A stretch of 64,000 bases of DNA from a virus. This document shows positions 1 through 64,000 of the stretch, piece after piece. Numbering within the stretch: position 1 is the first letter of the stretch; each line of letters starts with the position of its first letter. The stretch is from positions 66,131 through 130,130 of IMG/VR virus record IMGVR_UViG_3300033552_000001; one strand, given 5' to 3'. The notes beneath the pieces were generated by a model. It worked only from the letters and a program-made list of their open reading frames with translations. It had not been told where the DNA came from and made no database searches. A program made the translations under genes and the position numbers.

Positions 1-2985
1 TTACAGGCACAACAACAAGCATTAGCTAATGTTGAAACAATGGATGGTAAAATAGCTGATACTCCTGCTTCACTTACTTATTTAGATACTGTATTAAAAG
101 AATTTCCTTTGGGAACTGTTGAAACAAACATCACTCCCAAGTATTTACTATCAGATGATGGTAAAACATTTGTTGCAGGTATTAAAAAGAAATTCAATGT
201 GCATTCAATGTTTGCTCATATAATTACTCATAGAAACACTACTACTGGTAAAAAGAATATCGGCCCTGATGTTAACTGGAATTTATTAGATATTGTATTG
301 AATAGACTTGATGTACAAATCAATCCTAAGAATGCTGTTATGGTTGAAATTAATGGAAAACAAGAATCATTTGATTCTCTTCAGTTATTTTTAAATCATA
401 AAATGGAAAATGGTGGTGAATTTTTAAGAGTATTTGATGTACTATCCACTATGATTTCTGCTGCAACTGATGAGGCTAAAGAGCAATTAAATGCAAGATA
501 TGGACTTACTATTGATGCTTTAAATGCAATTCTTCCTTTTGTTGCTATGGGAGGAAATCTTTCTATTGGAATTGCCTTAGTAAATCAACCAGTTATTAAA
601 GAATTTTTAGCTTTTAAAGCCAAGAAGAATTATGCTGTTTTAACAAAAAAAGAAACTGGATATAAATATTTTAACAATGAAAAGATTATTGAAGAAATGT
701 TTAAATCACAAGATGCTTATGAAATTATAAAAGCATCAGAACTTGTATTTTCAATAGATGATTTAGCCAAAGGACTTAGACCAAAACAATATGCTGAATC
801 AACAAAAGAAATAAAAATGGCAATGTTAAGAGACTTTTTAAAGTTGTCAGAAATAACTGAATATGGAAATAATGTAGTGGGAGCAATTAAGCTTAAAAAA
901 GGACTTTCTACTGATATTTATGCTTTTAATGATACCTTAGAAAAATTGGCTAAAATACAATATGAACCAGGAAGTACAGAAGATACATCACCATTTTTTA
1001 TTAAAGAAGAAATTAAAAACAATCCATTAGCAAAAGAAATCAAAGGTAAAATAGAAATAGTAGAAAGAATTAATGAAGCTTTGCCAAAACTTCTTGCTAT
1101 AAAATCTCCAATATTTGAAGCACTTAGAGCTTCTATTAAGACACAAGCAAAGGAAAATTGGAATAATGTTGAATTAAAAGAATTGGATAGTGAATTAGAA
1201 TCATTTATTTACAGCCAAATGCTTTATAAATCATTAGAAGAGGCTGGAAACTATGATGCATTATTATTAAAGTATTTAAAATCAGGACTTACAGATCCTA
1301 CTGATGATAATAACATTGTTAATGTATTTACAAAATTTAAAACAGCTATTGCAAATGATCCTACTTTAAATAACAATTCTTTAATTAAGAAATTAGAATT
1401 ATTAACAGAAAGTGGTACATCATTTTTAAAACTAAATCAATTAGTTAAATTAAATGATAATCAAATGACTGATTTAGCTGATGCATTTACTTTTTTAGCT
1501 AATAGACCATTTTCAATAAATGAAGGAATATCACCATTAGAATTGACAAAGGCTTTACAAGCATTGTATATTATTAAAGATGGTATGCAATTTAAATACA
1601 CAGGTATTACTAAAATATTTCCTGTTGAAGTATTTACAAGAATGTCTGAAAATATTGAAAAAGTAATAAAGAATGGTGAAGATGTAAAAGAATTATTTAC
1701 TACAGCAACATTTAACGAATTTCAAAGAAGATATTTTGAATCTGTTAAACATAAAAGTAGTAGTAAAACAATTACAATTTATGATGTTAAAGGAAAAAAT
1801 GATGAGTATTTATTTGAATTAGATAAAATTACTGGTGCAAGTTTAGCTATTTATACTGAACAGAAAGGAAGTGGAATAACAGTTGATAAGAAAGGTAATT
1901 TACTAAGATATATTACATTAAAAATTGGTAAAGATTCTTACAGTATGAAGCTTATTTCTAATGATGGATTAACATCTGTTTACAATGAATACAAACCACT
2001 TGGTACTTCTAATAGTACTTTAATGGGACTTCCTATTGAAAATAATGTATTTGTCAGTACTGATAGAAAAGAAGTTTCTTTACCAAGTGATAGTGAAAAG
2101 CTTGTAGTTTTTGAAGGAAATATTAACTTTACAGAAATTAATAACAATCAAGATGGACAAAGAACAAAAGGACAGGATAAAATTAATCAAAGACTATTAT
2201 CAGATTCAGAAAGACGAAATATTGATAGATTATCATCAATACGAAATAAGGAAATGGAAACACAAGCCTTGTCAGGGATTATTTTGTATGCTGATTCCAA
2301 TAAAAAAGGAATTATATCAAAAACTAATAAAGAAGGAAACATTAAAGTGTTTAAAGTGGACAGCTCTGAGTCCTTATTATCAGTTATACAACAAAAGCTT
2401 AATGACAGGAACACCCTCAACGGAAAAATATTTGCAGAACTTAAAAGAGTGGCTGACACCAAATTGGTAGTTGATAATAACGGGCATTTTATTTATGTTA
2501 CTGGAGATAATATGTATATTAATCCTAAAGCAATGTTTGAACATTTAAAAACAGAAAATGGTGAAAATTATTTAGACACATTGTTATTTGAGGAATTAAT
2601 TCATATTATTACTAATCAATTAATTACTTTTCAAGAAAAAATAAAATTAACAAAAGATCAATTAAAAAAAGACTCTGCTTTTGTCACTAAAGTTGCAAAT
2701 GTTTATCCTACAAAAAATTCTTATGAAGCATATTTTGAGTATATAAGAGTAATGGTTCAACAAGAACTAATAGGAACAACTACTTTAAAAGAAAGAATAA
2801 CATGGGATGAAACTGCCATTAAAATATTTAATGAGCTTATGGAATTTATTTTTTCAGTAATTGAAACAAGAAACACTAAAAAATTAATTAAAAAACACGT
2901 TAATTATATTAATGAAATTAAGAATCAATCAAACCAAGAACAACAATCAGATACAGAATTAAAAATTTGTGAAGGTAATAAATAA
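1..2985 (+). CDS. C-terminal part of crAss-like virion (non-canonical two-barrel) RNA polymerase; gene is 5'-truncated by the window
   Basis: Frame is open from base 1. LSTMISAATDEAKEQLNARYGL...AMG...LVNQPVIKEF matches the AxxDxAK...G...NQP signature that follows the catalytic motif in crAss-like/phi14:2 gp66-type RNAPs. Degenerate zincin-like LFEELIHIIT near the C-terminus. The DxDxD motif is not in the window. Confidence 0.72.
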   Translation, partial: LQAQQQALANVETMDGKIADTPASLTYLDTVLKEFPLGTVETNITPKYLLSDDGKTFVAGIKKKFNVHSMFAHIITHRNTTTGKKNIGPDVNWNLLDIVLNRLDVQINPKNAVMVEINGKQESFDSLQLFLNHKMENGGEFLRVFDVLSTMISAATDEAKEQLNARYGLTIDALNAILPFVAMGGNLSIGIALVNQPVIKEFLAFKAKKNYAVLTKKETGYKYFNNEKIIEEMFKSQDAYEIIKASELVFSIDDLAKGLRPKQYAESTKEIKMAMLRDFLKLSEITEYGNNVVGAIKLKKGLSTDIYAFNDTLEKLAKIQYEPGSTEDTSPFFIKEEIKNNPLAKEIKGKIEIVERINEALPKLLAIKSPIFEALRASIKTQAKENWNNVELKELDSELESFIYSQMLYKSLEEAGNYDALLLKYLKSGLTDPTDDNNIVNVFTKFKTAIANDPTLNNNSLIKKLELLTESGTSFLKLNQLVKLNDNQMTDLADAFTFLANRPFSINEGISPLELTKALQALYIIKDGMQFKYTGITKIFPVEVFTRMSENIEKVIKNGEDVKELFTTATFNEFQRRYFESVKHKSSSKTITIYDVKGKNDEYLFELDKITGASLAIYTEQKGSGITVDKKGNLLRYITLKIGKDSYSMKLISNDGLTSVYNEYKPLGTSNSTLMGLPIENNVFVSTDRKEVSLPSDSEKLVVFEGNINFTEINNNQDGQRTKGQDKINQRLLSDSERRNIDRLSSIRNKEMETQALSGIILYADSNKKGIISKTNKEGNIKVFKVDSSESLLSVIQQKLNDRNTLNGKIFAELKRVADTKLVVDNNGHFIYVTGDNMYINPKAMFEHLKTENGENYLDTLLFEELIHIITNQLITFQEKIKLTKDQLKKDSAFVTKVANVYPTKNSYEAYFEYIRVMVQQELIGTTTLKERITWDETAIKIFNELMEFIFSVIETRNTKKLIKKHVNYINEIKNQSNQEQQSDTELKICEGNK

Positions 2986-3055
2986 TAATAGGTAATGTCA
3001 AAATTAATTAATACCTTTGTTGTAGTAGAATTTTCTGCTACAAAACAAAAATATA

Positions 3056-3898
3056 ATGCAAGAATTAACAAAAAACAATCAATTAGAGGTGGACAACCAG
3101 CCGTTATTAACCTCAAAGATTTTGAAATTAGATTATGAAACTCTAATTTCTCCATTTGATGAAAGTATCAAAGTAATTAGGTTTAAAAGTTTTAAGGACA
3201 AAAATGTGAATTTATTTTCTGGCACTGAAACAGCAAAAAATTTAAATCACAGTAATTTAGCAATGGCTTTATTAAGAAGTGAATGTATTCCTAATAAAGA
3301 CTATTTTGTATTGGAAAAAAAGAATTGTCCAAAAGAAATTTGGAAAGATTTTGAAGAATTAAATTTTGTTTCTAAGTTCTCTCCAAGAACAACTATTTTA
3401 TTTGAATCTGGTTATTGGAAGCTTTTAAACCATTCTGAATTACCATTAGGTTTGAAGTACAGAAATTGGGTAGCATCAGAAGTAATGCCTACTATATCAA
3501 AAACAGGAAAATATGAATTACCTAAATTTGAAATAGATACAAAATTACTATCTTCTGCAACTGAAAGATCTGTTCAACTTGAAAATAGTAAAAGTATTAA
3601 TACTTATAATTTTGAATTAGACGGTACAAAGAAAGTGATTGAGTATAATTTTAAAAACTGTTTACAAGTAACTAATAAAACTCCAAAAGAAATTAAAAAA
3701 ACTTATGGTAGACCAGATAAATCAGCAAAAGAAATATTAAGAAGAACTAATCCTGAATGTGCTATGACAATGACAATGAATGATTATTTAGTTGAAAAGT
3801 ATAATTTAGAAATAGAACAATTAAAAGAAACTGATGAATTTCTAACTAAAACATTTCAATCATTAGGTAAATTAGGAATAACATTAAAAATTCAATAA
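3056..3898 (+). CDS. Bro-N domain (antirepressor-like) DNA-binding protein
   Basis: ILFESGYWKLLNHSELPLGLKYRNWVASEVMPTISKTGKY matches the Bro-N consensus ESGLY.L...S..P.A..F..WV..EVLP.IRKTG.Y. Confidence 0.8.
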   Translation: MQELTKNNQLEVDNQPLLTSKILKLDYETLISPFDESIKVIRFKSFKDKNVNLFSGTETAKNLNHSNLAMALLRSECIPNKDYFVLEKKNCPKEIWKDFEELNFVSKFSPRTTILFESGYWKLLNHSELPLGLKYRNWVASEVMPTISKTGKYELPKFEIDTKLLSSATERSVQLENSKSINTYNFELDGTKKVIEYNFKNCLQVTNKTPKEIKKTYGRPDKSAKEILRRTNPECAMTMTMNDYLVEKYNLEIEQLKETDEFLTKTFQSLGKLGITLKIQ

Positions 3899-3905
3899 TT
3901 TTAAG

Positions 3906-3930
3906 AGCTTTTAGAAATAAAAGCTTTTTT
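3906..3930 (+). terminator. Intrinsic terminator
   Basis: AGCTTTT-agaaat-AAAAGCT followed by a T run, right after the Bro-N stop. Confidence 0.6.
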
Positions 3931-3950
3931 ATTTTAAAAAAAATATAATT

Positions 3951-6900
3951 ATGGCATGCCAAATCCCTTATCTTGATAATAAATATCAAGGAGAACAATT
4001 AAAATCATTAAGAAGTAAACATATTAAATTAGTAAAAGATATTATTTCTTCTAAATTATTTTATAGAAAGAATAATCATTTACAATTATCAAGAGATTTA
4101 ACTTCTGATGTAAGAAAACAACAAGAAGCTTTTGTTGCTACAATTCCTGAATTATCAGTTGTTAAATCAGATTTATCTTTTGATATTTTATCATTAAAAG
4201 TTGATGTTGTACAACAAACAAATGATATTCAATATCAAAAAGAGAATACAGAAAAGATTGCAAATGAAGAAGAAATAAATTATAATTATACTACCCAAGA
4301 AGTATCAAAAGATAAAAATATTGATAGGTTTTTTACTAATAATAAAACAACTGTAGAAGAAGTGTTGGGTAAAATAACTCAACCTCAATTAAGAATATTA
4401 GCTAATGCATTATTAAAACTTTTAACACCTGCTCAAAGAAAATTAGCAGTAAATCTTGTTGATAGTGGTAATTTTAGAGGGCTTATTTCTCCAAATTCAG
4501 GAGTAATACAAATAAATAGAAATGCTAATTTTCCAAAAGGAGATGCTTCTAAAACTATTATACATGAGATAATACATTTGATGACTATACAATACTTGTC
4601 AAGTAATAAATCAAGTGAATTGTATAAAGACTTTGATAAATTATATCAATATGCAAAAAAAATATTATTAGCACAAAATAAACCTTTTTATGGTATTACT
4701 AACATTGATGAATTTATTGCTGAAGCATTGTCTAATGGTGAATTTATTAAAGAACTTTCTTTGATGGGTTCATTAAAAGGAATTGAAAAATATGATAATT
4801 TATTTAGTGAATTTGTTGAAAAAGTATTGGAAGTAATTAAAAAAGTATTTGGTTCTAAAAATGATAATTTATACAATCAAATATCTTCTTTGGCTTCACA
4901 AATTATTGCTTTAAATGAAGATTTATCATCACAAAGCCTTGATTCATTTGATGAAGAAAGTAGTATGTATGATGCAGATAATGTGCCTCCAAATCAAGAT
5001 GATGAAGCTGTAAATGAAAATACTGAATTTAGTAAATACCTTTCAAATGAAGAAAATGAAGCTACATTTGTTAAAATGATTAATGGTATTAAAATTAAAT
5101 TTAATGACTATTTAGGACTTTTACAAGAATCAATGGTTGAATACCCATCTTCTGAAAAAGAAGTGAAATATGCTGAATTAAATGCTTTAAGAAAAATATT
5201 AAATAATGAAACTACAAAAGATGCTATCATTGGACTTAATAATTATATTACACAATCCACTCAATGGATTGATTCTATTAGTAATGAGTATTTTAATAAT
5301 GATAAAAATGTATTAGCTGATGTAAAAGCATTAGAAGCATTACCAGAAGGTGAATTTAAACAAGCTGAAATACAAAGACTTACAAGAGTACTTAATAAAA
5401 CAAAACATTTTCTTTCTTTATTCAATGATTTAGATGAATTTAAAACTGAATTAAATAGATCTGGATTTCTTCCTGATGATAAATACAATACTAAATTCTT
5501 TAATAATAGAGAATTGTTTGCAAAAGAAATGGAAGCTATTGGTGCAAAAAGTATTATTGATATTACTTATGATGCAATTGCTAGAAGTAATTTTACTACA
5601 GAAGGTATTAAAAACCTTATATTTTTTAATCAGTATAATGGTAAATTAAATACCATTTCTTATGAAGAAGGTGAGATTTTTAGAGATAAAGTGAATGAAA
5701 TGTTTAAAAGGAATGTAAACAAAACATTTACTTCTCAAATGTCAGAAGCATTAGGTAAAGCTGAAAGACTTAAAAAAGAAATTAATAATCTGCATTACAC
5801 CTTAGCAACTGATTGGTTATTTCCTTTATATGACCAACAACAATCAAAATTAGCAGTTGATAGTCTAATGAGAGTATCAAAAGCAAAATTTAAGGCATTA
5901 CTAAAACTTTCTGATAAAGATGAGAATACAGTTGTATCTTGGATTGAAGCTACTATACAGTCAAAAGACCCATTAGTTGCCACTGTAGCCAAGAAAATAG
6001 CTGATGGCTTAAGAGAGGTTGACTTAGAGAATTATAAGCTCTCTGTGGAGATTACCAATGAAAGAGCTGCTTCTGGATTTGATCAAATGAAACCACAAGA
6101 AGTAACCCAAGCTTACAATGAAATGACTAATTTGGTTACTCAATTGGTAGTGGATGACTTTGGTAATCCAGTTCAATTAACTGATGATGATTTAAGAGAA
6201 GGAGTTAAAATTAATACCTTGCAAGGAGAAAAAAGATATTTAACTGTACAAACAAAAGCATGGAAAACTGGGGAACATACTTCATTAGCAGATGCTTATA
6301 AAAAGTTAGTTTCTAATTTAATTTACAGAAAAAATAAAGATGAGAAGGGAGTAGAAATTCCTTCCTTGATTAATCAATTAATGGAAGTTGCTTTTAATGA
6401 TAAAAATGAATTAGATGCAACATCATTGGCTAAATTTATTACAGCTAATCAAAAAATAATGCCTGAATTATGGGAAATGAGATTTGTATTATTTAAAACA
6501 TTAAAAGATGGACTTGCTTTAGAAAATGGTAAATATTACAATTATAATCCAGCATTATTAAAAAGTTTGGCTGAATCAAAGGATAAAAAACAGCATTTAA
6601 AGAAAGTAATTGAAGGACAATTGTGGAGAGTGCTACATTTTAATAAAACATATACAGCAAAAACACAAGATGAAGTAACAAAATTGCTTATAAATAATGG
6701 AATTACAATTGCTAATGTTAATAAACCATCTAAATACTTAGATGATAACACAGCTGTAAGTGATAACATAAATAGTTTTAAATTTAATGTAAATAAAAAT
6801 CAAGCAGGTGCTTATGTATCAGTTGAAAGAGGTGGTGAAACCTTGTATTTATATAAAGATAAAAGTGGTGTAATGAGATTTGATACTTATGAAGAGATAG

Positions 6901-9086
6901 ATAAGGATGAAATAGCTTTTGTGTACTACAAGAAAAATGACTTAATTGATTTACAACCACAATTTAAATTACCTATATATAATGGAGTACATGACAAATA
7001 TTTTAAATTTTTGTATAAAGAATATCAAAGACAAAATAAAAAACTTGGTAATAATAGAAATAAACATGGAATTGTTTCACAACAACAAAAATCAGGAACA
7101 GGACTTTCACAAGTAAAATCAGTTGGTGGACTATTTCAAGATGTATTAGATTGGATTGCCAACATCTATACTAAAATTATTGATGGATGGAATGAAAGAT
7201 TTAATACCCCTGATCAAAATGATGATGCAGAAAAAACTGCTTATGAGGCAGAATATTTAAATGGAAGTAAAGTACAAAAAGTAGGTATGGCTTTTACTAC
7301 CAGACTTGAAAATCAAGAAGATGTAGAAACAGATTTATCATTTTCATTAATGGCATTTAACATGATGGTGAATCAAAACCAGAAGTTAAAATCTTTTGAT
7401 GCACAAATGCAAGTGGTTAAAACTATTGTTATGGGTGATGCTTTATTAGGTATTTCGCCAAGACTTACTAAAAAACAAGATGCTTTTGGTAATTTCTTTA
7501 GAAAAAGAAGAAGTGGTAAATATGATGATGAAGATAACTTTAAAAAGGATTTGTCTACCAATTTAAATAATAAGATAATAGAATTTATTGATGAGATGAT
7601 GTATGATGAAGCTGAATATGCTGCTTTTGGATTACTAGGTATTAGTAGTAAGAAAGTAGGAGCTGTAATTGGCAATTATGCTACCTTCACTAGTTTGGCT
7701 TTAAATTTTAGTACTATGTTCTCTAACATTCTAAATGGTAAAATATCCACTTATTTAGAAGGTATTCAAGGTAATTATTTTAATAGAGATATTTGGGTAG
7801 CCAGTGAGTTAGAATACTGGAAAGCCATGAAAAACTTTGATCAATATAAAGATTTTGTTAGTCCAAACATGAAAGACAAATCATTAATAGGTCAATTAAC
7901 CATCCTCCTTGATGCCATACAGGGAGAATATTCAGAGGGTAAGTCAATTGATCAATTAAGAAAAAAGAAGCTGTCAGATGCTCCTAAATCAGCTTTATTT
8001 TTCACACAAGATGCTGCTGAAAATTGGATACAGGTTGTAAACATGATTGCCATGTTGAAAGCAGAGAAATCACCCACCCATGAGAATTTATGGGAAGAAT
8101 TCAATGCTAATTTTAAAAGTAATAATGATTTAATCACTATTGATAATATTGATTTACAGAGCAGAATTTTACAATTTCAAGGTAAACTACATTCAGTGAA
8201 TAAAAGACTCAATGGTGCTTATGCAAAGATTGATAAGAGTAGATTACAGAGAAGGTGGTTTGGTAAGCTTGCCTTAATGTTTAGAAAATACATTTGGCAA
8301 TTTGCAAAAGCAAGATTTGATGGAGAACAAATAGATGTGGATAGTGGTGATGTTACCAGAGGATATGTAAGTGCTTATTATGCTGATTTAGTAAAAGATT
8401 TAAAAGACAATAAGAATTTCTTTTATAGAGCTGGTAGAATAGTGAAACAAATTGGAGTAGATAACAAAAGAATTGCATTAGGTACTGTAAATGCTTTGAC
8501 ATTTGGTGCATTAAACAAAGCAATTGATGTAAACAAATGGTATGGCTTTAAAAACATGAAAGAAAGGGAAATAGGAGAAGCAAGAAGACTTATCACTGAA
8601 ATGTCACTCTTCACTGCTTTCACCTTATTAGGAGCAGTATTAGGAGCAATTGGAGATGATGATGATGAAGAAAAGAAAGGATGGACATTAACACAATTAG
8701 AATTAATTGCAAGAAGACAAAGAAGTGATTTGGGAGTGTTTTTACCAACTATGGTGAATATTCCAACCACTAACTTTATACCAGGTTTAGCCACTGTTAA
8801 CTTTGTAACTAAAACAGTAGCCAGTCCAATTCCTGCTATGAGAGCTTACACTAATTTAGTAGCCACATTATCACAACTCACTGATGTAGAATACAAAGAT
8901 GGTGGTGTTAATTTTACAGCTAATGATGAGTATGAACAAAAAGGAATGGGATATGAAAAAGGAGATATGAAAATTGTAAGAAAATTAGAGAAATCTGTAA
9001 TTGCTCCTTTATGGCAAACAATTAAATTCTTAAATCCAGAAGAGCAGTTGAAAATTTTAGAAATGTTGAATAAAAATGCACAGTAA
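3951..9086 (+). CDS. Giant crAss-like virion cargo/ejection protein with zincin-like HExxH motif
   Basis: 1711 aa, mostly helical, next to the vRNAP gene. TIIHEIIHLMT plus downstream EFIAEALSN (zincin third-ligand pattern). C-terminal hydrophobic segment (LFTAFTLLGAVLGAIG) as in ejected cargo proteins. Confidence 0.7.
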   Translation: MACQIPYLDNKYQGEQLKSLRSKHIKLVKDIISSKLFYRKNNHLQLSRDLTSDVRKQQEAFVATIPELSVVKSDLSFDILSLKVDVVQQTNDIQYQKENTEKIANEEEINYNYTTQEVSKDKNIDRFFTNNKTTVEEVLGKITQPQLRILANALLKLLTPAQRKLAVNLVDSGNFRGLISPNSGVIQINRNANFPKGDASKTIIHEIIHLMTIQYLSSNKSSELYKDFDKLYQYAKKILLAQNKPFYGITNIDEFIAEALSNGEFIKELSLMGSLKGIEKYDNLFSEFVEKVLEVIKKVFGSKNDNLYNQISSLASQIIALNEDLSSQSLDSFDEESSMYDADNVPPNQDDEAVNENTEFSKYLSNEENEATFVKMINGIKIKFNDYLGLLQESMVEYPSSEKEVKYAELNALRKILNNETTKDAIIGLNNYITQSTQWIDSISNEYFNNDKNVLADVKALEALPEGEFKQAEIQRLTRVLNKTKHFLSLFNDLDEFKTELNRSGFLPDDKYNTKFFNNRELFAKEMEAIGAKSIIDITYDAIARSNFTTEGIKNLIFFNQYNGKLNTISYEEGEIFRDKVNEMFKRNVNKTFTSQMSEALGKAERLKKEINNLHYTLATDWLFPLYDQQQSKLAVDSLMRVSKAKFKALLKLSDKDENTVVSWIEATIQSKDPLVATVAKKIADGLREVDLENYKLSVEITNERAASGFDQMKPQEVTQAYNEMTNLVTQLVVDDFGNPVQLTDDDLREGVKINTLQGEKRYLTVQTKAWKTGEHTSLADAYKKLVSNLIYRKNKDEKGVEIPSLINQLMEVAFNDKNELDATSLAKFITANQKIMPELWEMRFVLFKTLKDGLALENGKYYNYNPALLKSLAESKDKKQHLKKVIEGQLWRVLHFNKTYTAKTQDEVTKLLINNGITIANVNKPSKYLDDNTAVSDNINSFKFNVNKNQAGAYVSVERGGETLYLYKDKSGVMRFDTYEEIDKDEIAFVYYKKNDLIDLQPQFKLPIYNGVHDKYFKFLYKEYQRQNKKLGNNRNKHGIVSQQQKSGTGLSQVKSVGGLFQDVLDWIANIYTKIIDGWNERFNTPDQNDDAEKTAYEAEYLNGSKVQKVGMAFTTRLENQEDVETDLSFSLMAFNMMVNQNQKLKSFDAQMQVVKTIVMGDALLGISPRLTKKQDAFGNFFRKRRSGKYDDEDNFKKDLSTNLNNKIIEFIDEMMYDEAEYAAFGLLGISSKKVGAVIGNYATFTSLALNFSTMFSNILNGKISTYLEGIQGNYFNRDIWVASELEYWKAMKNFDQYKDFVSPNMKDKSLIGQLTILLDAIQGEYSEGKSIDQLRKKKLSDAPKSALFFTQDAAENWIQVVNMIAMLKAEKSPTHENLWEEFNANFKSNNDLITIDNIDLQSRILQFQGKLHSVNKRLNGAYAKIDKSRLQRRWFGKLALMFRKYIWQFAKARFDGEQIDVDSGDVTRGYVSAYYADLVKDLKDNKNFFYRAGRIVKQIGVDNKRIALGTVNALTFGALNKAIDVNKWYGFKNMKEREIGEARRLITEMSLFTAFTLLGAVLGAIGDDDDEEKKGWTLTQLELIARRQRSDLGVFLPTMVNIPTTNFIPGLATVNFVTKTVASPIPAMRAYTNLVATLSQLTDVEYKDGGVNFTANDEYEQKGMGYEKGDMKIVRKLEKSVIAPLWQTIKFLNPEEQLKILEMLNKNAQ

Positions 9087-9111
9087 TAAGTAAATTAGAT
9101 AATAATAATAG

Positions 9112-9141
9112 AAAGATCAATTTAATAAATTGGTCTTTTTT
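9112..9141 (+). terminator. Intrinsic terminator
   Basis: AAAGATCAATTT-aat-AAATTGGTCTTT plus T run after the cargo gene. Confidence 0.7.
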
Positions 9142-9239
9142 GTTTTAAAAATAATCATATATTGTCAATAAATAAAGTGTAAGAATCTTTTAAGAAGAGG
9201 AATTTGTAACTATTTAAAAATCAGCATATTATACGAAGT

Positions 9240-9282
9240 TTTTTCACAAAAATGTTGGAAATTTTAATTATTTTTCACAAAA
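9240..9282. repeat. 12-bp direct repeat TTTTTCACAAAA x2, 31 bp apart
   Basis: Copies at 9240-9251 and 9271-9282 in the intergenic region upstream of the RepL-like gene. Confidence 0.6.
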
Positions 9283-9315
9283 GTGTGACCATATCATTAT
9301 TTTTAGTTACCTTTA
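9283..9315 (+). promoter_or_regulatory. Possible Bacteroidota sigma-A-type promoter
   Basis: TACCTTTA (9308-9315) resembles the TAnnTTTG -7 box; TGTG about 20 bp upstream resembles the -33 TTTG. Confidence 0.35.
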
Positions 9316-9337
9316 TAAAAACATAAACAGCAAGAAA

Positions 9338-9880
9338 ATGAAAGGAAATTATGATTATGAGGCTAACATTTTATTAAAACATGATGAAGAGCCAGCTAAG
9401 ATTAATCTTAGAACAGGGGAGGTAACTACTATTTATAATAAGACTCCTTTAAAAAAGAAAGTAAAAATAGCAGATGATATGATTAAATTTGAAAAAGATG
9501 GTGTATTTGCAAAAAGTTATAATATTAGTTGGCTTTATTTAAAAAAAGAACTTACTGTTTTAGAATATTCAGCAGCTCATAATTTAGCATTGGAAGCAAA
9601 AGCTTTTACAAACAGTTTAGAACCTATAAATGATAATACAATTTTGGAACATCTTCAAGTAATACTTAATGTAAGTATCAATAAAGTAAAAGGTGTTTTA
9701 AGTACTTTATTTGATTATGGTGTTTATGGTAAATTTGAAATAGCTGATTCTAAAAAAAGACATACAAAATTTTGGGTGTTAAATCCTTATTTAAATTTTA
9801 ATGGTCAAATGATTGATAGAAATATAGTTAGTTTATTTGATAATACTAAAATTGCTCAAGCATATAGAGGAGAAATATAA
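9338..9880 (+). CDS. RepL-like winged-helix DNA-binding protein
   Basis: INLRTGEV N-terminal motif, central HTH-like segment and C-terminal FWVLNPYLNFNG typical of RepL-type proteins. Confidence 0.5.
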   Translation: MKGNYDYEANILLKHDEEPAKINLRTGEVTTIYNKTPLKKKVKIADDMIKFEKDGVFAKSYNISWLYLKKELTVLEYSAAHNLALEAKAFTNSLEPINDNTILEHLQVILNVSINKVKGVLSTLFDYGVYGKFEIADSKKRHTKFWVLNPYLNFNGQMIDRNIVSLFDNTKIAQAYRGEI

Positions 9881-9881
9881 A

Positions 9882-10385
9882 ATGATATACTTAATTCATA
9901 ACACAAATAATAACACTTTAAAGATAGGTAAGTCAAAAAATCCTGAAATAAGATTAAAATCTTTATTGACTTCTACTGCTGATAATCTAGTACTACTTAA
10001 AATTATTGAAGGTAATAATGATTCTATTTTTAAAAATATTTATAAAGATTATCATTTTATCAGAGAATGGTATAATTATTCAGATTACATAGTTAATGAT
10101 TTTGAAAATCACTGTTTAATTAAGCAACAAGGTTATAAAATACATTCAAGTAAAAGCAATAGAGATGAAGGTTATATAAATATAGTTTTTACTTTATTTG
10201 ATAAAAACAAAACTGAAAATTTATTTAAAGACATAAAAAAAGAATTTAGTTGTATATATCATCATTTAAGTTTTGATGATACTGTTAAACTAAAATTATG
10301 TCATAAATATATTTTAACCTCAAACTTAACAATAAAAAGAAATAAATTTATTTATGATCAACACTTGAGATTAGAAAATCAATAA
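9882..10385 (+). CDS. T5orf172/MUG113-type GIY-YIG domain protein
   Basis: MIYLIHNTNNNTLKIGKSKNPEIRLKSL...REWY matches the T5orf172 pattern; start moved to the ATG at 9882. Confidence 0.7.
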   Translation: MIYLIHNTNNNTLKIGKSKNPEIRLKSLLTSTADNLVLLKIIEGNNDSIFKNIYKDYHFIREWYNYSDYIVNDFENHCLIKQQGYKIHSSKSNRDEGYINIVFTLFDKNKTENLFKDIKKEFSCIYHHLSFDDTVKLKLCHKYILTSNLTIKRNKFIYDQHLRLENQ

Positions 10386-10424
10386 AAAATTAAAAGAAAA
10401 TAAACAAAAATAAATAAAACAATT

Positions 10425-11084
10425 ATGCAATTATTAGAAAATAAAAAAACTATTAGCTCCCTTGAATTGGTTGAGCAAATTAACATTTTTAGAAAAGAAG
10501 AAAAATTAAAAGAGCCTTCAAATAGATTATATTCTGAAATTACTCATGATTCTTTATTAAAAATTATTAGAGATGAATTTGGAGAAGAAATCTCGCTCGG
10601 TGAGATGAAGGGGTCAGAATACACATCAAGAGGAAAAATGTATCCAATGTTTAATTTAACTTTAACTGAAGCTACTCAAGTGTTAATTAAAGAATCAAAA
10701 GTTGTCAGAAAAGCAATGATTAGTTATATTGAAAAGTTAGAGAATGTATTAAAAAAAGAATATTCAGTAAAAGAATTGCTTATAATGCAACTTGCTGGAA
10801 TTGAAAGAGCTGAATTAGCAGAACAAAAAGTAGAGAATTTAGTAATAGCGTTAGATAGTAGTATGGATTGGTGTAGCATTATTAAAGTAGCAACACATAA
10901 TGTAGTTCATGAATCTATTTTTAGTTGGAGAATATTAAAAAATAAATCAATTGAATTGGGATATGAAATTAAAAAATTACCATCAACAAGATATGAATAC
11001 CAAAATAGTTATCATGTAAATTGTTTTAGAATGTGTTATCCAGAATACAATTACAATTTTAATAAATACATAAATCTAATTTAA
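10425..11084 (+). CDS. Rha-like phage regulatory/antirepressor protein
   Basis: ISSLELVEQINIFRKEE...LLKIIRDEF...YPMFNLTLTEATQVLIKESKVVRKAMISYIEKLE. Confidence 0.65.
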   Translation: MQLLENKKTISSLELVEQINIFRKEEKLKEPSNRLYSEITHDSLLKIIRDEFGEEISLGEMKGSEYTSRGKMYPMFNLTLTEATQVLIKESKVVRKAMISYIEKLENVLKKEYSVKELLIMQLAGIERAELAEQKVENLVIALDSSMDWCSIIKVATHNVVHESIFSWRILKNKSIELGYEIKKLPSTRYEYQNSYHVNCFRMCYPEYNYNFNKYINLI

Positions 11085-11102
11085 TAATTAGGTATTTTAA
11101 AT

Positions 11103-11127
11103 AGACAGAGATATTCTCTGTTTTTTT
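11103..11127 (+). terminator. Intrinsic terminator
   Basis: ACAGAGA-tat-TCTCTGT followed by a T run. Confidence 0.7.
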
Positions 11128-11214
11128 ATGTCTAAGAATATTAGCTATAACAATCCATGTACTTTTTAGTTTTTTAACAATCTTTACCTATTTTTATGGA
11201 ATAAATAAAAAAAC

Positions 11215-11733
11215 ATGAGAGATATAGATTTTATATTAGCTAAATTAACTGCAATATCCAATAGATTAGGTAGTGCTTCTTCTGGAGGTGCTACTAGTGG
11301 TGGTATTGAAATAGTTTCTACATTATATGATGTTATTACTAGTGGTGTTGGCTATTCAATTGGAAATACAGTAGAAGAATTAAAATTAGTTAATACTGCC
11401 ACTGCTGCAGTTTCTTTTATTTATTACAATAAGACAACAAATGCTACTATTACTCCTACATTTAGTCATCTACAATTAAAAGATAGATTTTCTACACCTT
11501 CTCATATTGAATTGTTATCAAGTGCTACTGCTACATTACCTGCTAATACTTATAAATTTGTATCTTTAATAGTATTGGAAGGTAGTGCTAATTTAACAGT
11601 TGATGGGTTTACAATTAATAATTTTCCAGCTGTATACACAGAAACTTGGGGAAATGGAGTTTCAATTTTGAATAAATCTATTACAATAACCACTAACCTT
11701 ACTTCAAGAGTAGTCATAAACTTAATTAAATAA
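11215..11733 (+). CDS. Putative virion/tail-associated beta-rich protein
   Basis: T/S/G-rich beta composition; first gene of the fibre operon, TAATG-coupled to the next gene. Confidence 0.5.
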   Translation: MRDIDFILAKLTAISNRLGSASSGGATSGGIEIVSTLYDVITSGVGYSIGNTVEELKLVNTATAAVSFIYYNKTTNATITPTFSHLQLKDRFSTPSHIELLSSATATLPANTYKFVSLIVLEGSANLTVDGFTINNFPAVYTETWGNGVSILNKSITITTNLTSRVVINLIK

Positions 11734-13229
11734 TGCAAGGATCTAATAAAAATCCATTAAAAAATCCAGATGGCACTGCAGCAGCATTACAAAATGTTAG
11801 TGGTATTGCCTTTAAAACTAATGCTTCATTATTATCAAATGGAAGTTATGTTTCTCCTTGGGTAAGTTATGATCAATATTCTTCTGGATCTACTATTATA
11901 TTTGCAGATGTAATGTCTGCTGTTGGAGGTCTTAAATATGAATATTCAGCAGATGGAGGTGCTACTGTTTTAGATACAATTAATGTATCCTTTGTTACAT
12001 TAAATGATTTTAGAGTTGCTATTTTTCCTCTTGGAAAAGGTACTCATATAAGAATTACTTATACTAATGGAAGTGTTTCTCAAACTAAGTTTTATTTTTC
12101 TTTATCGTTAAGTTTAGATTTAGTTAATTCTATGGGTAGTGTATTCTCCCCAGTGAATACAAGTAATATTGCTTCTATTACAAAAACATTTTTACAAGTA
12201 CCAGATACTAATATTGTTTCTGGAGTTTATGATTTTATAACAAGAACAGAAAACAGTTTAAATACTTCTGATTTATCAAATGGTAGTATTACTGGTGGAT
12301 TAGCAGGAACTAAATCAGCATTAGCAGGTTCTGTATTTAATTCATCTCCTCCTGTTTTAACTAATGGGCAACAAGTTGGTATTCAGAGTGATATAAATGG
12401 TAATTTAAAAGTAAGTGATTCTCAAAATAGAGATGTATTTATTACAGGAGCTGCTACTGCAACATTAGGTAATAATATATTTAATTCTGTTGCAAGTGCT
12501 AACAATATAAATGTTTTAACACAAAGTGTAGGAGTAACCTATAGAAGTTTTTCTACTCAAATAATTGGTAATTCAGGTATTACTGCTGGAGAAATTGTAT
12601 TTGAGCATAGTAATAATGGTGTAAATTTTGTACCATTGAATGTGTACAATCAAGCAACCAGAACTTATACAAACACTCCAATTACTATTTCAGCAAATAC
12701 AAATAATTATTTTAGTGGTACTGCTGATTTTATTTTCATTAGATGTAAAATTTCAACAGCATTTGTAGGAGGAACAGTTCAAACAATAACAAAACTATTA
12801 ACTACAGAATTTAATTCTACAGTAGCTTTGCCTCTTACTACAGGAAATGGATTAGTAACTACTAATACAGAAAGAGTAGTGATTGCTAATAGAGTTGAAT
12901 TAATGGGAGGTTCAATTAGTTCAACTGCTGACTATGTACCATTTCCAGGACAAAGAATTAGAAGTTTAGTATTTACTAACACTACAATTTCTACTGTATT
13001 TTTACAAATTCATAATAAAACATCATCTCTTATTACAGGAGATATTCCTTTAAATGGACTTATATTTAGAATACCAGCTAACAGTACATTGGATAAAACC
13101 ACAGCTGATTTTGGAGAAACAGGTATTTTATATGGAAACAATATCAGAGTAGGTCTTAGTAGTACTTTTGATACTTTCACTGCAATATCTCCTTTAGGTA
13201 CATCAATAAACATAATAACTGTAATTTAA
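11733..13229 (+). CDS. Putative tail fibre/tail-associated protein with several beta-sandwich modules
   Basis: 498 aa, T/S/N/G-rich; FNSSPPVLTNGQQVGIQSDINGNLKV motif common in phage tail proteins. Confidence 0.55.
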   Translation: MQGSNKNPLKNPDGTAAALQNVSGIAFKTNASLLSNGSYVSPWVSYDQYSSGSTIIFADVMSAVGGLKYEYSADGGATVLDTINVSFVTLNDFRVAIFPLGKGTHIRITYTNGSVSQTKFYFSLSLSLDLVNSMGSVFSPVNTSNIASITKTFLQVPDTNIVSGVYDFITRTENSLNTSDLSNGSITGGLAGTKSALAGSVFNSSPPVLTNGQQVGIQSDINGNLKVSDSQNRDVFITGAATATLGNNIFNSVASANNINVLTQSVGVTYRSFSTQIIGNSGITAGEIVFEHSNNGVNFVPLNVYNQATRTYTNTPITISANTNNYFSGTADFIFIRCKISTAFVGGTVQTITKLLTTEFNSTVALPLTTGNGLVTTNTERVVIANRVELMGGSISSTADYVPFPGQRIRSLVFTNTTISTVFLQIHNKTSSLITGDIPLNGLIFRIPANSTLDKTTADFGETGILYGNNIRVGLSSTFDTFTAISPLGTSINIITVI

Positions 13230-13231
13230 TA

Positions 13232-16200
13232 ATGGCAATATATCAAGATTCAAGTTCAGGAGTACAAAAAACAAATGTTTTAAATTTACCTGTAAATGGT
13301 AATATTTTAACTGCTGCTACAAGTGTAGACACTTATACAAATATTACTTTCTTACAAACTACTCCTGGAATTACAGCAACTTTATTAAACCCAACTGTAA
13401 CAACTGTACATAAAGTAATTGTATTAGAAAATTTACCTTCTTCAACCACTGCAATTAATATAGTGAGTGCTTTATCTTTACCTTTTAGTTTAGGAATTGG
13501 TAAATCTGTACAATTAGTTTGGAATGGTACAAATTGGAGTAAACTTATTGGAGATGGAAAAGTAACTTATGGAATAGGTATTCCATTAACTATTTCTTCA
13601 GATAATCTTAATGATACTTATATTTTAACAGATTCTGGTATTAACACTGGAATTGTACAATCAGTATGGGTATTTGATGGATTATATTGGAAAAAAACAG
13701 TGACAATTATAGAGCCTGTTATTGAATTTTCAGTTAATACAAATCCTAATACAGCTCTTACTACTTTTTTACCAAATATAGTAAAAAGAATAGATGTTCT
13801 TTATAGAAGTACAATTGATGGTAGTTTATGGAGCAGTGATGGTGTAAATTATATAAGCACAGTTGTTACTTTAAATAGAACAATTCAATCAATTTCAGCT
13901 ACTGGTAATATTATAGCATGGAATAGTGTAGTGCAAATAGGAGCAACCCCTTTAACAACTAACATTATACTTACTTTACCAAGTAATATTGGTTCTAAAA
14001 ACAAAGATATTGTTTTTAAAAGACTTGATTCAACTTTATTCACAGTAACTATTCTTCCTTTTGGAACAGAAAGTGTACAAATTACAACTCCTGAAAGTAT
14101 AAACAGTCAATATGGGGCATTAACAATACATTCAATAAGTAATATTAAATCCCAACAAACTGGAAATATAGGTATTTCAGGTAGTACTCCTACAATTAGT
14201 TATTTGCATGCTAAAAGAATTAATAGTAATCAGACTATTTCTTCAGGTTCATGGTCTAATAGAGATATAATTTTAAATGGCTATGAAGGAAATATTCCTT
14301 ATAATACAACTACAGGAGTAGCTACATTATCAGCAGGAACAGCTTATAAAATTACTGCTGGTCTTGGTATTCTTGCTGGAGGTAATTATTTAATACAATA
14401 TAGTTTAGTAGATGCTGTAACTAATGCTGTTATTAGTCCAGTAATTGAAATGGTTCAATCTAGTAATAATACTTTTAATGTTTCTGCTCCCACTTTAAAT
14501 TTTATTTATAAACCATCAGTAACTCAAAGTGTAAAACTTAGATTTGGTGGTGGTACTAATATGCAATCTGGGGAATCAATTAGATTTGAGTTACTTAGTA
14601 ATCTTACAATAACTCAAATTGGATCTACTCCTACTCTTGTAAATCAAGCATTAACAACAGGTGATTTTCCTGTAGGAGGAGCAATTCAAGCAACTGTAAT
14701 TGATCCTTATGTATTAGGTTTTAATATACCACAAACCACACCAAATCAAACATTAGTTATACCAGCACCTGCTTCATCTACTGATAGTAGAATTATTTAT
14801 ATCAATAATACTGGAACTGCTGATTTTAAAATAGGAGATATTACAGTGGGTGTAAATAAAACTGTAGCTTATATATGGAATGGAGTAATATGGAGTAATT
14901 TTAGTACAGAAGTAGTAGGTGCTGTATTGTCAGAATATGGTGAAAATTTAATTATTACTGATGCACAACCTCTTGGAGGATCAGTGTCAGATGTATTAGG
15001 TAGTTCATTTACATTGCCAACAGCAGGAATATGGGAAGTTGAATATTCATTAACAGGTAGAGTTGATTCTACAGGTTCAAATTGGTATTCTTATATTACA
15101 AATACTTCTAATTTTGTAATTCCTAATAGTACAATTCAATCTTTTACTTCTGGTGGTAATAATGCCACTATGACTTTAAACCAAAAAGTATTAATAAGTG
15201 TAACAGGTTCAACAAGTTATAAACTTAGGGCTGCTTGTCATCCTATTAGTGTTGGAAGTATTTTTAATAGTGTACCACTAGCAGGTGGTAATGGAGGTAC
15301 ATCAAGAATAACTTGGAAGAAAGTATCTGGTTATCTTCCTGTAATAGGAAGTACTGTAGATTATGTATTTTTAAAACCTACTAGTAATGGAGGTTCAGCA
15401 GTTGTTAATACTGATATTGGATTAGGAATTGCTTTGTCAGGAAATCTTACAGTAGTTAATAATACTATTTCATTATTGGCTGGTAAAACTTATGAATTAG
15501 AAGCTTTTTTAGACTATACAAGTTCTGTTGCTCCTACAAATAGTTATCTTGAATATTATTGGACAGATAATGCTGGAATTAGACTTCCTAATTCAAGTGG
15601 AGGATTAGCAATACAAGCAAATTCATCAGATGGTAGTATATCAGTATTAGCAAAAGGTTATATCACAACTACTATAGCTACTGTTGTAAAACTTAGAACA
15701 ACATTAGTATCAGGAGCAGTTACATTAGTACCAAGTAATTCTTATGTAAGTGCTAAACAAGTTGGCAGTACAGCTTTAATAACTAATACTTCAATCCCAA
15801 TAAGTAATTTGCCAACTGGAGGTAATATACAAACTGCATTAATTGATCCTTACATTTTAGGATTTAATATCAATCAAACAACTGCAAATCAGTTATTAAA
15901 TATTCCAAATCCAACAACTGCCTCTGTAAATAGAATTATTTACATTAATAATGTTGGTACTGTTTCTTTTATTACTAATGGACTTGCTATTACAGCAGGA
16001 CAAACAGGTGCATTTATTTGGAATGGAGTAGCTTGGTCTACATTTTCAGCTCAAACATCTGGTTCAGTGCTATCTGAATATGGTGAAAATTTAGGAATTG
16101 TTAATAATCAAGGGGTAACTACAAGTATAACAGATGTTACAGGTAGTTCTTTTACAATTCCTTCTGCTGGTGTATGGGAAATTGAATATGCTTTAAGTGG

Positions 16201-18388
16201 ACATGTTACAAATTCTGGACAATTGTTTTTTGCTTATCTTACTGATAATGCAAATATTACAATTCCCAACACTTCAATTCATTTACATTCTGGAGCTGCT
16301 AATGCTTCATTAACATTAAGTCAGAGAGCTGTAATTACTACAATAGGAGCAGCAACTTACAAACTTAAAGCAGGAGTTAGTTCTGGTGGTGGTACTATTA
16401 GTAATAGTTTACAAACTACAACTAATCCAGGAGGTAGTTCAAGAATTAATTGGAAAAAGATTTCAGGATTTGTTCCAGTGATAGGTCAAAGTGTAGAAAC
16501 TACTTATGCTAAACAGACTACAACTCAAGGTACTCCTTCAAATGGAACTGCTTTAAACTTTGAAAATATTGATGGAACTACGCCATTTTCTGGAGGAACA
16601 ACATTTACATTATCTGCTAATAAAACATATTATTTACAAGGTGCTGCTGGTATTATGTCAGGTTCAAATGGTGGATTTAGTGTACAGTTTTATAATGTAA
16701 TTACTGGACTTTACATTGGTATTGCATCAATGACAAGTTCTCCAGCCAACGGACAAAATCATACACCTTCTGGTGGGGGAGTAGCAACTGCTAAAATTAC
16801 ACCAACTATAAATACACAAATACAATTAAGAATAATTAATATTCAAGGAACTGCTGGTATTATTGGTGGTTCAGGGCTTATAAATGCGGGTGCTGGTGTT
16901 GGTTCAGGAGATAGTGGTAATAGTGCGTCATGGTTAAAAATCACCCAAGAAGGTTCAAGTGCTTATTCAGTTCTTAATACTTATGTAGGGGCAACTTCAA
17001 CTACTGCTGGAATAACAGGTGGAGTACCAGTATCAGCAATAGGAGATCAAGGAAAAGTATTATTAGCTGATGGAACTTGGATAACTCCTTTTACAGAAAT
17101 TAATAGAATTAAACCAGCAACAGCAACCAATACAATTGATAATACAAATTTTAATCAAACTTGGAACTGGTCAACTGCTACTACTCAAAATGCTTTAAAT
17201 TTAGTAGCTCCTTCTTTAACAACTGGTGCTTTATTATCATTAATTTCATCGGCAACTACAACAGCATTAACAATACCATCTGGCAAAGTTGGCATTGGGA
17301 CTGCAACTCCAAATTCTACTGCAAAATTAGAAGTAGTTGGTAATATTCTTTCTACAACATTTACTAAATCAGGCGGTTTAGTTTCTCAAAATTTATTAGC
17401 GGATGGTACTGTTTTTGATAAATATAATAGCTCAATATCAACTGGAGTTTATTTTCAAAACTCAACACTTGCTACAACATTAATAGATGGAATGACTGTT
17501 ACACCACCATTAGCAGGTACTTATAAAATAGACTTTAATGGTCAGTTCAATACCCAACTTGCTAATGTTACTCAACAAGCCACAGTAGATTTGAATGCTT
17601 TGTATTTAGATTTAAATTCACAACCTGTTACTGGCATTTTTCCATTATTTACTTCAGGTACAACAATTACTCCAGGAGTTTATTATGTTGCAGGAGCAGT
17701 TGCTATATCTGGAACAATAACTTTAAATGGAGGGGGTAATGCTAATTCAATATTTATATTTAGAACTGATGCAGCATTATCTACTTCTGCAAGTTGTGTG
17801 TTTAATCTTGTGAATGGAGCTGCTGCTAAAAATATATTTTTTATAGCTGTTGGAGCAATAACAATTGGAGCAAGCAGTAATATATCTGGCACATTTATTT
17901 CTCCTTCAGCACCTATTAACATTGGTTCTGGAGCATACATAAATGGTAGATTTTATTCAATTGGTTCAGCTCTTACAGTGAATGGTAGTGTAATATTATC
18001 AGCACCTTCAACAACATTTGCAATGGGTGTTTTAGCTAACTTTATTTTATTTACAACATCAGGGACAGTTACTAACAGTGGGGCAAATACATTTGTGGGA
18101 GATATTGGTACAAATAGTGGTCTTGTTACTGGATTTGAAGCAGCTACTGTTTCAGGTAGTATTTATTTACCAAATCAAGGGGCTTCATTAGTTGCTGTTT
18201 CAATTTACATAGATAATGTTATAGTGAGTACTTCAACAAGAGAAAGAGTTGATACAATTGATAAAGTAGATGTTATACTAACAGAAACAGTATCTCTTAC
18301 AGCAGGTCAGGTTATTTCTATAAAAGTTTTAAATTCGATTGGTATTTCTAGATTTTATAATAGAAATTTAAGAGTAAGTAAAATATAA
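13232..18388 (+). CDS. Long modular tail fibre/adhesin with internal repeats and a C-terminal ice-binding-like (DUF3494) domain
   Basis: 1718 aa. About 380-aa-period repeats, fibre motif GATSTTAG..GGVP....QGKVLLADGTW, Bacteroidota-type VGIGTATP motif, and DUF3494 motifs in the last ~280 aa. Confidence 0.8.
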   Translation: MAIYQDSSSGVQKTNVLNLPVNGNILTAATSVDTYTNITFLQTTPGITATLLNPTVTTVHKVIVLENLPSSTTAINIVSALSLPFSLGIGKSVQLVWNGTNWSKLIGDGKVTYGIGIPLTISSDNLNDTYILTDSGINTGIVQSVWVFDGLYWKKTVTIIEPVIEFSVNTNPNTALTTFLPNIVKRIDVLYRSTIDGSLWSSDGVNYISTVVTLNRTIQSISATGNIIAWNSVVQIGATPLTTNIILTLPSNIGSKNKDIVFKRLDSTLFTVTILPFGTESVQITTPESINSQYGALTIHSISNIKSQQTGNIGISGSTPTISYLHAKRINSNQTISSGSWSNRDIILNGYEGNIPYNTTTGVATLSAGTAYKITAGLGILAGGNYLIQYSLVDAVTNAVISPVIEMVQSSNNTFNVSAPTLNFIYKPSVTQSVKLRFGGGTNMQSGESIRFELLSNLTITQIGSTPTLVNQALTTGDFPVGGAIQATVIDPYVLGFNIPQTTPNQTLVIPAPASSTDSRIIYINNTGTADFKIGDITVGVNKTVAYIWNGVIWSNFSTEVVGAVLSEYGENLIITDAQPLGGSVSDVLGSSFTLPTAGIWEVEYSLTGRVDSTGSNWYSYITNTSNFVIPNSTIQSFTSGGNNATMTLNQKVLISVTGSTSYKLRAACHPISVGSIFNSVPLAGGNGGTSRITWKKVSGYLPVIGSTVDYVFLKPTSNGGSAVVNTDIGLGIALSGNLTVVNNTISLLAGKTYELEAFLDYTSSVAPTNSYLEYYWTDNAGIRLPNSSGGLAIQANSSDGSISVLAKGYITTTIATVVKLRTTLVSGAVTLVPSNSYVSAKQVGSTALITNTSIPISNLPTGGNIQTALIDPYILGFNINQTTANQLLNIPNPTTASVNRIIYINNVGTVSFITNGLAITAGQTGAFIWNGVAWSTFSAQTSGSVLSEYGENLGIVNNQGVTTSITDVTGSSFTIPSAGVWEIEYALSGHVTNSGQLFFAYLTDNANITIPNTSIHLHSGAANASLTLSQRAVITTIGAATYKLKAGVSSGGGTISNSLQTTTNPGGSSRINWKKISGFVPVIGQSVETTYAKQTTTQGTPSNGTALNFENIDGTTPFSGGTTFTLSANKTYYLQGAAGIMSGSNGGFSVQFYNVITGLYIGIASMTSSPANGQNHTPSGGGVATAKITPTINTQIQLRIINIQGTAGIIGGSGLINAGAGVGSGDSGNSASWLKITQEGSSAYSVLNTYVGATSTTAGITGGVPVSAIGDQGKVLLADGTWITPFTEINRIKPATATNTIDNTNFNQTWNWSTATTQNALNLVAPSLTTGALLSLISSATTTALTIPSGKVGIGTATPNSTAKLEVVGNILSTTFTKSGGLVSQNLLADGTVFDKYNSSISTGVYFQNSTLATTLIDGMTVTPPLAGTYKIDFNGQFNTQLANVTQQATVDLNALYLDLNSQPVTGIFPLFTSGTTITPGVYYVAGAVAISGTITLNGGGNANSIFIFRTDAALSTSASCVFNLVNGAAAKNIFFIAVGAITIGASSNISGTFISPSAPINIGSGAYINGRFYSIGSALTVNGSVILSAPSTTFAMGVLANFILFTTSGTVTNSGANTFVGDIGTNSGLVTGFEAATVSGSIYLPNQGASLVAVSIYIDNVIVSTSTRERVDTIDKVDVILTETVSLTAGQVISIKVLNSIGISRFYNRNLRVSKI
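14654..16486 (+). repeat. Intragenic ~230-aa two-domain unit repeated twice with ~380-aa period
   Basis: IDPYVLGFNI..YINNTG..IWNG..LSEYGENL..GSSFTLPTAGIWEVEY..SRITWKKVSGYLPVIG (14654-15349) versus IDPYILGFNI..YINNVG..IWNG..LSEYGENL..GSSFTIPSAGVWEIEY..SRINWKKISGFVPVIG (15797-16486). Confidence 0.9.
17550..18180 (+). other. DUF3494 (IBP-1 fold) ice-binding-like domain, apparently circularly permuted
   Basis: QATVDLNALYLDLNSQ helix; TITPGVY; ITLNGGGNANSIFIFRTDAALST; LVNGAAAKNIFF; then the normally N-terminal GVLANFILFTTSGTVTNSGANTFVGDIGTNSGLVTGF. Confidence 0.85.
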
Positions 18389-18415
18389 GCACACCCACAT
18401 AATATTAATAAATAA

Positions 18416-18766
18416 ATGCAAGCAAAATCACTTTTAGAAATAATAAATGGCATCCTTGAAAGTAATCATAAAACATTAGTAATAAGCTGGTTATTCACAG
18501 GAAGCATTATTACTTATTTATACAACAACAATGTCTCATTACAATCAAAGTTAGATTTAAGTCAAGCAAATAATCAAACATTACTTATTAAATCTAATGA
18601 CAATTGTGAAGAACAAATTAAAAACAATAGAGCTAAGTTTCAGTTTCAATTAGATGATTTTATTAATAAATCAAATAATAGAAGAGATAGTACAGAGAAT
18701 TATTTTTACAATGAACTTAGAAAAGCAAATCAAAAAATTAATGAAAAAATAATCAAAATCCAATGA
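18416..18766 (+). CDS. Single-TM coiled-coil protein (holin/inner-spanin candidate)
   Basis: Hydrophobic LVISWLFTGSIITYLY then coiled coil; upstream of the endolysin. Confidence 0.35.
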   Translation: MQAKSLLEIINGILESNHKTLVISWLFTGSIITYLYNNNVSLQSKLDLSQANNQTLLIKSNDNCEEQIKNNRAKFQFQLDDFINKSNNRRDSTENYFYNELRKANQKINEKIIKIQ

Positions 18767-19008
18767 AAACATTAACAATTATTCTTTTAGTTCTTTTTAT
18801 AGGTCTTTTAAGCAAGGATAACCACGAACATAAAATAGTGTTTACAGCTCCTAAATTAAAAGAAACACCTGTTAAAAAGATTTCTCAAAAAGTTGAGACT
18901 CAATTGCACATTCTTCAAAATAATATGAAGAAATATGATAGAGTAATAAAAATAAAAGCATTACAAGATAGTATTATAGTGATACCAGATACTGTTATTA
19001 AAAAATAA
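18763..19008 (+). CDS. Small N-terminally membrane-anchored protein (lysis accessory candidate)
   Basis: MKTLTIILLVLFIGLLS; ATGA overlap with the previous gene; no lipobox Cys. Confidence 0.35.
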   Translation: MKTLTIILLVLFIGLLSKDNHEHKIVFTAPKLKETPVKKISQKVETQLHILQNNMKKYDRVIKIKALQDSIIVIPDTVIKK

Positions 19009-19072
19009 AAGATGTTTAAAAAATCTGATTTTTAGATTAAGTTATAATTTTGTATTTTTGTATAAAAAAAAT

Positions 19073-20053
19073 ATGACATCTGGAATTTATAAAATAACAT
19101 CTCCTTCTAATAAGATTTACATAGGGCAATCTATGGATATAGAAAAAAGGTTTAGACAGTACAAAAATAATCATTTTACTAAACAAGTAAGATTAAACCA
19201 TTCTATAAATAAATATGGATTTGATAATCATGTACTTGAAATTATTGAAGAATGTTTATTTGAACAATTAAATTTTAGAGAAAGACATTGGCAAGAACAT
19301 TATGATGTTATAGGAAAAAATGGATTAAATTGTGTTTTAGTTAATACTAAATATAAAAAAGCAGTTCCTTCTAAAGAGTCTATTGAAAAAAATAGAAATA
19401 CACATAAAGAACTTTATAGACAAGGAAAAAGTCCTTTATGTAAATTACATTTGTTTCAAGTAGGTGTAAATGCTTCTTTTTATGGTAGAAAACATTCTGA
19501 TAAAGCAAAACAAGAAATGAGTCAAGCTAAATTAGGTATAAAATGGACAGATGAATTTAGAAGAATAAGAAAAGAAAATTATATAAAAGAAAATCATCCA
19601 AATTATAATAAATCTCATTCTGAAATAACAAGAAAAAAAATATCAGAAAGAGCAAAAGAAAGATTAAGTATATTTCATTGTAATGCTAAAAGAGTTATTA
19701 ACATAGAAACTTTAGAAGTATTTAAAGATGTTAAAACAGCTAATTTATCAATATTAGAATTAAACAAAACTAGAAGAGAGTTAAGTAGAATTTTATCTTA
19801 TGCAACTTATAATCCTTCTAAATTAATGTTTTGTGAAAACTATGAAAATTTAGAAAAAAGAGAAGAAGGATTATTAAAAATGAATAAAGAATTTCCAATA
19901 AAAGCAGTTATAAATACAATCACAAAAGAAATTTTTAATACAGTAAAAGAAGCTGCAAAGTCAATAAGTATGGATAAAGGAAGTTTAAGTAATAGATTAA
20001 GAAATGTAATTTTTAATAATACTGACTTTATATTTTTATCAAATTATAAATAA
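19073..20053 (+). CDS. Free-standing GIY-YIG homing endonuclease with NUMOD3 and NUMOD1-like domains
   Basis: SGIYKITSPSNKIYIGQSMDIEKRFRQY; NUMOD3-like FYGRKHSDKAKQEMS and YNKSHSEITRKKISE; C-terminal FNTVKEAAKSI. ATG start at 19073. Confidence 0.9.
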   Translation: MTSGIYKITSPSNKIYIGQSMDIEKRFRQYKNNHFTKQVRLNHSINKYGFDNHVLEIIEECLFEQLNFRERHWQEHYDVIGKNGLNCVLVNTKYKKAVPSKESIEKNRNTHKELYRQGKSPLCKLHLFQVGVNASFYGRKHSDKAKQEMSQAKLGIKWTDEFRRIRKENYIKENHPNYNKSHSEITRKKISERAKERLSIFHCNAKRVINIETLEVFKDVKTANLSILELNKTRRELSRILSYATYNPSKLMFCENYENLEKREEGLLKMNKEFPIKAVINTITKEIFNTVKEAAKSISMDKGSLSNRLRNVIFNNTDFIFLSNYK

Positions 20054-20055
20054 AT

Positions 20056-20610
20056 ATGAACTTTACAAAAAAAGACTTTGAAGAATTTAAAATAGTTAAT
20101 ACTGATTTATATTTAAATTGGTTTAATTTGTATTGTGTAGAGTTTAAAATTAATACAGCAGATAGATTACTTTGCTTCCTGCCTAATTTACTACATGAAT
20201 CTAATAATTTTGAATGGGTTAAAGAAATTTTACCTAAAAACAATCCTATTTATGTAAAAAAACTTGGTAATTATTTTGGCAGAGGGCTTATGCAAGTCAC
20301 TCATCAAAAAAACTATAAATTATTTAATGATTGGTGTAATTTAAATATTAAAGAATTTAATAAAGATTTTATTAAAAACCCTGAATTATTACAAACTCCA
20401 CAATATGCTGTATTATCGGCATTTTGGTTTTGGAAAAGTAATAATTTAGAAAAATATGCGGACAGAAAAGATTTTTTAAATGTATGCTCATTAATTAATA
20501 CAGGCAGAATACAAAAGCCTTCAAAGCCACATAAAATAAATGGATTGGATGACAGAATTAAAAAGTATGCAGTCATTGAAAAATGGTGCATTAAAAACAA
20601 AATAACATAA
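20056..20610 (+). CDS. GH19 (chitinase-like) endolysin
   Basis: LHESNNF..VKE, YFGRGLMQVTHQKNY, PELL, SAFWFW, IN.G..NGLDDR. Confidence 0.9.
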   Translation: MNFTKKDFEEFKIVNTDLYLNWFNLYCVEFKINTADRLLCFLPNLLHESNNFEWVKEILPKNNPIYVKKLGNYFGRGLMQVTHQKNYKLFNDWCNLNIKEFNKDFIKNPELLQTPQYAVLSAFWFWKSNNLEKYADRKDFLNVCSLINTGRIQKPSKPHKINGLDDRIKKYAVIEKWCIKNKIT

Positions 20611-20828
20611 TGCATAATTGTCAAACTTGTGGTTGTAATAGCCATTCAACTTGTAATTGTAATACTCCTATAATTGCAAGACCAGTAGGTCAAATATCTG
20701 GTGAATTATTAGGAAGTAATCAAATTGCTTTAATTCAAAATGGAGCAGTAATTGGTACAATTCCTGTGGTATCATCAGGAGGAACAACAGATATATTAGA
20801 TGCTTTTGGTGATGTAATCCCTAATTAA
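20610..20828 (+). CDS. Small Cys-rich protein, likely structural
   Basis: MHNCQTCGCNSHSTCNCN; coupled to the lysin gene by TAATG. Confidence 0.45.
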   Translation: MHNCQTCGCNSHSTCNCNTPIIARPVGQISGELLGSNQIALIQNGAVIGTIPVVSSGGTTDILDAFGDVIPN

Positions 20829-20829
20829 A

Positions 20830-21114
20830 ATGAAAACAGACAAACCTTTTATAGAAACAGTATATCTTGATGAATTATATCCTGTTATTATAGGAAATGC
20901 AACAGGATATAATATTATAAATGTTTATGATGAGAATTTTCTATTGGTTAAATCAATAGCAAATCTTTACAATAAATTTATAATAAACTTAGATGATGTA
21001 ATAGTAAACAGTTCTGCTTTTACATTTACAGCTACCAGTCCTGGTAAAACAGAAAGTAATTACAGCAGAATATTAACAAAAAGAACTTATTTAACAGGAT
21101 GTCAAAACAAGTAG
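20830..21114 (+). CDS. Hypothetical protein in tail operon
   Basis: Contiguous operon packing. Confidence 0.5.
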   Translation: MKTDKPFIETVYLDELYPVIIGNATGYNIINVYDENFLLVKSIANLYNKFIINLDDVIVNSSAFTFTATSPGKTESNYSRILTKRTYLTGCQNK

Positions 21115-21587
21115 TAATATTAAACAATCTATCAGATGGATTTTTTGATAAAGGTGTAAAGGAATCTAAAAAGGTTCAATATAAATTAGGAATGTCTATT
21201 TCAGAATTAAGAAGTACTAACCAAGTTCTTCCTGTTATATTTATTACTGATTCAGGAGTTGCTGGGAGTTTTAGACTTGATGTAGCAGATAGTATTACTC
21301 CTGATGATGGAGCTAATGTACTACTCTCTTTAAATGGAAAGAGATATAAAAGAGTAGGTGGCTTTACACAAAGAAAAGAAGTATTTATTAATTTAATAGC
21401 AGGAAATGATTCTGTGGTCTTACAATTTAAACCTTTTGATTTATCTACATTAGTAGTAAGTAGAAATGGATTTATTGTCAATGACTTTGGAATTAATAAT
21501 AAAACTATTACTTTTCTTACATCATTTGGAAATAGTTCAGGAGCTGCAATTGCTTCTGAAGAAATCATTGTAACTTACTCTAGCTAA
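21099..21587 (+). CDS. Small tail accessory protein with a tailspike-type N-module and a fibre-type C-module
   Basis: ITDSGVAGSFRLDVADSITPDDGANVLLSLNGKRYKR resembles 22569; LVVSRNGF...ITF...GNSSGA resembles the C-terminus of 21631. Confidence 0.55.
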   Translation: MSKQVVILNNLSDGFFDKGVKESKKVQYKLGMSISELRSTNQVLPVIFITDSGVAGSFRLDVADSITPDDGANVLLSLNGKRYKRVGGFTQRKEVFINLIAGNDSVVLQFKPFDLSTLVVSRNGFIVNDFGINNKTITFLTSFGNSSGAAIASEEIIVTYSS

Positions 21588-21630
21588 AATTAAAATTAAT
21601 TAACATAAATAACCAAATAAATAATAACCA

Positions 21631-22485
21631 ATGGCAAGAGCTAGAATTGGATTACAATTAGAGAAATCCACAACTGCAGGTAGTATTGTAAAAACTTCTG
21701 CAATTAATGAACAAGAGTATTTAAGTCCTGGTTCAAATGGGCAAGTATTAACAGTGGTAGCTGGTGTTCCAGCATGGGGAACAATTCCTTTTCCATCTGA
21801 ATTTGAGCAAGTAGCTAATAATGCAGCAAGACCAGTAACAGGATCATTAGATGTAATTTATTATGCAACTGCAGAAAATGTATTTAGTATTTGGACTGGA
21901 ACAGTTTATGTAACAGTACCATCTTCTCCTTCATTTACTCTTGCAGGTAATTCAGGAACTTCTCAAAGTATTGCCTCTGGAAGTACATTATCAGTATTAG
22001 CTTCTTTAGGATTTGCTACAGTAGCATCAGCCACAGGAATTGTTACTTTAACTCCTCCAGCAGGTGTTACTACAGGTAATGTAATGACTTGGAATGGTAC
22101 AATTTGGACATCAACAGCTCCTGCATCTTCTTCATTTACATTAGCAGGTGATACAGGTACTTCACAAACAGTAACTGGAGGTTCAACTGCTACTATTAAA
22201 GGTGGAGTTACATCAGGAGTTTTAGTAACAATGTCTGCTACAAATACAGCAACTATTACTTTAAAGAAACAAAGAGATGTATTTGCTCCAGTATCAGCAG
22301 CTACCACTGTTACATTAACTCAAACTCCTAATTTATCTACTCTTGAGATTTTTAGGAATGGTTTTTTACAGGATTTAACAACTGATTATACTGTTGCAGG
22401 TTTGGTAGTCACTTTTGTAGTAGCATTTAATGCTTCTTCAGGTGCAACAAATACAGAGTCTGTTTCAGCTATTTACAATTTTTAA
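21631..22485 (+). CDS. Short tail fibre protein
   Basis: GSNGQVLTVVAGVPAWG fibre motif; twice-repeated SFTLAG(N/D)(S/T)GTSQ motif; T/G/A/S-rich. Confidence 0.65.
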   Translation: MARARIGLQLEKSTTAGSIVKTSAINEQEYLSPGSNGQVLTVVAGVPAWGTIPFPSEFEQVANNAARPVTGSLDVIYYATAENVFSIWTGTVYVTVPSSPSFTLAGNSGTSQSIASGSTLSVLASLGFATVASATGIVTLTPPAGVTTGNVMTWNGTIWTSTAPASSSFTLAGDTGTSQTVTGGSTATIKGGVTSGVLVTMSATNTATITLKKQRDVFAPVSAATTVTLTQTPNLSTLEIFRNGFLQDLTTDYTVAGLVVTFVVAFNASSGATNTESVSAIYNF

Positions 22486-22504
22486 CAGGTAACATTTATA
22501 AATA

Positions 22505-22553
22505 TATATTATTTAGTTATATTTGTAGCTAATAAATATAACTAAATAATATA
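22505..22553. repeat. Perfect 20-bp inverted repeat with 9-bp spacer, overlapping a TATATTTG -7-like box
   Basis: TATATTATTTAGTTATATTT (22505-22524) gtagctaat AAATATAACTAAATAATATA (22534-22553); TAnnTTTG match at 22518-22525. Confidence 0.85.
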
Positions 22554-22568
22554 AAATAATTAAATATT

Positions 22569-24326
22569 ATGTCAAGAGCAAGATTAAATACACAATTAGA
22601 GGTTTCAAAACAACCTAATATGATATTAGCTTCTAATTCACAAAATGGAGCTAATGAAATGGTGTATAAGGAATTTAACACAACCTTAGCAAATTTAAAA
22701 ACATCAACAAATCTTTTTTATCCATTTGTAGTGATTACAGATATAGGTAAAGAAGGTATGTTTAAATATGATAGTACTGACACAACTTCTGTAAATGATG
22801 ACATTTACATGATTGTTGATGGTGCTGGTAAAAGATATAAAAGAACTTCTGATATTGTAGATACTAAATTACATAAAGTGTTAACAATTGCTAATTTACA
22901 AACATATACTCAATCTATACTTTCTTATTTTGATGGAAGTATTTGGGAAAAAAAGGGAGGTAATGTAGTAAGTAATGGTGGTACTTTTGCTGGTACAATT
23001 ATACAAGTCAATACTTCATTTTATTGGGAAAGAAAGGTTGAGAATTATGTATATCCAGAATGGTTTGGTGCTAATACTGCAAATACTAATAACAGTGCTG
23101 AATTACAAAAAACTATAGATTATGCTATTGCAAATAATTTTTCTGTTAAGTTGACAAGAAAAGCAGGAGGTAGTTTGGGTCTTTATAAAATAACATCACC
23201 TTTAACTATTAGTAATAGAATTTCAATTATTGGAGATGGTATCAATTATTGTGGTATATTTTGCATTGGTTGTCATGGATTTGTTATTAGTGAGGGGGTT
23301 AATAATGTTACAATAAAAGATTTAGCAATAATTGCAGGTACAAGATATACAACAACTGTTCATAACTTTATTGCTATACAAACTTTAGGTACTTTTGCTT
23401 CTCAAAACTATTGGCATATTTATAAAGATTTATTTCTTGATGGTTTTAGATGGGGAATACAATGTCCATATACTTGGTCTACTACAATTAACAGTGTTAC
23501 AAGTGTTTTTTGTGGTGGTGGTATTAATGCCCCAGGACAATCAGTCAATAACTTTGTTTCTCAATGTCAATTCACAGGAAATAATGAATCTGCTTCTATT
23601 GGTATTCAGCTTGGTGATGGTGCAATGGTTATTGAAGGTTGGGGAATTACAGATTGTTTAATTGCAAATTTTGCAGTAGGAATACAAATCAATGGAGGAA
23701 GTAATATCACCATCAGAGGAAATATCATTGATTTCTTTTCACAAAGAGGAATTTTCCTTCAAAGTAATGCTATTGGAGCTTCTATGAATTGTACTATTTC
23801 AGAAAACTATTTGGCTTGTAGTGCTGTAGGTTCAACAGGTATTTGGTTATTAAATAATTTTGCAGGCTCAATTTCACAAAACAGAGGTAATACTATTAGT
23901 GATAATCAAATTCTTTTTTACAGTCCAAGTTCATTAGCTTATGGAATTTATGTTTCAGGAACAGCTGAAATAAGCAATACAATTACAGGAAATAAAATTG
24001 AAGCTACTTCATTTGATTTAAGAGTGACTACAGGAATTAACACTGTTGTATCCAATAATAATTTTAAAGGAGCTGGTTATTTTGGAGATATTGCTGTTAA
24101 TTATTATGGAAATAGAGGAATTATCCAATCAAGTGCTGTTACTTTATTTCAATCAAACGGAAAAACAAAAATTTATTATGATAGTGTAATTCCAACAACA
24201 GGAACTTATACAATAGGAGATATATTATATAATGTAACTCCAGCTCCTTCTGTTTATGTTGGATGGGTATGTACTGTAAGTGGGACTCCTGGAACATGGA
24301 AAGGATTTGGACTAATACAAACATAA
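22569..24326 (+). CDS. Tailspike with right-handed beta-helix (pectate-lyase-like polysaccharide depolymerase)
   Basis: N-terminal G.F.YD..D...DD..IV...GKRYKR module; YVYPEWFGA...NSAELQKTIDYA start of Pectate_lyase_3-type helix; Asn/Cys ladders; C-terminal PTTGTYTIGD...GWVCTVSGTPGTW. Confidence 0.85.
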   Translation: MSRARLNTQLEVSKQPNMILASNSQNGANEMVYKEFNTTLANLKTSTNLFYPFVVITDIGKEGMFKYDSTDTTSVNDDIYMIVDGAGKRYKRTSDIVDTKLHKVLTIANLQTYTQSILSYFDGSIWEKKGGNVVSNGGTFAGTIIQVNTSFYWERKVENYVYPEWFGANTANTNNSAELQKTIDYAIANNFSVKLTRKAGGSLGLYKITSPLTISNRISIIGDGINYCGIFCIGCHGFVISEGVNNVTIKDLAIIAGTRYTTTVHNFIAIQTLGTFASQNYWHIYKDLFLDGFRWGIQCPYTWSTTINSVTSVFCGGGINAPGQSVNNFVSQCQFTGNNESASIGIQLGDGAMVIEGWGITDCLIANFAVGIQINGGSNITIRGNIIDFFSQRGIFLQSNAIGASMNCTISENYLACSAVGSTGIWLLNNFAGSISQNRGNTISDNQILFYSPSSLAYGIYVSGTAEISNTITGNKIEATSFDLRVTTGINTVVSNNNFKGAGYFGDIAVNYYGNRGIIQSSAVTLFQSNGKTKIYYDSVIPTTGTYTIGDILYNVTPAPSVYVGWVCTVSGTPGTWKGFGLIQT

Positions 24327-24361
24327 ATAATACAATAACAATTTAAACTAAATAAAAAAAA

Positions 24362-24892
24362 ATGGCAAAGGCAAGAAGTCACAATTCAGAATGTGCAATG
24401 TGTTGTAATCCAACACCAACAGAAGTTTACAAACATCTTCCAGGATTTGTAAATTTATTATGTGGAGTTTCCTCTAAATTAGGAGAAGGTTTTACAGTAA
24501 CTGGAACAGGAGCATTAGTTAAAGCAACTTCTCCAACTTTAGTAACTCCTATTTTAGGATTGGCATCAGCTACTGGTGTAGTTGTAACTAAGTCAAGTGC
24601 TTCACAAAGTACTTCTACTACAACAGGAGTAACAGCTAATGGTAATGCAGGTGTAATTACTACATTTGCTCAAACATTGCTTTCTAATACAAGCACATCA
24701 TTTACAATTAGTAATTCATCAGTAACTGCAACATCAGTTATTCAATTAACAATTGATGATGGTGTTTCAACTGGTAATGCAATTTTAAAAGTGGGTACAG
24801 TAGCTGCTGGAAGTTTTGTAGTTAAAATTTATAATGCACATCCAACAGTAGCTTTAAATAGTGCTGTTAAAATTCATTATTTAATTTCTTAA
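24362..24892 (+). CDS. Small tail-associated beta-sandwich protein
   Basis: GVITT...TSFTISNSSVTATSVIQLT...AGSFVVKIYN; Cys-rich N-terminus. Confidence 0.5.
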   Translation: MAKARSHNSECAMCCNPTPTEVYKHLPGFVNLLCGVSSKLGEGFTVTGTGALVKATSPTLVTPILGLASATGVVVTKSSASQSTSTTTGVTANGNAGVITTFAQTLLSNTSTSFTISNSSVTATSVIQLTIDDGVSTGNAILKVGTVAAGSFVVKIYNAHPTVALNSAVKIHYLIS

Positions 24893-24896
24893 ATTA

Positions 24897-24945
24897 AAAA
24901 AAAAGGTAAGAAGGGGAAATATAATTTTCCCCTTCTTTATTTTTT
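24897..24945. terminator. Bidirectional intrinsic terminator at the convergence of the two gene blocks
   Basis: AAGAAGGGGAAA-tataat-TTTCCCCTTCTT with an A run upstream and a T run downstream. Confidence 0.85.
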
Positions 24946-25210
24946 ATATTTTAAAATAATCAATTTCAAAACTATCATCAATATATTCTGCTTCTAATAA
25001 ATCAAAATTCTTATCATTTCTTATTGAATCAGGAATAGGTAATTCAGATAAAACATCTTCATTTATTTCTTGTAATTTATACAAAAGACTATTATTTATA
25101 CAAGTTAAATACTCATCATGTTTAAAGTGCTCTTCAATTTCTTCATTAATTTCCAATTCAACTTCTTTTACATATTGAACTGTATAATATACATTTAATT
25201 TATGTTTCAT
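24944..25210 (-). CDS. Hypothetical acidic protein
   Basis: Last ORF before the terminator. Confidence 0.55.
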   Translation of the reverse strand: MKHKLNVYYTVQYVKEVELEINEEIEEHFKHDEYLTCINNSLLYKLQEINEDVLSELPIPDSIRNDKNFDLLEAEYIDDSFEIDYFKI

Positions 25211-25228
25211 TATTATCTTGTTTTAATT

Positions 25229-25612
25229 TTATCCAATTGTAAATCCTGTATCTTCTTCATCTGGATTTATATAGATTTCTTTTATTTCAACATGATTACA
25301 TTGATTAATACCACTTTTCTTTATTGATATTTTACTTGTGTAATATTTATTATAATAAAGTTTATTCATATAAAAATCCCAAAAAACATATCCTATTTTT
25401 CTATATCCCTCTTTATAGTCTATATAAATTTTATAAGATTTTTTAAGTATATCATGTTGGTTTCCTTTTAAAAAATAAAAAGTATCTAATTTACTGTTTA
25501 AAACATTATTTAAATCCTTTTTATTATTATGAATTGTTTTTCTATTCCAAGTATGAGTAATTCTTTTATAATTATCATACTTTAACAATATAATTTTTCC
25601 TACATGTGTCAT
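25229..25612 (-). CDS. Hypothetical basic protein
   Basis: ATGA-coupled operon packing. Confidence 0.5.
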   Translation of the reverse strand: MTHVGKIILLKYDNYKRITHTWNRKTIHNNKKDLNNVLNSKLDTFYFLKGNQHDILKKSYKIYIDYKEGYRKIGYVFWDFYMNKLYYNKYYTSKISIKKSGINQCNHVEIKEIYINPDEEDTGFTIG

Positions 25613-25872
25613 ATCTCTATACTATCTTTATCTAATTGTAAAATTGATTCTTTTAATACATATACTTTAATATTATCTTCTCTAAATAATCCAGCTCTTT
25701 CAGAAGTATCAATAATATTATAATCAGCATCAGCATAATCACTTGCTTCAATTAAAGTCTTTTGCCTCACTAATTTCATTAATTCTATACAATTATCTAA
25801 ATCTACTACTTTACTTCCATCTTTTGTATGATGGTATTCTGTTTCTAGTAATTCTTCAAATGTTTTTCTCAT
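25609..25872 (-). CDS. Hypothetical protein (resembles 50745..50987)
   Basis: KTLIEASDYADA...YVLKESILQL is similar to KAICFESAEL...IDENSIIN. Confidence 0.55.
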   Translation of the reverse strand: MRKTFEELLETEYHHTKDGSKVVDLDNCIELMKLVRQKTLIEASDYADADYNIIDTSERAGLFREDNIKVYVLKESILQLDKDSIEI

Positions 25873-25876
25873 GATT

Positions 25877-26092
25877 CTATATTTTTCTAATTAAACTTCC
25901 TTTATAAAATATTAACACTGTTTTTTGTTCTACATTCACATCTTCATCTTCTTTCTCTTTATCAATTGATTCTTTTAAATCAAAATTACTCATTGATCTA
26001 ATTTTCTTAATAGCGGACATTTCATATTTGCTTTCAATATTAATTTCTCCTTTTTGGTTACTTCTGTAACTATCAAATTTATAGTTTTGCAT
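25877..26092 (-). CDS. Hypothetical protein
   Basis: Operon packing. Confidence 0.45.
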   Translation of the reverse strand: MQNYKFDSYRSNQKGEINIESKYEMSAIKKIRSMSNFDLKESIDKEKEDEDVNVEQKTVLIFYKGSLIRKI

Positions 26093-26093
26093 T

Positions 26094-26387
26094 TTATTTT
26101 ATGATTAATTGTTTGATTTCTTTTAATTTGTGAATTAGCTGAACTGGTATTTTATTTAATATTTCTATTATTTGATTATTGGCATTATCTAATCTATGCA
26201 TTCCTGTAACATTATTTATAAACAAAACAGTTCTTTTTTTATCATATTTTTTATATATAATTAAAAAGCCAACTCTATATTTCTTACAAATATATACTAC
26301 TTCTTCTTGTAATAATTCTAAAATCTCATCCTCTAAATTAATATATAAATCTGATTTATTCTTAATTTTTCTTTTATTTGTATTCAT
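26094..26387 (-). CDS. Hypothetical protein
   Basis: Operon packing. Confidence 0.5.
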   Translation of the reverse strand: MNTNKRKIKNKSDLYINLEDEILELLQEEVVYICKKYRVGFLIIYKKYDKKRTVLFINNVTGMHRLDNANNQIIEILNKIPVQLIHKLKEIKQLIIK

Positions 26388-26871
26388 TTAGAAACTCATC
26401 AAAAACTTCTTGTTTATATTGAACGACATTTCCTGTATAATTATTCCATCTTCTAAGCATTGATTCTAACACTTCAAATTGATATAATTTATTACCATTT
26501 GCAATCAATTCTAAATCAACACTTAATGATTCAATTTGATTATCATTTGCTTCAAAATATATCTTCATAAAATTAGAAAATATCTTCTTTTCAGTTTTCC
26601 ATAAATACTGAATATCATTTGTATTACCATCAAATTCATCTAATATACCAGATTCTTTTAATTGAACATCATCTGTTAATAAATTATAAACCCTTTTTTC
26701 AGCTTCAATTAAATATTGATTTTTATCTATTAATAAATTTAATAGTTTTTTATTTTCTTGTCTAAACCATTTACTATTTTTTAATAATGATTTTGCTTGT
26801 TCAACAAAAAAGGATGCCACAAATAATAATGACATCCCTTTACCAAATTCTTCTTCTGTTTTATTTCTCAT
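26374..26871 (-). CDS. Hypothetical helical protein
   Basis: ATGA-coupled, 165 aa. Confidence 0.6.
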   Translation of the reverse strand: MRNKTEEEFGKGMSLLFVASFFVEQAKSLLKNSKWFRQENKKLLNLLIDKNQYLIEAEKRVYNLLTDDVQLKESGILDEFDGNTNDIQYLWKTEKKIFSNFMKIYFEANDNQIESLSVDLELIANGNKLYQFEVLESMLRRWNNYTGNVVQYKQEVFDEFLNEYK

Positions 26872-27116
26872 TTTATTGTTAGATATAATTTATTAATATA
26901 CTCTACATATCTGTTTTCACAGAACTCTAATAAAGATTTATATGATTTTTTAACATGTTTGCCAGATTGCCATATTGGATATTCACCTAAGTAAATTCCT
27001 TTATACTCTCCACGATGATGTAAATAAAATTCAAAACCTTCATCAAAATTATTATCTTTTTTAAAATAAATTAAATTTAATTTATCCAATACTTTTATAA
27101 CTGTTTCTTCTGTCAT
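26868..27116 (-). CDS. Hypothetical protein
   Basis: ATGA-coupled. Confidence 0.5.
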   Translation of the reverse strand: MTEETVIKVLDKLNLIYFKKDNNFDEGFEFYLHHRGEYKGIYLGEYPIWQSGKHVKKSYKSLLEFCENRYVEYINKLYLTIK

Positions 27117-27307
27117 TTTATTTTAGTTATATTCCATTTACAAAAAATATATGTTTCTCCTTGATTTTGAAAATTAGGGCAATTTACATCCCATTTATAA
27201 TAACCATACCAATATTTACTTCTGATGAATAAGTAGTCACCATGTATATATCTACCTTTAAAAGTAAACAATTTGATTAGTTTCTTTTTGTATTTATTAA
27301 TGTTCAT
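27113..27307 (-). CDS. Hypothetical aromatic-rich protein
   Basis: Operon packing. Confidence 0.45.
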   Translation of the reverse strand: MNINKYKKKLIKLFTFKGRYIHGDYLFIRSKYWYGYYKWDVNCPNFQNQGETYIFCKWNITKIK

Positions 27308-27308
27308 T

Positions 27309-27545
27309 TTATAATTTATTTAGTTGAACCTTCACAGCATCCCAATAATCAAATACATGACTAGGAATATCTATATAGTCATCATTTATATTAATTATTT
27401 GATCTATAATTTCATCAACTGTATTAATTGCAAGTTGCTTACTTAAAATATTAATTAATATTTCTTCTGATGAATCACTATCTATATCAAATAATATCAT
27501 ATAATTATCATGATATAATTGATCACACTTTTCTTTTGGAGTCAT
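27309..27545 (-). CDS. Small helical phage protein, MTPKEK...YW..V...L family (copy 3)
   Basis: MTPKEKCDQL...AINTVDEII...YWDAVKVQLNKL. Confidence 0.65.
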   Translation of the reverse strand: MTPKEKCDQLYHDNYMILFDIDSDSSEEILINILSKQLAINTVDEIIDQIININDDYIDIPSHVFDYWDAVKVQLNKL

Positions 27546-27557
27546 TTTATTTTTATT

Positions 27558-27743
27558 TTATAATTTATTTAATTCAATTTCAACTTCAGCCCAATATTCC
27601 CAAGTTTCTTGTATATCAGGTAAAACATTATAAATTTCATTTACACAAAGTAATGCACAAGCTTTATTATAACTATCACATTGCATACTTACATTTCTAA
27701 ATTTATCAAGTAGTTCCTTTGCTTTTTGTTCTGGATTGTTCAT
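27558..27743 (-). CDS. Same family (copy 2)
   Basis: PEQKAKELLDKF...CALLCVNEI...YWAEVEIELNKL. Confidence 0.65.
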   Translation of the reverse strand: MNNPEQKAKELLDKFRNVSMQCDSYNKACALLCVNEIYNVLPDIQETWEYWAEVEIELNKL

Positions 27744-27919
27744 AAGTTATTTATTTCTGTTATTACATCATTCCAATATACTAAATTACCATTAAGAGGA
27801 TTTGAATTAATAATTTCATTTACACATTTTATTGCACATTGTTTTGCATTTTCATGGTGATAATAATTTAATGAAAATTTATCAACCAATTGTTCTGCTT
27901 TGAATTTTGCTTTCATCAT
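27740..27919 (-). CDS. Same family (copy 1); 59 aa, missing from the ORF track
   Basis: MMKAKFKAEQLVDKF...AKQCAIKCVNEII...YWNDVITEINNL; ATGA overlap with 27743. Confidence 0.65.
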   Translation of the reverse strand: MMKAKFKAEQLVDKFSLNYYHHENAKQCAIKCVNEIINSNPLNGNLVYWNDVITEINNL

Positions 27920-28235
27920 AAGTTTGTTTTAATTCTTGTTGAAATTCTATTTCTTCTATTTCTACTTTTTCAAGTAATGGATTTCCAAGTAAATCAGAAA
28001 ATCTTTTTATATGAAAAGTTTGCTCAATAAGAACATTATCATAATAACCAATAGGAACATTAGGATTAATAATTTCTTGTACTGTTAGTCCCCAATCTCC
28101 ATTTGAATGTTGTTTTTTGTATCTTAAATTATATATTTTTCCTTCAACAGGAAAAACAACATTATATTTATTAAAAAACTCTAAATGTTCTTTTGAATAT
28201 TTAGAGTTAATACATAAAATTTCTGTGTTATTCAT
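27882..28235 (-). CDS. Hypothetical protein (SH3/KOW-like)
   Basis: LCINSK...PVEGKIY...GLTVQEI.NP...F...RF pattern. Confidence 0.55.
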   Translation of the reverse strand: MNNTEILCINSKYSKEHLEFFNKYNVVFPVEGKIYNLRYKKQHSNGDWGLTVQEIINPNVPIGYYDNVLIEQTFHIKRFSDLLGNPLLEKVEIEEIEFQQELKQTYDESKIQSRTIG

Positions 28236-28632
28236 TTTCTTGATTTAATCTTGGTGGAGTCAATGAAAAATGATTATAAGATCCATTTTTTGTACTTTTA
28301 AATTTATAATCATTATCATTATCATTTATTTTTTCTAATACAGAATATAAACAAGAATTAAATTGTAAATCATCCCAAAAATATCCCCTACTACCGATTT
28401 CAAATTCTTGAACAGGTCTTTCATTACTATACCCATCTAATGTATATTCTGTAAAAGAAAGAGTTTTAAGTGTTTCTTCATAGTAATAAAAATATGTTTT
28501 ATGCCTATCTTTACATCTTTTTTCAGTTATTACTTCTACTTTATGGTCTTCTTGCTCACTTAATGCTTCTACAACCATCCATCCATGTCTATAATCAAAT
28601 ACTTTATCTCCTATTTTAAAGTTATGTCTCAT
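28228..28632 (-). CDS. Hypothetical protein with FKIGDKV (KOW-like) N-terminus
   Basis: NFKIGDKVFDYRHGW; similar to 53911..54138. Confidence 0.55.
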   Translation of the reverse strand: MRHNFKIGDKVFDYRHGWMVVEALSEQEDHKVEVITEKRCKDRHKTYFYYYEETLKTLSFTEYTLDGYSNERPVQEFEIGSRGYFWDDLQFNSCLYSVLEKINDNDNDYKFKSTKNGSYNHFSLTPPRLNQENE

Positions 28633-28633
28633 C

Positions 28634-28888
28634 TTATTTATTTTTAAATTTTGTTAATTCATGAATATAATCTTCCCATCTAAACTTACACAGTTCTAAT
28701 ATATCATTATAATTATCTTCTTTATCTTCTGTATCTGTAAATAATAAAATAATAGAATTGTGAGAAATAAAATTGCAAGTTGATGTAATAATTACATTAA
28801 ATCTATTTCCAGCTTCAAGCATTTCATCAGAAGTATATAATTTATCCAATGCTACTACTATTCTTTTATACTTATCAAGTTTATTCAT
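28634..28888 (-). CDS. Hypothetical protein
   Basis: Operon packing. Confidence 0.5.
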   Translation of the reverse strand: MNKLDKYKRIVVALDKLYTSDEMLEAGNRFNVIITSTCNFISHNSIILLFTDTEDKEDNYNDILELCKFRWEDYIHELTKFKNK

Positions 28889-29126
28889 TTTTATGTTGTT
28901 TTAAACATTCTATAATTTCAGCTCCTGTCTTATTAAAGTTTTTAGCTAAATTAGCAGCAACTAAAACATCTTCAATAGTATATAAATTTTCTTTGGCTTG
29001 TAAATACCCAAAATAAAATCCTTCTTGTTTGGAATCAAATTCAATTTCTGATTGTATTCCTGGAAAACAAAAACAATGTTCAAATGCTAATTGCCAAGCT
29101 TCTTCATTTAATCCTTTTTCATTCAT
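28881..29126 (-). CDS. Hypothetical protein
   Basis: Operon packing. Confidence 0.5.
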   Translation of the reverse strand: MNEKGLNEEAWQLAFEHCFCFPGIQSEIEFDSKQEGFYFGYLQAKENLYTIEDVLVAANLAKNFNKTGAEIIECLKQHKNE

Positions 29127-29128
29127 GA

Positions 29129-29434
29129 TTATTTTAGTTTAAATTCATCAAATTCTTCATATATAACTTCACCTTTTGTTTGTTGGCATTTTCCATTATT
29201 ATAATAATTACGCCAAAAATCACCACTTTCTTCACCTTCACCAGTTAATTGAAATGTTGTATCTGGATATTTTAAAGAATATTGTAACATATCTTCATGA
29301 GTATCATACCATTTTATTAAACCATTATCCCAATCATCTCCATAACTATTGGCATCTCCTATTTCAGAAACATAATCAATTTCTTTATCTTCTCCTTTAA
29401 TAACTTTTAAATCAAAGTTTGTGTAATATCCCAT
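29129..29434 (-). CDS. Conserved hypothetical phage protein (MGYYT...KWY...YP...F.L.GEGEESGDFW)
   Basis: Recognisable phage motif LTGEGEESGDFWRNYYNNGK; function unknown. Confidence 0.6.
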   Translation of the reverse strand: MGYYTNFDLKVIKGEDKEIDYVSEIGDANSYGDDWDNGLIKWYDTHEDMLQYSLKYPDTTFQLTGEGEESGDFWRNYYNNGKCQQTKGEVIYEEFDEFKLK

Positions 29435-29445
29435 ATTATTGTTGT

Positions 29446-30135
29446 TTATTGAATAACTAATTTATTATTTATTAATAACTCACTATTTTTAACTCCTTTT
29501 TTAATTACCTTTTTGTATTTAAGTCCTACAATTACAGGTATATCTTTAAATTTAATAATATTATCATCTTCATCACCATTTACTACTTGCCATCCTTCAT
29601 ATTCAGTTGGAACTTCTTTAAATACTAATGCTACTGGTTTATTATCTTTTAGTAATTTACTCCATATATGCTTTGTGTCTTGTTGTCCTGAATATAGAGT
29701 AAAATAGTTAGGGATTTCTAAATATGGAGATGAGGGAGACTTTACATAATCCAAAAATTGAGTAGTTGGACACAATTCAAATAGATTTTTACCTTCATAA
29801 TGAATATCTTTCCATTGAATTTCTGAAAATACATTTGGTCTTACTGTAAAGTTTTTATAAACACTACTTTGATAATTAATTTCAGTGGATAACATTCTTA
29901 AAAACTCTACATTATTTTCATTAAATAATTGAGTTCTTTTAAGCCTTTTATTATATACAGTTGGTAGGCTTGAATGTCCAGAGGATTGTAAACAAACTGA
30001 AATACAGCTTTTTGATGCCCATTTACAAAGGTTTTCTCCTCCTCCTGATGTATGTGGTAATAATTCCAGCCCCATTTGAACTAGTCCTTGTTTAAATGCT
30101 TTTTGTAATTTATAATTTGAATTTAAAAGTTGCAT
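29446..30135 (-). CDS. Gp88-family protein
   Basis: NLCKWASKSCISVCLQSSG, RLKRTQLF, VRPNVFSEIQW, QFLDYVK, WQVVNGDEDD...IVGLKYK. Confidence 0.7.
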   Translation of the reverse strand: MQLLNSNYKLQKAFKQGLVQMGLELLPHTSGGGENLCKWASKSCISVCLQSSGHSSLPTVYNKRLKRTQLFNENNVEFLRMLSTEINYQSSVYKNFTVRPNVFSEIQWKDIHYEGKNLFELCPTTQFLDYVKSPSSPYLEIPNYFTLYSGQQDTKHIWSKLLKDNKPVALVFKEVPTEYEGWQVVNGDEDDNIIKFKDIPVIVGLKYKKVIKKGVKNSELLINNKLVIQ

Positions 30136-30320
30136 TATTTTTTATTATTTTGATTGTTAAATTCTATTAGTAGTTCTAGTGTAACAATTTGAGCTTTGAA
30201 AAGATCAATTGCTCCATTTAAAACTGTACAATTTTTATTTATTTCAATAATATCAGTATACTTTTTTAATTTAGTTTTAGTATATTCTAAATATTCTTCA
30301 ACTTTGTCTATTAACTCCAT
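30135..30320 (-). CDS. Hypothetical protein (tandem paralogue B)
   Basis: MELIDKVEE...LIEFNNQNN. Confidence 0.6.
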   Translation of the reverse strand: MELIDKVEEYLEYTKTKLKKYTDIIEINKNCTVLNGAIDLFKAQIVTLELLIEFNNQNNKK

Positions 30321-30495
30321 TGTTTTGATTGTTAAATTCTATTAATCTTTCAAATGTGATAGTTTGGACTTCATAAAATATAATAGCATCCTTATAAAAA
30401 GGAGATTCACCATATTCTATTACAAGTGATTTATATTTTTCTAATTTAAAATTAGCAATTTTTAAACAATCTTCAATTTTATCTATTAGCTCCAT
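30298..30495 (-). CDS. Hypothetical protein (tandem paralogue A)
   Basis: MELIDKIED...LIEFNNQNN; start moved to 30495. Confidence 0.6.
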   Translation of the reverse strand: MELIDKIEDCLKIANFKLEKYKSLVIEYGESPFYKDAIIFYEVQTITFERLIEFNNQNNGVNRQS

Positions 30496-30496
30496 A

Positions 30497-30691
30497 TCAT
30501 TTTGATTTATGTTTAATGAGTAGTACAAACCAAGACAGAAAACAACTAATTAGAAGTGCTATCTTATCTTTTTGACTAAACAGTTTATTCTTTTCAGCAA
30601 TAGTATTAAAATCTCTACTACTGAAAACAAAAATTAAATAGCAGAGATTATGAATAACCCCTGCTATGTAAATTATTAATATTACTTTCAT
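30497..30691 (-). CDS. Small two-TM membrane protein
   Basis: Two hydrophobic segments. Confidence 0.5.
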   Translation of the reverse strand: MKVILIIYIAGVIHNLCYLIFVFSSRDFNTIAEKNKLFSQKDKIALLISCFLSWFVLLIKHKSK

Positions 30692-30945
30692 TTCAATTTA
30701 TAAATTATTTTATTAACTCTTACTTCCAATAATCTTTTAGCATCAAATTGTTTAATACCTTCTTTCATTGTTTTAAATTGATAATATCCCAATTCACTTA
30801 AATGATTATTAAATTGACCATTAATAGTTCTAATTGTTTTATCTTCTTTAATGAATGTGATAGTAACTAACTTGTTTTTATTATTGATTAATAAATGAAT
30901 CAATTCAGTTTTAGTTACTTTTATTGTTTCTTTTAAATCTTTCAT
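30688..30945 (-). CDS. SH3/Sm-like beta-barrel (WYL_2-like) small protein
   Basis: VTITFIKEDKTIRTING...IKQFDAKRLLEV. Confidence 0.5.
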   Translation of the reverse strand: MKDLKETIKVTKTELIHLLINNKNKLVTITFIKEDKTIRTINGQFNNHLSELGYYQFKTMKEGIKQFDAKRLLEVRVNKIIYKLK

Positions 30946-30958
30946 TTTGTTTGTTTAT

Positions 30959-31351
30959 TTAACTCATTCTATAAATATAATATATATTACCCCAATTACC
31001 TTTAATAATAGTTTCTCTTCCATCATATCCAGAAATAAATGAACCTCTTCCATTTATTTCTGAATTTCTTTTAAATAAAGAAAAGGAAACAGAATTATGA
31101 TAAATTTCAGGAATTTCAGGCAAAACTAATTCTGTAAAATAGTTGCTAATAACAGCATCCCATTTTTCTTCCATTTCAGTTTCATTCAAAATCATGTAAT
31201 TATTACATTCTGTTTCATCAAAATTATTACCTTCAGAATAATCTAATACTTCTTCATCTGAATTTTCATAATAATATTCACCATCTTTTTCATAAATATC
31301 TATATTTAGAAAATCTAATAATGCTAATTTCTTTTCTGATTCTTCTTGCAT
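30959..31351 (-). CDS. Acidic protein, weakly ArdA-C-like
   Basis: Very D/E-rich; LPEIPEIY...FKRN...GRGSFISGYDGRE...YYIYR. Confidence 0.45.
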   Translation of the reverse strand: MQEESEKKLALLDFLNIDIYEKDGEYYYENSDEEVLDYSEGNNFDETECNNYMILNETEMEEKWDAVISNYFTELVLPEIPEIYHNSVSFSLFKRNSEINGRGSFISGYDGRETIIKGNWGNIYYIYRMS

Positions 31352-31560
31352 ATTATTGTTTGTTTATTATTTTCAAATTCTACAAAAGCTAACATAGCTT
31401 TATATGGACTAATTTGTTCAATTCTATATTCTTCAAAGAAACTGATATTAATAAAAATATCCCATTTACTATATCCATAACTTTCATTTGTATAGCTGTC
31501 TGAAAGATTTTCCTCCCAGACAGCATTCATATAATTTTGTATATTTTCAAATGGATTCAT
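31324..31560 (-). CDS. Hypothetical protein
   Basis: Operon packing. Confidence 0.5.
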   Translation of the reverse strand: MNPFENIQNYMNAVWEENLSDSYTNESYGYSKWDIFINISFFEEYRIEQISPYKAMLAFVEFENNKQTIICKKNQKRN

Positions 31561-32070
31561 TTATTTAAAATTATTTGAATCAATAAAAGAAAAGTTCTTT
31601 AAAAGTTTTCCTGCTACATTTACCACAACATAAGGAAATTCTTTACTATCAGTTTCTTTAATAAAAGTTTCAATTTTAACACCTTTTTTATTAGGATGTT
31701 CTCCTGTTAAATATAAATTTTGTGTAATGCAGGCTTCTTGATAGTTTTTACAAAATTTAGTATTATTACTTTTATTTACAGCATCACATTCAATTTGATA
31801 TTCTTTATCAGTAATTTGTAATAAATAATAAGCATTGGCTAAACACCATTGAGCATCTACAAAACCATTTAATTGTTCACTTCTATCATCATCTTTTACT
31901 GCTTGAATCATTTCATCAATTTCCTCATTAGTAATTAATTTAACCAATTCTAATTCCTTAATTAGATCTTTTTTTGTTTTTGGTAATTCTTTACCAACTG
32001 ATAACCAATCTACTGTGTTTTTAATTACTGACATGTTGTTTGTTTTTATAATTTCTTTCCCGTTAAACAA
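31561..32070 (-). CDS. MazG-like / PRA-PH-type NTP pyrophosphohydrolase
   Basis: LITNEEIDEMIQAVKDDDRSEQLNGFVD...VNKSNNTKF matches the EExxE...D..E..D..D / SN.SK pattern, with one Asp replaced by Asn. Confidence 0.7.
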   Translation of the reverse strand: MFNGKEIIKTNNMSVIKNTVDWLSVGKELPKTKKDLIKELELVKLITNEEIDEMIQAVKDDDRSEQLNGFVDAQWCLANAYYLLQITDKEYQIECDAVNKSNNTKFCKNYQEACITQNLYLTGEHPNKKGVKIETFIKETDSKEFPYVVVNVAGKLLKNFSFIDSNNFK

Positions 32071-32288
32071 TAATAAATATTTTCAAATTGATGTTGGTAA
32101 ATTGTTAATGAATGTTCTGGTAATACTACAATAGGTTCACTTTCATCACCAATTGATAAACTAAAATCTTCACAATAAATAAAGTAAATATATTGATTGT
32201 AGTTTAAATGATATTCATTACAATCTTCATAAGTTTTAATAAAAAATCCTTTTTCTATTAACCATTTTTCATCTATTAATTTTTCCAT
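32046..32288 (-). CDS. Hypothetical protein
   Basis: LIDEKWLIEKGF...IYQHQFENIYYCLTGKKL, a common Bacteroidota-phage small-protein pattern. Confidence 0.55.
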   Translation of the reverse strand: MEKLIDEKWLIEKGFFIKTYEDCNEYHLNYNQYIYFIYCEDFSLSIGDESEPIVVLPEHSLTIYQHQFENIYYCLTGKKL

Positions 32289-32289
32289 T

Positions 32290-32631
32290 TTATATTAAAT
32301 AAGATTCTATTCCTTTTATATCCAAATGACTCAAATCACCATCTTCATTTATATACTGAACACATCCATCATATTGTGAGATAATTAAATAATGTGCATT
32401 AAAATAATTAATTACTTTACCAACATAAATTTCTTGTTTGGTTTGAAATTCTTCCATTGAATATCCTTCATATTTTTCAAGAAAAAGGTAATAAGCCATA
32501 TCAAAAATTACATGAATTGCTTTTAAAATTTTAAATTCTGGATCAGCAATAAGATAACCTAACCAATTGTGATCTACAACAGTTGTTGGGTCAATTTCAT
32601 CTATAATTGTTTGTGCTTCTTGTTTTGTCAT
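32290..32631 (-). CDS. Hypothetical protein
   Basis: Operon packing. Confidence 0.55.
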   Translation of the reverse strand: MTKQEAQTIIDEIDPTTVVDHNWLGYLIADPEFKILKAIHVIFDMAYYLFLEKYEGYSMEEFQTKQEIYVGKVINYFNAHYLIISQYDGCVQYINEDGDLSHLDIKGIESYLI

Positions 32632-32635
32632 AATT

Positions 32636-32812
32636 TTAATTATTTAAATCTGTATTTGTAATATTACAATGTGAAACATAAAAATTATAATCTTCTTTCA
32701 AGCAATAACTTTCTGCTTTACATTCAGCATCATCAAAGTTTTTACTTTTGTATGTTTTACTTTCAACAATTTTATCATCCAAGTAAAAATAAAATTTATA
32801 TGTATGTGTCAT
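32636..32812 (-). CDS. Hypothetical 58-aa protein missing from the ORF track
   Basis: MTHTYKFYFYLDDKIVESK...; fills the gap, ATGA-type overlap. Confidence 0.45.
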   Translation of the reverse strand: MTHTYKFYFYLDDKIVESKTYKSKNFDDAECKAESYCLKEDYNFYVSHCNITNTDLNN

Positions 32813-33021
32813 TTTATATAATTTGTTAATGCATTTATTACTTGCTTTAAATGTTCATAATTTTTAATTCTTACTAAAGGTTCAGTGTCTGGAAATCCAT
32901 CATTGTAAAATATTAATTCATTAGTAATAACATTGAATTCATATTCAAAATCATTACTGTAATAAATTCTACCAATAGAATCAGAATTAAATCCTAATTC
33001 ATTTAATTGTTGTCCTGTCAT
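32809..33021 (-). CDS. Hypothetical protein
   Basis: Start moved to MTGQQLNELGF. Confidence 0.5.
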   Translation of the reverse strand: MTGQQLNELGFNSDSIGRIYYSNDFEYEFNVITNELIFYNDGFPDTEPLVRIKNYEHLKQVINALTNYIK

Positions 33022-33188
33022 AATAATTCTATTTGTATGTCTTCTTCTATAATTTTTGTGAGACAATTATCTTTTGTTAAAATTTTTTCTGCATTTTCTG
33101 CCAGTTTTAATGTATTAAAAACCCCCCAAACAGAATCTTTATTAGGACTATCTAAATCTAATACAATATATACTTTTTGCTTTTCCAT
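33018..33188 (-). CDS. Hypothetical 56-aa protein missing from the ORF track
   Basis: MEKQKVYIVLDLDSPNKDSVWGVFNTLKLAE...; ATGA overlap. Confidence 0.45.
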   Translation of the reverse strand: MEKQKVYIVLDLDSPNKDSVWGVFNTLKLAENAEKILTKDNCLTKIIEEDIQIELL

Positions 33189-33201
33189 TACTTGATTTTT
33201 T

Positions 33202-33645
33202 TTATTGTGATTTTATTGCTAAATTTTCTAAAAAAGAATAATAAAAATCATAATATTCATTAAATTTATCTTGAGCTTTTTCTGTATAAATAAGAATTTC
33301 GTCCTCTTCAATCCATATTAAATCATCTATTTCTTTTTCATTTTTCTCCTTATATGTATTATTAAACTCTGCAATTAAATCTAATTCAGCTAATTCTGAT
33401 GCTACTTGCAAGATATTAACTTTAATCTCATCTGTATTCATTTTTATTTTTTTAAGTTTTAAATTATATTTACCTAATAAATTTTTTAATTCCATTAATG
33501 ATCCTTTTCCAAACCCTTTAATTTTTAATAAATCTTTTTCACTATACTCAGTAAATTGATCTAAATAAAGAATGTTATGTCTGTAAAAACAATTAAACAA
33601 TCTTACAGTCATATCTAAATTCTTGAAAATAATTTTATCTTTCAT
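33202..33645 (-). CDS. RNA polymerase alpha-CTD-like domain fused to an acidic helical domain
   Basis: NLDMTVRLFNCF...YSEKDLLKIKGFGKGSLMELK aligns with alpha-CTD DLELTVRSANCL...[20 protein letters not shown]; C-terminal half is paralogous to 35049..35285. Confidence 0.8.
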   Translation of the reverse strand: MKDKIIFKNLDMTVRLFNCFYRHNILYLDQFTEYSEKDLLKIKGFGKGSLMELKNLLGKYNLKLKKIKMNTDEIKVNILQVASELAELDLIAEFNNTYKEKNEKEIDDLIWIEEDEILIYTEKAQDKFNEYYDFYYSFLENLAIKSQ

Positions 33646-34553
33646 TTTCTTTTTTCCTCGATGCTTGCTTCTAAAAGAACTGAATACAAAATTGTATCAG
33701 ATATTTTCTCTGCAAGAGCTTCTTTTGAAGGTAATTTACCAATAGTATTAATATCAGTTACAATATCTTGTAATGAAATAAGATGTTTTAACAGAAATCC
33801 CCATAATACTTTTTCTCTACATTCACCAGTAAATGCACTACCAACATCAAAGTTGTGAAATGGGTTTGCATTTCTCCTGTATTCCAAAGATTTTACTGTC
33901 ATCAACTCCTTAATATAACTAAGTCTATTACTAACAATTGTATCAAAATCAAATTCAGCAATCTTATTTTCTGGTTTTGCAAGTTGTTGTTGATTCACAA
34001 GATTAATAGCATTAGTAATGGATTTACAAGAAAGATCTATATTATATTTATCAACAGGATAAGTAAGACAATTAACAAAATCATCAATTTCCACTAAATC
34101 AAAAGTTTCTCCTATTAATTGATTAATTGGTATTTGAGTATCATCTTTTAAATAAGAATCAATCTCTTTTACAATATCATCTTTAACTGGAAATCCAACA
34201 TTATTAAAATATTCTTTATTGCTAGTTTCATCAATTATTATTTTAGTAAGATAAGCTGATGGTATTTGTAATGCTTTTAAATTACCTTTTTCAAAATTAG
34301 TAATTCCTAATTGTACTCTGGTTTGTAAATTCAAAAAGCTTTGAATATGTTTTTTTAAATTAAGCTCATATAAAGTATTGCCTTTTGAGTAATAAAGAAA
34401 GTCTCTATTAATTTCATCTTTTAAACTAATTCTAATATGAAATGGATGTACAGCTGATTTATATCCAGCTACTGCAAATTGTGGAAAATCCCAATCTTTA
34501 TTATCAAGATTTAATTGTTTATTAAATTTCTGTTTGAATTCTGCTTTTGTCAT
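33642..34553 (-). CDS. Protein with C-terminal DUF1599/Nmad1-like (MazG-superfamily) helical domain
   Basis: KSLEYRRNANPFHNF...VLWGFLLKHL.SL.D...EKISDTILYSVLL; the N-terminal ~200 aa are unrecognised. Confidence 0.45.
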   Translation of the reverse strand: MTKAEFKQKFNKQLNLDNKDWDFPQFAVAGYKSAVHPFHIRISLKDEINRDFLYYSKGNTLYELNLKKHIQSFLNLQTRVQLGITNFEKGNLKALQIPSAYLTKIIIDETSNKEYFNNVGFPVKDDIVKEIDSYLKDDTQIPINQLIGETFDLVEIDDFVNCLTYPVDKYNIDLSCKSITNAINLVNQQQLAKPENKIAEFDFDTIVSNRLSYIKELMTVKSLEYRRNANPFHNFDVGSAFTGECREKVLWGFLLKHLISLQDIVTDINTIGKLPSKEALAEKISDTILYSVLLEASIEEKRK

Positions 34554-34747
34554 GTTGTTTTTATTTATTTAATTTTAAATTAATGAGAATATAAACTCTT
34601 TACTAGAACAATTAATATTATCTAATTCACCAAGTTCAAAAATTTCTAAATTAGATCCCCAAACAGGATCAACTGTTGTTGTATGCATTTTAATACTAAA
34701 ATCTTCTAAGTTATTGTCTTGGATTATTTTAATTAATTCTTTTCCTG

Positions 34748-35059
34748 TCATAATAGATTTTTATTTATTTTTAAAAATATTTTAAAATACTCTTCTTCAA
34801 ATTTACTTTTTGTTATTTCAATTTGAAAGTTTGCCAATGAAACTAATACTATTTGTACACAATTTTCTTTTATTTTTAATACAGCAAAAAGAATATCATA
34901 AATAGTGTTATGAGAATAATCAATAACTTTTATAAAAGAATTATCGCATGCATAACATTTACCAATATAATATTTATATCTTTTTTCAGTTTTTTCAATT
35001 TGATTGTATTCTATTTGGAGAAGTTTTATTTTTTTTAATATATCCTCTTTATTTTCCAT
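34748..35059 (-). CDS. Hypothetical protein
   Basis: Operon packing. Confidence 0.5.
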   Translation of the reverse strand: MENKEDILKKIKLLQIEYNQIEKTEKRYKYYIGKCYACDNSFIKVIDYSHNTIYDILFAVLKIKENCVQIVLVSLANFQIEITKSKFEEEYFKIFLKINKNLL

Positions 35060-35285
35060 GTTTTTTAATTGCTAATTTCTCTATCACATCATAAAACTCA
35101 TAATAATAATCATTAAATATTTCCTGTGCTTCTTCTTTGTAAGTTGTAATTTCTTTAGATTCATTGAATATTAAAGCGTGTACTTCTTCATCTGTATATC
35201 CTAAATTATTCATTTCATATCTTTCAACTAACTTTAATTCAGCTAGTTCACTCACAAGCTCTAATAAATTTATTTCTATATTCAT
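35049..35285 (-). CDS. Acidic helical protein, stand-alone paralogue of the C-domain of 33202
   Basis: INLLELVSELAEL...YKEEAQEIFNDYY..FY..IEKLAIK. Confidence 0.65.
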   Translation of the reverse strand: MNIEINLLELVSELAELKLVERYEMNNLGYTDEEVHALIFNESKEITTYKEEAQEIFNDYYYEFYDVIEKLAIKKHGK

Positions 35286-35296
35286 ATTTGTAAATA

Positions 35297-35317
35297 GAAA
35301 AGAGGAATTACCTCTTT
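35297..35317 (-). terminator. Possible terminator hairpin
   Basis: AAAGAGG-aatta-CCTCTTT; weak U-tract. Confidence 0.35.
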
Positions 35318-35330
35318 CCTAAGTTTAATG

Positions 35331-35708
35331 TTAAAATGAATTTAAATAATTGATTCTACTCACTTCTTGTTTTTTAATACTTACATCATCACACCATCTT
35401 ACATCTGCATGAAAACCCATATAATTCTTATCAGTTTTATGGTATATAAAAGCATTGTTGTATATAATCTTTTCAGGAAATAAAGAATGGCAAAGTCCTG
35501 ATGAATAACTGTAATTGCTTTTTGGTGTTACTAATACTAAATTACCTTTTAACTCATGGTGAGTTACACTTGTTGTATTAAACAGTCTCATTAATACTAC
35601 ATCATTAATTTCAACTACTGATTCTAATGTAACATTTTTAAATTTTGTATTAAACATTGTTAGCTTTTGCATTTTATTGTTATTTATTGGTTGTGGCAAT
35701 ATTGCCAT
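35331..35708 (-). CDS. Hypothetical protein
   Basis: ORF in a packed operon; start could be 35672. Confidence 0.5.
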   Translation of the reverse strand: MAILPQPINNNKMQKLTMFNTKFKNVTLESVVEINDVVLMRLFNTTSVTHHELKGNLVLVTPKSNYSYSSGLCHSLFPEKIIYNNAFIYHKTDKNYMGFHADVRWCDDVSIKKQEVSRINYLNSF

Positions 35709-35719
35709 TTATTATTATT

Positions 35720-36175
35720 TTAAATTAAATCTCTTCTAAAAAACTTACCAGCAATATTCTCATTAAAAGAATCTTTTTCTAATACTTCTAAGATATATTG
35801 CATTTTCTGCTCGTGGTATTTTACAGATTTTTCTGATTTACAAAATACTAATATTTCTTTATTGTAATTACCAGGATTTTTTAAAACTAACTCTGATAGT
35901 AATTTACTTGAAGAATTATAAGATTGCCAATTAGACTCTTTTGTTTCTATTTTAAATAGCTTCTTTCTTTTATCAGTAGAAATTTCAGATTTTAATAACT
36001 TCTTTTTTCTGTTTGTATAAAAACCTTTATACCCAATATATATTTTATTGCTTGTTGTTTCTGTTATTTTATAAACAAAAAACTTCATGTCAATAGGTAT
36101 ACTATTAACTATTTGGTTTTTATACAACCAAGTCTTATCATTTCTATTCCTAATTACTGATACTCTTTTAGCCAT
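35720..36175 (-). CDS. Short GIY-YIG nuclease (catalytic domain only; T4-like-phage type)
   Basis: FVYKITETTSNKIYIGYK...ESNWQSYNSSS...KEIL...KYHEQKMQ...FNENI. Confidence 0.75.
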   Translation of the reverse strand: MAKRVSVIRNRNDKTWLYKNQIVNSIPIDMKFFVYKITETTSNKIYIGYKGFYTNRKKKLLKSEISTDKRKKLFKIETKESNWQSYNSSSKLLSELVLKNPGNYNKEILVFCKSEKSVKYHEQKMQYILEVLEKDSFNENIAGKFFRRDLI

Positions 36176-36585
36176 TATTCTATGTATTTAAATGTGTATA
36201 TTTCTCCTGCTTTATACCCTTCTTTACAAGATCTGCTAATATTTCCTTTATTAATATTTGTTAATTCTTCAGCTTCTGACATGCTAAAATAAACACAAAT
36301 CAATTTATCTTTATAATATTTAGCAATAGGAATTCTTTTAACACCATGATTTGATTTTGTGACATCTCCAATAATAACAGGTAATATACAACTTTTAGTA
36401 AGAACAGGTTTAAACACTAATTGATAATTTTTTACTGAAGTAGATAAACAAGTTTTATAACTTCTTATAATTTGTTTAGTTAGTTCAAATTCTTTTTCTA
36501 AATATTCAGAATTGTCACTACTATCTATAAAATGGCCTTCCAAATCATAAATGCCAATTATATAATCAATTTTATTAATTTCCAT
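36175..36585 (-). CDS. Double NUMOD1-like DNA-binding protein, no nuclease domain (copy B)
   Basis: IGIYDLEGHFID... and IAKYYKDKLICVYFSMSEAEELTNINKGNISRSC...YTFKYIE. Confidence 0.65.
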   Translation of the reverse strand: MEINKIDYIIGIYDLEGHFIDSSDNSEYLEKEFELTKQIIRSYKTCLSTSVKNYQLVFKPVLTKSCILPVIIGDVTKSNHGVKRIPIAKYYKDKLICVYFSMSEAEELTNINKGNISRSCKEGYKAGEIYTFKYIE

Positions 36586-36602
36586 TTGTTTATTTTTAAG
36601 TA

Positions 36603-37013
36603 TTATTCAATATATTTAAATTGAAAAGCATTGGATTTCCATCCTGAAATACAAGATTGAGATATACTACCTTGTGGTATAAAGGTAAGACTACTTGCCT
36701 CACTGATTGAATTATAAACACAAATAAGTTTATCATTGTAATATTTAGCAACTGCTTTTTGTTTGTTACCTCCTGTTATTAAGGTAGTTACATTACCAAC
36801 ACATAAAGGTAATACAGAAGATTCAATATTTTTATTTTTTAATACTAATTGATAATTACTAATAATAGAAGAGTTTTTAAGAAGACCAATTCTAATATTT
36901 GTTTTAAATAGATTAAATTGCTTTTCTAAATATTCCCAATCATCACTGCTATCAATAAAATGACCTTCTAAATCATACACACCAATTTCATATTCTATCT
37001 TATTTATTTCCAT
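36603..37013 (-). CDS. Double NUMOD1-like DNA-binding protein, no nuclease domain (copy A)
   Basis: IGVYDLEGHFID... and VAKYYNDKLICVYNSISEASSLTFIPQGSISQSC...FQFKYIE. Confidence 0.65.
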   Translation of the reverse strand: MEINKIEYEIGVYDLEGHFIDSSDDWEYLEKQFNLFKTNIRIGLLKNSSIISNYQLVLKNKNIESSVLPLCVGNVTTLITGGNKQKAVAKYYNDKLICVYNSISEASSLTFIPQGSISQSCISGWKSNAFQFKYIE

Positions 37014-37276
37014 TTTCTTAATTTAAAAGTGTAATAATATTTTCTATCAAGATATTCTTTTTCCTTATCCCAATCTTCAAAATAATAAACAACTACTAAT
37101 TTGATTTTATTATCAGTTTCACCAATTTTCACATCTTGTATAATACTGCCAAAGTTCCATTCAGCAAAGTCTTTAGTTGCATACTCAATCAATTCTTCAT
37201 CTGTTGAAAAATAACCATCTAAATCAATTCTATCTCTATGACCATCTGATGATATTAAATATATTTCATTATCCAT
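37004..37276 (-). CDS. Hypothetical acidic protein
   Basis: Operon packing. Confidence 0.5.
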   Translation of the reverse strand: MDNEIYLISSDGHRDRIDLDGYFSTDEELIEYATKDFAEWNFGSIIQDVKIGETDNKIKLVVVYYFEDWDKEKEYLDRKYYYTFKLRKWK

Positions 37277-37291
37277 AATTTCTCATTTTAT

Positions 37292-37555
37292 TTAATCAAC
37301 TGTTGAGTTTTTGTAATACAAAGAAAATTGTTCATTTATTGTCAATCCTTTGTACCAATTGTTATAATCATTTTGGATATTAGCATCATCAAATTCATAA
37401 TATTTTCCATAACAATATCTCATACTGTTATTCATATCATAAAACTGTTCAAAAACATTTTTTATATCTTCTGATGCTAAATACTCACTTCTATTAAATA
37501 CAGAACTTACATCATTTGTATTTAAAGGAGAATAATAATTTATTTTGATTTGCAT
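37292..37555 (-). CDS. Hypothetical protein
   Basis: Operon packing. Confidence 0.5.
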   Translation of the reverse strand: MQIKINYYSPLNTNDVSSVFNRSEYLASEDIKNVFEQFYDMNNSMRYCYGKYYEFDDANIQNDYNNWYKGLTINEQFSLYYKNSTVD

Positions 37556-37731
37556 AATTTTATTTCAACTTCTAAAATTTCATATAAACTTTTATCATAC
37601 TTACCATTTTCTAAGAATTTATTAATAAAAAGTTCAAATGCAAAAGTTCTAGCATTTTGTAAATTATCAGTTTCTTCCCAAGAAAACATATCTATATATT
37701 TACTTGAATCCTTGTTTTTAATTACATACAT
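37540..37731 (-). CDS. Small protein, paralogue of 39226..39426
   Basis: MYVIKNKDSSKY...NLQNARTF...EILEVEI. Confidence 0.55.
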   Translation of the reverse strand: MYVIKNKDSSKYIDMFSWEETDNLQNARTFAFELFINKFLENGKYDKSLYEILEVEIKLCKSK

Positions 37732-37735
37732 ATCT

Positions 37736-37957
37736 TTATTCTATAATTTTCCATTGAACACTATCATCAATTAAATCTTCTAATTCTATTTGTAAATAGC
37801 TATTGCCACATTCATTATAACCTGTAAATCCATTTCTTAAAATATCTTTAATTTCACTTATTCCTTTTATTCTATGAATTCTGTTTACTATCAATAATGC
37901 TTTAGTTTCTACTAATAAATCAATAGCTTCTTTTCTATTTATTTCTTTTGTTTCCAT
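37736..37957 (-). CDS. Hypothetical protein
   Basis: Operon packing. Confidence 0.5.
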   Translation of the reverse strand: METKEINRKEAIDLLVETKALLIVNRIHRIKGISEIKDILRNGFTGYNECGNSYLQIELEDLIDDSVQWKIIE

Positions 37958-37958
37958 A

Positions 37959-38261
37959 TTATTTTATGTATTTGTATTCAATTATTGTTTTAGTATGGGG
38001 GAATACTTCTATTGCTGTTTGTTCTTTTAAGTTATCTCCACCATGTCTAAATTGAGTGTAATCTGTTTTAAAATGGACACCATCTAATAACCTTTGAAAA
38101 ATAATTTCTTTATCAACAAATCCTTTTTCAGAATCATAATCTGTTTGAACTTCTTTAACTAATTCATACAAACTATTATTTTCATCTAAAGACTCACAGT
38201 CAATTAACTCTAATTCTTCAAAAACGTCACTCATTAATATTGTTTCTCTTGTTTTTTTCAT
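37959..38261 (-). CDS. Conserved hypothetical phage protein
   Basis: C-terminal EVFPHTKTIIEY motif; ATGA-coupled to the primase gene. Confidence 0.55.
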   Translation of the reverse strand: MKKTRETILMSDVFEELELIDCESLDENNSLYELVKEVQTDYDSEKGFVDKEIIFQRLLDGVHFKTDYTQFRHGGDNLKEQTAIEVFPHTKTIIEYKYIK

Positions 38262-39229
38262 GATAATTTATTATTTATTACTTGTACAACATTTTCAATT
38301 TTATATTTCATTACAACATCTTTAATATCCTTTCCATATTTAAAAGGAACAAACTTTACAATAAACTTTATTTCTGGATATTTATTTAAATACTTGATAG
38401 TACATTGTCTGCCAGCTTCATCATTATCCATTAATAATATTATTTGAAATGATTCATTTAGTTTATAAAGTATTTCTTTTTTCAATAGAATTCCTTCATT
38501 TAATGTAGCTATTGCATTAAATTCTAATACATGTTTTAATATAAAAGCATCCATATTAGACTTTGTGATAATAATATAATCAGCTTGCCAGTCAATATTA
38601 TTATATTGTGGATAAATATCAGTGGTACAACTCCTAAATCTTTTTGACTTTTCTTCTAGTGGAAAATACAATTGATAATTAGGAATTCCATTTTCATTGT
38701 AGTTTAAAAAAGCAAATATATTTTTACAATTTTCCTTGACTAATTCTTTGTTGTAATAATATTTATTCACTTTATAAATACCTGCTTTTAATAATAATTC
38801 AACAGGACATTCAAAACCAGAAAATGTAAAAAAAGACAATTCTTCTTTTGTAATTTCACCACTTTTAATGTCTATAAGCTCAATAGCTTTCTTAAAATTA
38901 GAAATATTAGTATTTCTACCAGTGCCAACATAATTATGTCTTAAACTGTCATTAACAAACTTTAATAACGGAAAGAATTCTAAATTCTTATAATCTTTTC
39001 CCCATTTTATCCAATTATAATTAATGCCCTTAGAAAAGTCATTAAAATATAATTCATCAGCTACAACAAAGAATTTACAACCAGAATTAACATCTTTTCT
39101 TATTGGATTACTATATTTTTCAGAAAAAGATATTTTATAAGGAAATAAAAACTGAAATATAGTTTCTACTCCATATTTCAGTTCTAAATATTCTTTGGAT
39201 AATAATAAATCTTCTGTATTTATTGTCAT
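38258..39229 (-). CDS. crAss-type DNA primase (Toprim)
   Basis: YSNPIRKD...YFNDFS; IIITKSNMDA; LLMDNDEAG (DxD); KDIKD. Confidence 0.85.
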   Translation of the reverse strand: MTINTEDLLLSKEYLELKYGVETIFQFLFPYKISFSEKYSNPIRKDVNSGCKFFVVADELYFNDFSKGINYNWIKWGKDYKNLEFFPLLKFVNDSLRHNYVGTGRNTNISNFKKAIELIDIKSGEITKEELSFFTFSGFECPVELLLKAGIYKVNKYYYNKELVKENCKNIFAFLNYNENGIPNYQLYFPLEEKSKRFRSCTTDIYPQYNNIDWQADYIIITKSNMDAFILKHVLEFNAIATLNEGILLKKEILYKLNESFQIILLMDNDEAGRQCTIKYLNKYPEIKFIVKFVPFKYGKDIKDVVMKYKIENVVQVINNKLS

Positions 39230-39426
39230 TGTTTAATAGTTAAATTAATTTCTAATATTTCAGAATTAAGATAGTTTGCACTTCCATAAGTAGCCCAAGT
39301 CCAAGCACAAGAAGCTGATTGTTTATTTTTAAAAACTCTTGCTTTATTAATATCTTCAACTAAATTATGATTCCAATTTTTACCTCTTAAATATAATTTT
39401 GAATCCTTGTTTCTAATTACATACAT
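39226..39426 (-). CDS. Small protein, paralogue of 37540..37731
   Basis: MYVIRNKDSKLY...DINKARVF...EILEINL. Confidence 0.55.
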   Translation of the reverse strand: MYVIRNKDSKLYLRGKNWNHNLVEDINKARVFKNKQSASCAWTWATYGSANYLNSEILEINLTIKQ

Positions 39427-39447
39427 AATTTTAATTAAGTTTGATTA

Positions 39448-39807
39448 TTAATTAATTTTACCACATTTATCACCATTTATAAAAATATAATTTTCTAATA
39501 AAACCTGATAACTAATTAAATGTGCGTCACCAGCTAAAATTCCATCTTTCATTTTTTTAATAATCAATAATTCTGGAAAGATTACATTAATTGCACTAAG
39601 AGATTGTTCATGAATAATAACTTTACCAATTAAATTATCAGAATAATCTAATGGTTTTAATATTGGTTCTGTTTTTACTCTATAAGAATAATTTTCAAAA
39701 TTAAAACTAGGAACAGTACATAATACCCATTTACCATTATGAATAACTTCAATTTGTTTACCTTCTTTATATGCTTGAAGCACAATTATCATTTTTGACA
39801 TTTCCAT
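39448..39807 (-). CDS. Hypothetical protein (C-part similar to the C-terminus of 60396..61778)
   Basis: QAYKEGKQIE...PSFNFENYSYRVK...PLDYSDNLIGK; start moved to 39807 because 39818-39851 is a terminator. Confidence 0.55.
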   Translation of the reverse strand: MEMSKMIIVLQAYKEGKQIEVIHNGKWVLCTVPSFNFENYSYRVKTEPILKPLDYSDNLIGKVIIHEQSLSAINVIFPELLIIKKMKDGILAGDAHLISYQVLLENYIFINGDKCGKIN

Positions 39808-39817
39808 ATTTTTGCAT

Positions 39818-39851
39818 AAAAAAAGAATGAGAATTATTCCCATTCTTTTTT
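39818..39851 (-). terminator. Intrinsic terminator after the SSB gene
   Basis: AAAAAAGAATG.GAA...TTC.CATTCTTTTTT; G-U pair and U-tract fit the minus strand. Confidence 0.7.
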
Positions 39852-39868
39852 ATTTAAATTGTTAATTA

Positions 39869-40624
39869 CTAAAAAGGAAGTGCTGAAGTATCAAATTTCA
39901 TTTCAGGAATATCTCCCATTACAGGTGCTACTAACATTCCATCAGTACTACCATCAGTCTTTTTAAATACTACAATATCACCATAAGTTTTACCACCAAC
40001 TTGCTTTAATTCAGCAAATTTCAATTTACCTTCATTAAATCCTGGAGATTCAACAATAGGAAAATTACTTGACAAATTATAATATTGCTTTTCACCACTG
40101 TCTTTTTGATTGACAACTTTGAATGAAGCCTCTGGATTATAGTAATCAAGAGAAGGTACATTATTTAAAATATAGTCTCTAAACTTATCCATTGAATCCA
40201 AATCACTTACAATTGGAAACATAGGTTCAACTCCTTTCTTATCAGTACCAAAAATAGCATAAAAAGTATTTTGATAATTAGTTAATGCTCTTTTAGCATT
40301 TTCTAAATTCTTTTCATCTGTTGCATTTGGATTACCTCTAAAGAAGTCTTGCATAATTAATTTATACTCTTTTTCATTAAAAGAATCATCCTTTGAAAAA
40401 AGAATCAATTCAAACATTTTATAAGGATTCCCAGATGCTTTAGCTACACCTTCTTTAATATTAATAGATTTAAAACCACAGCCTTTGATAAATCCATTGA
40501 TGGTATTTACATTACTATCTTTATCAGTAGTAGAAGGAGGATATAATGCTGCAAGACCTGTTGGTGCATTTTGAGCTGAAGAAGCTGGTACAGAAATATC
40601 TGCTGTGTTTAATGAAATTGCCAT
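39869..40624 (-). CDS. Putative single-stranded DNA-binding protein
   Basis: Position in the replication cluster; OB-like beta segments; flexible acidic tail ending ...FDTSALPF, like the bacterial SSB LPF tip. Confidence 0.55.
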   Translation of the reverse strand: MAISLNTADISVPASSAQNAPTGLAALYPPSTTDKDSNVNTINGFIKGCGFKSINIKEGVAKASGNPYKMFELILFSKDDSFNEKEYKLIMQDFFRGNPNATDEKNLENAKRALTNYQNTFYAIFGTDKKGVEPMFPIVSDLDSMDKFRDYILNNVPSLDYYNPEASFKVVNQKDSGEKQYYNLSSNFPIVESPGFNEGKLKFAELKQVGGKTYGDIVVFKKTDGSTDGMLVAPVMGDIPEMKFDTSALPF

Positions 40625-40672
40625 GTTGTTTTTTATTTTTGTTTGTTATTATTTAATGTAAATTTACTAAAA

Positions 40673-41449
40673 TTACTGCACATATTCAGCATAAGCTGAT
40701 GAATTTTCTACCATATCTTCATCACCATTTAATAACTGATCAGTCAAACTATCAGTATAATTTAAAGCTGGTGCAGCATTCTCAAAGTTAATTACTAACT
40801 CTTGGGTAGTATTTGAAGTAGGAGTAATATGAGACTCTGTAATTGCCAATGGATATTGAACATTTAAAGGAGTTTCATTTTCAGAATTTGGGCTTACAAC
40901 ATCAGAAAACAAATCCAATTGTTGTTTAACACCAATTAATTCTAATGTCCAAACAGAAGTGATATTTGATTGCTGATAATTAGGAACATCTTCCAATTTA
41001 TAAGCAACAAAAGTTCCTGATAATTTCAACATTCCTTCTATTTGAGGGTGTTGTAAGATAAGTAAATCATGAATAGTTTGACCAGAAACAGTTTTAGCAT
41101 CTTTAAATCTTGGTGATTTAAGACCAATTTCATTAGATACACTCTTCACACCATCAATTTCAATTGAAGCTCTCTTACCCTTAAAGAAATCAACAGAAAG
41201 ACTATTTTCTGAAACTCCATCACCTTGGTGAAAAATAAAATATACTTCTTTGTCTGCATTTTCATAATACACACTAAGTTTATTATTCTGAATATCAGCA
41301 ACTGCTTTAAAATATTCTGAAAGAGTAATTGTTGTTGTTGCTTTTTCAACATCCACTGATAGTTGAAAATTAGGAGATCTTCTTAAATCTGCTGTATTAA
41401 GCACAATTGTTGGTTTAGCGTTTAAAGCTAAGGCATTTGATAAGTTCAT
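40673..41449 (-). CDS. Hypothetical replication-cluster protein with acidic disordered tail
   Basis: 258 aa, adjacent to the SSB gene. Confidence 0.6.
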   Translation of the reverse strand: MNLSNALALNAKPTIVLNTADLRRSPNFQLSVDVEKATTTITLSEYFKAVADIQNNKLSVYYENADKEVYFIFHQGDGVSENSLSVDFFKGKRASIEIDGVKSVSNEIGLKSPRFKDAKTVSGQTIHDLLILQHPQIEGMLKLSGTFVAYKLEDVPNYQQSNITSVWTLELIGVKQQLDLFSDVVSPNSENETPLNVQYPLAITESHITPTSNTTQELVINFENAAPALNYTDSLTDQLLNGDEDMVENSSAYAEYVQ

Positions 41450-41472
41450 AATGTTTGTTTTTTATTTTTAAA

Positions 41473-41718
41473 TTAATAATTTTCAATTTTAAATATTCTT
41501 GTTCCTGTTCCTTCTTTTCTTGTAATAAACTTTAAATTGTTTTTTCTACCATATACAGATGCATAAGTAGATACATTATTTGGTTTTGCAAATTCAAGAG
41601 GTACAAAAATACTATCACCAGAAATCATCTGGGCTAAAGGTAAATCACCATACTTATCTTGAGTTGGATCACCTTTTATTGGTGTAACAGCAATTCCTTT
41701 TTCTATGTTAAAATTCAT
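41473..41718 (-). CDS. Small DNA-binding-like protein (KY..LPL..M..GDSIF.P...G.RIF), copy B
   Basis: Start moved to 41718; paralogue of 41735..41977. Confidence 0.65.
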   Translation of the reverse strand: MNFNIEKGIAVTPIKGDPTQDKYGDLPLAQMISGDSIFVPLEFAKPNNVSTYASVYGRKNNLKFITRKEGTGTRIFKIENY

Positions 41719-41734
41719 ATTGTTTATTTTTAAA

Positions 41735-41977
41735 TTATTTATTTTCAATTTTAAATATTCTACATCCTCCTTCACATTTTCTAATAGTAAAATTTACATT
41801 ATTTCTCTTTTTGAAATTAGTCATGTAATTAGATATTGAATTTGCTGTTGTAAATTCAATAGGAATAAAAATACTATCTCCAACTATCATTTGAGCTAAT
41901 GGTATTTCATCATATTTACTACCTTCTAATGGTCTAATTTGAACAGGATTAATTCCTTTTTCTATGTTAAAATTCAT
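41735..41977 (-). CDS. Same family, copy A
   Basis: MNFNIEKGI...KYDEIPLAQMIVGDSIFIP...GCRIFKIEN. Confidence 0.65.
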   Translation of the reverse strand: MNFNIEKGINPVQIRPLEGSKYDEIPLAQMIVGDSIFIPIEFTTANSISNYMTNFKKRNNVNFTIRKCEGGCRIFKIENK

Positions 41978-42013
41978 GTTATTATTTGTTTTATTGTTTA
42001 TTTTTAAATTATA

Positions 42014-42670
42014 TTAATTTTCTACTGTGAAATCTGCATCAACTATTTTGATGATTTCACCTTTTTCATCTCTAACAATATTAGCTTCATCCATTCCATA
42101 AACATCAGCCATTTCTTCTGTTGAGTAAAATCCCATCATTAAATCAGAAGCTATTCTATCTGCTAATGCAGTGAAACATCTAGCCCACATTAAACTCTTT
42201 CCATAGGCAACCCAAACTGGTTTTGTAGTTAAACCTGCTTTTACAGCATCAGACCAGTAAAACTTATAAACTTCTGTCATACCATCTCTGATCATTTCAA
42301 TAGTAGTCCTTTTATCATTAGGTTTTAATTCATTACCTTTTACATCTACTTTTACAATAGGCCTTTCTTCAATACTACCATCAGAATATAAATAAACCTC
42401 ATCTTCTAATGTTCTCCAAGTAACACCAGCTCTTCTTAATACAGCTTGTTTTGCTTTTGCAGACAATGTAAGTTTCCCTTGAATAGAAATAATGTAATTA
42501 AATGAGGTCATAGGAGAAAATCCTAACTCATTTCCATAAATAGCTATACTTTTAGCTGTCGCTACCTTTTTAATATAAGTAGGTAATTGACCACTTTCAA
42601 TCATTTCTGCTAAGAATTGATCTGCTGAATCTGTGTATAAATTCATTTTTTGAATTCCTGTATTATCCAT
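42014..42670 (-). CDS. RecT/Red-beta-like single-strand annealing recombinase
   Basis: YGNELGFSPMTSFNYIISIQGKLTLSAK...FYWSDAVKAGL..KPVW..Y.KSLMWARCFT...GFYSTEEM. Confidence 0.75.
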   Translation of the reverse strand: MDNTGIQKMNLYTDSADQFLAEMIESGQLPTYIKKVATAKSIAIYGNELGFSPMTSFNYIISIQGKLTLSAKAKQAVLRRAGVTWRTLEDEVYLYSDGSIEERPIVKVDVKGNELKPNDKRTTIEMIRDGMTEVYKFYWSDAVKAGLTTKPVWVAYGKSLMWARCFTALADRIASDLMMGFYSTEEMADVYGMDEANIVRDEKGEIIKIVDADFTVEN

Positions 42671-42676
42671 GTTGTT

Positions 42677-43711
42677 TTAATTTAATTGTTTATATACTTC
42701 TTGTAATTCTTTTGTTTGTGTTGGCAATGGAAGTTCTTTGAAATAATTGATTTTTCCATTAAACAACAATGGTGTACTCATTTGATCCATTCCATCTCTG
42801 TGCTTTAATACAGTAAGCCATCTAAATTTATTTTTTAATGCTTCCATATTATAACCTTTATAATTTTTATCAAATGCTTTATAACGAGATGGGTTGAATA
42901 ATCCCAGAATAATCATAAAATCTCTCGCTATAATTAAATTATCAGCTAATTTTGAAATAGCAGGAAGTAATAAGTCAGGATTATTTTGAACATTTATTTC
43001 ATTGTCTCCACTCATCTGTTGTTGTTGGACTACAGCAACTATTGCATTAAATTTTTTGCAAAAATACTTAACTGCATATTCTGAAAACTTTCCCATTGAA
43101 GCATGAACAGTAGATACATCTGAATAATCATTTTTTTCTGGAACTGAAATTCCCAAATGGTCATGAACAATTATTACATTAGTATTATTATCAAAATATT
43201 CAAAATCAAAACTTTTAAATTTGTTGCCTGCATCATCTGTTAAAAAAGTTTCTTTCATTACCCCTAATGTATTCATTAACTTTTTTACTTCCATAAGGCA
43301 GCCCGTTGGGTTATATACATCATCTATTACTTTTATATCCTTTTTCATTTCTTCTATTACAGCATCAAATTCTTTTAAATGTAATCTAATACTATCTGTA
43401 ATTCCTTCATGAAACCCTCTAATTTGTAAATAAGTGACAGTTTCACCATACTTTTCATATAGTAAGTCACATTTAATAGTAGTCCAAAACTTTTCAGCAC
43501 TTTCTTCTAATGCAAAATAAATTATTTTTAAAGGTATACCATTCTTTTTACAATAAGAATAGGCATGATTTACAAACAAAAATTTAGCAAATTTAGTTTT
43601 GGCTGTTGAAGTTTGACCAGTAATACAGTAGAAATTTCCTCTAATTAAGCCAGGAATTGTTTCATATAATCGTGGAAATAATTCTTTAATACTGATAAAT
43701 TTGGTTTGCAT
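42677..43711 (-). CDS. dnaB: DnaB-like (SF4) replicative helicase, crAss type
   Basis: ITGQTSTAKT (deviant Walker A), YFALEES, IIVHDHL, VVQQQ, LADN..IARD..IILGLFNP, VLKHRDG, LLFNG. Confidence 0.85.
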   Translation of the reverse strand: MQTKFISIKELFPRLYETIPGLIRGNFYCITGQTSTAKTKFAKFLFVNHAYSYCKKNGIPLKIIYFALEESAEKFWTTIKCDLLYEKYGETVTYLQIRGFHEGITDSIRLHLKEFDAVIEEMKKDIKVIDDVYNPTGCLMEVKKLMNTLGVMKETFLTDDAGNKFKSFDFEYFDNNTNVIIVHDHLGISVPEKNDYSDVSTVHASMGKFSEYAVKYFCKKFNAIVAVVQQQQMSGDNEINVQNNPDLLLPAISKLADNLIIARDFMIILGLFNPSRYKAFDKNYKGYNMEALKNKFRWLTVLKHRDGMDQMSTPLLFNGKINYFKELPLPTQTKELQEVYKQLN

Positions 43712-43723
43712 TTTAATAATTGG

Positions 43724-44389
43724 TTAACTCCATGAATTATTTGACAATAAATCTTTTTTAAAATCTTTTTTTAATGTTTGATATTCATCTAAATACTTGT
43801 CCCATTTGGTTATTGCTGCATAATTAGGTTCTCCACCTATTTCATTACTGTCTACATCATAAATAGGACAATAATCAAATTTCTCTTTTGTCATAAAACA
43901 GAAGAAATCAAACTCTTCTTTATCACCTCCATTTAATACTTTGTTATAAAATACATTAGCATAGTGAATATGATTCACTGTTTTAGTTTGATGTCTTGTG
44001 CCATTACTGTCTGCCATAATAAAGTCAGGATATAATTTTAAAGCCATCTGATAAGCTGTATCTTGTTGAACAAAATAAAAATCAATAAATACAGCACTTA
44101 CTTTCAATTTAGAAAATTTAACATGATTTTCTTTTTTCTCTCTATCATTCCTTAAATCTTCAATTAAATCCTTGCTAATTAATTTATCAACAATGTCTTT
44201 ATATTGAATAGTATGAATAACACCACTAATAATGTATTTCTGAAAATCATTATTATAGTAAGAATTGGCTTTTCTATTTACTTCTTCATTAGTGTTTCTA
44301 TAATAAATAGTGAGAAGCATTCCTAATTCTTCAAAAGTCATTTTATTTTTTTCAAGGAAAATATAAACCTTTTCTAAGTCCATTAACAT
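43724..44389 (-). CDS. Putative replication initiator/helicase-loader-like protein
   Basis: Directly upstream of the DnaB-like gene, as in crAss-like phages; wHTH-like N-terminus, LKLYPDF motif. Confidence 0.4.
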   Translation of the reverse strand: MLMDLEKVYIFLEKNKMTFEELGMLLTIYYRNTNEEVNRKANSYYNNDFQKYIISGVIHTIQYKDIVDKLISKDLIEDLRNDREKKENHVKFSKLKVSAVFIDFYFVQQDTAYQMALKLYPDFIMADSNGTRHQTKTVNHIHYANVFYNKVLNGGDKEEFDFFCFMTKEKFDYCPIYDVDSNEIGGEPNYAAITKWDKYLDEYQTLKKDFKKDLLSNNSWS

Positions 44390-44390
44390 G

Positions 44391-45728
44391 TTATATTTGT
44401 TCTAAGTTATCTATCCAATCAACCAGTGTATTTTCTTGGGCTTTTTTAAGCCTTTTGAAATCTTTTGGTGTAATTACCATAGCATTTTCTGTGTATTCTT
44501 TACAATACAAATTTATAATAAAAGGATTTTTAGTACTACCTTCTTCCATTGACAGTGTTCTTGATATCTTTTGAATGTAGTCATTAGAAGTAGCATTATA
44601 ATTACTATTAATAGCATAACTAATACCAGATTCAGTAAAACCTCTTGATATTTTATTTACACTTGCAATTACATTTTTACTTTTATTTCTAAATAATTCA
44701 AGAATATTCTTTTCAACACTGTTTGAATGATAAGCAATAATATTTGTATTCATTAAAGCCAACTCATCACAAGTTTCTGTTCTTTTAGTAAATATAATAC
44801 CTCTTTCATTAACAAATTTGTTTACTATTTCATTCACTATTTTTACTTTATTCTCACTATTTTCAACTATTGCATCCATTTTAATCCTGTACAAATTATA
44901 ATTCTTTTTCCTGCCTAATAATACACCTGCATCCCAACCAGTAAATTTCATTAATACTTTCATCCAATCATCACCACTTCTTGCATCACTTCCTATTTTA
45001 ATAAACTGTTTTCCAAATGTAATAGTTGATATAGCATGTAAACAAGTGTCCCCTAATGGAAACATTTGTCTATATGGCATTAACAAAGCCTCTGATTTAG
45101 TATTTAATATGGTGTATTCTTTCTTTTCTTTATCAGATAATTCAACTCCTAAGTTGTATACATCAAATGAAGGAAGAGTACCTATTAAGACACCATCATT
45201 AATATCAATATCAAATATCACATCAAATCCTTTCTTTTCTAATAATTGTAAATTATCCCAACCAAATGTTCCAGATAAACACATTTTCCATCTTGATTTT
45301 AAATCTAAACATTTAGTCCATAATACACTCTTATTGGATGATACACCAAAATCAGCCTCATCATATATAATAGAGAGGAATTCCTCCTCCCTATTAAATC
45401 TAACAGAAAACACACCAGAATGGGTAGACAAAATAACATTATTAATTCCACATTCTTTTAAAAACTTTCCAAATTCTTCTTTAATAATTAGAGTTGGTAC
45501 AATTATCAAGTGATTACCTTCAAATCTTTTGTTTAAAGCTTCTAATAATAATTTAGTAACCCTGGTTTTCCCCATTCTAGGGGCTAATGCAGCAATTATC
45601 ATTTTATTACTTGTATTACTAACCAATGAAGAAAAAACTAAATTTTGAACATAGTCTCTTTTATCATTTAATTTAACAATACTTTTAATAAAAATCTTTT
45701 GTTCTTTACTTAGTCTTATTGTTTTCAT
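44391..45728 (-). CDS. Superfamily 2 helicase
   Basis: LAPRMGKT, IIYDEAD, LSGT, IIFTKR, VNKISRGFT, YIQKISRTL. Confidence 0.85.
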   Translation of the reverse strand: MKTIRLSKEQKIFIKSIVKLNDKRDYVQNLVFSSLVSNTSNKMIIAALAPRMGKTRVTKLLLEALNKRFEGNHLIIVPTLIIKEEFGKFLKECGINNVILSTHSGVFSVRFNREEEFLSIIYDEADFGVSSNKSVLWTKCLDLKSRWKMCLSGTFGWDNLQLLEKKGFDVIFDIDINDGVLIGTLPSFDVYNLGVELSDKEKKEYTILNTKSEALLMPYRQMFPLGDTCLHAISTITFGKQFIKIGSDARSGDDWMKVLMKFTGWDAGVLLGRKKNYNLYRIKMDAIVENSENKVKIVNEIVNKFVNERGIIFTKRTETCDELALMNTNIIAYHSNSVEKNILELFRNKSKNVIASVNKISRGFTESGISYAINSNYNATSNDYIQKISRTLSMEEGSTKNPFIINLYCKEYTENAMVITPKDFKRLKKAQENTLVDWIDNLEQI

Positions 45729-45946
45729 TTTTCCATTACAATTATAAAATCAGAACTATATTGAGTTTCATTATAAGACACTAAACTTACTAGTTTCCAA
45801 CCTTCTTTTGATTTTTGTAATATAATATTTTTTACTTCTCTACTGTTATCCAATTCTTCACAATAAACTTGTTTTTGTTTATTGTTATAAGAAAAAAACA
45901 TTATTGCTACTATTACTAACAATGTTAAAATTAATTTATTATTCAT
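45725..45946 (-). CDS. Small membrane-anchored protein
   Basis: N-terminal TM; C-terminal KEGWKLVS motif. Confidence 0.5.
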   Translation of the reverse strand: MNNKLILTLLVIVAIMFFSYNNKQKQVYCEELDNSREVKNIILQKSKEGWKLVSLVSYNETQYSSDFIIVMEK

Positions 45947-46147
45947 GTTTTCATTTAATTAACTTTGAAATTTATAACCTACTTTAATCTTGTCAATATC
46001 TTCTTTTTCTTTTTTCATTATTGAAGCATAATATAAACCACCATAAGATTCATATTGAACATTCTGCCACCAATTATTATATTTATAATAAGATTCTTCT
46101 AATATTTGAGTTACATAACAATCTACTAAATTCATGTTTTTATTTAA

Positions 46148-47395
46148 TTATAATTTTACAATTCTGTTAAAATCTACAATTTCTAATTTCTGTCTACTAT
46201 CAACTTTTAAAGAACTAATCTTAGCTTTAATAGCTTGAATCTTATCTCCATTAGTTTTATATAATTTAGTCTTTTCTTTTAATGAAGTAAGTACAACATC
46301 TAAATTAATAGATTCATAGTCTACATCATTTATAACTAAATTATCATTTTCAAGCATTTTAGTAACATCGTCTTTACTAATTAAAGAATAAGGAAAATAT
46401 TCACAACATCTTGCCTTGCGGTAGCTGTCATGAGGAAGAGATGTAATATTTTTTGGGTCTACTAAAACAGTAATTAATTGATCACCAAAATTAAGATTAT
46501 TAATATCTTTTAAAGCACCAAAATGTTTACCAGTACTGCATTCAGCTTGAGACTCATCACAATCTTTTCTATCCATTTTAACAGGAAATCCTAATTTAAT
46601 AAGATCTTTACCTGTATGAGCATCTGTAAATACTAATTCATTATCTAAATACAATGCTTCTAAATTACCTTGAATAACTTTAAATTCATTAATTTTCATA
46701 AAATCTATTAACTTTTCATTATCAGTAGAAAAGTATTTATCATCCACTCCAATATAAACAGTATAATTCTTTGGTGACTTTTTCTGTAATTTTCTTCTAA
46801 CATATTCAGAATTAACAAATTTAGCTAAATTCACACTAACAGGTTGATTTTTAGAAACAACCCATCTTGCACCAAAAATATAACCATTTTCAGTAATTTT
46901 AAAACCTTTGTCTTCAATCCAATTCCAAACCTTATCTCTAACAGCTTCATTTGGATTTGATGACAAATTATACATAAAATTAATATAAGGCTCTATGTTG
47001 TCATCTTTGTGCTTTAAAATCAAATCTAAATACTGTTCTGGAAGAATAAAATTAGTGTTTTTTAAAAATACATCCTTATTGACCACTGTAAAATACTTAC
47101 TACTTCTAAAATAATTCAAATCAATAGTAGTAATTTCCAATTGAGCAATTTCTTCTTTTAGTTTATTCTTTTGAAGTTTAGCACTAAAATCTTTAACTTT
47201 TTTAGTATTTGAAGAATGTTTTTCAACAATTCCTTTGATTCTTTTTAAATAAAATTCAGAACCATTAAAATTATATTTTAAAACAAAATCTTTTAATTTA
47301 GTAATTTCTTCTGTGTTTATTTCAAAAGAAGATACAATGTCATCTATAACAATTGTTGCTCTACTTTTAGAAAAATTTAATTTAATGTTTTGCAT
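46148..47395 (-). CDS. rIIB: rIIB-like protein
   Basis: NFMYNLSSNP...ITENGYI; FTDAHTG...GFPVKMDRKDCD...CSTGKHFG...VLVDPKNITSLP...KARCCEY. Confidence 0.85.
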   Translation of the reverse strand: MQNIKLNFSKSRATIVIDDIVSSFEINTEEITKLKDFVLKYNFNGSEFYLKRIKGIVEKHSSNTKKVKDFSAKLQKNKLKEEIAQLEITTIDLNYFRSSKYFTVVNKDVFLKNTNFILPEQYLDLILKHKDDNIEPYINFMYNLSSNPNEAVRDKVWNWIEDKGFKITENGYIFGARWVVSKNQPVSVNLAKFVNSEYVRRKLQKKSPKNYTVYIGVDDKYFSTDNEKLIDFMKINEFKVIQGNLEALYLDNELVFTDAHTGKDLIKLGFPVKMDRKDCDESQAECSTGKHFGALKDINNLNFGDQLITVLVDPKNITSLPHDSYRKARCCEYFPYSLISKDDVTKMLENDNLVINDVDYESINLDVVLTSLKEKTKLYKTNGDKIQAIKAKISSLKVDSRQKLEIVDFNRIVKL

Positions 47396-49398
47396 ATTGA
47401 TTGTTTGTTTAATTTGTTTTTTAACATTCTATTTACAGTATAAAGTCTTTGATAAACTTCTGTTTTTTCTTGCATAGTCTCATAAAAATCATATTCTTTA
47501 TCTAACATTGGTAATTTGATAATATTTTTATCAATTCCCATTTTATCCCCTAGCATTATAATATTACTATAATTACTAATATACTTGTTAGTTTTAAACT
47601 TGGATGCCAAATTGTATAATTCTTTTTTATAATTTTCTAAATATTGTCTAAATCTCCAAGTATCTTTAAACTTTCTTAAATAGACTTCATTACAAATTCT
47701 TTGATAAGCAGATTTAAACATATCTGTTTTAGACCATTCAGATAAAGTAATTACATTTTCAGTAAATAATTTATGATTGCTTTTTGCTGTATAAATAACT
47801 AATACTAATTTTTTATTATAAATATAAGCTTGCAAATAATTATAAATTTCCTGAAAATCTTCTTTATTATCAGTAAGAAATATGTATTTAGCATTTAAGT
47901 ATTCTGTGTTATAGTCTTGTTTGACAACATCGTTATTAATTCTTGCATAAATAACACCACTATTTCTCTTAACTTTAATTACTTTTTTCTTTGGTACTAT
48001 AATATCATCATATTTAAGTAATTTATCTTTCAAATCTTGATAAATAATTTTATTAAAATTATCAATCAATTCAATAGCATTATCAGGAATTCCTATGTTT
48101 AAAACTTCATCAGTAAAATACTTTCTTTTATCATAATTAGACATGTAACTAATATTAGATAAATTCTCACTATTATATTTTAGAACACTAACTCCTTTAT
48201 TATCAATTAATTTTGTTCTTCTTGGATTAAAAGATTTTTCAGTTATATAAAAATCTTTTTTCTGATATTCATATAAATAATTACCATAACCATCTTTTCC
48301 ATTAAGATATTTAAAACTAAATTCATTAAACAAATCACTATATTCTGGAATTTTCATTCCTTCTGGTAGTTTACTATAAGTAATATTAACTGTTGTATAA
48401 TTCAAATCTCTGATATAAAAAGATCTACCATATAATTCAAGATAATTCTTATTATTAATAGCTTTTAAATAATCAAGAATATTATCAAAAGAACTTTCAT
48501 GTTGTTTTTTATACAACTCAAAGATTTCTAATTTAAATTCTTCAATCTTTTCTTTCACTTTATTAATAGTATATTCATCCCATTTTAAATGTTCTCTTGA
48601 TGGTAATATAGTAAGAGAATCAGACAAATCAATTTTTAAAGCTAATGGAATTTTAATTTTATTTATTCCTAATTTATCCCAATTTATAGGATAAGGAGTG
48701 TTTCCAAAGCATATTTCTAATTCATCATCTTTTGTTGGAAAAGTATTACTAAACATAAAAGATGTTCCTTGAATGATTTTATAATTATTATCAAAGTTGA
48801 ATCCTTTAACAAATACATTTTCAAAATATCTTAATTTAGAAAGAGCTTTTTGAAAGTTGTATTTATCAGTATAAGTAACATAAAACCAATAATCAGTACC
48901 ATTCACTTCATTACATTCATGTTGTGTAAGTGGAGTAAATACTGGCATTTGATAGTCTTCTTTATAACAACTATAATAATATTTAATATTATTGCAAACA
49001 GTTGTAATATAAAATGTTTCAGTAGTACACCAAGCTGTATAAAATCCAATACCTAGTGTTCCAGCACTAAATAATTCTCCTTCCTTTGATGAAGCACATA
49101 ATTCTGCAATGTATTTTTTAAATACTTCTGGTGAAATACCTTCTGCTTCATCTATAATATGTAAAGAATTATCATCACTTTTATATTCAATTGTTACAAT
49201 ACCCTGTTTATTAATTCTTTTATATGAATCATGGGCATTAGCTGTTATTTCTTGTAAAGTAGTGGCCTCTTTATCAGAATAAGCATTAGTAAGAATTTGA
49301 AATAATTTTGCTGAACCTTTTTCATCAGTTGCCACTCTTGCTTTGATAGTTTCAGTACCAATACTAAAACTATCTGTTTCTTCAATTCTTTGTATCAA
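47377..49398 (-). CDS. rIIA: rIIA-like protein with N-terminal GHKL ATPase domain
   Basis: YSDK...LQEITANAHDS, IIDEAEGIS, GTLGIGF; directly upstream of rIIB; TTG start. Confidence 0.85.
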   Translation of the reverse strand: MIQRIEETDSFSIGTETIKARVATDEKGSAKLFQILTNAYSDKEATTLQEITANAHDSYKRINKQGIVTIEYKSDDNSLHIIDEAEGISPEVFKKYIAELCASSKEGELFSAGTLGIGFYTAWCTTETFYITTVCNNIKYYYSCYKEDYQMPVFTPLTQHECNEVNGTDYWFYVTYTDKYNFQKALSKLRYFENVFVKGFNFDNNYKIIQGTSFMFSNTFPTKDDELEICFGNTPYPINWDKLGINKIKIPLALKIDLSDSLTILPSREHLKWDEYTINKVKEKIEEFKLEIFELYKKQHESSFDNILDYLKAINNKNYLELYGRSFYIRDLNYTTVNITYSKLPEGMKIPEYSDLFNEFSFKYLNGKDGYGNYLYEYQKKDFYITEKSFNPRRTKLIDNKGVSVLKYNSENLSNISYMSNYDKRKYFTDEVLNIGIPDNAIELIDNFNKIIYQDLKDKLLKYDDIIVPKKKVIKVKRNSGVIYARINNDVVKQDYNTEYLNAKYIFLTDNKEDFQEIYNYLQAYIYNKKLVLVIYTAKSNHKLFTENVITLSEWSKTDMFKSAYQRICNEVYLRKFKDTWRFRQYLENYKKELYNLASKFKTNKYISNYSNIIMLGDKMGIDKNIIKLPMLDKEYDFYETMQEKTEVYQRLYTVNRMLKNKLNKQSICKTLN

Positions 49399-49425
49399 TG
49401 TCTTGTTTGTTTAATTGTTTAACTT

Positions 49426-49806
49426 TTATATTTCAAATATTACAGAAGTATAAACATCTTCTGGGGAATAAGTAAGAACACAATATTCCACAATTCTTCT
49501 AGTACCACATTCTGATCTTCCTATTAAAGAAGATACAATATCATCAAATTTATTTAAATATTCTAAATGTGGACACAATATTGATTTATGTTCTTTGACA
49601 AATTTAATAATTAATTCTTTTTCTTCTTCATCAAAAAAATCTTCTTGCTCATTAAGATTTTCATAATAAAACTTAACTAATTCAAAATAAGCTTCTGCTT
49701 CTTCATAACTTTCAAAAGTAATATTATTTGTTTCATTATGATCTCCATCATTTTCCCAAGATACTACTGTTATAGTATATCCTTTATTAATTACTATTTT
49801 TTTCAT
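49426..49806 (-). CDS. Hypothetical acidic protein
   Basis: GYTITVVSWENDGDHNET motif. Confidence 0.55.
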   Translation of the reverse strand: MKKIVINKGYTITVVSWENDGDHNETNNITFESYEEAEAYFELVKFYYENLNEQEDFFDEEEKELIIKFVKEHKSILCPHLEYLNKFDDIVSSLIGRSECGTRRIVEYCVLTYSPEDVYTSVIFEI

Positions 49807-49989
49807 ATTTGTTTGTTTTAATCAATGTTCCATAAACACTTTTCTGATTGTTCTTTCCAATAATATCTAATCCATTTGTATTTTAATGGATGAAATGGAG
49901 GAAGTAATATTCTTAATATTTTAAGTATTATCATGCATATTCAGCTTCTACAAATTTAAATAATTCTAAACTTTTATCAATGTAATTTC

Positions 49990-50718
49990 TCATACTAATT
50001 CAAATTCATTTACAAAGAAATCATGCAATTGTACATGGTTTTTAAAGAAATTAACTGGATGAGAAACTTTCAAAGAATTAGTAATATTTTGATAAAGATT
50101 GTATGCAGAATCTTTAACACCATAATTATAAGACTCATTTAATAATTCATCTCTTACTAATGCAAGTTGTTGTTGAGTAATAATATTTTCATTCAAATAC
50201 ATCTGACCTACTAAACTTGCACATGTTTTCTTTGTAACTTCAATTTCTTTTAGTCTTTCAAAATCTGCTTTAATTTTAGAATATTGAGTTTCTAATTTTA
50301 AAACACTTTCTGTTAATGCTTTTTTAATCTCTACATTAGCATTACCTGTATGTTTTCTAATCATCATTTCTTCTCCACTCACAGAGCTGTTGGAACACAC
50401 CAGAATACTCATTCCCATTGTATAAGCAGCACTCATAGATTTGTCACCACTATTTTTTAACCCAAGCATCATGTTATAATCACTATCTCCTGAATGGACA
50501 ATCAAGCCACCAACCATTTTTTGTCTACTTGAATCCATTTTATAAAATTCATTAACAACTGTGAAATTACATTTGTCTAATACTTCTAATGAAGTCATTA
50601 TTAACTCTCTATTAGAAATTGGAGTGTAAGTTTGAGTAGCTTGTAAAGGCATACATTCAATAACTTCATCTCTTGTAAATTGCTTTACACCTTTTGCTTT
50701 TAATATTATATTGTTCAT
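49990..50718 (-). CDS. DUF932-family protein
   Basis: TYTPISN...LGLKNSGDKSMSA...ILVCSNS...RKHTG. Confidence 0.75.
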   Translation of the reverse strand: MNNIILKAKGVKQFTRDEVIECMPLQATQTYTPISNRELIMTSLEVLDKCNFTVVNEFYKMDSSRQKMVGGLIVHSGDSDYNMMLGLKNSGDKSMSAAYTMGMSILVCSNSSVSGEEMMIRKHTGNANVEIKKALTESVLKLETQYSKIKADFERLKEIEVTKKTCASLVGQMYLNENIITQQQLALVRDELLNESYNYGVKDSAYNLYQNITNSLKVSHPVNFFKNHVQLHDFFVNEFELV

Positions 50719-50744
50719 ATTTTCTATTTTTATTTTTAAATTGT

Positions 50745-50987
50745 TTATAATTGTTCTGATATATTTTTACAATTAATAATACTATTTTCATCTATTTTAT
50801 AGATAGGTACTCTACCTTCATCTTCCCACTCATAACCATCTCTTTCTAATTCTGCACTTTCAAAACAAATAGCTTTTTGATATTCACACATTTCATCAAC
50901 AAATTCTTTAATTATTTCATAATAATCTTCTCTAACTGAATCACTAATATTAAGATAATCCATCAATTCATTTATTTTATCTTTCAT
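50745..50987 (-). CDS. Hypothetical protein
   Basis: See 25609..25872. Confidence 0.55.
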   Translation of the reverse strand: MKDKINELMDYLNISDSVREDYYEIIKEFVDEMCEYQKAICFESAELERDGYEWEDEGRVPIYKIDENSIINCKNISEQL

Positions 50988-51385
50988 TATTCCAATTGTT
51001 TATAATCTACATTAATAATTTTTTTATTTATGACACAATCATAAATATCTTCAAATGAATAAGTCAATAAGATTTTATTCATTTCATCATCATTTGGTAA
51101 ACCTATAAAAGATTTATTTACATCATATCTAAAATTAGGTCTTGGTGAAGATAATATAGCAGGTTTATTTGCTTCATGGAGTCCCCAATCCCATCTTTCA
51201 TTAAAGTATTTATAAAATTCATCAACACTTTTTAAATAAGAAAATGTTAATATTCCCATAGTAGATAAATAATCATCTTTTGTAGCAAGCCTACAACTAT
51301 GTTTTCTGTCCTTGTATTCTACTACACATTTTATAAATCCTTTTGATAGTAAAAAGTCTTGAAAATTGTTTATTTTATCTTTCAT
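50987..51385 (-). CDS. Hypothetical protein
   Basis: TAATG-coupled. Confidence 0.55.
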   Translation of the reverse strand: MKDKINNFQDFLLSKGFIKCVVEYKDRKHSCRLATKDDYLSTMGILTFSYLKSVDEFYKYFNERWDWGLHEANKPAILSSPRPNFRYDVNKSFIGLPNDDEMNKILLTYSFEDIYDCVINKKIINVDYKQLE

Positions 51386-51557
51386 TCCATTCTTTGGTTT
51401 ATAATAATTCCATTTTCTACTTCAAAATTGTATCTATCTGGAAGATGATTCCTAAATAACATTTGAGGAATACCATCTAATTTATAGATTCTAAAATATA
51501 CATCTTCTAAAAGAATTACATCTTCTAATTTTTCTCCTACAAAATTTATTACTTCCA

Positions 51558-51782
51558 TTATTTTATTTCTTCATGTCTAATTGATAATGTATTAAAAACC
51601 CATGCTATTTTATCATTTTCTATTTCTTCTGATACATCATCATAAGTGATAGCTATAATTCCATCTTTATAAAGGTCTTCTTCTTCTTGTTTATTATCAC
51701 AATATTCATACTCATATTCATCAGAAGTAATTTCATTACCATCTGGCAATTCAATAATAAATTTATATATTTTAGTTTTCAT
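51558..51782 (-). CDS. Hypothetical acidic protein
   Basis: Operon packing. Confidence 0.5.
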   Translation of the reverse strand: MKTKIYKFIIELPDGNEITSDEYEYEYCDNKQEEEDLYKDGIIAITYDDVSEEIENDKIAWVFNTLSIRHEEIK

Positions 51783-52104
51783 TTTTTCTATAATTTAAAC
51801 TGTAATTATTATGTTTTAAAAGCATATTTTTATTAACTGTATAACAATCTAATAAAGAACAAACTGTTTCTAATTCTTCTAAACTACAATTGTTTAGAAA
51901 AGGAGATTTAATAATGTTATTCCATTTATCTTCTGCAACAGCATCATAAGCAATTCTCAAATAACAATGGTGTTTAAAGTTTAAATCAGCATATTGCTTT
52001 TCTAAGTCAAATGCCAATTTCAATATATCAGCTTTTAGTTCTTTTTTATTTATTTCCATACTAACTGTTTGGTATATACGTTTGATTAAAATAATCTTCT
52101 CCAT
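51772..52104 (-). CDS. Hypothetical protein
   Basis: Operon packing. Confidence 0.5.
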   Translation of the reverse strand: MEKIILIKRIYQTVSMEINKKELKADILKLAFDLEKQYADLNFKHHCYLRIAYDAVAEDKWNNIIKSPFLNNCSLEELETVCSLLDCYTVNKNMLLKHNNYSLNYRKNEN

Positions 52105-52288
52105 TGATATAACTTCCTGTATTAATATTATCTGCTACATCAAAAGCTCTTATAATCTGCTCTTTTTCTTTTCTTAATAATTCTGCTACTTTATACACAA
52201 TATTATGTACTTGTAAATTCTCATTCATCTCTTCATGCATTTCATTTAAATGAAGGTAGTCTAATAATTCTTCTAATGTTGTCTTCAT
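52061..52288 (-). CDS. KEKEQII..F...Y(F/Y)NQTY family protein, copy B
   Basis: ELLRKEKEQIIRAF...EDYFNQTY. Confidence 0.6.
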   Translation of the reverse strand: MKTTLEELLDYLHLNEMHEEMNENLQVHNIVYKVAELLRKEKEQIIRAFDVADNINTGSYINGEDYFNQTYIPNS

Positions 52289-52290
52289 TT

Positions 52291-52575
52291 TTATTTTGAT
52301 TTATAAGTTTGATTGTAATACTGTTCAGATTCTGGAATTATCATTTTATGATCTATATTTGGTATATAATAATCAGATGAATTATATTTTCCTTCATTAA
52401 AAGCATCTATAATTTGTTCCTTTTCTTTTTCTAATAACAACTCAATTTGCTTTAAAATATTATCATTTGTTATTATTTTCACATTAAGAATTGTTGATTT
52501 ATAATCAGGATTTAATTTTTTAGCATTTTCATTACTCTTTTTAACAAATTCTTTTAATTCTTCTAATGTTGTCAT
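52291..52575 (-). CDS. Same family, copy A
   Basis: LLLEKEKEQIIDAF...EQYYNQTY; start moved to 52575. Confidence 0.6.
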   Translation of the reverse strand: MTTLEELKEFVKKSNENAKKLNPDYKSTILNVKIITNDNILKQIELLLEKEKEQIIDAFNEGKYNSSDYYIPNIDHKMIIPESEQYYNQTYKSK

Positions 52576-52853
52576 TTTCTTTTTGTTTGTATAATTGTGT
52601 TTAATAACCATTGTCTATCAATAGAATATTGATTATTTGTTTCTAATAAAATAATTTCTAAATCATCTGAATCAAAACCAGAATACATTTTTACAATACT
52701 AACTCTGATTAATTCTTTTCTAAATAATATAGATAATGTTACTCTATTATTATCAATGGTATTTAGAATGGTATTATAATAAACATCTGAATTATGTAAT
52801 GACTTAACTAATTCAAAATCATTGTCAATTAGGAATTCTTCTAATGTTTTCAT
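52572..52853 (-). CDS. Hypothetical protein sharing the MKTLEE N-terminus
   Basis: ATGA-coupled. Confidence 0.5.
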   Translation of the reverse strand: MKTLEEFLIDNDFELVKSLHNSDVYYNTILNTIDNNRVTLSILFRKELIRVSIVKMYSGFDSDDLEIILLETNNQYSIDRQWLLNTIIQTKRK

Positions 52854-53044
52854 TATTTTATTAATTTAAAAGTTTTCATTTACAATTATTTGTATCAAAT
52901 CTGCATCTAAATCCAATATATTATATTTCACAACATATTCATTTTCATTTATTACTACTAAATCTCCTTTATTCAATGTAATAATTTTATCAGGATAATC
53001 TTCTAATAATGACCAAGGGTTTTCTTCAATAATTTCTGTTTTCA

Positions 53045-53236
53045 TTATTTCCTTTTTAAAATGTTAACTGGTTCTTTATTATTTTCTAATAACATCATAT
53101 CAACTTTAATTGCTGCTTCTCTTTCAGTTTTAAATCCTGCTATTCTTTGATTTCTACCTCCAATTTTAACTCTGGCTTCCCATATTCCAAACATATTAAA
53201 ATGAGTGTTTTTAAATTCTCTAATTGGTTGTTTCAA
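53045..53236 (-). CDS. Stand-alone AP2-like DNA-binding domain protein
   Basis: WEARVKIGGRNQRIAGFKTEREAAIKVD. Confidence 0.7.
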   Translation of the reverse strand: MKQPIREFKNTHFNMFGIWEARVKIGGRNQRIAGFKTEREAAIKVDMMLLENNKEPVNILKRK

Positions 53237-53418
53237 TTAATTATTTGTTTAAATTATGAATTTCCATACAATTCTGATTCCTCTTTAATTGATTTAATTT
53301 CTATGCAACCTTCTCCATCATAAAATCTAAGCATACTATCAATGGCTTTCTGAATTGAATATTTACTAATATTAACATCAGCTTCTAATGTTAAAACAAT
53401 TTCTATTTCTTGTACCAT

Positions 53419-53733
53419 TTAATATTTTTGTTTTGTTGTAATATTCTCACTTTTTGTATCAGAAACTTTACTACCAAATAATTCAAAATAGCTTTCATCA
53501 AAAGAAAGATTTTCTGTAATATGAACAATTACATTATCATCCCATTTATTAATGACATTAAAATCAATTATTGCATCATCTTCAAATGATTGTTGTTGAG
53601 TAAACAACTTATTATTTATATAATTATCATGACTTTTTGTTTGATAAACAAAATTTGATTCATCATTTCCAAAATAAATTGTTGATGATCTAACATTGTA
53701 CTGCTTTTGAGAATATGTATATACCTGTTTCAT
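53419..53733 (-). CDS. Hypothetical protein
   Basis: ATGA-coupled. Confidence 0.5.
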   Translation of the reverse strand: MKQVYTYSQKQYNVRSSTIYFGNDESNFVYQTKSHDNYINNKLFTQQQSFEDDAIIDFNVINKWDDNVIVHITENLSFDESYFELFGSKVSDTKSENITTKQKY

Positions 53734-53909
53734 TTTTCTAATTGTTTTAACAATTCATCTGTTAATTCCACAATAATTTCTATATTACTTTTATCTTTAG
53801 GATTAATAGAATTATTAGAACATAACCCAGCTAATATTTTAGTAGCAATATACTCTCTTTTAGTAAGTCCATGAAACTGACTAAATGCCTGTGTGTTTTT
53901 ATTTTCCAT
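53730..53909 (-). CDS. GLTKREY-family small phage protein (59 aa, missing from the ORF track)
   Basis: FHGLTKREYIATKILAGL...VELTDELLKQLEK. Confidence 0.6.
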   Translation of the reverse strand: MENKNTQAFSQFHGLTKREYIATKILAGLCSNNSINPKDKSNIEIIVELTDELLKQLEK

Positions 53910-53910
53910 T

Positions 53911-54138
53911 TTAATTTATTTTAATGTTATCAATTACAATTGGTTTATTTTGAAATAATATAGGATATTTATGAAACTTTGAATATTTACCATCGTAAGT
54001 ATAATAATTAACAGTTTCATCACAAAAACTAACTTTCACAACAAATTCTTCTTTTTGATCTAAATCAACATTTAATACTATTCCTTCACCTTTTCTAATA
54101 TCCCATACAATCATTCCTGTTTTAAAATATTTATTCAT
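53911..54138 (-). CDS. KOW-like small protein
   Basis: FKTGMIVWDIRKGEGIV...YYTYDGK. Confidence 0.55.
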   Translation of the reverse strand: MNKYFKTGMIVWDIRKGEGIVLNVDLDQKEEFVVKVSFCDETVNYYTYDGKYSKFHKYPILFQNKPIVIDNIKIN

Positions 54139-54338
54139 TTTAGTTTATTTCTAATTATACAATAACGACAATTCCCTTTGTGAGTTAATAAACTATATCC
54201 TTCAATGTATTCACAAGAATCAATTTCAATAACAGAATAACTATTATCTAAAACATACTTGTTTTTAACTACACTTGGTGGAGCAGTTCTTTCACAGCTT
54301 ACTAAAGCTAATGAAAATAATACTATTAATTTTTTCAT
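54135..54338 (-). CDS. Small lipoprotein
   Basis: MKKLIVLFSLALVS-C lipobox; IEIDSCEYI...THKGNCRYC. Confidence 0.7.
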   Translation of the reverse strand: MKKLIVLFSLALVSCERTAPPSVVKNKYVLDNSYSVIEIDSCEYIEGYSLLTHKGNCRYCIIRNKLK

Positions 54339-54339
54339 T

Positions 54340-54519
54340 TTATTGTTTATTTAAAAGTCCATTAAAAAATCCTCCAGAATATAATAAACTTAATGTAAAT
54401 ATTGCATTTATAAAAGCTGTTATAAAATTGTATTTACCCTTTCTCTCACTTCCATGTAAAAATGCATAAACAGATAACTCTATAAAAGTTACTGCTAATA
54501 ATATATATTGTGCTAACAT
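54340..54519 (-). CDS. Small two-TM membrane protein (59 aa, missing from the ORF track)
   Basis: MLAQYILLAVTFIELSVYAFLHG...FINAIFTLSLLYSGGFF. Confidence 0.55.
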   Translation of the reverse strand: MLAQYILLAVTFIELSVYAFLHGSERKGKYNFITAFINAIFTLSLLYSGGFFNGLLNKQ

Positions 54520-54583
54520 TTGTTTGTTTGTTTAGTTAAAATTTAATGAACCCAATGTTTTCCAAATTCTCCAATTTCAGACA

Positions 54584-56446
54584 TTAAAACAGAAATACTT
54601 GATTTAAATTATTCATTTCTAATATTTTAATATTTGTCTTGTTAATATAATATTGAAAATCAATTAATAATTCTTGTGGAGTTTTACCATCAGGAGTATT
54701 ATAAACACAAACAGGAGTATCTTTTAATACATTTTCCATTGTCTTTTTAGTATTTTTCTGTTTGTACAAATAAGCTCCTTTTTTACTTACAAATACTCTA
54801 TTTAATTGCTGAACTTTTTCTCCATTGTGATATACTTTAAAAGATTTATCAATTTTCTTACCCATTGTAAAACTGAAAACATTAGAATGATTTTTTATAG
54901 TTGTTTCAACAGGAATGTTGTTTACATAAAATTCTTTTAAAGCAATAGGAATTATTAAAAATTCATTGCCACCTTCTAATTGTTTTTCATATAAAAATTC
55001 ACCTTTCACTTTATGTTTACCTTCTGTTGTCAAAGCAATATAGTCATTAACAGATTTGTAATTTATAAATTTATAAGTGTCAGTTTCCCAAATAATATCA
55101 AATATTTTAGAATGTTCAAAAAGTAAATCAAAATATCTATTAATATTATCATTTTGGACAATTACCTCAATTCCATCGGTATTGCAACTAATAACTGATA
55201 TATTATATTCAATTAACATTTCTACCATTTTAATTAATTGCAATTGTCCTGTAATTCTAAGTCCTAATGCTTGTTCTGGTGCATAAAGCCAAGAATATTG
55301 TTGATCAATAAGTCCAGAGAATGCATTTAAAATAAGTTTAAGAAATGTATCTTTCACTTTTTCTTTATTTTTCTTAGCTGAAAATCTTTGAGCTTTAATA
55401 TCACTATAAATATCAAGCATAACTGTTCCTAAATAAGGTGAAACATAACCATGATTGATAATATTTGTTGGGTACATACTTCCAATATCCTGTGTGTAAA
55501 TAGTTGAAACAGAATCACTTGCATATTTATTACAATCATTTACTGAATGAATACCTCCAACACCCAAAGTAATTTTAATATTCTCACCATTAGGATTTCT
55601 AACAATTATTTCTTCATTAAAAGTGTTATAAGAATTACAAATTCTATTATACAAATCTTGAAATTGTTTAGTTTTAAATTCTATTTTAGGAATAAAATCA
55701 CCAAGTCTAATATTAGAAGGTTTTTCATATTTCCTACCCCTTATGGTTCTTTTATAGTCATAAATGTTACAACCAGCTGGTAAAGTTTTCTTGCAATAGC
55801 TATCTAATAACAATTCAGAAGCTATTTTAGGAGCATCCCAAGAAAGACAATTAAGCCCATATTCATTTCTAATCCAATATCTTAAATTAATTTCTTCTCT
55901 TTTAGTTAATGCAAGCTGTTTAGTGACATTTACATCTTGTTTGACATATTTCCTCACCAAATCAATTTCAAAGTCTGTAAGGTCAACTTTACCATGAAAA
56001 ACAGGCATTTCCATTATATCCATGTCAAGATTATAAGCATAGAATTTTAATGAAATCTTTTTACTAAGCCTAAGTCCTTTTGAAACTAATAAAAAGACAT
56101 CTACTTCTTCATACAATTTATGATATTTATAACCAACGTATTTTTCATCATCATCTTTGATTACTGATTGTGCAATTTCATAAACTTTGGCACAAAATTC
56201 TAAATTACTTAATTTTAACATTTCGCCAATGTTTGTAATAATATAATTAGTAATTAAAGAATCAAAATGTATTCCATTAAACGTTACAATTCTTAATTGT
56301 TGTGATTTAATAAATAAATAAATTTCTGCTAATTCATTTTTGTTTTTACTGATTTCATAAATAATACATTCATCTGAATTGTAGTCTAAAAAGCAGTATA
56401 AAACAATTTCTTTGTAAGTTTCTATGTCTAAAACATAAGTTTTCAT
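54584..56446 (-). CDS. Family B DNA polymerase (crAss type)
   Basis: Exo LDIETY/FNGIHFD/YVKQDV; Pol QDIGSMYP, KLILNAFSG, NTDGI; no intein-sized insertion. Confidence 0.95.
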   Translation of the reverse strand: MKTYVLDIETYKEIVLYCFLDYNSDECIIYEISKNKNELAEIYLFIKSQQLRIVTFNGIHFDSLITNYIITNIGEMLKLSNLEFCAKVYEIAQSVIKDDDEKYVGYKYHKLYEEVDVFLLVSKGLRLSKKISLKFYAYNLDMDIMEMPVFHGKVDLTDFEIDLVRKYVKQDVNVTKQLALTKREEINLRYWIRNEYGLNCLSWDAPKIASELLLDSYCKKTLPAGCNIYDYKRTIRGRKYEKPSNIRLGDFIPKIEFKTKQFQDLYNRICNSYNTFNEEIIVRNPNGENIKITLGVGGIHSVNDCNKYASDSVSTIYTQDIGSMYPTNIINHGYVSPYLGTVMLDIYSDIKAQRFSAKKNKEKVKDTFLKLILNAFSGLIDQQYSWLYAPEQALGLRITGQLQLIKMVEMLIEYNISVISCNTDGIEVIVQNDNINRYFDLLFEHSKIFDIIWETDTYKFINYKSVNDYIALTTEGKHKVKGEFLYEKQLEGGNEFLIIPIALKEFYVNNIPVETTIKNHSNVFSFTMGKKIDKSFKVYHNGEKVQQLNRVFVSKKGAYLYKQKNTKKTMENVLKDTPVCVYNTPDGKTPQELLIDFQYYINKTNIKILEMNNLNQVFLF

Positions 56447-56491
56447 GTTATAGTTGTTAAAATTAGATTGTAAATAAACAAAAAATGTTTA

Positions 56492-56905
56492 TTATAAATT
56501 ATGTTTTTCATTACTTAAATACTTTGTTTTGTTTTTAATAATTAATAGTTGTTGTAAATAAACTGCCAGTTGTTTCTTAGACAAATTAGCATATCTACCT
56601 TGTTTAATTAACTTAATTAAATCTTTTTCATTCTTAATATTCTTTCTTATAAACCACTTTTCACTAAATGTTAAATAGTGTGATAGAGTAGCAAATTTCA
56701 TAAGACTACCATTAAGCATAAATCCAGAATAGTTATTTTTAATAACAGCATTCTTATTCTTGTGCCATCCAGATTCTTTAATTGTAATGGCTAAATAAAG
56801 CTGTTTACAATCATCTGGAATGTTGCTACTGAATATACCAGTAGCAACATTGTCATTTACTTTTGTAACAAAAAGTAATAAAAATATTAATAACTTCATA
56901 GGCAA
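56492..56905 (-). CDS. GH73-like glucosaminidase/muramidase with N-terminal hydrophobic anchor
   Basis: AITIKESGW...KNNYSGF...GRYA..., like AQA.LESGW...NNLFG...GYA. Confidence 0.5.
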   Translation of the reverse strand: MPMKLLIFLLLFVTKVNDNVATGIFSSNIPDDCKQLYLAITIKESGWHKNKNAVIKNNYSGFMLNGSLMKFATLSHYLTFSEKWFIRKNIKNEKDLIKLIKQGRYANLSKKQLAVYLQQLLIIKNKTKYLSNEKHNL

Positions 56906-56909
56906 TTAA

Positions 56910-57620
56910 TTATAATAAAAAGTATTGTTTCCACAAATCAGCATGATGTTCAAAAGAAAAATCTCTAGATTCTTTTGTATTAAATACTAATGATTGAAAG
57001 TAACCAGTTGAACTACATTCACATTTTAATGTAAATTCAGTCCTAACAATAAAGTATTTCCATTGGTTATTGTGTTTTTGCCAATTAGCAATCCAATCAT
57101 TTCCATTCATTTCAGCAACTAATTGTGATAATTGAGCAAATGCAATTGCAGATAATGCTTGTTTTTCAGTAGCATACATATTTACATTAACATTATTATT
57201 TCCTTTAAATTTATTAGCATCTCCCTTTACAGTAGTAGAATATCCTGATTTTTTATTGCAATCTTCCCAAGTTTTAGGTAATTGTTTTTCAACAGGAATA
57301 TTTTCTTGTTTGAAGTATAAAGGAGTTGGAAAATGATATAATGATTTTAATTCTGTACTTAAATTAAATGTAAATTCTGTACTTGAATAAACTTTATCAT
57401 TTTTAAACAAAACATATCCATCAGCACTAATACCAATTGATTCTTCAAAATATTCTTTATCTTCTAAATCCTCTTTATTATATCCTTGTTCAAAATATTG
57501 ATTAGAACTTAATGCTTTATTAGATAAAACATAAACACTCTCACTTTTATCTATAAAAAAGATTGAATTAATCGCATTAGAATTGGGAAAAGTTTTAATT
57601 ATTTTAAAATATCTTTTCAT
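56910..57620 (-). CDS. Two-domain hypothetical protein; C-domain of the LPKTWE family
   Basis: LPKTWEDC...ATEKQALSAIAFAQLSQL...W.ANW; start may be 57620 or 57662. Confidence 0.6.
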   Translation of the reverse strand: MKRYFKIIKTFPNSNAINSIFFIDKSESVYVLSNKALSSNQYFEQGYNKEDLEDKEYFEESIGISADGYVLFKNDKVYSSTEFTFNLSTELKSLYHFPTPLYFKQENIPVEKQLPKTWEDCNKKSGYSTTVKGDANKFKGNNNVNVNMYATEKQALSAIAFAQLSQLVAEMNGNDWIANWQKHNNQWKYFIVRTEFTLKCECSSTGYFQSLVFNTKESRDFSFEHHADLWKQYFLL

Positions 57621-57834
57621 GATTTTTTGTTTATTTGAAAAGGTAAAATTAACACTTTTCAATTTTATAATTTATATTTTAATAATAAAACATGTAATTC
57701 TTTACTAAATTCTCTTTGTTCAAGATTTCTAATACTCATGGCATTAGAGACTCTTCCAAGGATATTTCTTTTTGCATCAGCATTATAAATTGTTGAAATT
57801 CCATAAGCTGTTCTAATTGTTTTTGTTTCCATTA

Positions 57835-58065
57835 TTATATTTCAGTTAAAATTCCATCAATCGTTTCATATTCAGCATCAAATTCTACATCCCATTGTGT
57901 CCAATAAGAATATCTAGGATTTTCTTTACATTCAACATTCCATTCTTTATCTGTGTATTCTGTATGTAAACAATCATCTGAACAATAATAATTTGTACCT
58001 CCATCAATTACATAACCTTCATCCATTCCTTCTCCACAACAAGAGCATTTTCTTGCAAATTTCAT
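57835..58065 (-). CDS. Small Zn-finger-like protein
   Basis: RKCSCCGEGM.EGY...YYCSDDCL...YWTQW. Confidence 0.65.
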   Translation of the reverse strand: MKFARKCSCCGEGMDEGYVIDGGTNYYCSDDCLHTEYTDKEWNVECKENPRYSYWTQWDVEFDAEYETIDGILTEI

Positions 58066-58083
58066 AATTATTAATTTAAATTG

Positions 58084-58275
58084 TTAAAAATCAGATAATG
58101 TAAAATAACATGTTCTTTCTTTATAAATATATTTTAATGAATAATTAATATCATCATAATCAAAAATCACATTTTCAACTACTACCAATAATTGCTGTCC
58201 ATTTGCAGGATATACATTGACCTCTTTACCAACATACTTTGCTTGTAAAGTCTCTAAAATTGATTCTATTTCCAT
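58084..58275 (-). CDS. Hypothetical protein
   Basis: Start moved to MEIESILE. Confidence 0.45.
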   Translation of the reverse strand: MEIESILETLQAKYVGKEVNVYPANGQQLLVVVENVIFDYDDINYSLKYIYKERTCYFTLSDF

Positions 58276-58279
58276 TGTA

Positions 58280-58480
58280 TTATTTATTAGGAACATCTTC
58301 CACAGTATTATATAATTCTAATAAAGGTTCTACTTCATCATCAATAGAATAGCCTTTTTCTAATAAGGTAATTGCATTATGCAATTGTATTTTTATTAAT
58401 GGCAATAACATTGGTAATTTTACCACATTATTTAAATTGTATTTAGCATTTTCTAATGCTTCTAAGATTGTTACAGCCAT
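58280..58480 (-). CDS. Hypothetical protein
   Basis: MAVTILEALENAKYNL...QLHNAITLLEKGY. Confidence 0.55.
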   Translation of the reverse strand: MAVTILEALENAKYNLNNVVKLPMLLPLIKIQLHNAITLLEKGYSIDDEVEPLLELYNTVEDVPNK

Positions 58481-58512
58481 GATTTTTATTGTTTATGTAT
58501 GTTTTATTGTTT

Positions 58513-58914
58513 TTATAAAATTGTTGTCTCCAATCCAATATATGCCCCTTCATTTTCAATTAAAATATATAATTTATATTTCAACAATGAATTTGCTTTA
58601 TCATATTTTTGAATTTTAATAATTCTCATCTTTTCATCTGGAAATCTTTTCCATAATGAAGTTGATAAGGATTTGTTTTTACTACTCAATGCTTTTCTTA
58701 GTTCTAATTCAGTAGTTTCTCTGATTACAGAGCCAAATAGTTTACTAATAAATAGTGTGTACATTAGTTTAAATTTACTTATTCTAACCACATCTAAAAT
58801 GTAATTATTATTGATGTAAATAAAGTCCAATGTAGTTTCACTTTGGGCAAGTCTTAGTAATGAAGCTTTTGTTGTAAAAGCTTTAAATTTCTGTTCTAAA
58901 TTAATTTTGTTCAT
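58513..58914 (-). CDS. Hypothetical basic protein
   Basis: A-rich initiation region. Confidence 0.55.
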   Translation of the reverse strand: MNKINLEQKFKAFTTKASLLRLAQSETTLDFIYINNNYILDVVRISKFKLMYTLFISKLFGSVIRETTELELRKALSSKNKSLSTSLWKRFPDEKMRIIKIQKYDKANSLLKYKLYILIENEGAYIGLETTIL

Positions 58915-58925
58915 GTTGGTTTGTT

Positions 58926-59117
58926 TTATTTTAATTTTTTAATTCTGTTATAACATCTAACTTCTGCACCATAATTTTCTTCAAACCAATGCATAAAATC
59001 TAAATCTGATCTCATTAAAGAGTATGTCTCAATGTACAATCCTCTATTTGGTTTATATTTATATAAAAGTTTATATTTTTTATATAATAACTTTAAGTAT
59101 TTAATTATCTTTTCCAT
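58926..59117 (-). CDS. Hypothetical protein
   Basis: Operon packing. Confidence 0.45.
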   Translation of the reverse strand: MEKIIKYLKLLYKKYKLLYKYKPNRGLYIETYSLMRSDLDFMHWFEENYGAEVRCYNRIKKLK

Positions 59118-59252
59118 CTTTCTTTTTTTACAATAAGTTCATCACCCCATTCTAATAATAAAGGAGTGGCTAAAATAGTTTCAATTTTAATTAATTCAAT
59201 CAATAAAATGTCCATTGGTCTTTTTGTTTAAAATGTTAGATTAATAAAAAAT

Positions 59253-59285
59253 AAAAAAAAGTGTAAATGAAACATAAACACTTTT
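59253..59285 (-). terminator. Possible intrinsic terminator
   Basis: AAAAGTGT...ACACTTTT with an A run (U-tract on the minus strand). Confidence 0.5.
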
Positions 59286-59315
59286 AAATAACATATCACA
59301 CTAATTACTAAATAA

Positions 59316-59786
59316 TCAGAGTAAACTTTTGCATTCTATGATTAATTCAGTAAAATCTTCTAAGAATTTATTTCTAATTTCTTCTGTTTTAAATGATAAA
59401 ACTCTACTATAATAAGAACCTGCTTTAAATATTTGATCTCTGTTAAAAAATATTTGATATTTCACATTATTATCATTATAATTGGGTTTCCAATTTTCAT
59501 TATACTTATCTCTCCATTGACATAATTGAGATAATGCTAAACAAGCTTCTGCTTCTTCTTCTGTTGGAAATATATTTTTATTATCTTCAGAAGAATTGTA
59601 TCCTTTGTAAACAACAATCTCTGAATCTTGATTAACATAATACCCTTCAACCTCACTAAAATCTTTCCATTCTATTTTTTTCTTAAACAACTCTGGATAA
59701 TTAGTTTCAGCAATGGATCTTAGTGATGGAATACCAGAATCAAACATTTCTTTTGCTTGTTGTTCTGTAATTTCTATTGTTTTCAT
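59316..59786 (-). CDS. LPKTWE-family protein (paralogue of the C-domain of 56910)
   Basis: IFPTEEEAEACLALSQLCQWRDKYNENWKPNY...VLSFKTEEIRNKF. Confidence 0.65.
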   Translation of the reverse strand: MKTIEITEQQAKEMFDSGIPSLRSIAETNYPELFKKKIEWKDFSEVEGYYVNQDSEIVVYKGYNSSEDNKNIFPTEEEAEACLALSQLCQWRDKYNENWKPNYNDNNVKYQIFFNRDQIFKAGSYYSRVLSFKTEEIRNKFLEDFTELIIECKSLL

Positions 59787-59815
59787 AATTTCCTTTTTAT
59801 TTAATGTTATTTCTA

Positions 59816-60391
59816 TTATTTTATGTTTCTAAAAGATTCTTTTAAATCAAAACCATTATTTACTATCTTTTCTTTATTTGTCCTATTATCCACTACAATA
59901 ACATCTCTTGAAAGAAAATCATAAATAATATTCCATACTTTATAAGCATCCCATACTTTATAAAAGTTGTATTCTTTTAAAATTGGAAATTCATTAATAA
60001 CTTTTTCTTTCCATTTATTTTCACCATATAGGCTTTTATAAATAACAATTAAAGGACAATTATGAAATTCATTAGGATTTTCTTTAAAATAAGTAGGAAT
60101 TTTTAAAACATTATAATGAAATCTTCCATAAGGAATGTTATAATAATCTTTTGTATTTAAGTATTTAATCTCTTTATTATACTCTTCTAATTCTACACCA
60201 TACCTATACTCACCATTTATATAAATACCTTCTATAAGCCAGCCACATATCCATAATTGAATTGTTGTGTATGGAGTTGGTTTATATAGATATGAATATG
60301 TAGTAGTGTATTCTAAAACTACTTTATCATCAATACCTATTACACCTTGTAAATAATGAAAATAGTCTTTGATTCTGCTTATAATCTTCAT
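59816..60391 (-). CDS. Conserved hypothetical phage protein
   Basis: MKIISRIKDYFHYLQG..GID...; C-terminal KEKIVNNGFDLKESFR; start moved to 60391. Confidence 0.6.
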   Translation of the reverse strand: MKIISRIKDYFHYLQGVIGIDDKVVLEYTTTYSYLYKPTPYTTIQLWICGWLIEGIYINGEYRYGVELEEYNKEIKYLNTKDYYNIPYGRFHYNVLKIPTYFKENPNEFHNCPLIVIYKSLYGENKWKEKVINEFPILKEYNFYKVWDAYKVWNIIYDFLSRDVIVVDNRTNKEKIVNNGFDLKESFRNIK

Positions 60392-60395
60392 ATTA

Positions 60396-61778
60396 TTATT
60401 GTTTAAGTTTGCCACAAATACTACCATCTAAAAATAAATAGTTATTAAATAAACTTACATAATTCTTGCTATTAACATAATTTTTTGTAATAGTACTAAT
60501 AACAATTATAGAGTCTCTTGATTTAGCTTCTACTATTTTTCCAATTAAAAATTTAGCATCACTAAAATCAAATGGAATATATTCTTGAACTACTTTTTCT
60601 AAAACAAAATATGGATAATCAAAATCATCATTATTTGCTTCATTTTCACATCTAAAACCAGATGTTCCACAATCTCTTGTAATAGTTAATGTTTGTCCAA
60701 CATAATTATTCATAGTGTCTACCCAGGAAGACTGCCAACCATTTTCTTCATATTCAGCAGTTCTTGTTATTTTTACAACATCACCAATTTTAAAACCAGA
60801 AGTATTATGATTTTCTAAATACAGTTCTTGTTGTGATTTTGGAAATATAATTCCAAGTTCTTTTACTGCTTCTTTTTGAGCATCAGTCCCATCTTTAATT
60901 AATAATTGAATTGATGATGTTGGAATAGTAAAATTGTCTTCTTTATATAAATTATCAGTAAGAATATTTGCTATTTTATCTTTCCAAGTTGGACAATCAA
61001 ACTGCTCTCTTAATTTAAGTAATTGTTTTCTTGATAATGTTTGTTCTTTTGTTTCTACATCAACTAAACCAAGTTCTTTCATATAAATCTTTTTAAATGT
61101 TTTTAAATCAATTTCTATTTTACCATCTCTTATTTCATCTTTAAACATAGTACCAGTTACATATAAACCATTAAGAGAAACAGAATTGTAATAATTAACA
61201 TCATATATATTTTCTAATATAATACCTTCTCTGAAATCTTTTTGATTATGTCTTACTATATTTATAAAAGGAAGAGATTCTTCTGTCACTTTCAATACCC
61301 AATTTTTTATTACAACATCTAATTTTACTACATACTTTTTAAAATCATAAAAACTAATTTGTTTATAAGATTTAGGAACATGTCCTTCATGAGTATGATA
61401 AGTTCCATCAGAGGTATAGCAATTATCTTTATAAATAATAGTATAATTATCAAAACTATTATTTTTAAAATAGTCCTTTACAGTAACAAGATTTTCTTCT
61501 GTTTCAGGCATAACATACCAAAATTCAGGTAATATAAATTCATCTGTTTTCATTTCTTTCCAATGTTTAAAAGTTAATGTTTTGTATGGAGCATCTTTAA
61601 ATAAAGATTTTGCAGTTTCTAATTTATTATGTATGCCAGGAATATCTAAATCATTTTTTAAACAAACATAATTCCAATGATTCCAATAATCATCATTAAG
61701 ATTTTTATAAGTTTCTGTACTTTTCATTACTTGATTTGTTTCTTCTTTATTATTACAAATCACTATATAATTTTCCAT
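60396..61778 (-). CDS. Mosaic multi-domain hypothetical protein
   Basis: String of small modules (LPEFWY, KNWVLK, FKIGDVVKI KOW-like, IPFDFSDAKFLIGK). Confidence 0.65.
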   Translation of the reverse strand: MENYIVICNNKEETNQVMKSTETYKNLNDDYWNHWNYVCLKNDLDIPGIHNKLETAKSLFKDAPYKTLTFKHWKEMKTDEFILPEFWYVMPETEENLVTVKDYFKNNSFDNYTIIYKDNCYTSDGTYHTHEGHVPKSYKQISFYDFKKYVVKLDVVIKNWVLKVTEESLPFINIVRHNQKDFREGIILENIYDVNYYNSVSLNGLYVTGTMFKDEIRDGKIEIDLKTFKKIYMKELGLVDVETKEQTLSRKQLLKLREQFDCPTWKDKIANILTDNLYKEDNFTIPTSSIQLLIKDGTDAQKEAVKELGIIFPKSQQELYLENHNTSGFKIGDVVKITRTAEYEENGWQSSWVDTMNNYVGQTLTITRDCGTSGFRCENEANNDDFDYPYFVLEKVVQEYIPFDFSDAKFLIGKIVEAKSRDSIIVISTITKNYVNSKNYVSLFNNYLFLDGSICGKLKQ

Positions 61779-61948
61779 GCTATTGTTTGTTTAAAATTTT
61801 AGTTATACTTTCTTGCCACCATTTATTATAAGCAATAAAATTAGCAATGGGAGATAATTCATTGTCAGAGACAAATTCCATATCTACCCATGCTAATTCT
61901 AATTCTTCTTTTGTATGAGCTTTAATATAATTCTCATACAGTTCTATT

Positions 61949-62158
61949 TCATTCATACACTTGAATTATTTTAATATATCGTCCATTAATGTATTTAAAA
62001 ACAATAGCATCTTCTGGAAACTCTTCAAAGTTTTTCACTTGATCTACATAACTGATAGTATCTGATTCTAAATATTCAATTTTATAATTGTAAGGAGTTG
62101 TTTTAACTGACTTACATGATGCTACTAATAGCATTAAAATAATAATTAAATTTTTCAT
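61949..62158 (-). CDS. Small lipoprotein
   Basis: MKNLIIILMLLVAS-C lipobox; start moved to 62158. Confidence 0.65.
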   Translation of the reverse strand: MKNLIIILMLLVASCKSVKTTPYNYKIEYLESDTISYVDQVKNFEEFPEDAIVFKYINGRYIKIIQVYE

Positions 62159-62186
62159 GATTTTTTGTTTAAAATGTTTAATTTTT

Positions 62187-62396
62187 TTATAAATCCCCTC
62201 CTCCATCAAATACAATTCTTGGAGTTTCATTATCTGATACAATAACTTCAGAATCAGGAAGTACTTCCCAACCTAATGATTTAATTGAATTTTCTTTACT
62301 ATCTTTCATATTTATAGCATGTTCAATAGTAAAAGCAATTATTACTCTTACAAATTCTCCATAATTAGTACGAGTTGAAAATATGTACAATTTCAT
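62187..62396 (-). CDS. Hypothetical protein
   Basis: A-rich initiation region. Confidence 0.5.
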   Translation of the reverse strand: MKLYIFSTRTNYGEFVRVIIAFTIEHAINMKDSKENSIKSLGWEVLPDSEVIVSDNETPRIVFDGGGDL

Positions 62397-62553
62397 GATT
62401 TGTCTTTGTTTAAATTATTAATGAAAGCAATATAACTTTCACATTCTTTTTTAGTGCCATAAGTAATTACTGGTTCATCAGTCATACAATCAGCTACTGA
62501 TAGCCCACCATTTATTGTAATTACAGCATATATTTTTGTGAATACTTCTTCCA

Positions 62554-63165
62554 TTATGTTGTTTTGTTTAAAATGTAAATATTAGATATTTGTTTTTTTA
62601 GTGCCAAATAATCATTCATGGTAAAATTGTCATTTAATAATTTTGACTCAAACTCCCGTCTATTTTGAAGACCTTTGATAACAATTGTCTTCCCATTAAC
62701 TTTTACACAACACCACTTACTAAACTTTTTAATAGCTTCTTTTTTATTATTAGCAACTAATGCTTTTGAAAAACCACTATTTTTAATCTTTTCTAAACTA
62801 CCAGTGTTGTAAACTAGTGAAATTATGGCAATTTTTTGCATATAACTTAGTGTTGGGTAAGCTTTATTTACTTGTTTAAACAGTTTTAATACTATTTTTT
62901 GAAATATTTTATCAGCATGGTGAATGTCTTTGACTGATTTAACATTTGTAAATCCATAACCACAAGTTGTTTTACCAGCACTGCATTTATAAGATGTAGC
63001 AGAATAACCTTCACCAAGTTTAATTACCCAACAACTAATTTGATATTTTTGATTTAATGTAAATACCTCTTTGTTAGTAAGAGGAATTTTTACAATTTCT
63101 ACTTTATGTTTTTCTTTTGAACAAGAAACTGATAGTAATAATACTAATAATATTAAATTTTTCAT
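62554..63165 (-). CDS. GH24 phage lysozyme with lipoprotein signal peptide
   Basis: MKNLILLVLLLSVS-C; catalytic E-x8-C-x5-T triad (EGYSATSYKCSAGKTTCGYG); AIISLVYNTG; KGLQNRREFE. Confidence 0.85.
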   Translation of the reverse strand: MKNLILLVLLLSVSCSKEKHKVEIVKIPLTNKEVFTLNQKYQISCWVIKLGEGYSATSYKCSAGKTTCGYGFTNVKSVKDIHHADKIFQKIVLKLFKQVNKAYPTLSYMQKIAIISLVYNTGSLEKIKNSGFSKALVANNKKEAIKKFSKWCCVKVNGKTIVIKGLQNRREFESKLLNDNFTMNDYLALKKQISNIYILNKTT

Positions 63166-63514
63166 TTTATGATTGTTTAATTGTTTAAATTATTTATTTA
63201 ATGTTTTAATAAATTCCAATACAGTCTGATAAGCATCCATTTGTGCTATTTCCCAACTACTGTTCATATAAGGATGTACTTTATCAATCCTTTCACAAAG
63301 AAAGTTATTGATTTCATCAATTAATTCTTGCTTTTCCATTAGTTTTATTTTTTTAAATCATAACCAAATTCTATTGCCAACAAAATATGAGCATGCATTT
63401 CTGTATTTTCATATTGTTTACAATATCTTGTAATTCTTTTACCAAAGGCTTCATCTTCCTTTATTGTTTTTTCTAAAAATTCTATCATTTCTAGATAATT
63501 TTCTTTTGTTTCCA

Positions 63515-63799
63515 TTAGTTATTTTTGTTTATATCCTCATAAATTTCAATTTGTTCTTTCAATGCAGTAATAATAGTAAGACTATTCAAATTAATATCTT
63601 TAATTAATACTACTTGCTCCCCTCTTAATTCAGAAAGCTTTTTATAATAAGCAACATCTTCTTTTAAAGAAATAATTTGAGAATCTTTACTAATCAATTT
63701 TTTGTTATGTAAATCAACTTTGTATAATTTACCTAAATACATTCCTACTATCAAGGTTATTACTAACACTACAATTGCTGTTATATTCATTTTATTCAT
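63515..63799 (-). CDS. Single-TM coiled-coil protein
   Basis: ITAIVVLVITLIVGMYLG then heptad pattern. Confidence 0.55.
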   Translation of the reverse strand: MNKMNITAIVVLVITLIVGMYLGKLYKVDLHNKKLISKDSQIISLKEDVAYYKKLSELRGEQVVLIKDINLNSLTIITALKEQIEIYEDINKNN

Positions 63800-63821
63800 T
63801 GTTTAAATTGTTTAAATTATT

Positions 63822-63835
63822 GGGAGTTTCCTCCC
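63822..63835 (-). promoter_or_regulatory. GC-rich GNRA hairpin in the 5' leader
   Basis: Minus strand GGGAG-GAAA-CTCCC just upstream of an A-rich initiation region; no U-tract. Confidence 0.35.
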
Positions 63836-64000
63836 CTGCACAATTATATTAAACTTTCTTGGCACTTATTCACTACTTATTTAGTGCTGTCCTTACAGTT
63901 TTGAGCATTCTTGTTACTTCGGTAATTTTCACAAGACCTGTTTAATATATAAGACAATTTATTTCTAAATTGAATGCAATAATAAATAGAACCACTATCC

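What the first reader, a model, noticed from the sequence alone, without database searches (positions are those of the whole stretch)
17500..18388. Circularly permuted ice-binding (DUF3494) domain inserted in the tip of a phage tail fibre
Seen in sequence: the fibre ends with the DUF3494 helix (QATVDLNALYLDLNSQ) and solenoid motifs (TITPGVY, ITLNGGGNANSIFIF, LVNGAAAKNIFF, INGRFYS). The segment that normally opens DUF3494 (GVLANFILFTTSGTVTNSG...GDIGTNSG) comes AFTER them, at 18023-18170. The whole unit interrupts a beta-sandwich: MTVTPPLAGTYKIDFNGQF [insert] ASLVAVSIYIDN...VSLTAGQVISIK. Established: the IBP-1 fold is a discontinuous beta-solenoid in which the N-terminal coil stacks on the C-terminal coil, so this permutation is structurally plausible and would make the solenoid continuous. 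Inference: the virion may bind ice (adsorption to ice or snow, recrystallisation inhibition, co-localisation with ice-bound Flavobacteria), or the flat solenoid face was repurposed as a receptor-binding surface. I know of no characterised virion-displayed permuted IBP.
Basis: partly seen in the sequence, partly recalled or inferred. Interest (0 to 1): 0.85.

Follow-up and report, generated by a model that had tools for sequence, protein, structure and literature searches.

The report
Rearranged ice-binding fold on phage fibre tip
A crAss-like phage ends a 1718-residue fibre protein in a probably three-fold knob with a rearranged copy of the microbial ice-binding fold spliced into its far end; the face that grips ice in proven antifreeze proteins is kept, but whether it binds ice, host cells or another surface is untested.

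Summary
The last ~320 residues of the 1718-aa ORF (13232-18388, +) form two nested domains. One is a TNF/C1q-like jelly roll, split into window 17423-17554 and 18176-18385. The other is a DUF3494 / IBP-1 beta-solenoid (17555-18175) inserted between its strands C and D.

The solenoid is circularly permuted: helix, then coils 2-6, then the coil that normally comes first. It aligns without a break across the domain A/B junction of the two-domain antifreeze protein IBPv (5UYT). That fits excision from a tandem Bacteroidota IBP.

The IBPv ice-binding rows map to small or hydroxyl residues. Across 67 module-bearing proteins the first row is 96% Ala.

The module is a swappable ~357-aa tip. It occurs on other viral-contig fibres next to tail genes, and on signal-peptide-bearing fibre-like proteins whose nearest Atlas clusters are mostly Bacteroidota. 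Two of those have collagen stalks, which implies trimers.

No paper, PHROG family or GenBank phage record with it was found. This scan had already noted the same module on other DNA (e1-5361796, e1-5941982, e1-5340574).

Function is untested. I read it as an adhesive fibre tip, with ice as the best single candidate ligand. It is a new variant of a known kind, of moderate to high interest.

The parts
13232..18388 (+). Fibre-like virion protein gene, 1718 aa (P0001). It is Thr/Ser/Gly/Asn-rich with only 2 Cys, and has an internal duplication (aa 501-795 ~ aa 882-1152, 40% identity).
17315..18382 (+). Swappable tip cassette (P0001 aa 1362-1717): short neck plus head. It is 57% identical over 357 aa to the C-terminus of an otherwise unrelated 613-aa protein that bears a signal peptide (P0005).
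   Evidence: family of 67 proteins with varied N-termini
17423..17554 (+). N-terminal half of the TNF/C1q-like jelly roll (strands A to C, ending in LAGTYKIDFNGQF, which is C1q strand C).
17555..18175 (+). Inserted, circularly permuted DUF3494 / IBP-1 domain (P0002 aa 86-292).
17567..17617 (+). Long alpha-helix of the IBP-1 fold (P0002 aa 90-106). Here it is the first element of the domain.
   Evidence: H90-106; alignment to the IBPv helix
17654..17998 (+). Solenoid coils 2-6 (P0002 aa 119-233). They carry the equivalents of IBPv ice-binding row 1 (A1515, A1542, P1561, A1580) and row 2 (S1517, T1544, N1563, T1582).
17999..18022 (+). Short linker (LSAPSTTFA). It is homologous to the inter-domain linker of tandem IBPv.
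   Evidence: domain 2 alignment
18023..18175 (+). Relocated 'first' coil of DUF3494 (MGVLANFILFTTSGTVTNSG...GDIGTNSG...). It carries the row-1 and row-2 equivalents T1612 and T1614.
   Evidence: pLDDT 90-95
18176..18385 (+). C-terminal half of the TNF/C1q-like jelly roll (strands D to H, ending in GISRFYNRNLRVSKI).

Best explanation
The gene encodes a long fibre of an uncultured crAss-like phage. Its last ~320 residues form an adhesive head.

Shown:
- The head is a TNF/C1q/BclA-type jelly roll.
- A complete DUF3494 (IBP-1) beta-solenoid is spliced into it between strands C and D.
- The solenoid is circularly permuted, with its usual first coil moved to the end.
- It aligns colinearly across the domain A/B junction of a tandem Flavobacteriaceae antifreeze protein.
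- The residues equivalent to that protein's mutagenesis-mapped ice-binding rows are small or hydroxyl. They are almost invariantly Ala in row 1 across the module family.

Inferred:
- The head trimerises. The fold family is obligately trimeric, and relatives carry collagen triple-helix stalks.
- By TNF/C1q topology the C-D loop lies at the apex, opposite the stalk, so three solenoids project from the distal tip.
- They act as a multivalent adhesin through the flat Ala/Thr face.

The best single candidate ligand is ice, or an ice-like ordered water layer. That would hold virions at ice or brine surfaces where ice-associated Bacteroidota live. The face has no aromatic or charged residues typical of glycan or protein sites. 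It is conserved rather than hypervariable. The same tip is used by both phages and secreted bacterial fibres.

My odds: the structural statement about 0.9; 'adhesive tip' about 0.75; ice as the selected ligand about 0.35-0.4. The confidence given for this entry (0.4) is for the full statement, including ice as the ligand.
For: - Pfam PF11999 at E 2.8e-28.
- 5uyt: E 4e-50, with query 90-289 colinear with chain 56-265 across the A/B junction, linker included.
- Swapped HMM order in all 22 module-bearing relatives.
- AF2 model with pLDDT 86.
- VIA Z 16-19 to IBP-1 structures, and Z 13-15 to TNF-like lectins, BclA, ExsFA, C1q, EDA and the cyanophage A4 tail protein, bridging residues 42..362.
- The same architecture in a 32%-identical member: Z 21 and Z 14.9, with further hits to the cyanophage A-1(L) short tail fibre and the phi812 spike knob.
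- IBPv ice-binding rows and A-to-L mutant data (PMC5673226), mapped to T-A-P-A-A and T-T-N-T-S in this copy.
- Row 1 is 96% Ala and row 2 is 96% S/T/A/G/N in 67 module proteins. Row 1 is 72% Ala in other close DUF3494 domains, and the row is not all-Ala in AnpIBP.
- Collagen repeats upstream of the module in P0140 and P0174.
- Module genes next to tail-fibre, minor-tail and portal genes in viral contigs L006 and L002.
- C1q-like heads are common on phage fibres in BFVD.
- crAss-like identity of the genome.
Against: - No ice assay, and the habitat of this record and of its relatives could not be established.
- DUF3494 proteins occur in many bacteria from non-icy habitats, with unknown function (PMC11645318).
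- This copy has Thr and Pro at two of five first-row positions. In IBPv a bulky first-row residue (L174) weakens activity.
- The conserved Ala row could instead be a buried inter-subunit or inter-domain interface. I could not inspect coordinates or fold a trimer.
- Tail attachment is not shown for this protein: no PHROG hit, an almost orphan N-terminus and no synteny with crAss001.
Confidence: 0.4

Rival explanations
1. Host-receptor binding. The head is an ordinary receptor-binding tip, and the solenoid, or the variable loops of the jelly roll and solenoid cap, recognises a Bacteroidota cell-surface polysaccharide or protein. The ice-binding ancestry is historical only.
For: - It sits at the C-terminal tip of a long fibre, and the cassette is swapped between unrelated N-termini as receptor-binding tips are.
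- The best jelly-roll matches include TNF-like lectins (BC2L-C-nt, PLTL) and the carbohydrate-binding domain of a cyanophage short tail fibre.
- The most variable positions lie in the jelly-roll loops, the helix surface and cap loops, not the solenoid core.
- Non-ice DUF3494 proteins are common.
Against: - The IBPv-equivalent face is conserved, not diversified, and lacks the aromatic and charged residues usual in glycan sites.
- The same tip sits on signal-peptide-bearing bacterial fibres, which do not need a phage receptor.
- The phage has another receptor-binding candidate, a beta-helix tailspike-like protein at 22569-24326.
Confidence: 0.35
2. Generic environmental adhesin that is neither ice- nor host-specific. 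The flat face sticks virions, and the bacterial fibres carrying the same tip, to a common abiotic or biotic surface such as exopolymer, algal cell wall or particles. This would be analogous to Ig-like capsid domains that hold phages in mucus.
For: - The tip is shared by phage fibres and secreted fibre-like bacterial proteins, some with collagen stalks. P0174 has a weak hit to the N-terminal domain of Bdellovibrio mosaic adhesive trimers.
- Signal-peptide-bearing and phage-type modules are intermixed in a tree.
- Raymond's suggestion that non-ice DUF3494s may bind other surfaces (PMC11645318).
Against: - No candidate surface has been identified.
- A small-residue face gives little basis for specific binding other than to ordered water or ice.
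- The MAT hit is below the curated cut-off (29.6 against 60 bits) and is in a relative, not in this protein.
Confidence: 0.15
3. Structural role only. The three solenoids pack against each other or against the jelly roll through the Ala ladder, stabilising or capping the fibre tip, and they bind nothing.
For: Ala ladders are typical of tightly packed interfaces. Row 1 is 96% Ala. pTM 0.70 suggests a defined inter-domain arrangement.
Against: - TNF/C1q heads trimerise stably without inserts (established knowledge).
- A 207-residue insert at the distal apex, kept across many fibres, is costly for a cap.
- Row 2 keeps the Thr/Ser hydroxyls characteristic of exposed ice-binding sites.
Confidence: 0.08

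Closest known systems
IBPv, the two-domain DUF3494 antifreeze protein of Flavobacteriaceae isolate 3519-10 (PDB 5UYT; PMC5673226)
   Same: It is the best sequence and structure match: E 4e-50, 35-38% identity, Z 19.4, rmsd 1.9 A over 153 residues. The fold is the same triangular solenoid plus helix. The Ala first row and the Thr/Ser second row of the mutagenesis-mapped ice-binding site have small-residue equivalents here. The inter-domain linker is also recognisable.
   Different: IBPv is a secreted protein with two complete, canonically ordered domains. Here there is a single domain made of 'rest of domain n + linker + first coil of domain n+1'. It is therefore circularly permuted, and it is nested inside another domain on a phage fibre. 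Activity has not been tested.
Single-domain IBP-1 proteins (FfIBP 4NU2, AnpIBP 7BWX, ColAFP 3WP9, TisAFP 3VN3, LeIBP 3UYU, SfIBP_1 6BG8, EfcIBP 6EIO)
   Same: Same fold from the helix to the last coil (Z 16-18, rmsd 1.4-2.4 A, ~145 residues).
   Different: The order of elements differs. Those proteins begin with the coil that here comes last. They are free-standing or N-terminally fused domains, not loop insertions.
C1q/TNF-like trimeric heads on collagen or fibre stalks: BclA and ExsFA/BxpB of the Bacillus exosporium, the C1q domain of Caprin-2, EDA-A1, the TNF-like lectins BC2L-C-nt and PLTL, and phage tips (cyanophage A4 tail protein 9K09_A, A-1(L) short tail fibre 8KE9, phi812 knob)
   Same: The host domain has the same jelly roll (Z 13-15, rmsd ~1.9 A, 114-119 of ~130 residues). 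It has a C1q-like strand pattern. It sits at the C-terminus after fibre or collagen stalks in relatives.
   Different: There is no Pfam C1q or TNF hit. No listed relative carries a 207-residue solenoid in the C-D loop.
Non-canonical DUF3494 proteins of Raymond 2024 (PMC11645318)
   Same: A published variation on the DUF3494 architecture that standard profiles recognise only partly.
   Different: Those variants add extra N-terminal coils and keep the canonical order. They are free bacterial proteins with PEP-CTERM tags. They are not permuted, not inserted and not viral.
Bacteroidota 'ice-binding family protein' clusters with PF26696 (PTL_trimer) + PF11999, ~430 aa
   Same: They are the nearest clusters in the ESM Atlas (scores 0.89-0.91). 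Members P0024 and P0026 contain the full module. The P0024 model repeats the nested architecture.
   Different: They have a signal peptide and a short N-terminal trimer-type domain instead of a 1350-aa phage shaft. They are annotated only by Pfam name, and I found no paper on them.

Membership tests
DUF3494 / Ice_binding (PF11999), IBP-1 fold | Significant match to the family profile above Pfam's gathering score | tested here: met
   99.5 bits against a cut-off of 28.7, E 2.8e-28. NCBIfam IBP_CFB scores only 58.6 bits against 400, so it is not an equivalog of that subfamily.
DUF3494 / Ice_binding (PF11999), IBP-1 fold | Triangular right-handed beta-solenoid with a long alpha-helix alongside | tested here: met
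   AF2 model pLDDT 86. Z 16-19 and rmsd 1.4-2.4 A to 25 solved IBP-1 entries. Repeated in relative P0024.
DUF3494 / Ice_binding (PF11999), IBP-1 fold | Canonical order: first coil, then helix, then the remaining coils | tested here: not met
   The order is helix, coils 2-6, first coil. It is therefore a permuted variant, not a canonical member.
Functional ice-binding proteins | Flat face with aligned small or hydroxyl residues at the positions mapped in IBPv | tested here: inconclusive
   By alignment, row 1 is T-A-P-A-A and row 2 is T-T-N-T-S. The family is 96% Ala in row 1. Flatness and exposure could not be measured because no coordinates were available.
Functional ice-binding proteins | Measured thermal hysteresis, ice recrystallisation inhibition or ice shaping | not testable with these tools
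   Needs recombinant protein.
TNF/C1q-like trimeric jelly roll | Ten-strand jelly-roll fold covering the whole domain | tested here: met
   Z 13-15, 114-119 aligned residues, model range 42..362 bridging the insert. Z 12-15 in P0024.
TNF/C1q-like trimeric jelly roll | Sequence membership (Pfam C1q or TNF profiles) | tested here: not met
   Only PF11999 was reported for P0002 at E up to 1. The similarity is at fold level only.
TNF/C1q-like trimeric jelly roll | Homotrimer | not testable with these tools
   No multimer prediction is available. Indirect support comes from collagen triple-helix repeats before the module in P0140 and P0174, and from the Pfam name PTL_trimer on relatives.
Circular permutation by duplication and truncation of a tandem repeat | Colinear alignment with the junction of a tandem-domain relative | tested here: met
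   P0002 90-289 aligns to 5uyt 56-265 in one 99-bit stretch including the linker. Dozens of tandem DUF3494 representatives match 89-29x in one stretch.
Phage tail fibre / receptor-binding protein | Homology to a known tail-fibre family or anchor domain | tested here: not met
   No PHROG family for P0001 or P0002. No hit in 50,697 GenBank phage records. The N-terminal 420 aa has one weak relative.
Phage tail fibre / receptor-binding protein | Location in a virion or tail gene module of a phage genome | tested here: inconclusive
   The genome is crAss-like. The gene lies after the cargo / virion-RNAP-type genes and before the lysis genes and a beta-helix tailspike-like gene. Relatives sit next to tail-fibre, minor-tail and portal genes. 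There is no synteny with crAss001.
Mosaic adhesive trimer (MAT) chimeric fibres of Bdellovibrio (NF053851) | N-terminal MAT domain above the curated cut-off | tested here: not met
   Only relative P0174 hits, at 29.6 bits against a cut-off of 60. Only the C-terminal 362 aa (P0002) of the window's protein were scanned and had no such hit. It is an analogy of design, not membership.

The most novel reading that the evidence does not exclude
The virion itself binds ice. Three permuted IBP solenoids at the apex of a trimeric fibre head would anchor crAss-like and other phages, and bacterial fibres carrying the same tip, to ice crystal surfaces. This would be the first virion-displayed ice-binding protein. 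It would give a mechanism for retaining phages in brine channels, or for protecting them from recrystallisation damage.
Probability: 0.33. Interest if true: 0.85.

Novelty: new variant of a known kind. Interest (0 to 1): 0.62.

Why it matters
DUF3494 is the commonest microbial ice-binding fold, yet its role in the many carriers from non-icy settings is an open question. Here the fold appears in a new topology: circularly permuted, and nested in the apex of a C1q-like trimer head. It also appears in a new setting, as a swappable tip on phage fibres and on secreted bacterial fibres.

The region colinear with the tandem A/B junction is a textbook-quality example of permutation by duplication and truncation.

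Because the cassette is compact (~357 aa) and the IBPv ice-binding residues are mapped, the function question is directly testable with one recombinant protein and a few point mutants. If it binds ice, phage ecology in sea ice, snow and seasonally frozen lakes and soils gains a physical mechanism. If it does not, it gives a handle on what non-ice DUF3494 domains bind.

Tried and rejected
- tblastn of the tip against 50,697 GenBank phage records found no match. PHROGs gave no family for the whole protein or the tip.
- Papers: 'DUF3494 + phage', 'DUF3494 + permut*' and 'ice-binding + tail fiber' returned nothing relevant. PF26696 / PTL_trimer returned no paper.
- I tried to learn habitats by searching twelve IMG sample numbers in papers. 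There were no hits, so cold-habitat enrichment is unresolved.
- A homologue search with the N-terminal 420 aa found one weak relative. The idea of 'same anchor, different tips' could not be tested for this phage.
- Synteny with crAss001: its gp49 homologue is followed by a strand switch, not fibre genes.
With A3, the scan of 185,579 species genomes found only tandem or canonical DUF3494, and no full module. A sample of 400 Bacteroidia genomes had none either. So the full module was not found in the genomes searched, even though signal-peptide-bearing versions exist in metagenomes.
- Ulvibacter MAG locus L048 (44% identity; helix, solenoid, coil, then cadherin-like repeats) is cut at its 5' end. 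It cannot be classed as either permuted or tandem.
- Apparent 'full domain + extra coil' hits in L004, L006, L012 and P0021 look like HMM over-extension into jelly-roll strands. I did not treat them as intermediates.
- Rejected: a canonical order with a hidden N-terminal coil before the helix. Residues 42-85 align to TNF-like strands A to C.
- Rejected: a chance or low-complexity match, given the E-values and the two independent models.
- Model coordinates are not exposed. Face flatness, exposure and inter-domain contacts were therefore not measured.
Full report
**What is there**

The finding lies in the C-terminus of one long ORF, 13232..18388 on the + strand, 1718 aa (P0001). I worked mostly with its last 362 residues (P0002, window 17300-18385). 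Pfam reports a single family for this piece: PF11999 Ice_binding, E 2.8e-28, 99.5 bits against a gathering score of 28.7. The hit falls in two stretches, and the main one covers only profile positions 47-207 of 208. So the family assignment is far beyond chance, and the start of the profile is missing from the place where it should be.

**The order is swapped**

Three independent comparisons agree.
- Against the single-domain fungal protein AnpIBP (7bwx), query 119-233 matches chain 93-205, while query 241-293 matches chain 10-61.
- Against IBPv (5uyt), query 242-286 matches the N-terminal coil, chain 6-48.
- I built an HMM from 13 canonical single-domain DUF3494 proteins. In all 22 module-bearing relatives, the first hit is at HMM positions ~117-260 (helix and coils) and the second at ~38-100 (first coil). 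A canonical tandem protein used as control gives 48-258 twice.

**Where the permutation came from**

The best match in the PDB is the two-domain antifreeze protein IBPv of a Flavobacteriaceae isolate (E 4e-50). Query 90-289 aligns in a single 99-bit stretch with chain 56-265. That span is the rest of domain A, the inter-domain linker and the first coil of domain B. Dozens of tandem DUF3494 representatives in the 1.8-billion-protein library match query ~89-290 in the same way. This is what the duplication-and-truncation route to circular permutation predicts: the insert is a one-domain-long window cut out of a tandem array, offset by one coil. The closest cellular relatives found in species genomes are tandem DUF3494 proteins of Bacteroidota such as Ulvibacter, Spirosoma, Runella and Cytophagales.

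**Two nested domains**

An AlphaFold2 model built with 23 aligned sequences has mean pLDDT 86, and 90-98 through the solenoid and the relocated coil.

VIA-align gives Z 16-19 (rmsd 1.4-2.4 A, ~145-153 residues) between model residues 86-239 and the helix-to-C-terminus part of 25 solved IBP-1 entries. It gives Z 13-15 (rmsd ~1.9 A, 114-119 residues) between model range 42..362 and nearly whole TNF/C1q-like domains. These include the lectins BC2L-C-nt and PLTL, BxpB/ExsFA, BclA, Caprin-2 C1q, EDA-A1, Pgp3 and a cyanophage A4 tail protein (Foldseek agrees).

The jelly roll is therefore discontinuous: residues 42-85 and 293-362, with the solenoid between. The strand pattern reads like C1q. LAGTYKIDFNGQF corresponds to strand C, SLVAVSIYIDN to D, AGQVISIKV to G and ISRFYNRNLRVSKI to H. 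So the insert replaces the C-D loop. In TNF/C1q heads both termini lie at the base, and strand C runs from base to apex. The C-D loop is therefore at the apex, opposite the stalk. This placement is an inference from the known topology; I did not measure it.

A second model, of a 32%-identical relative that bears a signal peptide (P0024, pLDDT 83), repeats the architecture. It gives Z 21 for the solenoid and Z 14.9 for the bridging jelly roll. It also hits the carbohydrate-binding domain of the cyanophage A-1(L) short tail fibre and the phi812 spike knob.

**The trimer**

I could not fold a multimer. The TNF/C1q fold family is trimeric. Two relatives (P0140, P0174) carry collagen triple-helix repeats upstream of the module. 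Atlas clusters of related Bacteroidota proteins carry a Pfam domain named PTL_trimer. I therefore treat a three-fold head as likely but not shown.

**The ice-binding face**

Wang et al. mapped the IBPv ice-binding site by mutagenesis (PMC5673226). The first row is Ala41-Ala212-Ala193-Leu174-Ala147 in domain A and Ala253-Gly429-Ala410-Ala391-Ala364 in domain B. The second row is mostly Thr/Ser. Ala-to-Leu changes cut thermal hysteresis to below half of wild type (under 1 against 2.11 deg C), and L174A improves domain A.

I fixed the numbering offset using Cys165, Thr214 and the four Ala/Leu positions. With that, the rows map here as follows:
- Row 1: T256-A224-P205-A186-A159 in P0002, which is T1612, A1580, P1561, A1542 and A1515 in the whole protein.
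- Row 2: T258-T226-N207-T188-S161 in P0002.

Most relatives read AAAAA in row 1. Over 67 module-bearing proteins, the four solenoid positions of row 1 are 96% Ala. Row 2 is 96% S/T/A/G/N, with no aromatic residues and almost no charged ones. Other close DUF3494 domains show 72% Ala, and AnpIBP has T, S, L, A at these sites. The ladder is therefore not a general requirement of the fold.

The face that binds ice in the nearest proven antifreeze protein is thus under constraint in this module family. Two cautions apply. The window's own copy has Thr and Pro at two of the five first-row sites. And an Ala ladder could equally be a buried interface.

**How widespread it is**

The tip is a cassette. 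P0001 aa 1362-1717 is 57% identical to the C-terminus of P0005, a 613-aa protein with a signal peptide and an unrelated N-terminal part. Among the proteins I retrieved, 67 carry the full module. In 61 of them it is at the extreme C-terminus, on proteins of 299 to 1731 aa with unrelated N-termini.

In IMG/VR, about 15 of 46 DUF3494-bearing viral loci have the permuted module and the rest have the canonical order. In contig L006 the module gene lies two genes after a protein with strong tail-fibre PHROG hits. In L002 it follows a minor-tail-type protein, and a portal gene lies about 2.6 kb downstream.

About 18 of the 67 start with Bacteroidota-type signal peptides by a simple heuristic. They are intermixed with phage-type ones in a quick tree; I treat that only as a lead. 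One of them has a weak, sub-threshold match to the N-terminal domain of Bdellovibrio mosaic adhesive trimers. No full module was found in 185,579 species genomes with close-family patterns, or in 400 sampled Bacteroidia genomes.

**The phage**

The window belongs to a 130,130-bp IMG/VR record judged 88% complete, and it holds a single DUF3494 copy. The 1711-aa protein upstream matches the 'RNA-polymerase subunit' gp49 of crAss001 and other Crassvirales, including Cellulophaga phage phi14:2. An rIIA-like protein has its lowest E-value (3e-10) against IAS virus.

Downstream of the fibre gene are two small membrane-type ORFs, a GIY-YIG homing endonuclease, an endolysin, and a 585-aa right-handed beta-helix protein with tail-fibre C-terminal hits.

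'Tail fibre' for P0001 itself remains an inference. It has no PHROG hit, no GenBank phage match, an almost orphan N-terminus and no synteny with crAss001.

**Interpretation**

I read the head as an adhesive fibre tip that presents three solenoids at its apex. For the ligand, ice is the best single candidate, at about 0.35-0.4, for these reasons:
- The mapped ice-binding rows are conserved.
- The face is chemically unlike glycan or protein sites.
- It is conserved rather than diversified.
- Phages and bacterial fibres share it, which suggests an invariant target.

A host receptor (about 0.35) is the main rival. The jelly roll resembles lectins and phage carbohydrate-binding tips, and the most variable positions are in loops outside the solenoid core. 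A generic surface adhesin and a purely structural role are less likely.

**Novelty**

I found no paper describing DUF3494 on phages, or a permuted DUF3494. Raymond's non-canonical DUF3494s are a different variation. BFVD holds C1q-like phage heads, and DUF3494 proteins only from giant-virus MAGs, and no protein combining the two.

Within this scan the same module was already reported on other DNA (e1-5361796, e1-5941982, e1-5340574). Canonical DUF3494 cassettes in other phage tail proteins were also reported (for example e1-5975563). Those notes agree with what I found independently here.

I class it as a new variant of a known kind.

Noticed in passing
window 13232-18388 (P0001 aa 501-795 and 882-1152): The fibre shaft contains a ~290-aa internal duplication (40% identity, E 9e-67). 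A weaker third copy of its first sub-domain lies at aa 29-137. The repeats have C1q-like strand motifs (for example FTLPTAGIWEVEYSL) and a sub-threshold Pfam FNG-domain hit at aa 1077-1148.
   Followed up: partly
window 19058-20053: A GIY-YIG homing endonuclease (phrog_314, E 1e-33) sits between the fibre gene / two small membrane-type ORFs (18416-18766, 18763-19008) and the endolysin (20056-20610, phrog_181). It is a mobile element inside the fibre-lysis block.
   Followed up: no
window 22569-24326: A 585-aa protein with a right-handed beta-helix (PF13229) and a tail-fibre-type C-terminus (phrog_23059). It is a second, tailspike-like receptor-binding or depolymerase candidate in the same phage.
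   Followed up: no
window 3056-3898 and 10425-11084: Anti-repressor (Ant)-like proteins are encoded among the giant cargo and fibre genes of a crAss-like phage.
   Followed up: no
window 20610-20828: A small 72-aa ORF begins with a Cys/His-rich stretch (MHNCQTCGCNSHSTCNCN). It may be a metal-binding peptide, encoded directly after the endolysin.
   Followed up: no
window ~24900-25230: A strand switch. Genes run rightward up to ~24.9 kb and leftward from ~25.2 kb, and the GC skew changes sign at the same place.
   Followed up: no
L048 (Ulvibacter sp. MAG contig JBLHPX010000041.1), 2-2092: A 5'-truncated ORF with helix, solenoid and an extra first coil (44% identical to the phage insert), followed by cadherin-like repeats instead of a jelly roll. 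It may be a cellular permuted or 'n + 0.3' DUF3494 arrangement.
   Followed up: partly
L015, L017, L019-L047 (IMG/VR loci): About 30 further viral contigs encode canonically ordered DUF3494 domains in proteins of 315-1638 aa. The fold seems to be recruited by phages repeatedly and in more than one topology.
   Followed up: partly

Follow-up and report, generated by a model that had tools for sequence, protein, structure and literature searches.

A predicted phage protein that joins an RNA polymerase alpha C-terminal domain to a conserved acidic domain

The target gene and its surroundings

We analysed a 64,000-nucleotide stretch of DNA (hereafter the window), which makes up the right-hand half of an IMG/VR virus record (130,130 bp, 26% G+C). 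Positions 33445-33645 of the window, which an earlier note had read as a free, phage-encoded mimic of the RNA polymerase (RNAP) alpha C-terminal domain (alpha-CTD), encode residues 1-67 and are the 5' part of a 147-aa ORF on the minus strand (hereafter the target), as given by the ORF list. The features of the locus are collected in Table 1.

Table 1. Features at the target locus (positions in the window)
Feature	Position	Strand	Description	Basis
Whole 147-aa ORF	33202..33645	minus	Alpha-CTD head, short Lys-rich linker and acidic C-terminal domain; stop codon counted	ORF list
Alpha-CTD core, residues 8-64	33454..33624	minus	Equivalent to E. coli 258-314	Pfam, PDB matches, AF2 and Foldseek, charges
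Junction K65-K66-I67-K68	33442..33453	minus	A7 on the coding strand (plus-strand T run 33447-33453)	Sequence
Acidic C-terminal domain, residues 69-147	33205..33441	minus		Alignments, HMM, AF2 model
Free 78-aa paralogue of the acidic domain	35049..35285	minus	41% identity, E 8e-15	BLASTP
Upstream 303-aa gene	33642..34553	minus	Stop overlaps the target start (ATGA)	ORF list and junction sequence

The target ORF lies within a tightly packed run of minus-strand genes that spans the window between about 64 kb and 24.9 kb. The same strand and block carry genes for a DNA polymerase and a helicase, homologues of rIIA/rIIB and homing-endonuclease-like genes. Through the ATGA overlap, the target is probably translationally coupled to the 303-aa gene upstream of it. 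Residues 202-302 of the product of that gene matched phrog_6802, a PHROG family without an assigned function (E 2e-30), and Pfam and PDB searches with it returned no relative. In a scan for sigma-70-type promoters around the target gene, matches were no more frequent than in shuffled sequence. Searches of 50,697 phage records, by tblastn with the target protein and by blastn with the 8 kb around its gene, gave no homologue from a cultured phage.

The same record encodes a 2789-aa ORF (G000:C1:60746-69112, the end of which occupies window positions 1-2985) with two DFDxD motifs, DFDSD and DFDVD, and this ORF adjoins others for giant proteins. We presume from these motifs that it encodes a virion RNA polymerase of the crAss type, and the earlier note's premise of a phage with its own virion RNAP therefore holds up. 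A large, crAss-like source phage fits the presence of such a protein beside giant proteins. Searching the phage's own genome gave no second match to the alpha-CTD family PF03118, so this polymerase has no detectable alpha-CTD insertion. In phi14:2, the one crAss-like phage for which transcription has been studied, the whole replication module belongs to the early genes, transcribed by the virion polymerase injected with the phage, and the middle and late genes require host RNAP (10.1101/2020.03.07.982082). By analogy, the target gene would be an early gene, its product made when the host enzyme needs redirecting; phi14:2, on which this analogy is built, has no detectable homologue of the target protein.

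The alpha-CTD head and its divergence from cellular relatives

To which family the head belongs was clear from several searches. RNA_pol_A_CTD (PF03118) was the sole Pfam match in the target at E values up to 1, covering residues 8-57 with E 1e-14 and a score of 54.4 bits against a gathering cut-off of 23.8 bits. With phmmer, all 45 matches in the PDB were RNAP alpha. Residues 9-64 of the target align with residues 259-314 of E. coli alpha, two spans of equal length, so that the E. coli number is the residue number plus 250. At this offset, R15, N18, C19, G46, K47 and S49 correspond to R265, N268, C269, G296, K297 and S299, and equivalents of all five residues of the '265 determinant' (R265, N268, C269, G296 and S299) are thus present. 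The backbone-contact positions K298 and N294 are occupied by Gly48 and Gly44, and the equivalent of L262 is Met. The earlier note had picked out the same five equivalents and the change of K298 to Gly (TVRLFNC...GFGKGSL), and its assignments proved exact.

K298 is critical to UP-element binding in E. coli. It is gone from all three members of the clade to which the target belongs, being G in the target and F both in P0036, a 92-aa metagenomic protein, and in a protein of the viral contig L015. As judged from the alignment, the loss of K298 and N294 bears on DNA affinity and not on homology.

An AF2 model of residues 1-68 had a pLDDT of 87.4. When this model was searched with Foldseek, every row listed was RNAP alpha, with TM scores of 0.65-0.88 (0.80-0.88 in the top rows) and an rmsd of 1.1-1.3 A in the best superpositions; 1z3e_B, 1lb2 and 9zum were among the matches. 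The alignment used for folding consisted of alpha-CTDs, and the sequence evidence for the family is independent of the model. Taking sequence and predicted structure together, residues 8-64 are a genuine RNAP alpha-CTD and not a generic HhH domain. The earlier note's alignment of about the first 65 residues with the alpha-CTD is borne out by the PF03118 score, the PDB matches and the Foldseek rows listed, and the best structural match is not the generic HhH domain that would have refuted that note.

The target is nevertheless no RpoA subunit: it has 147 aa as against about 310-350 aa, and Pfam found no alpha-NTD in it. Pfam likewise gave no match to Sigma70_r4 or an HTH domain in the target. 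NCBIfam rpoA models aligned through their last ~60 positions only, with scores far under the cut-offs, and PHROGs held no family matching the target or the other alpha-CTDs. Cellular RpoA CTDs (about residues 250-329; PDB 1lb2, 1z3e, 3n97 and 9zum) share with the target the family, the fold and most contact residues. Unlike RpoA, however, the target lacks an alpha-NTD and is not an RNAP subunit, its alpha-CTD is basic where that of RpoA is mildly acidic, and a four-residue Lys-rich link joins this domain to an unrelated acidic one.

We compared the head with cellular alpha-CTDs. Identity to the RpoA alpha-CTDs of Bacteroidota, which were matched in 99 of 101 genomes, was 29-44% (22-40 bits), and the similarity was no better than that to alpha of Melainabacteria, Bacillota or Francisella. 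In an alignment with 40 cellular alpha-CTDs, six nearly invariant positions were altered in the target (N294G, K298G, S263T, L270F, A273H and L281F). In a tree, the target grouped with its nearest relatives, P0036, to which it is 58% identical, and the protein of phage L015, and the branches leading to the target, P0036 and L015 proteins measured 0.87, 0.37 and 1.27, respectively, against a median of 0.03. These three fell outside all sampled RpoA clades with support of 89/84, a weak placement from 57 columns in which long branches meet and which could reflect long-branch attraction. A recent capture from the rpoA gene of a host was considered and rejected on the identity values and on the tree, which shows no sign of one.

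The charge of the head also differs from that of its cellular relatives. Residues 1-68 have a pI of 9.75 and a net charge of +8 (+4 for the core alone), whereas the medians for cellular alpha-CTDs are pI 5.2 and net charge -2. Most of the other phage alpha-CTDs that we retrieved are near pI 5.6, and all three members of the clade (target, L015 and P0036) are basic. The position of E261 is acidic in the same three (D, E and E). Comparison of the sequences indicates that the core is preserved in the target, as are most of the residues that contact DNA, but not the surface that a decoy for activators would need.

These observations do not support the word 'mimic', which implied a competitive decoy: the phage alpha-CTD would sequester activators, sigma region 4 or NusA, or occlude UP elements, and host promoters would be starved as a result. 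The domain is a true alpha-CTD, it keeps an acidic residue at the position of E261, where E. coli alpha makes contact with sigma region 4, and its gene lies in a presumed early block, all of which a decoy would share. A decoy should copy the surface of the host protein, however, and the low identity, the long branch, the six changed positions and the reversed charge speak against such a copy; nor does a decoy account for a conserved acidic partner, or for the occurrence of the split and fused forms described below. The idea of NusA titration in particular rests on the AR2 contact of E. coli, which is not universal. We regard a pure decoy as distinctly unlikely, and less likely than an effector anchored on DNA: the head has kept its core and most contacts, gained positive charge and lost similarity on the rest of the surface, a pattern more in keeping with a DNA anchor than with a decoy for host activators.

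The acidic domain, the junction and the split form

The earlier note had treated the alpha-CTD as a free domain. It is instead fused to a conserved acidic domain, and this acidic domain is the more widespread of the two partners. Residues 69-147 have a pI of 4.05 and a net charge of -13, in keeping with the acidic family overall (median pI 4.1, net -7 to -16). The domain opens at an internal methionine, Met69 (MNTDEIKVNIL...), which aligns with the start codon of several free homologues. The phage's own genome holds exactly two copies, the one in the target and the free paralogue listed in Table 1, which lies 1.4 kb upstream of the target in the same gene block.

By scanning IMG/VR with a profile, we found at least 143 viral loci that encode the acidic domain. 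At the 80 loci that we retrieved, it was nearly always a stand-alone ORF of 65-90 aa, sometimes with two copies per locus, and an exhaustive search of representative proteins likewise gave small proteins of 65-92 aa that match the acidic half alone. The family HMM matched the target with E 1.4e-33 over positions 2-79. Two motifs mark the family, N-I-x-E-x-A-S-E-L-A and Y-T-E-x-A-Q-D-x-F-N-x-x-Y-D. The target has the invariant Q57, F60 and Y64 (domain numbering) as well as the nearly invariant N9, E12, S15, A18, Y52, A56, N61 and D65.

An AF2 model of the acidic domain, built from 74 sequences, had a pLDDT of 93.5; in it, a long and a short helix are followed by a beta hairpin and a second long helix. 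Pfam gave no match for the 74 members of the family, PHROGs held no family for the domain and a PDB profile search with the family found no relative. With the model, Foldseek returned no PDB row below E 1, a BFVD search gave uncharacterised phage proteins only, and the best VIA-align Z was an unremarkable 5.9 in a wide search and 4.2 in a second search. In the ESM Atlas, only unnamed Bacteroidota and viral clusters lay above TM 0.5. As far as sequences and models go, the acidic domain is an autonomous conserved family with a fold that has no known match.

The N-terminal domain of T4 MotA was the top named Foldseek row and was tried as a candidate for the fold. The match had an E value of 1.4 and a TM score of 0.39, and VIA-align superposed the two with a Z of 2.6 and an rmsd of 5.4 A over 64 residues; on this Z score the lead was dropped.

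ORF clustering across the 80 loci revealed no conserved neighbours of the acidic gene beyond a loose set of small acidic and zinc-ribbon-like genes at varying distances. Six longer proteins with the acidic domain (158-196 aa) contained no Pfam domain. The proteins at L029:4845-5198, L047:4845-5198 and L051 carry the acidic domain behind an N-terminal CxxC...CxxC segment that resembles a zinc ribbon, and those at L209 and L212 carry a different acidic N-terminal extension of ~80 aa.

On the coding strand, the junction between the two domains of the target reads CTT AAAAAAA T AAAAA TG. With one A fewer, a TAA stop would follow ...KLKK, and the locus would hold two genes, one for an alpha-CTD of 66 aa and one for an acidic protein of 79 aa, with the ATG of the second lying two bases (AA) past the stop. 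Read from this sequence, the fusion depends on a single A7 run. Among 1.84 billion representatives, only P0001, which is identical to the target, has both domains in one protein. The whole-protein model in the ESM Atlas had a pTM of 0.43, which fits two domains without rigid packing.

This arrangement raises the question of an assembly artefact, in which the true run is A6 and the locus holds two genes, as in L015. The stop and the nearby ATG of the A6 version would suit this explanation, as would the start of several free homologues at Met69, the end of the closest alpha-CTD relative, P0036, at the same place, and the fact that one assembly alone carries the fused protein. We therefore looked at A/T runs of at least 7 in ORFs of at least 600 aa of the assembly. 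All 29 such runs keep the frame, including those in the 2789-aa ORF, so homopolymer errors look rare and we consider an artefact highly improbable. Even if it were one, the genes would stay adjacent and the functional link would stand. The A7 run sits exactly at the domain boundary and could be a slippage site that gives both forms.

A split form of the same pair was found in L015 (IMGVR_UViG_3300012665_001850), a 66.9-kb viral contig from an uncultured phage. L015 encodes a 138-aa protein with a C-terminal alpha-CTD (Pfam E 1.1e-10), preceded in the chain by a 66-aa upstream module, and a TAATG overlap joins the stop of its gene to the start codon of the next, which encodes a free acidic-domain protein of 79 aa. 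The alpha-CTDs of L015 and the target share a sub-type (FNC..., FGK[FG], YNLK). The same two modules thus occur in the same order in both phages, although they are two polypeptides in L015 and one here. In L016, a close relative of L015 with the same flanking genes, the 66-aa N-terminal part is followed directly by the acidic gene, and the alpha-CTD segment alone is absent. Since L016 keeps the acidic gene without the alpha-CTD, the latter is an accessory, optional part. The gene sequences indicate that the two modules are linked in two different phages, in one chain here and as coupled genes in L015. In a single case among the 80 viral loci retrieved, an alpha-CTD lay near the acidic gene; this was so at none of 18 metagenome loci, and the acidic domain was found at none of 73 other viral alpha-CTD loci.

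The regions L015:4561-5216 and L016:4814-5231 differ by the alpha-CTD coding segment between the 66-aa module and the acidic gene, and TTATAT (...LY) stands at both edges of that segment in L015. Directly 3' of the acidic gene, both L015 and L016 have a member of a family of Cys-rich ORFs. A 76-aa ORF of this family (MKFARKCSCCGEGM...YWTQWD) lies on the minus strand at window positions 57838-58065. At other loci, the Cys-rich family occurs within a few kb of the acidic gene; here, the two are 22-24 kb apart.

It is a classic sign of interaction when two proteins are fused in one phage and encoded by translationally coupled neighbouring genes in another. The two modules might therefore be a cognate pair, the acidic domain binding to the basic alpha-CTD within the chain here and between chains in L015. 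Their complementary charges (+8 and -13) agree with such binding, and so does the basic nature of the target, L015 and P0036 alpha-CTDs, in which they differ from cellular and most other phage ones. As corollaries, the free acidic proteins would bind alpha-CTD-type domains, perhaps that of host RNAP alpha, with the phage alpha-CTD as a partner, regulator or adaptor that is built in. The low pTM of the whole-protein model argues against this pairing, and because host alpha-CTDs are acidic, the interface would not transfer simply to them. We rate the cognate pair as decidedly improbable.

A broader proposal builds on the same binding, and we hold it to be very doubtful. The acidic 65-90-aa proteins would form a new, widespread class of phage proteins that dock on alpha-CTD-type domains and in most phages grip the tail of host alpha. 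Here and in L015, the pair would serve as a portable extra alpha-CTD arm. The AT-rich elements upstream of phage promoters would be the sites to which this arm re-aims a polymerase, be it host RNAP or that of the crAss virion, an enzyme that lacks an alpha subunit.

Candidate roles and alpha-CTDs in other phages

Our leading proposal, which we put forward tentatively and at somewhat less than an even chance, is that the alpha-CTD head anchors the acidic effector on AT-rich DNA and thereby modulates transcription. The two-module protein would probably be made early in infection, a timing taken from the analogy with phi14:2. Its first module (residues about 8-64), which descends from the CTD of RNAP alpha, retains the fold and most of the residues for minor-groove and backbone contacts and is now strongly basic, would bind AT-rich DNA of the promoter-upstream type with low sequence specificity; such DNA would be ubiquitous in a phage of 26% G+C and in an AT-rich host. 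The second module (residues 69-147) would be an effector that binds a protein partner, and the wide distribution, autonomy and conservation of the acidic domain fit a protein-binding effector. The fusion, or the overlapping gene pair of L015, would concentrate the effector on DNA beside the transcription machinery. This concentration could help to shut off or redirect host RNAP, which would be needed for a crAss-like phage's middle and late genes. Of the options raised by the earlier note, tethering a phage effector to promoters fits best. T4 MotA/AsiA, which re-aim host RNAP, offer an analogy only, as a DNA-binding module combined with a small domain that contacts the transcription machinery; they have no homology to the target.

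Several observations temper the anchor proposal. With K298 lost and N294 replaced by Gly, the DNA affinity of the head may be low or altered. No fold match, informative fusion or conserved neighbour among those examined pointed to a partner of the acidic domain. The pairing of the alpha-CTD with the acidic domain is rare among the loci retrieved and could be incidental.

Infection by crAss-like phages begins with an injected polymerase and later depends on host RNAP, and we know of no account of how these phages take over the host enzyme. For this switch to host RNAP, a phage alpha-CTD linked to a conserved acidic module offers a candidate that is concrete and can be cloned. The fused, split and absent states are the first link between an orphan family, present in well over a hundred phage contigs, and a transcription module. 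The acidic family gains its first functional handle in this way, while the mechanism is one that we infer from sequence.

To see where else phages use this domain, we scanned viral sequences with canonical alpha-CTD patterns, a search that favours canonical motifs, and obtained 73 viral contigs. About 60 of the 73 encode a protein of about 260-335 aa, commonly about 332 aa, that combines HTH_17, sigma-70 region 4 and the alpha-CTD; others encode shorter variants. A Sigma70_r4-type HTH was found in nearly all tested representatives of the larger group. This combination, recurring in about 60 contigs, marks the alpha-CTD as a DNA and promoter module of phages. Literature searches turned up no work on phage-encoded homologues of the alpha-CTD, either of the target type or of the sigma-4 fusions.

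Like the target, the sigma-4 proteins reuse the alpha-CTD beside another domain, making it a reusable building block of phage proteins. The two arrangements differ in other respects. The target alpha-CTD is N-terminal and basic and has lost K298, whereas in most sigma-4 fusions it is C-terminal and near-neutral and keeps NFGKKS. The sigma-4 fusions pair the alpha-CTD with a second DNA reader, whereas the partner in the target is acidic and has no sign of DNA binding. What is new here is thus the partner, an acidic orphan domain in place of the second DNA reader of the recurrent class.

Another candidate is a role outside transcription, in which the alpha-CTD head is a general HhH DNA anchor for replication, recombination, nucleoid remodelling or defence evasion. 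The target gene lies among the genes for the DNA polymerase, the helicase, rIIA/B and the homing-endonuclease-like proteins, and many non-RpoA proteins carry alpha-CTDs, including some with tandem arrays. Moreover, phage proteins that are small and very acidic often inhibit DNA-binding proteins of the host. The head belongs specifically to the alpha-CTD family and not to HhH domains of the repair type, however, and other phages join the alpha-CTD to sigma region 4, a promoter-reading module; we consider a role outside transcription unlikely.

The ~332-aa protein is encoded at L140:2359-3369 and at about 60 further loci (L138-L206), on viral contigs of 50-130 kb. Most of these come from the sample set 3300045988, and the gene often lies about 6.3 kb from the end of the contig. 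The tandem arrays occur in metagenomic proteins with up to 11 alpha-CTD copies per chain, such as P0004 (1031 aa) and P0005 (452 aa). Proteins of this kind were frequent among the 928 search matches, with whole-protein scores above those of true RpoA.
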